DNA of 4,197 nucleotides from the IMG/VR virus record IMGVR_UViG_3300029250_000151, positions 1-4,197 of that record. One strand, written 5' to 3'. The notes under the pieces are model-generated. The model saw only the letters and a list, made by a program, of their open reading frames with translations, ran no database searches and was not told where the DNA came from. A program made the position numbers and the translations under genes. Positions within the stretch are counted from its first letter, which is position 1, and the number at the start of each line of letters is the position of its first letter. This document shows positions 1-4,197 of the stretch, one piece after another. The DNA comes from a virus. Taxonomy: Duplodnaviria; Heunggongvirae; Uroviricota; Caudoviricetes.

Positions 1-2264
1 GCGGCGTCTGCAATTTTTGCCTCCGAAAACCAGAACTCAAACTGCACCGTCGGGTCATACACCGCAAGACGCGGTACCGCCGTTATCTGAAAATACCCCG
101 GCGTCAGTTCAACACCGGCAGGCGCTGCCGGTGCGTTAATCCGGAACGTGGTGGTGGCGGGTTCGCCCTGCTGGCCATAGCTGTTAATCGCCCTGACCGT
201 CAGGGTGTATTCCCCGGGAGGCAGGCCACTGAAACGGTGCTCCGTATCGGCAGTGATGGCGGTGGTCAGCAGGCGGCTGTTCTCACCGCTTCCACTGGTC
301 AGGCGCAGACTGAAGCGCACGCCCTTCACCACCCTCGGCGTGTCCCATTTCGCCAGCGCCAGATACTGGCTGTCAGCCGCGCTCACCTCCACCGTCAGGT
401 GCTGTACTGCCGGTGGGATAACGCTGTTCAGGGTGCCTGACTGCGGCTCAAAGCGGGCTCCGTTATCCACAATGGCTTCTTTTTCCGGTACGTGCTGCAC
501 CGCCGTGATGGCAAAGGTGCCGTCCGTGTTTTCCCGGATGGCCACACAGCGGAACAGGCGACGGCGCAGTGACGGCAGGGAGAGTCCCCACACCCCGTAT
601 GTCTCCACACCATCAGGCAGGGTACTGACCTGTATCCGGTCCGGCGCGGGGTGTGCGGTGATGTCCACACTCACCGGCTTACCGCTGCCGTTAATCAGGT
701 TCACCGTCGATGCACCTGTCCCCGGAAGTGTCACTTCACGGTCCAGCGTCAGGGTGCGGGTGGCAGCATCAATGGACAGGACACGTCCGCCGGTCAGGGT
801 TCCGGCATAGTCGTTATCACAGATTTCAATGATGTCACCGGGTGTGTGCCGCAGCCCCTGAGACCCGAGTGTGAAATCCACCGTCTGCGTTTCCAGCAGT
901 TCGGTCTTTATCACCCACAGCCCGGCACGGTGGGCCTGACCGCGGCTGGTACAGCCGAACGCGTCCATCTTCAGCAGGTTGCGTCCGTAGCGCAGTATGG
1001 CTTCCGGGTCTTCCACCAGTTCCGTGGAGGTCTGCCAGCCGTTCTGCGGGTCGGTGTAATTCACCTCCACCGCCGTGTGCCGGTCCTTCAGGGCACTGAA
1101 GCTGTAGCGGAACCCCACGCCGTTATCATCCACCACCACATCGCTGTTGGTGTACGGCCACACCACATCCGACGTGCGGTCCTGAACGAACGTCAGCGTC
1201 TGACCGTTCCATACCGGCATACAGCGCATCGCAGAGCAGAAATCACTGAGAACGTCCCACGCCTTACGCTGTTGTGCCAGGTACGCATTAAAGGTCATCC
1301 GCGGCTCTGTGCCCCCGAAACCATCCGGGACCGTCTGGTCGCAGTACTGCCCGATGGCATACAGCGCCCACTTGTCCACATCCGCCGCTCCCAGGCGTTT
1401 TCCCATGCCGTAGCGCGGGTGAGTCAGCATGTCCCACAGACACCAGGCCGGGTTGTTGCTGTATGCCGGTTTCAGACTGCCGTCCCAGATACCGCTGTAC
1501 GTGCGTTTTTCCGGGTCATAGTTTGACGGCACCTGGATGATGCGACCGCGGATATGGTAGTTCACCGTCATCTGCTGGCCACCAAACTGCTCCGCATCCA
1601 CCTGCATCCCCACAATGGCCGTGTTCGGGTAGCACTGTTTCACATCGATGATTTCGGTGTATGACGACCACAGCGTTCTGTTCTGCAGCTGGTCCGTGGT
1701 GCTGTCCGCCGTCTCCCTGACCATCCGGATGTTAAAGGGGCGGGGAGGCAGATTATCCAGAATCACCGACGCCAGGAACTGCGAGGTGGTCTTGCCGTTA
1801 ATGGTGACATCCTTTTCCGTCATCCATTTACCACCACGCTCAAGCTGAATCAGCAGGCGGACAGACGTCGGATTACGGTCACCCTTTGACGTGGTCTCCA
1901 CCAGTGACTGCACCCCGAAGGTCACCCGCAGGCGGTCAATGTTCGCTGACGTAATGGTGCGTGTCACCGGTTTTGCCTTCGTCACCTCCACACCCAGTAC
2001 AGTTTCAGCTCCGGAGGACTCAAAGCCTTCCGGTGGTGTCTGCTCCTGCTCCCCGGCACGCCAGACGGCGGTCACACCGTGTATCACGGGATTACCGTCC
2101 GTGTCCGTCAGCGGGGTTTTGTTCACCAGAATACTCTGCAGTCCCTTCACCGGACCTTCCACCGGTCCCTCACCAATGGCATCAATCACACTCATCATCT
2201 GCGTGGATTTGAGATTATCCTTCGCCTCACGCGGTGTGTGCCCCTTGCCGCCCCCTTTACCCAC
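1..2264 (-). CDS. J: Host specificity protein J (tail tip / central tail fibre protein), N-terminal ~754 codons; 3' end lies beyond the window start
   Basis: Reverse-strand translation from GTG at 2264 reads [39 protein letters not shown]... and continues without a stop to position 3 (...[30 protein letters not shown]...[27 protein letters not shown]...[19 protein letters not shown]). This resembles lambda gpJ as I recall it (N-terminus [20 protein letters not shown]). A Shine-Dalgarno-like GGAGAGGGGGACAGA sits immediately upstream of the GTG, and there is no in-frame ATG upstream. Absent from the ORF track because its stop is outside the window. Frame was spot-checked at 1431..1442. Confidence 0.9.
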
Positions 2265-2273
2265 TCTGTCCCC
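2265..2273. repeat. 9-bp direct repeat TCTGTCCCC, left copy (forms the J ribosome-binding region on the minus strand, GGGGACAGA)
   Basis: Exact 9-mer TCTGTCCCC at 2265..2273 and again at 2471..2479, bracketing the AT-rich block of the I-J spacer. Confidence 0.4.
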
Positions 2274-2307
2274 CTCTCCTGTCTGATGTCTGAATCTGTT
2301 TATGCCC

Positions 2308-2339
2308 AAAAAACAACAGGCACCCCGGAGGATGCCTGT
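2308..2339 (-). terminator. Rho-independent terminator oriented for minus-strand transcripts, ~45 nt upstream of the J start
   Basis: Minus-strand RNA: ACAGGCA-UCCUCCGGGG-UGCCUGU. The 7-bp perfect stem (2316..2322 / 2333..2339) can extend to ~10 bp with a UCCG tetraloop, and is followed by UGUUUUUUGGG (2305..2315). On the plus strand the same hairpin is preceded by an A-run and not followed by a T-run, so it is unidirectional. Confidence 0.5.
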
Positions 2340-2376
2340 ATCATGACTGAATAAAAATTCTGAATATCTTCACATT

Positions 2377-2404
2377 TTCACAAACTGACTGTGGCGCGTA
2401 TAAT
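2377..2404 (+). promoter_or_regulatory. Candidate sigma70-type promoter: -35 TTCACA (2377..2382), 16-bp spacer, -10 TATAAT (2399..2404); predicted start near 2411
   Basis: Perfect consensus -10 hexamer and a 5/6 match to TTGACA at an acceptable 16-bp spacing, with an AT-rich tract upstream (ATAAAAATTCTGAATATC). Plus strand, so directed against the minus-strand tail operon. Confidence 0.4.
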
Positions 2405-2413
2405 TTCGCTGCG

Positions 2414-2467
2414 TTAGTGTTTTTTTTGCCCGAGTAACAAAAACAACTCCTTAACATTAATCTTCAT
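2414..2467 (-). CDS. Hypothetical 17-aa mini-ORF (MKINVKELFLLLGQKKH), mutually exclusive alternative to the plus-strand sRNA
   Basis: ATG at 2467..2465 is preceded by GGGGACAGACAA, a second copy of the J-type Shine-Dalgarno region. The ORF contains a Leu/Phe run (TTG TTT TTG TTA CTC) and an A8 tract, with stop TAA at 2416..2414. Very short, so it could easily be fortuitous. Confidence 0.12.
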   Translation of the reverse strand: MKINVKELFLLLGQKKH

Positions 2468-2470
2468 TTG

Positions 2471-2479
2471 TCTGTCCCC
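2471..2479. repeat. 9-bp direct repeat TCTGTCCCC, right copy
   Basis: Exact copy of 2265..2273; it overlaps the left arm of the 2477..2501 hairpin. Confidence 0.4.
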
Positions 2480-2509
2480 GCAGCTCCGCGATCACTGCGG
2501 GATTTTTTT
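2477..2509 (+). terminator. Rho-independent terminator oriented for plus-strand transcripts, abutting the I stop codon
   Basis: CCCGCAG (2477..2483) pairs with CTGCGGG (2495..2501), with an 11-nt loop CTCCGCGATCA, then A and TTTTTTT (2503..2509). On the minus strand the hairpin is preceded by the A-run, so it is not a terminator for the I transcript. Confidence 0.5.
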
Positions 2510-2514
2510 ATGTT

Positions 2515-3195
2515 TTATCCCTGTCGACCAATAACCACCACCTTTCCGCCCCCGCCTTCATCACGGGTGCTGATGTCCTGAGAGATACGTCGTGAACCAA
2601 CCAGCATTTCACCGTAGGGCACCGGCATCGGGTTGCCCTGGGCAATCATGTTGTCCAGTGAGGAAAAGTACGTGTTCTGTCTGCCGTTATCCGTTGCGCG
2701 GTAATCCGGTGTTTTTGCCTTCGGGGCCAGCATCTGTGCCACACCACCCAGAATCATGCTGGCTCCAAGTGAAAACAGCATCGTGGTGGCAGAAAAACCA
2801 CCGGCTGCCAGGGCTGAACCCCATAACGCCATTGATGCCCCGGCAGTGAAGAAAGAGCCCACGATGGCTGCCGCCCCCAGCACAATCTGCAGTCCACCCT
2901 TTCCGGCCCCGGCCAGTCGCGGCACAATGTGGATGACCGTTCCCTCACCCAGTGGTTCGTGAAGACGGGCGTACACCGCCTCCGGTGCCGTGTCATCACC
3001 GGCAATACGTATCTGGTACCAGCCTTCGTTCATCTGACGGCGAAAGCCCGGCATCTGCATCGACAGGGCGCGGATGGCTTCCGCTGCCGTGTTCACATAC
3101 AGGCTGAGGCGGCGGCCAAATCGTTGTAAATTCCCGTGAAGGCAGATGCGTGCCAGTGGCGGTGACGCCAGACAGAATGCGTTCGTCGTTGCCAT
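2515..3195 (-). CDS. I: Tail assembly protein I (lambda gpI family; ubiquitin-like N-terminal region plus Gly/Ala-rich hydrophobic C-terminal region)
   Basis: 226-aa ORF MATTNAFCLASPPLARICLHGNLQRFGRRL...QNTYFSSLDNMIAQGNPMPVPYGEML... resembles lambda gpI (223 aa) as recalled. ATG at 3195..3193, TAA at 2517..2515. The start lies 103 nt inside the 3' end of K, the same overlap I recall for lambda K/I. Confidence 0.9.
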   Translation of the reverse strand: MATTNAFCLASPPLARICLHGNLQRFGRRLSLYVNTAAEAIRALSMQMPGFRRQMNEGWYQIRIAGDDTAPEAVYARLHEPLGEGTVIHIVPRLAGAGKGGLQIVLGAAAIVGSFFTAGASMALWGSALAAGGFSATTMLFSLGASMILGGVAQMLAPKAKTPDYRATDNGRQNTYFSSLDNMIAQGNPMPVPYGEMLVGSRRISQDISTRDEGGGGKVVVIGRQG

Positions 3196-3836
3196 TTTTC
3201 GGAATACCTCTCTCGTTTGCTCAGTTGTTCAGGAATATGGTGCAGCAGCTCGCCATCACCACAGTAAATGGCGGCATGATTCGGCACCGATGAACCAAAA
3301 CAGCACAGCAGCACATCGCCCGGTTGTGCTGATGACAACGGCACCTGATACAGCCCTGTGGCCTCCAGATTATCCAGGTACAGGTTCTGGCCGTTGCGCC
3401 ACCAGTCATCCTCGCGATGAAAATCCGGCATTTCAGTCCCCGCCAGATGATAAGCATCCCGGAACAGCGTGTAACAGTCCGTCACCCCGTGCGCAAAGCG
3501 CCGTCCTGTCAGATGTGGCACACAGCGGAATTTGTGAATGTCACCCCGGCAGACCAGCCACCAGGGCAGGGCACTTTTTATCTGCAGCCGCCGGTCAGCC
3601 TCGCTCAGCCAGGGCAGCCCACCGGGATGACTGTGGACCAGTGCCACAATCTCCCCCTGCATCTCTGCCCGCAGCCAGTCTTCCGGGGCAATACGAAAAT
3701 ATGCCTCAGGCTCTGCAGAGATATTCACACAAGGGATATACCGCTCCCCCTCCGGCGTGCTTATCACGAAGCCGCACGACTCCGCAGGCGCACACCGCCG
3801 GGCATGCGCCAGAATCGCTGATTCAGTCTGTGTCAT
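3093..3836 (-). CDS. K: Tail assembly protein K (lambda gpK family; JAMM/MPN metalloprotease-like motif plus NlpC/P60-like region), 247 aa
   Basis: Translation from ATG 3836..3834 is MTQTESAILAHARRCAPAESCGFVISTPEGER... It contains HSHPGGLPWLSEAD, an exact HxH-x7-S-x2-D JAMM motif (~3594..3635), and a downstream Cys/His region (DCYTLF...NHAAIY...LLHH) consistent with NlpC/P60. Stop TGA at 3095..3093. The start is 10 nt after the L stop. The ORF-track extension to a TTG at 4097 runs through L in another frame and is rejected. Confidence 0.88.
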   Translation of the reverse strand: MTQTESAILAHARRCAPAESCGFVISTPEGERYIPCVNISAEPEAYFRIAPEDWLRAEMQGEIVALVHSHPGGLPWLSEADRRLQIKSALPWWLVCRGDIHKFRCVPHLTGRRFAHGVTDCYTLFRDAYHLAGTEMPDFHREDDWWRNGQNLYLDNLEATGLYQVPLSSAQPGDVLLCCFGSSVPNHAAIYCGDGELLHHIPEQLSKRERYSEKWQRRTHSVWRHRHWHASAFTGIYNDLAAASACM

Positions 3837-3846
3837 AAAACAGGAT

Positions 3847-4197
3847 TTACTGCGAAAGTTTATTGATGGAAAGGAAACCGCCAAAATTGCCGACATTCCT
3901 GCGCAGTTCACACCCGCGCATGCACTTGCTGCATCTGTCCTTACGGATATCCGTGGTGGGGTTGTCGAACTCATCCGCCACCGCAGGACCGTTATACCCG
4001 CATTCATCTCCCCGGTAATCCCACATACAGGTGTTCGCCAGCATGATGCGACCGGGAAACAGCGCACCGTCCGTCTCGGTCGGTGTCGCCAGCACAAACG
4101 AGGCCGTCATGGCTGTCAGCTCCGACATCTGCTCCACCACCCAGCGGTCACTCAGCTCCTGCTCCGGGTCCGCCTCCGGATTGCCCGCAACGAAATT
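3847..4197 (-). CDS. L: Minor tail protein L (lambda gpL family), C-terminal 116 codons; 5' end lies beyond the window end
   Basis: In-frame translation from the window edge: NFVAGNPEADPEQELSDRWVVEQMSELTAMTASFVLATPTETDGALFPGRIMLANTCMWDYRGDECGYNGP...CSKCMRGCELRRNVGNFGGFLSINKLSQ, resembling the lambda gpL C-terminus including its Cys cluster. Stop TAA at 3849..3847. The 97-aa ORF-track call is an internal GTG start of this gene. Confidence 0.9.
   Translation of the reverse strand, partial: NFVAGNPEADPEQELSDRWVVEQMSELTAMTASFVLATPTETDGALFPGRIMLANTCMWDYRGDECGYNGPAVADEFDNPTTDIRKDRCSKCMRGCELRRNVGNFGGFLSINKLSQ

What the first reader, a model, noticed from the sequence alone, without database searches (positions are those of the whole stretch)
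2265..2514. I-J intergenic spacer is ~190 bp longer than in lambda and looks like an inserted accessory element
The gap between the I stop (2515) and the J start (2264) is 250 bp, against roughly 60 bp in lambda as I recall it. The surrounding L-K-I-J arrangement is otherwise lambda-like, including the 10-nt L-K gap and the 103-nt K/I overlap. The spacer is visibly AT-rich against GC-rich flanking genes and carries its own promoter-like and terminator-like signals on both strands. This is the usual signature of a phage accessory insertion ('moron'), but here without an obvious protein gene, which points to an RNA or regulatory function.
Basis: partly seen in the sequence, partly recalled or inferred. 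Interest (0 to 1): 0.7.

Follow-up and report, generated by a model that had tools for sequence, protein, structure and literature searches.

The report
Prophage small RNA gene PasB

Summary
I stops at 2515 and J starts (GTG) at 2264, so the spacer is 250 bp against exactly 60 bp in lambda. Its GC is 42% against about 60% in the flanks.

The spacer has two modules. Window 2265-2350 is the functional counterpart of lambda's whole spacer: a sense-strand terminator-like hairpin plus the J ribosome-binding site. Window 2351-2514 is a self-contained plus-strand unit: a near-consensus sigma-70 promoter, an RNA of about 83-99 nt, and an intrinsic terminator ending 5 nt from the I stop codon.

That RNA is PasB. 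It is 81/83 identical to the validated EPEC E2348/69 sRNA, the published northern probe matches exactly, and E2348/69 has the same I-J location and orientation. A divergent allele at the same site in EHEC Sakai is EcOnc22/23/24, a link neither PasB paper makes.

Re-analysis of the published RIL-seq partners places the seed at window 2447-2472. It pairs with start-codon or SD regions of napF, yijD, caiF, tolC and ydbJ. The window allele carries two substitutions inside that seed.

Interest is low to moderate.

The parts
2265..2514 (.). I-J intergenic spacer, 250 bp, made of two modules
   Evidence: ORFs and start/stop codons. Alignment of 38 distinct spacers shows the J-proximal part is exchangeable and the I-proximal part is shared.
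2351..2514 (+). PasB module (the moron): promoter, sRNA gene and terminator; GC 0.38
   Evidence: Shared sequence begins at 2351 in both spacer classes. Many E. coli hits start at query position 87, which is 2351. Found in 147 phage records.
2359..2374 (+). Candidate CRP-like site TCTGA-N6-TCACA; a lead only
   Evidence: One mismatch from TGTGA-N6-TCACA. Not significant alone (0.23 expected). Kept in 38/40 distinct spacers with variation only in N6.
2377..2404 (+). Sigma-70 promoter: -35 TTCACA (2377-2382), 16-nt spacer, -10 TATAAT (2399-2404)
   Evidence: 11/12 match to consensus. Aligned in E2348/69 and most alleles.
2411..2509 (+). Predicted primary PasB transcript, 99 nt, if the TATAAT promoter is used
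   Evidence: Inference from the promoter position. The leader GCGUUA is conserved in the alleles.
2427..2509 (+). Equivalent of the published 83-nt PasB (E2348/69 NC_011601 1466343..1466261); 81/83 identical
   Evidence: Table S6 of PMC8550237. Alignment A1. Exact probe match at 2482-2504 on the minus strand.
2436..2447 (+). A-rich AAC-AAA-AAC-AAC block ((ARN)4-like; possible Hfq distal-face site); variable between alleles
   Evidence: Read from the sequence. High entropy among alleles. No complementarity to RIL-seq partners.
2447..2472 (+). Inferred seed CUCCUUAACAUUAAUCUUCAUUUGUC, with invariant core UAAUCUUC (2458-2465). Window-specific substitutions at 2453 (C to A) and 2459 (G to A) relative to E2348/69.
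   Evidence: Only this segment is enriched for complementarity to 13 RIL-seq partners (z to -5.75). Allele-swap energies. Entropy profile.
2477..2509 (+). Intrinsic terminator: stem CCCGCAG/CTGCGGG, 11-nt loop, U7 tail; ends 5 nt before the I stop codon
   Evidence: It is the only consensus structure in 25 alleles, with one G-C to A-U compensatory change.
2306..2339 (-). Sense-strand (late-operon) terminator-like hairpin ACAGGCAUCC-UCCG-GGGUGCCUGU plus U-run, about 40 nt upstream of the J start
   Evidence: 98.7% of cells paired in 15 variants, C-G/U-A/U.G at one pair, and G.U pairs valid only on the minus strand. Lambda has an analogous hairpin in its 60-bp spacer.
2271..2280 (-). J ribosome-binding site AGGAGAGGGG, ahead of the GTG start at 2264
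   Evidence: Read from the sequence.

Best explanation
Window 2351-2514 is a moron inserted at the I-J junction of a lambdoid prophage. It encodes an allele of PasB, a small RNA of about 83-99 nt. PasB is transcribed from its own sigma-70 promoter on the strand opposite the tail genes and ends at an intrinsic terminator next to the I stop codon.

Shown elsewhere for the nearly identical E2348/69 allele: the RNA is abundant in the lysogen while the flanking tail genes are silent, it is strongly destabilised without Hfq, and it is ligated on Hfq to about 37 partner RNAs.

Inferred here: it acts in trans as a canonical Hfq-dependent base-pairing sRNA. The U-tailed terminator, and perhaps the A-rich (ARN)-like block, hold it on Hfq. 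The unstructured segment 2447-2472 pairs with Shine-Dalgarno or start-codon regions of host and accessory mRNAs (napF, yijD, caiF, tolC, ydbJ in E2348/69), most likely blocking translation.

The two seed substitutions in the window's allele probably shift its target set relative to E2348/69 PasB.

The remaining 86 bp (2265-2350) is the ordinary I-J junction: a sense-strand hairpin/terminator plus the J ribosome-binding site, as in lambda.
For: Identity:
- The published PasB northern probe matches exactly at 2482-2504 on the minus strand.
- The window is 81/83 identical to the annotated PasB.
- E2348/69 has the same placement: I ends at 1466255, PasB is 1466343..1466261 on the opposite strand, and J starts at 1466496.

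Self-contained unit:
- Promoter with an 11/12 match, and a terminator.
- The terminator is the only conserved structure and carries a compensatory change.

Independent expression and Hfq dependence (literature):
- baseMean is about 5 for I, about 15 for J and 482-1082 for PasB.
- The delta-hfq log2 fold change is -6.8 and -2.4 in the two conditions.
- 37 RIL-seq interactions.
- The EHEC alleles EcOnc22-24 are about 85 nt and destabilised in delta-hfq.

Insertion:
- Lambda's spacer is 60 bp with no homology to the block.
- The unit has GC 0.38 against 0.60 in the flanks.

Seed:
- Complementarity of 13 RIL-seq partners is enriched only for the PasB segment equivalent to 2447-2472 (z to -5.75).
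- There are 9-11-nt perfect matches at translation start regions (p 0.003-0.037).
- The partners pair best with their own allele: -21.3 against -14.3 to -18.5 kcal/mol for other alleles.
Against: - No expression data exist for this particular prophage or allele.
- The 5' end is unresolved. The strong promoter predicts about 2411, while the published coverage-based 5' end corresponds to 2427.
- No PasB target has been validated by reporter or compensatory mutation in any strain. The original authors found no common target motif for PasB.
- My seed inference uses mononucleotide shuffles and only 13 selected partners.
- Repression, rather than activation or decay, is assumed from the position of the sites.
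- Rfam 15 has no model that recognises the RNA, so family membership rests on sequence identity and synteny.
Confidence: 0.85

Rival explanations
1. PasB acts mainly in cis as an antisense RNA. It is perfectly complementary to the I-J intergenic part of the late polycistronic mRNA. Alone or together with convergent transcription, it could trigger RNase III cleavage or transcriptional interference and so tune J (tail-tip) expression or block leaky tail-gene expression in lysogens.
For: The gene lies wholly inside the late operon on the opposite strand, 5 nt from the I stop and about 150 nt from the J start. The position is strictly conserved in every locus examined.
Against: The RNA does not overlap the J ribosome-binding site or either coding sequence. 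It is expressed when the late operon is silent. The RIL-seq tables list many trans partners and no I-J sense-strand RNA. The seed flanks vary between alleles while the locus stays the same, which is expected for trans targeting.
Confidence: 0.15
2. PasB is an anti-sRNA (sponge) like AgvB or AsxR. Its C/A-rich block AACAAAAACAAC would mimic mRNA targets of a core sRNA such as GcvB and titrate it.
For: This was my first hypothesis, from the C/A-rich block. AgvB-type anti-sRNAs are prophage-encoded and carry ARN motifs.
Against: AgvB and AsxR lie at the PR' moron site, not at I-J. Rfam models RF02702 and RF02703 give no hit. The A-rich block varies between alleles and shows no excess complementarity to partners. 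The partners I read are overwhelmingly mRNAs, with a single sRNA-region pair (pasA IGR) in the activating sheet.
Confidence: 0.05
3. The spacer encodes a small protein: the 38-aa minus-strand ORF 2457..2341, which ends just before the minus-strand terminator, or the 22-aa plus-strand ORF 2286..2354.
For: The ORFs exist in the window. The 38-aa ORF is followed by a terminator-like hairpin.
Against: The 38-aa ORF is not conserved. In E2348/69 the same ATG is followed directly by TGA, and T-run length (6-9) shifts the frame among close relatives. There is no convincing ribosome-binding site. The 22-aa ORF has no promoter or SD, and it persists only where the underlying DNA is nearly identical.
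Confidence: 0.02
4. In this particular prophage the block is an inert remnant. The promoter or RNA is no longer functional and the spacer merely provides the J upstream region.
For: Decay does occur in some relatives: an IS3-like insertion splits the promoter in L135, and a sodC insertion replaces it in L029 and L090.
Against: The window keeps an 11/12 promoter, an intact terminator with a U7 tail, and the invariant seed core.
Confidence: 0.05

Closest known systems
PasB (pathogenicity-associated sRNA B) of EPEC O127:H6 E2348/69, prophage PP6 (Pearl Mizrahi et al. 2021, PMC8550237; Zhu, Shabalina and Storz 2026, bioRxiv 10.64898/2026.05.13.724894)
   Same: 81/83 nt identical. Exact northern-probe site. 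Same I-J spacer location and antisense orientation. Same promoter, terminator and U7 tail.
   Different: Two substitutions, at published positions 27 (C to A) and 33 (G to A), both inside the seed inferred here. One extra T in the upstream T-run. The J-proximal part of the spacer differs at its J end.
EcOnc22/EcOnc23/EcOnc24 of EHEC O157:H7 Sakai prophages Sp15/Sp14/Sp11 (Tree et al. 2014, PMC4104026)
   Same: Same I-J junction and strand. Same conserved upstream block, leader, UAAUCUUC core and CCCGCAG/CTGCGGG-U7 terminator. About 85 nt and Hfq-dependent.
   Different: Divergent allele, with a different A-rich block and seed flanks (CUCCAUAACGUUAAUCUUCAUCGUUCUCU). The -35/-10 regions are weaker matches. 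Neither PasB paper lists them as homologues.
AgvB/AsxR prophage anti-sRNAs (Rfam RF02702/RF02703)
   Same: Prophage-encoded, Hfq-binding, short, terminator-ended RNAs with ARN-type motifs, carried as morons in lambdoid prophages.
   Different: They sit at a different locus (downstream of PR'/stx) and share no sequence similarity with PasB. They act by sponging core sRNAs, whereas the PasB partners are mRNAs.
Classical lambdoid morons such as prophage sodC, lom and bor
   Same: Extra DNA between conserved late genes, with its own promoter and terminator, lower GC, and expression from the repressed prophage. sodC morons occupy this very junction in some relatives.
   Different: The product is a regulatory RNA, not a protein.

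Membership tests
PasB sRNA family | Sequence homology to the validated 83-nt E2348/69 PasB | tested here: met
   81/83 identity in alignment A1. The published probe matches exactly.
PasB sRNA family | Location in the I-J spacer of a lambdoid tail operon, antisense to the tail genes | tested here: met
   Same arrangement in E2348/69, Sakai Sp14/Sp15 and about 80 IMG/VR junctions.
PasB sRNA family | [quoted passage not shown] | tested here: met
   7-bp stem plus U7. Conserved, with one compensatory change, in 25 alleles.
PasB sRNA family | Expressed as a discrete Hfq-dependent RNA | not testable with these tools
   Shown only for the E2348/69 allele (northern, delta-hfq log2FC -6.8/-2.4) and the Sakai alleles.
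Phage moron | Extra DNA between conserved phage genes that is absent from close relatives | tested here: met
   Lambda has a 60-bp spacer without the block. 147 phage records carry it.
Phage moron | Own promoter and terminator, and deviant base composition | tested here: met
   GC 0.38 against 0.60.
Phage moron | Expressed from the repressed prophage | not testable with these tools
   For E2348/69, PasB baseMean is 482-1082 against 5-15 for I and J. Not known for this prophage.
AgvB/AsxR anti-sRNA family | Match to the conserved ~42-nt 3' region / Rfam RF02702 or RF02703 | tested here: not met
   cmscan at E<=1 gave 0 hits in the window. The sequences are unrelated.
AgvB/AsxR anti-sRNA family | Location at the PR' moron site downstream of Q | tested here: not met
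   The window is the L-K-I-J tail region.
Class II-like Hfq sRNA (distal-face ARN motif plus U-tail) | (ARN)n repeat upstream of the seed, and a terminator U-tail | tested here: inconclusive
   AAC-AAA-AAC-AAC at 2436-2447, and A-rich blocks in all alleles. Face-specific Hfq binding cannot be tested here.
CRP-dependent promoter | CRP site at a class I or class II position, plus cAMP-CRP dependence | tested here: inconclusive
   TCTGA-N6-TCACA at 2359-2374, not significant alone but conserved. Its centre is -44.5 from a start at 2411 or -60.5 from a start at 2427. Higher PasB in static LB than in DMEM is compatible but not specific.

The most novel reading that the evidence does not exclude
The I-J junction RNA is one seed-variable family: PasB in EPEC, EcOnc22-24 in EHEC, and at least four or five further allele groups in Stx and other lambdoid phages.

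A fixed scaffold is kept: the upstream CRP-like block, leader, U-run, UAAUCUUC core and terminator. The seed flanks and the A-rich block are swapped.

Each incoming prophage would then plug a differently targeted, possibly catabolite-controlled, regulator into the host Hfq network. The same RNA might also act in cis on the tail operon it lies in.
Probability: 0.3. Interest if true: 0.5.

Novelty: already known. Interest (0 to 1): 0.25.

Why it matters
The finding itself is a rediscovery. PasB was reported in 2021 and surveyed in 2026, so its value is mainly correct annotation, because Rfam and PGAP leave this spacer blank.

Three by-products may be useful to people working on prophage sRNAs.

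1. PasB and the EHEC sRNAs EcOnc22-24 are alleles of one locus. This unifies two literatures and raises the number of phage genomes carrying the family from about 24 to about 147.

2. There is now a concrete, testable seed (window 2447-2472), with start-codon or SD sites in napF, yijD, caiF, tolC and ydbJ. No common target motif had been found for PasB before.

3. Natural alleles differ inside the seed, which predicts prophage-specific regulons.

Tried and rejected
1. AgvB anti-GcvB sponge. This was my first guess from the C/A-rich block. I rejected it because AgvB maps to the PR' site, its sequence is unrelated, and Rfam gives no hit.

2. Rfam cmscan at E<=1 found nothing, so PasB has no Rfam family.

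3. Coding potential. No ORF is conserved.

4. A conserved 5' structure. The single-sequence fold pairs the U-run with the A-rich block, but RNAalifold on 25 alleles supports only the terminator.

5. Unrestricted RNAduplex of the whole PasB against its targets gave bloated, uninformative duplexes. I replaced it with 14-nt sliding windows and longest-match tests.

6. My dinucleotide-shuffle routine hung, so the controls are mononucleotide shuffles plus antisense strands and other alleles.

7. The genome-contig scan gave little. Apart from E. albertii, the close hits were contaminant contigs, and the distant I homologues could not be paired with a J start.

8. A minus-strand promoter for a second RNA ending at the 2339..2316 hairpin. 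The scan found none, and the RIL-seq tables record no sense-strand intergenic RNA.

9. The EcOnc22 coordinates (older Sakai assembly) did not line up with the PasB-like gene. The published probe resolved this.

Full report
**1. Observation**

The window carries lambda-like tail genes on the minus strand: L (stop at 3847-3849), K (3836..3093), I (3195..2515, TAA stop) and J (GTG at 2264, running off the left end). The J start is supported by the upstream AGGAGAGGGG at 2280..2271. It also aligns with the annotated ATG of gpJ in E. coli E2348/69.

The I-J spacer is therefore 2265..2514, or 250 bp. In lambda (J02459), I ends at 15444 and J starts at 15505, a 60-bp gap. Lambda's K/I overlap is 103 nt, as in the window.

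Spacer GC is 0.42 against 0.59-0.60 for I and J.

The consensus scan found three signals:
- a plus-strand promoter, TTCACA-16-TATAAT, at 2377-2404 (11/12 match);
- a plus-strand terminator ending in U7 at 2503-2509;
- a minus-strand terminator-like hairpin at 2339..2316.

It found no minus-strand promoter.

**2. What it is**

Rfam 15 gave no hit at E<=1. My first idea, the anti-GcvB sponge AgvB, was wrong, because AgvB lies at the PR' moron site.

A 2026 preprint on prophage 'Pas' sRNAs led me to the EPEC RIL-seq paper (PMC8550237). Its Table S6 lists PasB as follows:
- NC_011601 minus strand, 1466343..1466261, 83 nt;
- prophage PP6, between E2348C_1436 and E2348C_1437;
- northern probe AATCCCGCAGTGATCGCGGAGCT.

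That probe occurs once in the window, with no mismatch, at 2482-2504 on the minus strand. The RNA is therefore on the plus strand.

In E2348/69, I ends at 1466255 and J starts at 1466496, so PasB lies inside a 240-bp I-J spacer, antisense to both genes.

Alignment transfers the published RNA to window 2427..2509 with 81/83 identity. The promoter, the terminator and the distance to the I stop codon are all conserved. The window thus carries an allele of PasB.

**3. Anatomy of the spacer**

I sampled I-J junctions through the I protein (80 junctions, 38 distinct spacers).

All carry the same plus-strand unit next to I, starting at the equivalent of window 2351. The J-proximal part is one of at least two unrelated cassettes:
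- the window type, giving spacers of 234-254 bp;
- a second type, giving spacers of 336-344 bp.

Lambda's 60-bp spacer consists of a sense-strand hairpin with a T-run (ACCGCC-TGCG-GGCGGT-TTTGTCATTT) followed by the J ribosome-binding site. The window's 2265-2350 has the same layout.

The window's minus-strand hairpin behaves as an RNA on the late-mRNA strand. In 15 variants, 98.7% of cells are paired. One pair varies as C-G, U-A and U.G. Other pairs are G.U, which would be mismatches on the plus strand.

So the J-proximal 86 bp corresponds to the whole lambda spacer. The inserted DNA is the 164-bp PasB module (2351-2514, GC 0.38).

The same junction holds a Cu,Zn-superoxide-dismutase (sodC-like) gene upstream of PasB in four loci. 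It is a recurrent moron site.

**4. Distribution and the link to EHEC**

The spacer matches 1799 of 5426 complete E. coli genomes, with up to 10 copies per genome.

The PasB module is in 147 of 50,697 phage records. Only 19 are at least 90% identical, which is about the 24 that the 2026 preprint found by blastn. The other 127 are divergent alleles at 60-80% identity, mostly in Stx1a, Stx2a and Stx2c phages.

A motif scan of IMG/VR gave 44 distinct transcribed alleles.

In EHEC Sakai, the I-J spacers of Sp15 and Sp14 hold such a divergent allele. Tree et al. (2014) list EcOnc22/23/24 in Sp15, Sp14 and Sp11 as about 85 nt and destabilised in delta-hfq. Their probe (GGGAGAGAACGATGAAGATTAAC...) matches the minus strand exactly over the seed and pre-terminator part of that allele.

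EcOnc22-24 and PasB are therefore alleles of one locus. Table S6 of the 2021 paper gives no EHEC homologue for PasB, and the 2026 preprint never mentions EcOnc.

**5. How it works**

Shown in the literature for the E2348/69 allele:
- In the lysogen, I and J have baseMean of about 5 and about 15, while PasB reads 482 (DMEM) and 1082 (overnight static LB).
- PasB drops by log2 6.8 and 2.4 in delta-hfq.
- It has 37 RIL-seq interactions, mostly as the second RNA in chimeras, as expected for an sRNA.

Shown here:
- Across 25 alleles, the only consensus structure is the 7-bp terminator stem, with one G-C to A-U compensatory change. The 5' two-thirds is unstructured.
- I read the PasB rows of Table S3 and fetched the 13 best-supported partner fragments.
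- I then scored 14-nt PasB windows against them. Only windows starting at positions 35-49 (98-nt numbering) are enriched over shuffles. The minimum is z = -5.75 at CCUUCACAUUGAUC, with a second dip of -4.9 at UGAUCUUCAUUUGU.
- The leader, U-run and A-rich block are not enriched. The antisense strands of the targets are 4-5 kcal/mol weaker.

Perfect complementarity in individual partners (p 0.003-0.037 against shuffles):

| Partner | Match length | Position of the site |
|---|---|---|
| napF | 11 nt | over the GTG start |
| fabR/yijD junction | 11 nt | over the yijD GAAGGA Shine-Dalgarno |
| tolC | 10 nt | over the ATG |
| caiF | 9 nt | codons 1-4 |
| ydbJ | 9 nt | about 20 nt upstream of the ATG |

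The inferred seed corresponds to window 2447-2472. The mechanism I commit to is Hfq-assisted pairing at translation-initiation regions, giving translational repression. The pairing is computed here. The repression is inferred.

**6. Allelic variation**

Entropy along the RNA is low for the U-run, the core UAAUCUUC, both terminator arms and the U-tail. It is high for the A-rich block, both seed flanks and the terminator loop.

The window's two differences from E2348/69 (2453 C to A, 2459 G to A) lie inside the seed.

Mean predicted pairing energy of the 13 E2348/69 partners, by allele:

| Seed allele | Mean energy (kcal/mol) |
|---|---|
| E2348/69 | -21.3 |
| Window | -16.3 |
| Commonest IMG/VR allele | -14.3 |
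| Sakai | -16.8 |
| Further allele group | -18.5 |

tolC, E2348C_2648 and ffh are unaffected by the window's substitutions. This supports the seed assignment and predicts allele-specific target sets.

**7. Unresolved points**

The near-consensus promoter predicts a start near 2411, giving a 99-nt RNA. The published 5' end, based on coverage and an approximate northern size, corresponds to 2427. A second possible -10 (TAGTGT, 2415-2420; TAnnnT in all alleles) would fit 2427.

The most conserved block of the whole spacer is TCTGA-N6-TCACA (2359-2374), one mismatch from the CRP half-sites. It is not significant by itself (0.23 expected). It is kept in 38 of 40 distinct spacers, with changes only in the N6. 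Its centre would be -60.5 from a start at 2427 or -44.5 from a start at 2411. Higher PasB in static LB than in DMEM is compatible with CRP control but not specific to it.

A cis-antisense role on the late operon cannot be excluded, but nothing I found supports it.

**8. Verdict**

It is an allele of a described sRNA, so its novelty is 'already known'.

The added value is modest:
- the PasB/EcOnc22-24 unification;
- a wider family than previously reported;
- a testable seed with start-site targets;
- the modular reading of the I-J junction.

Noticed in passing
window 2306-2339 (minus strand); lambda L094 757-790: A sense-strand terminator-like hairpin sits between I and J, just upstream of the J ribosome-binding site. 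It occurs in the window, in the unrelated second spacer cassette and in lambda itself. In the window type it shows C-G/U-A/U.G covariation and G.U pairs that are valid only on the late-mRNA strand. Its role (attenuator read through by Q-modified polymerase, or an mRNA-end stabiliser) is unknown.
   Followed up: partly
window 2359-2374: TCTGA-N6-TCACA, one mismatch from the CRP consensus half-sites, is the most conserved block of the spacer (38/40 distinct spacers, variation only in the N6). The match alone is not significant, and its position fits class I only if transcription starts at about 2427.
   Followed up: partly
window 2399-2428: There are two candidate starts for PasB. TATAAT (2399-2404) predicts about 2411. 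The published 5' end maps to 2427, which would fit a weak -10, TAGTGT (2415-2420). In the longer form, the U8 run (2420-2427) can pair with the A-rich block.
   Followed up: partly
L029, L090 (851-bp spacers) and L015, L017 (903-bp spacers): A sodC-like Cu,Zn superoxide dismutase gene is inserted at the same I-J junction, on the PasB strand and directly upstream of PasB. In L029 and L090 it replaces the PasB promoter, so PasB would sit downstream of the sodC terminator. In L017 the promoter is kept.
   Followed up: partly
L003, L073 and about 45 other IMG/VR loci (336-344-bp spacers): The commonest spacer class has a different, unrelated J-proximal cassette. It contains a hairpin, AACCCCGGTATC-AGCA-GATACCGGGGTT, flanked by A-rich and T-rich runs (bidirectional terminator-like). 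I did not examine what else it encodes.
   Followed up: no
L135 (IMG/VR 2534681940_000025): An IS3-family element (MTKNTRFSPEVRQRAVRMV...) is inserted right after the -35 region, destroying the PasB promoter in that copy.
   Followed up: no
L082 (Streptomyces flavalbus), L084 (Parendozoicomonas haliclonae), L090 (Clostridiales MAG): Short contigs in species-representative genomes of unrelated taxa carry E. coli lambdoid tail genes at 91-98% protein identity. This is almost certainly contamination or mis-binning.
   Followed up: no
L001 1675-2256 versus window 2515-3195: RefSeq/PGAP annotates gene I of E2348/69 with a late start (a 4-nt overlap with K). The lambda-like start gives the 103-nt K/I overlap seen in lambda, in the window and in the EcoCyc-derived annotation used by the RIL-seq paper.
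   Followed up: no
window 2262-2264: J starts with GTG in the window, where E2348/69 has ATG at the aligned position.
   Followed up: no
L214, L218, L219 (E2348/69 partner fragments): Several PasB RIL-seq fragments annotated to the 3' end of one gene (fabR, E2348C_2648, hflX) lie at or just upstream of the start of the next gene in the operon (yijD, E2348C_RS14200; hflK is my inference). The regulated gene may therefore be the downstream one.
   Followed up: partly

What the first reader, a model, noticed from the sequence alone, without database searches (positions are those of the whole stretch)
2305..2339. Strong intrinsic terminator inside the late tail operon, immediately upstream of the J ribosome-binding site
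On the minus strand a 7- to 10-bp GC-rich hairpin followed by UGUUUUUU lies between I and J, ~45 nt before the J GTG. Transcription coming from L-K-I would be attenuated before J unless RNA polymerase is antitermination-modified, as by Q in lambdoid late transcription. This could make J expression depend on antitermination, or set J stoichiometry, or it could be the 3' end of a minus-strand RNA derived from the spacer. I found no convincing minus-strand promoter inside the spacer.
Basis: seen in the sequence. Interest (0 to 1): 0.5.

Follow-up and report, generated by a model that had tools for sequence, protein, structure and literature searches.

The report
Conserved terminator hairpin before tail gene J
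A real, conserved transcription-stop hairpin lies just upstream of the phage tail-tip gene J, next to a known small-RNA gene (PasB) on the opposite strand; it is a fairly ordinary feature whose most likely job is to stop polymerases that lack the phage's anti-termination factor.

Summary
On the minus strand (the L-K-I-J operon strand) a 10-bp GC-rich stem (2339..2316, loop UCCG) is followed by UGUUUUUU, 52 nt before the J GTG (2264). It is stable in context and rare by chance.

Its plus strand encodes the Hfq-dependent sRNA PasB (EcOnc22/23/24 in EHEC), with its own promoter (2377..2404) and terminator (2475..2509).

The hairpin lies outside the core of that cassette. The PasB cassette also occurs with an unrelated hairpin, with a sodC gene, or with no hairpin.

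Across 145 copies the stem stays paired (C-G, U.G or U-A at one pair). The wobbles favour the operon-strand RNA, and the U tract is kept while the J leader after it diverges. Lambda, which has no PasB, has its own hairpin between I and J. Distant lambdoids have none.

Best reading: an intrinsic terminator that Q-modified late polymerase reads through and that stops unmodified polymerase before J. Function is inferred; no 3'-end data could be reached.

It is a new member of a known kind, of modest interest.

The parts
2316..2339 (-). Terminator stem-loop: ACAGGCAUCC-UCCG-GGGUGCCUGU, 10 bp including one U.G pair.
   Evidence: In 145 copies (8 distinct stem-loops, within 16 distinct 63-nt hairpin-region sequences) 98% of cells are paired.
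2306..2315 (-). U tract UGUUUUUUGG. RNA 3' ends are expected near 2310..2308.
   Evidence: GTTTT is invariant in all 16 distinct variants, while the sequence after it diverges into at least 4 leader types.
2265..2305 (-). J leader, with Shine-Dalgarno AGGAGAGGGG at 2280..2271. It holds two copies of a CAGACAT repeat whose number varies between loci.
3..2264 (-). Gene J (tail tip attachment / host specificity protein). It starts with GTG at 2264 and is cut by the window end.
   Evidence: Pfam FNIII-A_GpJ, Ig_J and Phage-tail_3. The N-terminus [22 protein letters not shown] matches lambda J.
2515..3195 (-). Gene I (tail assembly protein I), including the stop codon at 2515..2517.
   Evidence: Pfam Lambda_tail_I, 1.4e-15; 69% identical to lambda I.
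2377..2404 (+). PasB promoter TTCACA-16-TATAAT, with an AT-rich upstream region at 2350..2376. It begins 37 nt from the hairpin.
   Evidence: 11 of 12 matches. The same promoter is found at the PasB locus of PPompW_132418.
2427..2509 (+). PasB sRNA as annotated in E2348/69 (83 nt), the same family as EcOnc22/23/24. It is antisense to the tail operon. The TSS predicted from the -10 is near 2411.
   Evidence: 81 of 83 bases identical to NC_011601 1466343..1466261. The PasB northern probe equals window minus strand 2503..2481. The EcOnc22/23/24 probe is complementary to the + strand at the homologous Sakai site.
2475..2509 (+). PasB intrinsic terminator: CCCGCAG...CUGCGGG followed by AUUUUUUU.

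Best explanation
The feature is a Rho-independent (intrinsic) terminator on the sense strand of the lambdoid tail operon. It lies between the antisense-oriented PasB sRNA cassette and the ribosome-binding site of J.

**How it most likely works**
- During lytic growth the late polymerase, modified by the phage Q antiterminator, reads through it, so J is made.
- Any polymerase that is not Q-modified forms the 10-bp hairpin at the U tract and releases its RNA about 45 nt before J. Such polymerases would come from leaky or internal promoters in a lysogen, or from upstream morons.
- This keeps J and the genes beyond it untranscribed in the prophage state. It also gives every unmodified sense transcript that crosses the PasB gene a defined end.

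**Shown:** the anatomy, stability, rarity by chance, conservation with pair-preserving changes, a strand bias toward the sense RNA, and the link to the I-J junction rather than to the PasB cassette core.

**Inferred:** that it terminates in vivo, that Q overrides it, and what benefit this brings.
For: - **Terminator anatomy and stability.** The anatomy is canonical, the fold is strong and it persists in context. Only 1.6% of shuffles give an equal anywhere in the window.
- **Pairing is conserved.** Across 145 copies (16 distinct hairpin-region sequences, 8 distinct stem-loops) the stem is 98% paired. One pair runs C-G / U.G / U-A and two pairs have G.U variants. 14 of 500 shuffles reach the observed score, and slid registers pair only 34-48%.
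- **The sense strand is favoured.** Four distinct wobble variants (29 copies) would be C.A mismatches on the other strand, against one variant (2 copies) the other way. For the window's variant the dG is -18.2 on the sense strand and -12.2 on the antisense strand.
- **The U tract is kept.** It is invariant, while the J leader immediately after it falls into at least 4 unrelated types.
- **Only one context.** All copies in 1.76 Mb of fetched loci sit at the I-J junction.
- **Lambda has an analogue.** Lambda-type phages lack PasB but keep a different conserved GC hairpin plus U-rich tail in their 60-nt I-J gap.
- **Q read-through is established.** Read-through of terminators across the late operon is established for lambdoid phages (PMC7547250; PMC2629481).
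- **P22 precedent.** The moron just upstream of the P22 tailspike gene is thought to modulate late read-through into that gene (PMC2629481).
Against: - No transcript 3'-end data could be examined; the supplements of the Sakai Term-seq study are not held.
- Covariation rests on one truly compensatory pair, and the copies are related by descent and recombination.
- The hairpin is dispensable. Junctions with a sodC insert (3 of 73 loci) and one deletion variant lack a sense terminator near J. Proteus, Morganella, Providencia and Xenorhabdus lambdoids have I-J gaps of only 2-14 nt.
- The standard scanner does not flag the lambda or type B hairpins as terminators, so the 'positional analogue' argument is softer than it first looks.
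- Tail genes are almost silent in EPEC lysogens, so there may be little unmodified transcription to stop.
Confidence: 0.55

Rival explanations
1. It is a partial attenuator that works even on Q-modified polymerase, or an intercistronic RNA-stability hairpin. Either way it lowers J mRNA relative to the upstream tail genes and so sets stoichiometry. J is a very large protein needed in few copies per virion.
For: The position is directly before the receptor-binding protein gene. Different hairpins occupy the same place in lambda-type and type B junctions. In P22 the moron 5' of the tailspike gene is thought to affect the level of tailspike protein.
Against: Q-modified polymerase is generally terminator-resistant (established knowledge). 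A pure stability hairpin would not need the U tract, yet the U tract is invariant. The hairpin is absent from sodC-type junctions and from distant lambdoids that still assemble tails.
Confidence: 0.17
2. It is the 3' end of a discrete sense-strand RNA that is fully complementary to PasB. That RNA would be either the 3' UTR of the I mRNA or a short RNA from a weak promoter overlapping the PasB -35. It would act as a cis-antisense partner or sponge of PasB, with the hairpin plus U6 tail serving as an Hfq-binding module.
For: Any sense transcript ending here carries the whole anti-PasB sequence. The hairpin plus six U, preceded by an AU-rich stretch, resembles an sRNA 3' module. Weak candidates exist: a TGn-GAAAAT extended -10 ending at 2374, and TTGTGA-15-CAGAAT. 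A promoter-like site inside K is shared with lambda.
Against: There is no promoter with 9 or more of 12 matches on that strand. The extended -10 is not conserved in the Sp15 or WGPS2 variants. No minus-strand Hfq-CRAC peak is listed at the Sp15, Sp14 or Sp11 spacers. There are no RIL-seq entries for this intergenic region, and sense transcription in EPEC is very low.
Confidence: 0.12
3. It has no current function. It would be a leftover terminator from an earlier resident of this insertion hot spot, or a recombination-joint relic carried along with the J leader.
For: The I-J gap is clearly a mosaic hot spot: PasB variants, two hairpin types, sodC and an IS insertion. The hairpin can be lost.
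Against: Pairing is preserved through one compensatory and several wobble changes, with a strand bias. The U tract is invariant next to highly divergent leaders. A mismatch-bearing recombinant is rare, at 2 of 145 copies.
Confidence: 0.14

Closest known systems
Intrinsic terminators inside lambdoid late operons that Q-modified RNA polymerase reads through (tR' and the terminators that flank morons)
   Same: A GC-rich hairpin plus U tract on the late-operon strand, next to an inserted and independently transcribed cassette. It is expected to stop only unmodified polymerase.
   Different: It is not tR'. It lies about halfway down the tail-gene block. It is not the terminator of the neighbouring cassette: PasB has its own terminator on the other strand. 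Its in vivo activity has not been measured.
P22 'ant moron' (immunity I region with the sar antisense RNA) between gene 16 and the tailspike gene 9
   Same: A variable insert containing a small antisense RNA gene sits in the late operon directly upstream of the host-recognition protein gene. It is thought to influence how many late-promoter polymerases reach that gene (PMC2629481, citing Adams, Brown and Casjens 1985).
   Different: The phage type, genes and sequences are all different. P22's insert encodes protein regulators (mnt, arc, ant), whereas this one encodes only an Hfq-dependent trans-acting sRNA.
PasB (EPEC E2348/69) = EcOnc22/23/24 (EHEC Sakai) prophage sRNA
   Same: Same locus. 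The window's plus strand at 2427..2509 is 81/83 identical to PasB, and both published probes match.
   Different: That RNA is on the opposite strand. The finding's hairpin is not part of it, and the PasB papers read here do not mention it.
Phage lambda I-J intergenic hairpin (GAAACCGCC-UGCG-GGCGGUUUU GUCAUUU)
   Same: Same position, between the I stop and the J ribosome-binding site, on the sense strand. It is GC-rich with a U-rich tail and is conserved among lambda-type phages of Escherichia, Shigella and Citrobacter.
   Different: The sequence is unrelated, the stem is shorter (dG -13.1), the U tract is interrupted and partly paired with an upstream A tract, and there is no sRNA gene beside it. 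The standard scanner does not call it.

Membership tests
Rho-independent (intrinsic) terminator | GC-rich stem-loop of about 5-14 bp with a short loop | tested here: met
   10 bp, 6 G-C pairs, 4-nt loop, dG -18.2.
Rho-independent (intrinsic) terminator | U-rich tract immediately 3' of the stem | tested here: met
   UGUUUUUU directly after the stem. It is invariant across variants.
Rho-independent (intrinsic) terminator | The hairpin forms within the natural transcript context | tested here: met
   Present in the MFE and centroid folds of the whole 251-nt spacer; z = -3.47 in a 55-nt context.
Rho-independent (intrinsic) terminator | RNA 3' ends map to the U tract in vivo or in vitro | not testable with these tools
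   Term-seq exists for Sakai (PMC7547250, GSE143631), but the data and supplements are not held.
Q-antiterminated lambdoid late operon element | Read through by Q-modified polymerase but not by unmodified polymerase | not testable with these tools
   Q, qut and PR' are outside the window. This is inferred from established lambdoid biology.
Moron (independently transcribed insert in a phage operon) | Present in some related phages and absent in others at the same junction | tested here: met
   Lambda-type phages have a 60-nt gap without it. Proteus and Morganella types have gaps of 2-14 nt.
Moron (independently transcribed insert in a phage operon) | Own promoter and own terminator | tested here: met
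   For PasB: TTCACA-16-TATAAT plus a hairpin and U7 on the + strand. Expression from prophages is published.
Moron (independently transcribed insert in a phage operon) | The finding's hairpin belongs to the PasB cassette | tested here: not met
   The PasB cassette (97.6% identical) also occurs with an unrelated hairpin, with sodC, or with no hairpin. The homology break lies about 14 nt before the stem.
PasB / EcOnc22 sRNA family (plus strand of the spacer) | Sequence identity to the published RNA and probes | tested here: met
   81/83 identity. The PasB probe matches exactly. The EcOnc22/23/24 probe is complementary to the homologous Sakai site. No Rfam family exists for it.
Structured RNA under selection (covariation) | Compensatory base changes that keep the pairing | tested here: inconclusive
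   1 of 10 pairs has changes on both sides, 2 have wobble changes and 6 are invariant. 14 of 500 shuffles reach the score. The strand bias in the wobbles supports the sense RNA.

The most novel reading that the evidence does not exclude
The I-J junction of E. coli lambdoid prophages could be a two-strand regulatory node. The sense-strand terminator would turn leaky, non-antiterminated tail-operon transcription into a defined Hfq-competent RNA: the I 3' UTR, carrying a full-length anti-PasB and ending in the hairpin plus U6. That RNA would titrate PasB. Conversely, PasB would pair with the late mRNA on induction and direct cleavage between I and J. The terminator and the sRNA gene would then form one switch linking host regulation by PasB to the lysogeny/lysis state and to J supply.
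Probability: 0.1. Interest if true: 0.6.

Novelty: new member of a known kind. Interest (0 to 1): 0.3.

Why it matters
If it works as proposed, this hairpin marks a boundary within the tail operon of a very common prophage family. The spacer occurs in about a third of complete E. coli genomes, with up to 10 copies each.

Upstream of it, stray transcription is tolerated. Downstream of it lie J, the tail fibres and cargo genes, which would be transcribed only by antiterminated polymerase.

It also matters for reading PasB/EcOnc22 biology. The sRNA gene is nested antisense in a late transcript, and both strands of the cassette have their own stop signals.

For annotation, it shows that the 'empty' I-J spacer holds at least three functional signals that current records leave unannotated.

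Tried and rejected
- **Rfam.** No family matched anywhere in the window, even at E <= 1. PasB is not in Rfam, and AgvB/AsxR do not match here. My first guess from memory, that this might be AgvB, was wrong: AgvB lies elsewhere in Sp10/Sp17.
- **EcOnc22 peak position.** The tabulated Hfq peak (2902714-2902774) falls on the hairpin if read in NC_002695.2 coordinates. That is a version offset of about 128 bp, checked with the EcOnc42 probe. The peak belongs to the PasB homologue.
- **Sense-strand promoter in the spacer.** None has 9 or more of 12 matches. The weak candidates are not conserved.
- **Small ORFs on the sense strand.** The candidates are MKINVKELFLLLGQKKH inside anti-PasB, and M-I/T-Q-A... 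running through the hairpin. Neither is credible: there is no RBS, the frame is broken by A-run length changes or the ATG is missing in variants, and the stop position depends on the leader type (read).
- **Terminator for the plus strand, or a DNA cruciform.** The plus-strand version has no U tract and carries a C.A mismatch in the window's variant.
- **Mobile repeat (REP-like element).** All copies lie in this one context.
- **Conservation profile.** The profile is partly circular, because my anchors selected the conserved parts, so it is not used as evidence.
- **Data that could not be reached.** The Term-seq supplements were not held, and the 1985 P22 paper could not be read. Two literature searches for a described lambda I-J terminator found nothing relevant.

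Full report
**What is in the window.**
The window carries lambdoid tail genes on the minus strand (Pfam):
- L, partial, 3850..4197
- K, 3096..3836
- I, 2518..3195, with its stop codon at 2515..2517
- J, starting with GTG at 2264 and running off the left end

The gap between I and J is 250 nt (2265..2514). In phage lambda it is 60 nt.

**The observation.**
The scanner finds one strong terminator-like site on the minus strand. Its stem is 2339..2316, with 10 pairs, 6 of them G-C, and a 4-nt loop. The tail is TGTTTTTTGG.
- The hairpin alone folds at -18.2 kcal/mol.
- In a 55-nt context it folds at -20.9, with z = -3.47, and 0 of 200 shuffles fold as well.
- It is kept in both the MFE and the centroid fold of the whole spacer.
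- With a stringent definition it is the only such site in the window, and only 8 of 500 dinucleotide shuffles produce any.

The same scan shows a near-consensus plus-strand promoter, TTCACA-16-TATAAT at 2377..2404, and a plus-strand terminator at 2485..2510.

The northern probe for PasB is identical to the window's minus strand at 2503..2481. PasB is an 83-nt Hfq-dependent sRNA of EPEC prophage PP6 (PMC8550237, Table S6). The annotated PasB maps to 2427..2509 (+) with 81/83 identity.

In EHEC Sakai the homologous spacers of Sp15, Sp14 and Sp11 are the Hfq-CRAC peaks EcOnc22/23/24. These give an RNA of about 85 nt that is destabilised in a delta-hfq strain (PMC4104026, Table S2). Their probe is complementary to the plus strand just upstream of the plus-strand terminator. 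The tabulated peak coordinates are in the older genome version. I checked an offset of about 128 bp with a second probe, so the peak lies on PasB and not on the hairpin.

A 2026 preprint describes PasB as embedded in an operon of phage structural genes. It does not discuss its promoter, its antisense relationship to the operon, or any sense-strand terminator. Rfam has no family for it.

**Is the hairpin part of the PasB cassette? No.**
I classified 73 IMG/VR loci whose gpI is 96-99% identical to the window's. In the sense direction each junction reads anti-PasB, then the PasB promoter region, then a break in homology about 14 nt before the stem. What follows the break is one of these:
- **Type A:** the window's hairpin, in 24 loci.
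- **Type B:** an unrelated 13-14-bp hairpin, CCCCGGTATC...GATACCGGGG, with U-rich tails on both strands, in 45 loci.
- **Type B deletion:** type B with the hairpin deleted, in 1 locus.
- **Type C:** an antisense Cu/Zn superoxide dismutase gene, in 3 loci (Pfam Sod_Cu), with no sense terminator near J.

PPompW-type phages have a PasB region 97.6% identical to the window's but the type B left flank. Every type A copy in 1.76 Mb of fetched loci lies in this one context.

**Conservation and pairing.**
Anchoring on the PasB-promoter flank, so that the stem was free to vary, gave 145 copies and 16 distinct hairpin-region sequences.
- The stem is paired in 98% of cells.
- Pair 8 is C-G (8 variants), U-A (5) or U.G (2), with one C.A recombinant.
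- Pairs 1 and 9 have G.U variants, and six pairs never vary.
- 14 of 500 column shuffles reach the observed covariation.
- Slid registers pair only 34-48%.

This is supportive but thin.

A strand test adds to it. Four distinct variants (29 copies, including the window's) carry G.U wobbles that would be C.A mismatches in the complementary RNA, against one variant (2 copies) the other way. For the window's variant the dG is -18.2 on the sense strand and -12.2 on the antisense strand.

The GTTTT of the U tract is invariant. The J leader that follows it falls into at least four unrelated types.

**Wider comparison.**
Lambda and lambda-type prophages of Shigella, E. coli, E. ruysiae and Citrobacter have no PasB. 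They do keep a different conserved hairpin, GAAACCGCC-nnnn-GGCGGUUUU with a U-rich tail, in their 60-71-nt I-J gap.

The standard scanner does not call this hairpin, and it does not call type B either. Its greedy stem absorbs the U's. I therefore count them as positional analogues of lower confidence.

More distant lambdoids (Proteus, Morganella, Providencia, Xenorhabdus) have I-J gaps of 2-14 nt and no hairpin. A hairpin before J is thus common in the Escherichia-group lambdoids but is not essential.

**Expression data within reach.**
In EPEC grown in the laboratory the tail genes are almost silent (baseMean 2-15), while PasB is abundant (480-1080). No RIL-seq entry exists for a sense-strand RNA of this gap. 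No minus-strand Hfq peak is listed at the Sakai spacers. Term-seq and dRNA-seq of Sakai exist (PMC7547250), but the tables are not held.

**Mechanism.**
The best-supported reading is an intrinsic terminator acting on the operon-sense RNA. Lambdoid late operons are transcribed from PR' by Q-modified polymerase that ignores terminators (PMC7547250; PMC2629481), so this site should not limit J in lytic growth. It should stop polymerases that are not Q-modified before they reach J.

One possible source of such polymerases is a promoter-like site inside K that lambda shares (GTTACA-17-TATCAT), though that match may only reflect coding conservation.

The rival readings are:
- partial attenuation or an RNA-stability role that tunes J stoichiometry
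- the 3' end of an anti-PasB RNA
- a relic with no function

The closest precedent is the P22 'ant moron'. It includes the sar antisense RNA, lies directly 5' of the tailspike gene, and is thought to affect how often late polymerases read into that gene (citing Adams, Brown and Casjens 1985).

**Verdict.**
The hairpin is real, conserved and probably functional, but it is of an ordinary kind. The terminator appears to belong to the I-J junction rather than to that cassette. The spacer occurs in 1799 of 5426 complete E. coli genomes and is unannotated there.

Noticed in passing
window 2377..2509 (+): Complete gene for the known Hfq-dependent sRNA PasB / EcOnc22, with promoter, body and terminator, lying antisense in the I-J spacer. 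It is unannotated in public genome records and absent from Rfam. The TSS predicted from the -10 (about 2411) is about 16 nt upstream of the published 5' end (2427).
   Followed up: yes
L004 1053..1160 (+) (PPompW_132418; type B I-J junction): A second promoter-like site (TTGCCA-18-TATCCT) lies about 50 nt upstream of a strong bidirectional hairpin, in tandem with PasB. It could be a further antisense sRNA of about 75 nt.
   Followed up: partly
L022, L024, L036 (I-J spacers of 851-903 nt): An antisense Cu/Zn superoxide dismutase (sodC) gene is inserted between the PasB promoter and J. The I-J gap is a hot spot for antisense cargo.
   Followed up: yes
window 2281..2294 (-) and homologous J leaders: A 7-nt tandem repeat, CAGACAT, between the terminator and the J Shine-Dalgarno sequence varies from 2 to 4 copies between loci.
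   Followed up: no
window 3475..3447 (-); L008 294..322 (+); L004 2324..2296 (-): The same promoter-like site, GTTACA-17-TATCAT, lies inside gene K on the operon strand in the window, in lambda and in PPompW. It could be an internal Q-independent promoter, or simply reflect coding conservation.
   Followed up: no
L092-L105 and others: Lambda I-J DNA appears at about 1x coverage in assemblies of unrelated organisms (Pseudomonas, Bradyrhizobium, Enterococcus, Chromatium and others). This is most likely lambda control-DNA contamination of those assemblies.
   Followed up: no
L006 1..1163 (Stx2a_WGPS2): A transposase gene (IS) is inserted just downstream of the hairpin, replacing the J leader and the start of J.
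   Followed up: no
window 3096..3195 (-): K and I overlap by about 100 nt in different frames, as they do in lambda.
   Followed up: no

What the first reader, a model, noticed from the sequence alone, without database searches (positions are those of the whole stretch)
2377..2509. Candidate ~100-nt sRNA transcribed against the tail operon from a near-consensus promoter
-35 TTCACA, 16 bp, -10 TATAAT on the plus strand, then an intrinsic terminator ending at 2509, delimits a ~99-nt transcript with no credible ORF. The RNA would carry an (A-R-N)x4 tract, AACAAAAACAAC (2437..2448), plus a 3' hairpin with a U7 tail, both features of Hfq-binding RNAs. The CA-rich tract is the kind of sequence recognised by GU-rich seed regions of core sRNAs such as GcvB, so a decoy or sponge role is conceivable. 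Prophage-encoded 'anti-sRNAs' have been described in pathogenic E. coli, but I cannot verify whether this locus is one of them. It would also be cis-antisense to any read-through tail transcript across the I-J junction.
Basis: partly seen in the sequence, partly recalled or inferred. Interest (0 to 1): 0.72.

Follow-up and report, generated by a model that had tools for sequence, protein, structure and literature searches.

The report
PasB prophage small RNA, already described
The candidate is real but not new: it is a near-identical copy of PasB, an Hfq-dependent small RNA validated in enteropathogenic E. coli that lies between lambdoid prophage tail genes I and J, and the EHEC RNAs EcOnc22/23/24 are alleles of the same gene.

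Summary
A TTCACA-16-TATAAT promoter (2377-2404) and an intrinsic terminator (stem 2477-2501, U7 to 2509) sit on the plus strand. They lie in the 250-nt gap between tail genes I and J, which are on the minus strand. No conserved ORF is present on either strand.

The predicted 99-nt RNA differs at only 3 positions from PasB of EPEC E2348/69. PasB occupies the same I-J gap, antisense to the tail genes. It was validated by northern blot, is Hfq-dependent and makes 37 RIL-seq interactions. Its observed form is 83 nt, equivalent to window 2427-2509.

The EHEC Sakai RNAs EcOnc22/23/24 (Hfq-CRAC, ~85 nt northern, destabilised without hfq) are a diverged allele at the same site. CLASH reads give their sequence and strand.

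Across 80 prophages chosen only by their I protein, 79 carry the module. Promoter, 5' end, two internal motifs and terminator are conserved; the centre varies in at least four allele classes.

The GcvB-sponge idea is not supported. Pairing to GcvB R1 is no better than shuffles, the CA tract is allele-specific, and no PasB-GcvB chimera appears in the RIL-seq block I could read. This is not AgvB or AsxR.

Verdict: already known; low interest.

The parts
2355..2376 (+). Conserved A/T-rich block upstream of the -35 (AAATTCTGAATATCTTCACATT); a possible UP element
   Evidence: Mean column conservation is 0.93 across 62 unique modules. Part of this block was used as a search pattern for half of that set. 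It is also invariant in the set chosen by I protein alone.
2377..2404 (+). Sigma-70 promoter: -35 TTCACA (2377-2382), 16-bp spacer, -10 TATAAT (2399-2404)
   Evidence: 11/12 match. A site this good occurs in 1.4% of shuffled windows. The hexamers and spacing are identical in 35 of 43 unique I-J intergenic regions.
2411..2509 (+). Predicted primary transcript of the PasB-family sRNA, 99 nt
   Evidence: The covariance model built from 24 alleles matches 2411-2509 end to end at 98.8 bits. It differs from EPEC PasB at 3 positions.
2427..2509 (+). Equivalent of the observed 83-nt PasB; the 5' end falls just after the U-run
   Evidence: PasB coordinates are 1466343..1466261 in NC_011601.1, mapped onto L218. 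EHEC CRAC and CLASH fragments start at the same boundary. The fold is mostly single-stranded apart from the terminator.
2420..2427 (+). 5' U8 run, variable in length among alleles (U4-U9)
2428..2445 (+). Allele-variable centre. Here it is GCCCGAGUAACAAAAACA, which includes five A-R-N triplets at 2433-2447
   Evidence: Column conservation is 0.68, with indels. Allele classes were counted.
2446..2452 (+). Conserved ACUCCUU motif, resembling an anti-Shine-Dalgarno sequence
   Evidence: Conservation is 0.87. The motif is kept even in diverged tandem paralogues.
2457..2465 (+). Conserved UUAAUCUUC motif in the single-stranded region upstream of the terminator
   Evidence: Conservation is 0.95. The region is unpaired in the folds. 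The Zhu, Shabalina and Storz preprint proposes the PasB seed in this region.
2477..2509 (+). Intrinsic terminator and likely Hfq 3' binding site: 7-bp stem, 11-nt loop, A, U7
   Evidence: The stems are 0.99-1.00 conserved, with one compensatory G-C to A-U change. The published PasB northern probe is the exact reverse complement of 2483-2505.
2316..2339 (-). Context: intrinsic terminator on the tail-gene strand (10-bp stem plus U-run), 50 nt upstream of the J start
   Evidence: Other prophages carry different cargo at this position.
2515..3195 (-). Context: tail assembly protein I
   Evidence: Pfam Lambda_tail_I, E = 1.4e-15; RefSeq annotation of a 98%-identical locus.
1..2264 (-). Context: 5' part of tip attachment protein J, start codon GTG at 2264
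   Evidence: Pfam FNIII-A_GpJ, Ig_J and Phage-tail_3; RefSeq gpJ.

Best explanation
The locus is a copy of pasB, a small self-contained transcription unit (a 'moron': promoter, short RNA, terminator). It is inserted between tail genes I and J of a lambdoid prophage and points against late transcription.

In a lysogen the host sigma-70 polymerase starts at the near-consensus promoter, about position 2411, and stops at the intrinsic terminator at 2509. The RNA that accumulates is probably about 83 nt (2427-2509), after loss of the first ~16 nt including the U-run.

It is largely unstructured except for the terminator hairpin. Hfq binds it through the 3' hairpin and U-tail, and probably through the A-R-N tract. 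It then acts in trans as a base-pairing regulator of host and prophage mRNAs, using the single-stranded stretch between the variable centre and the terminator (ACUCCUU ... UUAAUCUUC).

Shown here: the anatomy, its conservation, and its identity with PasB and EcOnc22-24. Shown by others on homologues: expression, size, Hfq dependence and many RNA partners. Inferred: expression in this particular strain, 5' processing, which nucleotides form the seed, and what the targets of this allele are.
For: Identity.
- The window RNA differs from EPEC E2348/69 PasB at 3 of 99 positions.
- The covariance model scores 98.8 bits on the window, 97.5 on PasB and 93 on the EHEC Sp15 copy.
- PasB lies between the I stop (1466255) and the gpJ start (1466496), on the opposite strand.

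Experiments on homologues.
- PasB is 83 nt, confirmed by northern blot, and its stability depends on Hfq. It ranks 15th by number of RIL-seq interactions (37) and appears as RNA2 in the chimera seen, as sRNAs do.
- EcOnc22 is an Hfq-CRAC peak with a ~85 nt northern band, and is destabilised in the hfq deletion.
- RNase E CLASH reads spell GCCTGAAAAATAACTCCATAACGTTAATCTTCA. That is the plus-strand sequence of the Sp15 I-J gap.

Conservation.
- 79 of 80 prophage loci chosen only by I-protein similarity carry one module.
- 35 of 43 unique intergenic regions keep TTCACA-16-TATAAT, and all 43 keep the hairpin plus a T6-7 tail.
- Promoter, 5' end, two internal motifs and stems score 0.87-1.00. The centre and the pre-terminator stretch score 0.61-0.68.

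Other points.
- No conserved ORF exists on the opposite strand.
- The mature form is mostly single-stranded.
- The EHEC allele is strongly complementary to the yjbJ site recovered by CLASH: -30.9 kcal/mol against -16.2 +/- 3.6, with 0 of 500 shuffles as good. This supports trans base-pairing by the central and seed region.
Against: - No expression data exist for this window's strain.
- The observed 5' end of PasB and the 5' boundary of the EHEC fragments lie 15 nt downstream of the +1 predicted from the strong promoter. Either there is processing or the start site is mis-predicted.
- The targets of the PasB-type allele are not known to me. I could not read the PasB rows of the RIL-seq tables.
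- The CLASH hybrids for EcOnc22-24 are supported by only one or two reads each.
- No covariation supports any structure beyond the terminator.
- A cis-antisense role on the late transcript is not excluded and could coexist with a trans role.
Confidence: 0.85

Rival explanations
1. GcvB decoy or sponge. The CA-rich tract pairs with the GU-rich R1 seed of GcvB and titrates it, as AgvB does.
For: - The tract AACAAAAACAAC at 2436-2447 is A/C-rich.
- It is single-stranded in the mature form.
- By hand it can form about 9 of 10 pairs with GUUGUGUUUG of GcvB (sequence).
- The RNA binds Hfq in homologues.
Against: - Duplex energy with R1 is -15.4 kcal/mol, against -14.1 +/- 3.0 for composition-matched shuffles; 35% of shuffles are as good. 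AgvB gives -22.3.
- The CACAACA consensus is absent.
- The tract is missing from the commonest allele class and from the EHEC allele.
- The activating-condition sRNA-sRNA block of the EPEC RIL-seq table lists GcvB-SroC but no GcvB-PasB pair, although EPEC PasB has the identical tract.
- There is no Rfam match to AgvB or AsxR.
Confidence: 0.05
2. Cis-antisense regulator of the phage's own or an incoming phage's late tail transcript. The RNA is perfectly complementary to about 99 nt of the I-J spacer. It could trigger RNase III cleavage or interfere with late transcription. That would lower J expression, or exclude superinfecting phages carrying the same allele, as reported for STnc6030 of Salmonella prophage BTP1.
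For: - The geometry fits: the promoter fires against the late operon, and the RNA overlaps the I-J spacer.
- A precedent exists: STnc6030, antisense to a tailspike gene, confers superinfection exclusion.
- The variable centre could reflect escape from allele-specific antisense pairing.
Against: - The complementary stretch is a non-coding spacer, absent from lambda-like relatives with short I-J gaps. Cleaving it has no obvious cost to the phage.
- Hfq dependence and many trans partners in RIL-seq are typical of trans-acting sRNAs.
- There is no above-chance complementarity to the J, I or K translation start regions: 34%, 40% and 70% of shuffles do as well.
Confidence: 0.1
3. The gap encodes a small protein of about 39 aa on the tail-gene strand (MKINV...), ending just before the minus-strand terminator. 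The plus-strand RNA would then be its antisense partner, as in a type I toxin-antitoxin pair.
For: - An intact 39-aa ORF is present in the EHEC Sp15 allele, and 41-aa versions occur in a few others.
- A terminator follows on that strand.
- Some phage records annotate a hypothetical protein here.
Against: - The start codon is absent in 40 of 78 unique modules.
- Where a start codon is present, the ORF length ranges from 12 to 41 or more codons.
- The ORF is frameshifted in this window, to 17 aa.
- The peptide is not hydrophobic.
Confidence: 0.02

Closest known systems
PasB, a pathogenicity-associated sRNA of EPEC E2348/69 prophage PP6 (Pearl Mizrahi et al. 2021, PMC8550237; distribution study by Zhu, Shabalina and Storz 2026, bioRxiv 10.64898/2026.05.13.724894)
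   Same: Same place (I-J gap), same strand relative to the tail genes, same promoter and terminator. The sequence is 96 of 99 identical, and the published northern probe matches the window exactly.
   Different: U8 instead of U7 at the 5' end, plus two substitutions: A2453 in place of C (position 27 of the 83-nt RNA, the site the preprint says distinguishes PasB from PasB-2) and A2459 in place of G. Expression of this copy is untested.
EcOnc22/EcOnc23/EcOnc24 of EHEC O157:H7 Sakai prophages Sp15, Sp14 and Sp11 (Tree et al. 2014, PMC4104026; Waters et al. 2017, PMC5286369)
   Same: Homologous module in the same I-J gap and on the same strand. The 5' end, the ACUCC motif, UUAAUCUUC and the terminator are conserved. 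The RNAs are Hfq-bound, ~85 nt, and lose stability without hfq.
   Different: About 82% identity across the gap. The promoter is weaker (8/12). The centre differs (GAUGCCUGAAAAAUAAC, with a 6-nt deletion of the CA tract). That allele pairs with yjbJ; the window allele does not. Neither PasB paper that I read links PasB to these names.
AgvB and AsxR anti-sRNAs (Rfam RF02702, RF02703)
   Same: Prophage-encoded and Hfq-binding, with an A-R-N motif in a variable 5' part and a conserved 3' terminator part. They were found in the same CRAC study.
   Different: They have a different locus (downstream of PR', near the lysis genes), different sequence and size (51-60 nt), and a demonstrated sRNA target. 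No Rfam match was found here, and there is no significant GcvB complementarity.
STnc6030 of Salmonella prophage BTP1
   Same: Expressed from a prophage against the tail-gene strand in lysogens.
   Different: STnc6030 overlaps the tailspike coding sequence and acts in cis or on homologous phages. PasB overlaps only a spacer and has many trans partners.

Membership tests
PasB sRNA family | Sequence homology to E2348/69 PasB | tested here: met
   3 differences in 99 nt. Covariance-model scores are 98.8 bits on the window and 97.5 bits on PasB.
PasB sRNA family | Location in a lambdoid prophage between tail assembly protein I and tip attachment protein J, antisense to them | tested here: met
   The window genes were identified by Pfam. 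The PasB coordinates were compared with the RefSeq annotation of NC_011601.
PasB sRNA family | [quoted passage not shown] | tested here: met
PasB sRNA family | Expressed as an ~83-nt RNA whose stability depends on Hfq | not testable with these tools
   Shown for the EPEC copy and for the EHEC allele. There are no data for this strain.
EcOnc22/23/24 (EHEC) | Same transcript as the Hfq-CRAC and CLASH fragments mapped in Sakai Sp15, Sp14 and Sp11 | tested here: met
   The CLASH read sequence equals L002 1352-1384 on the plus strand. This aligns with window 2428-2466 as a diverged allele. The coordinate offset of about +134 between genome versions was checked with AgvB and StxS.
AgvB/AsxR anti-sRNAs | Conserved ~42-nt 3' region (GUAUCUCAUGC...GCCCGAACCC hairpin), with Rfam models RF02702 and RF02703 | tested here: not met
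   No Rfam match at E <= 1 anywhere in the window. The sequences are unrelated.
AgvB/AsxR anti-sRNAs | Encoded at the moron site downstream of the late promoter PR' | tested here: not met
   The candidate lies in the tail operon between I and J. AgvB and AsxR lie at the PR' site.
AgvB/AsxR anti-sRNAs | Specific complementarity to the seed of a core sRNA (GcvB R1 for AgvB) | tested here: not met
   -15.4 kcal/mol against shuffles at -14.1 +/- 3.0; AgvB gives -22.3.
Type I toxin-antitoxin | Conserved small ORF opposite the antisense RNA | tested here: not met
   The start codon is absent in 40 of 78 unique modules, and the ORF is truncated in this window.
Cis-antisense exclusion RNA (STnc6030-like) | Overlaps and represses a structural gene of the phage | tested here: inconclusive
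   The RNA overlaps only the non-coding I-J spacer. There is no above-chance pairing to the J, I or K start regions.

The most novel reading that the evidence does not exclude
PasB (EPEC and ExPEC), EcOnc22/23/24 (EHEC) and at least two further unnamed classes are alleles of one sRNA cassette fixed at the I-J junction of lambdoid prophages. The cassette has a constant scaffold: promoter, 5' end, ACUCCUU, UUAAUCUUC and terminator. Its central segment can be exchanged, and this retargets the RNA to different host mRNAs (yjbJ for the EHEC allele). Copies sometimes occur as tandem arrays of two or three units.

The published PasB survey describes PasB as the least diverse Pas sRNA, and neither PasB paper I read names EcOnc22-24. 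So the unification and the swappable-centre idea appear not to have been stated.
Probability: 0.5. Interest if true: 0.4.

Novelty: already known. Interest (0 to 1): 0.2.

Why it matters
For the genome scan this is a true positive that can be annotated as pasB, not a discovery. Its practical value lies in three points.

- RefSeq, the phage records viewed and Rfam leave this RNA unannotated. Yet sequences similar to this I-J gap occur in at least 1799 of 5426 complete E. coli genomes, with up to 10 places per genome.
- Two literatures use different names for what the alignments show to be one gene family: EHEC EcOnc22-24 and EPEC PasB.
- The family's variable centre gives a natural set of allele swaps for asking how a prophage sRNA acquires new host targets.

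Tried and rejected
- Rfam scan of the whole window at E <= 1: nothing.
- GcvB pairing: no better than shuffles.
- Pairing of the sRNA to the J, I and K translation start regions. A 9-nt match, UCUGUCCCC to GGGGACAGA, lies next to the J start. It is not above chance, it overlaps the terminator stem, and by eye it is not matched in two other alleles I compared.
- A conserved 5' secondary structure. Individual alleles fold differently, and RNAalifold keeps only the terminator.
- A small ORF on the tail strand: not conserved.
- The module in distant I-J loci of Enterobacter, Pseudocitrobacter, Rahnella and Pantoea: no covariance-model hit. Their gaps are about 90-100 nt or carry other inserts.
- Full-text search for the RNA sequence in papers: no hits.
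- Reading PasB partners in the RIL-seq tables. The non-activating sheet, where PasB is most abundant, was not read.
- Genome-wide target prediction for this allele: not possible, because no whole genome is available to the scripts.

Full report
**Context.** The window carries the distal tail genes of a lambdoid prophage on the minus strand.
- The 5' 2.26 kb of tip attachment protein J starts at GTG 2264. Its Pfam hits are FNIII-A_GpJ, Ig_J and Phage-tail_3.
- Tail assembly protein I spans 2515-3195 (Lambda_tail_I).
- The JAB/NlpC-P60 protein K spans 3093-3836.
- A 98%-identical RefSeq locus is annotated the same way.
- The only non-coding gap is 2265-2514, and the finding lies inside it.

**Observation.** The scan finds TTCACA-16-TATAAT at 2377-2404 on the plus strand, 11 of 12 matches. 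It also finds a hairpin plus T-run ending at 2509.
- The MFE fold gives a 7-bp stem, 2477-2483 with 2495-2501, followed by A and U7.
- A site of at least 11/12 appears in only 14 of 1000 shuffled windows.
- No ATG-initiated ORF lies within 2411-2509 on the plus strand.
- The CA/A-R-N tract is at 2436-2447, one base off the stated coordinates, and extends to five A-R-N triplets from 2433.

**First identification: EcOnc22-24.** Rfam has no match. Similar sequence occurs in 1799 of 5426 complete E. coli genomes (median 2 and up to 10 places per genome) and in 147 phage records, mostly Stx-converting phages at 80-90% identity.
- Table S2 of Tree et al. 2014 lists EcOnc22 (Sp15, 2902714-2902774, plus strand, northern ~85 nt, destabilised in the hfq deletion), with homologues EcOnc23 (Sp14) and EcOnc24 (Sp11).
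- In NC_002695.2 the Sp15 I-J gap is 2902691-2902930, with the tail genes on the minus strand.
- The table uses the older genome version. The offset is about +134 to +140, calibrated with AgvB and with the StxS terminator.
- Decisive evidence comes from the CLASH hybrid tables of Waters et al. 2017. They print the EcOnc22/23/24 read as GCCTGAAAAATAACTCCATAACGTTAATCTTCA. That is exactly the plus-strand sequence of the Sp15 gap and aligns with the centre of the candidate.
- A 2021 review lists EcOnc22 (synonyms EcOnc23 and EcOnc24) with targets unknown.

**Second identification: PasB.** A 2026 preprint on the prophage Pas sRNAs led me to PasB.
- Table S6 of Pearl Mizrahi et al. 2021 places PasB at NC_011601.1 1466343..1466261, minus strand, 83 nt, in prophage PP6.
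- In RefSeq this is the gap between the tail assembly protein (ends 1466255) and gpJ (starts 1466496), both on the plus strand.
- The covariance model I built from 24 alleles hits there at 97.5 bits.
- The alignment shows three differences from the window across the predicted 99-nt transcript: U7 for U8, C for A2453 and G for A2459.
- The published northern probe is the exact reverse complement of window 2483-2505.
- PasB was confirmed by northern blot and has Hfq-dependent stability. It is more abundant in the non-activating condition and ranks 15th by RIL-seq interactions, with 37.
- The candidate is therefore PasB, a known RNA.

**The 5' end.** PasB's 5' end from RNA-seq coverage falls 15 nt downstream of the +1 predicted from the strong promoter, immediately after the U-run. 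The EHEC CRAC peak and CLASH fragments begin at the same boundary.
- The equivalent window species is 2427-2509, 83 nt. It folds as a single-stranded body plus the terminator.
- I infer transcription from about 2411 followed by 5' processing. This is not shown.

**Family anatomy.** I collected 80 IMG/VR loci chosen only by similarity of protein I.
- 79 of the 80 carry one module next to the I stop codon.
- Counting the window, L001 and L002 as well, there are 43 unique intergenic regions. Of these, 35 keep TTCACA-16-TATAAT. The other 8 keep an 8-10/12 promoter-like site; this group includes the expressed EHEC allele at 8/12.
- All 43 keep the hairpin and a T6-7 tail, giving predicted lengths of 90-101 nt.
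- With a further 119 loci found by a DNA pattern, column conservation is as follows:

| Region | Conservation |
|---|---|
| -10 box | 0.92 |
| First 12 transcribed bases | 0.90 |
| CAACUCCUU | 0.87 |
| UUAAUCUUC | 0.95 |
| Terminator stems | 0.99-1.00 |
| Centre, short linker and pre-terminator stretch | 0.61-0.68 |

- The only consensus structure is the terminator, with one compensatory pair.
- At least four centre classes exist. In the set chosen by I protein the counts are type b 50, PasB-type 20, type d 6, EcOnc22-type 1 and other 2.
- Some prophages carry two or three modules in tandem.
- The stretch between the module and J is itself variable cargo. It can be a minus-strand terminator, as here; another 180-nt segment; or a sodC-like gene on the sRNA strand.
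- Distant I-J loci in other Enterobacterales lack the module.

**Function.** Hfq dependence, many trans partners and a single-stranded conserved stretch upstream of the terminator point to a trans-acting base-pairing sRNA. The Storz group also proposes the seed in that stretch.
- The EHEC allele is strongly complementary to the yjbJ site recovered by CLASH: -30.9 kcal/mol, with 0 of 500 shuffles as good.
- The window allele, type b and type d are not complementary to that site. Alleles therefore probably differ in their targets.

**GcvB-sponge proposal.** It fails the tests available.
- Pairing with R1 is no better than shuffles and far weaker than AgvB.
- The tract is allele-specific.
- The RIL-seq block I could read lists no PasB-GcvB chimera.

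**Other rivals.**
- A cis-antisense role on the late transcript is geometrically possible and has a precedent in STnc6030. However, the overlapped sequence is only a spacer, and there is no above-chance pairing to the J, I or K start regions.
- A minus-strand small ORF, intact in the EHEC allele, is not conserved.

**Verdict.** The RNA is already described as PasB, and in EHEC as EcOnc22/23/24. The specific sponge mechanism is unsupported.

The only modest addition here is that these differently named RNAs, plus unnamed classes, form one allelic family with a conserved scaffold and a variable centre at the I-J junction.

Noticed in passing
window 2316-2339 (minus strand): A strong intrinsic terminator (10-bp stem, then UGUUUUUUGG) lies inside the late tail operon, 50 nt upstream of the J start codon. 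Only antiterminated polymerase should read through it into J. No minus-strand promoter was found between I and this terminator.
   Followed up: partly
L018 and L020, I-J gap (positions 201-728 of the oriented extract shown for L020): In these prophages the stretch between the sRNA module and J holds a ~740-nt insert. It carries a Cu/Zn superoxide dismutase (SodC-like) ORF and its own terminator, on the same strand as the sRNA. The I-J junction therefore looks like a hot spot for cargo oriented against late transcription.
   Followed up: no
L142 4418-4980; L101, L155 and L175 (two pattern matches 179 nt apart): The sRNA module occurs in tandem arrays: three covariance-model hits in L142, and a diverged second module upstream of the standard one in the others. 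The diverged copies keep the ACUCCUUA motif. One reads ACCUCCUUA, which from memory matches the 3' end of 16S rRNA.
   Followed up: partly
window 2341-2474 (minus strand); L002 (EHEC Sp15): A 39-aa ORF (MKINVMELFF...) is intact on the tail strand in the EHEC allele. In the window it is split by a frameshift in the homopolymer run into a 17-codon ORF and a 38-aa ORF. It lacks its ATG in 40 of 78 unique modules.
   Followed up: yes
Waters et al. 2017, supplementary file 4 (Sakai v1 2902729-2902766): The EcOnc22 locus is labelled 'asxR2' in one hybrid table. This looks like a find-and-replace of 'EcOnc2' by 'asxR'. The sequence is EcOnc22, not an AsxR paralogue.
   Followed up: partly
window 3093-3195: Genes K and I overlap by about 100 nt if I starts at ATG 3195; from memory, lambda I has the same N-terminus. 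RefSeq annotates homologues with a shorter I that starts at the K stop (582 nt).
   Followed up: no
Table S6 of PMC8550237; bioRxiv 10.64898/2026.05.13.724894: The EPEC tables note EHEC homologues for PasA, PasD and another sRNA but none for PasB. The 2026 survey calls PasB the least diverse Pas sRNA and never mentions EcOnc22-24. The alignments here show they are alleles of one family.
   Followed up: yes
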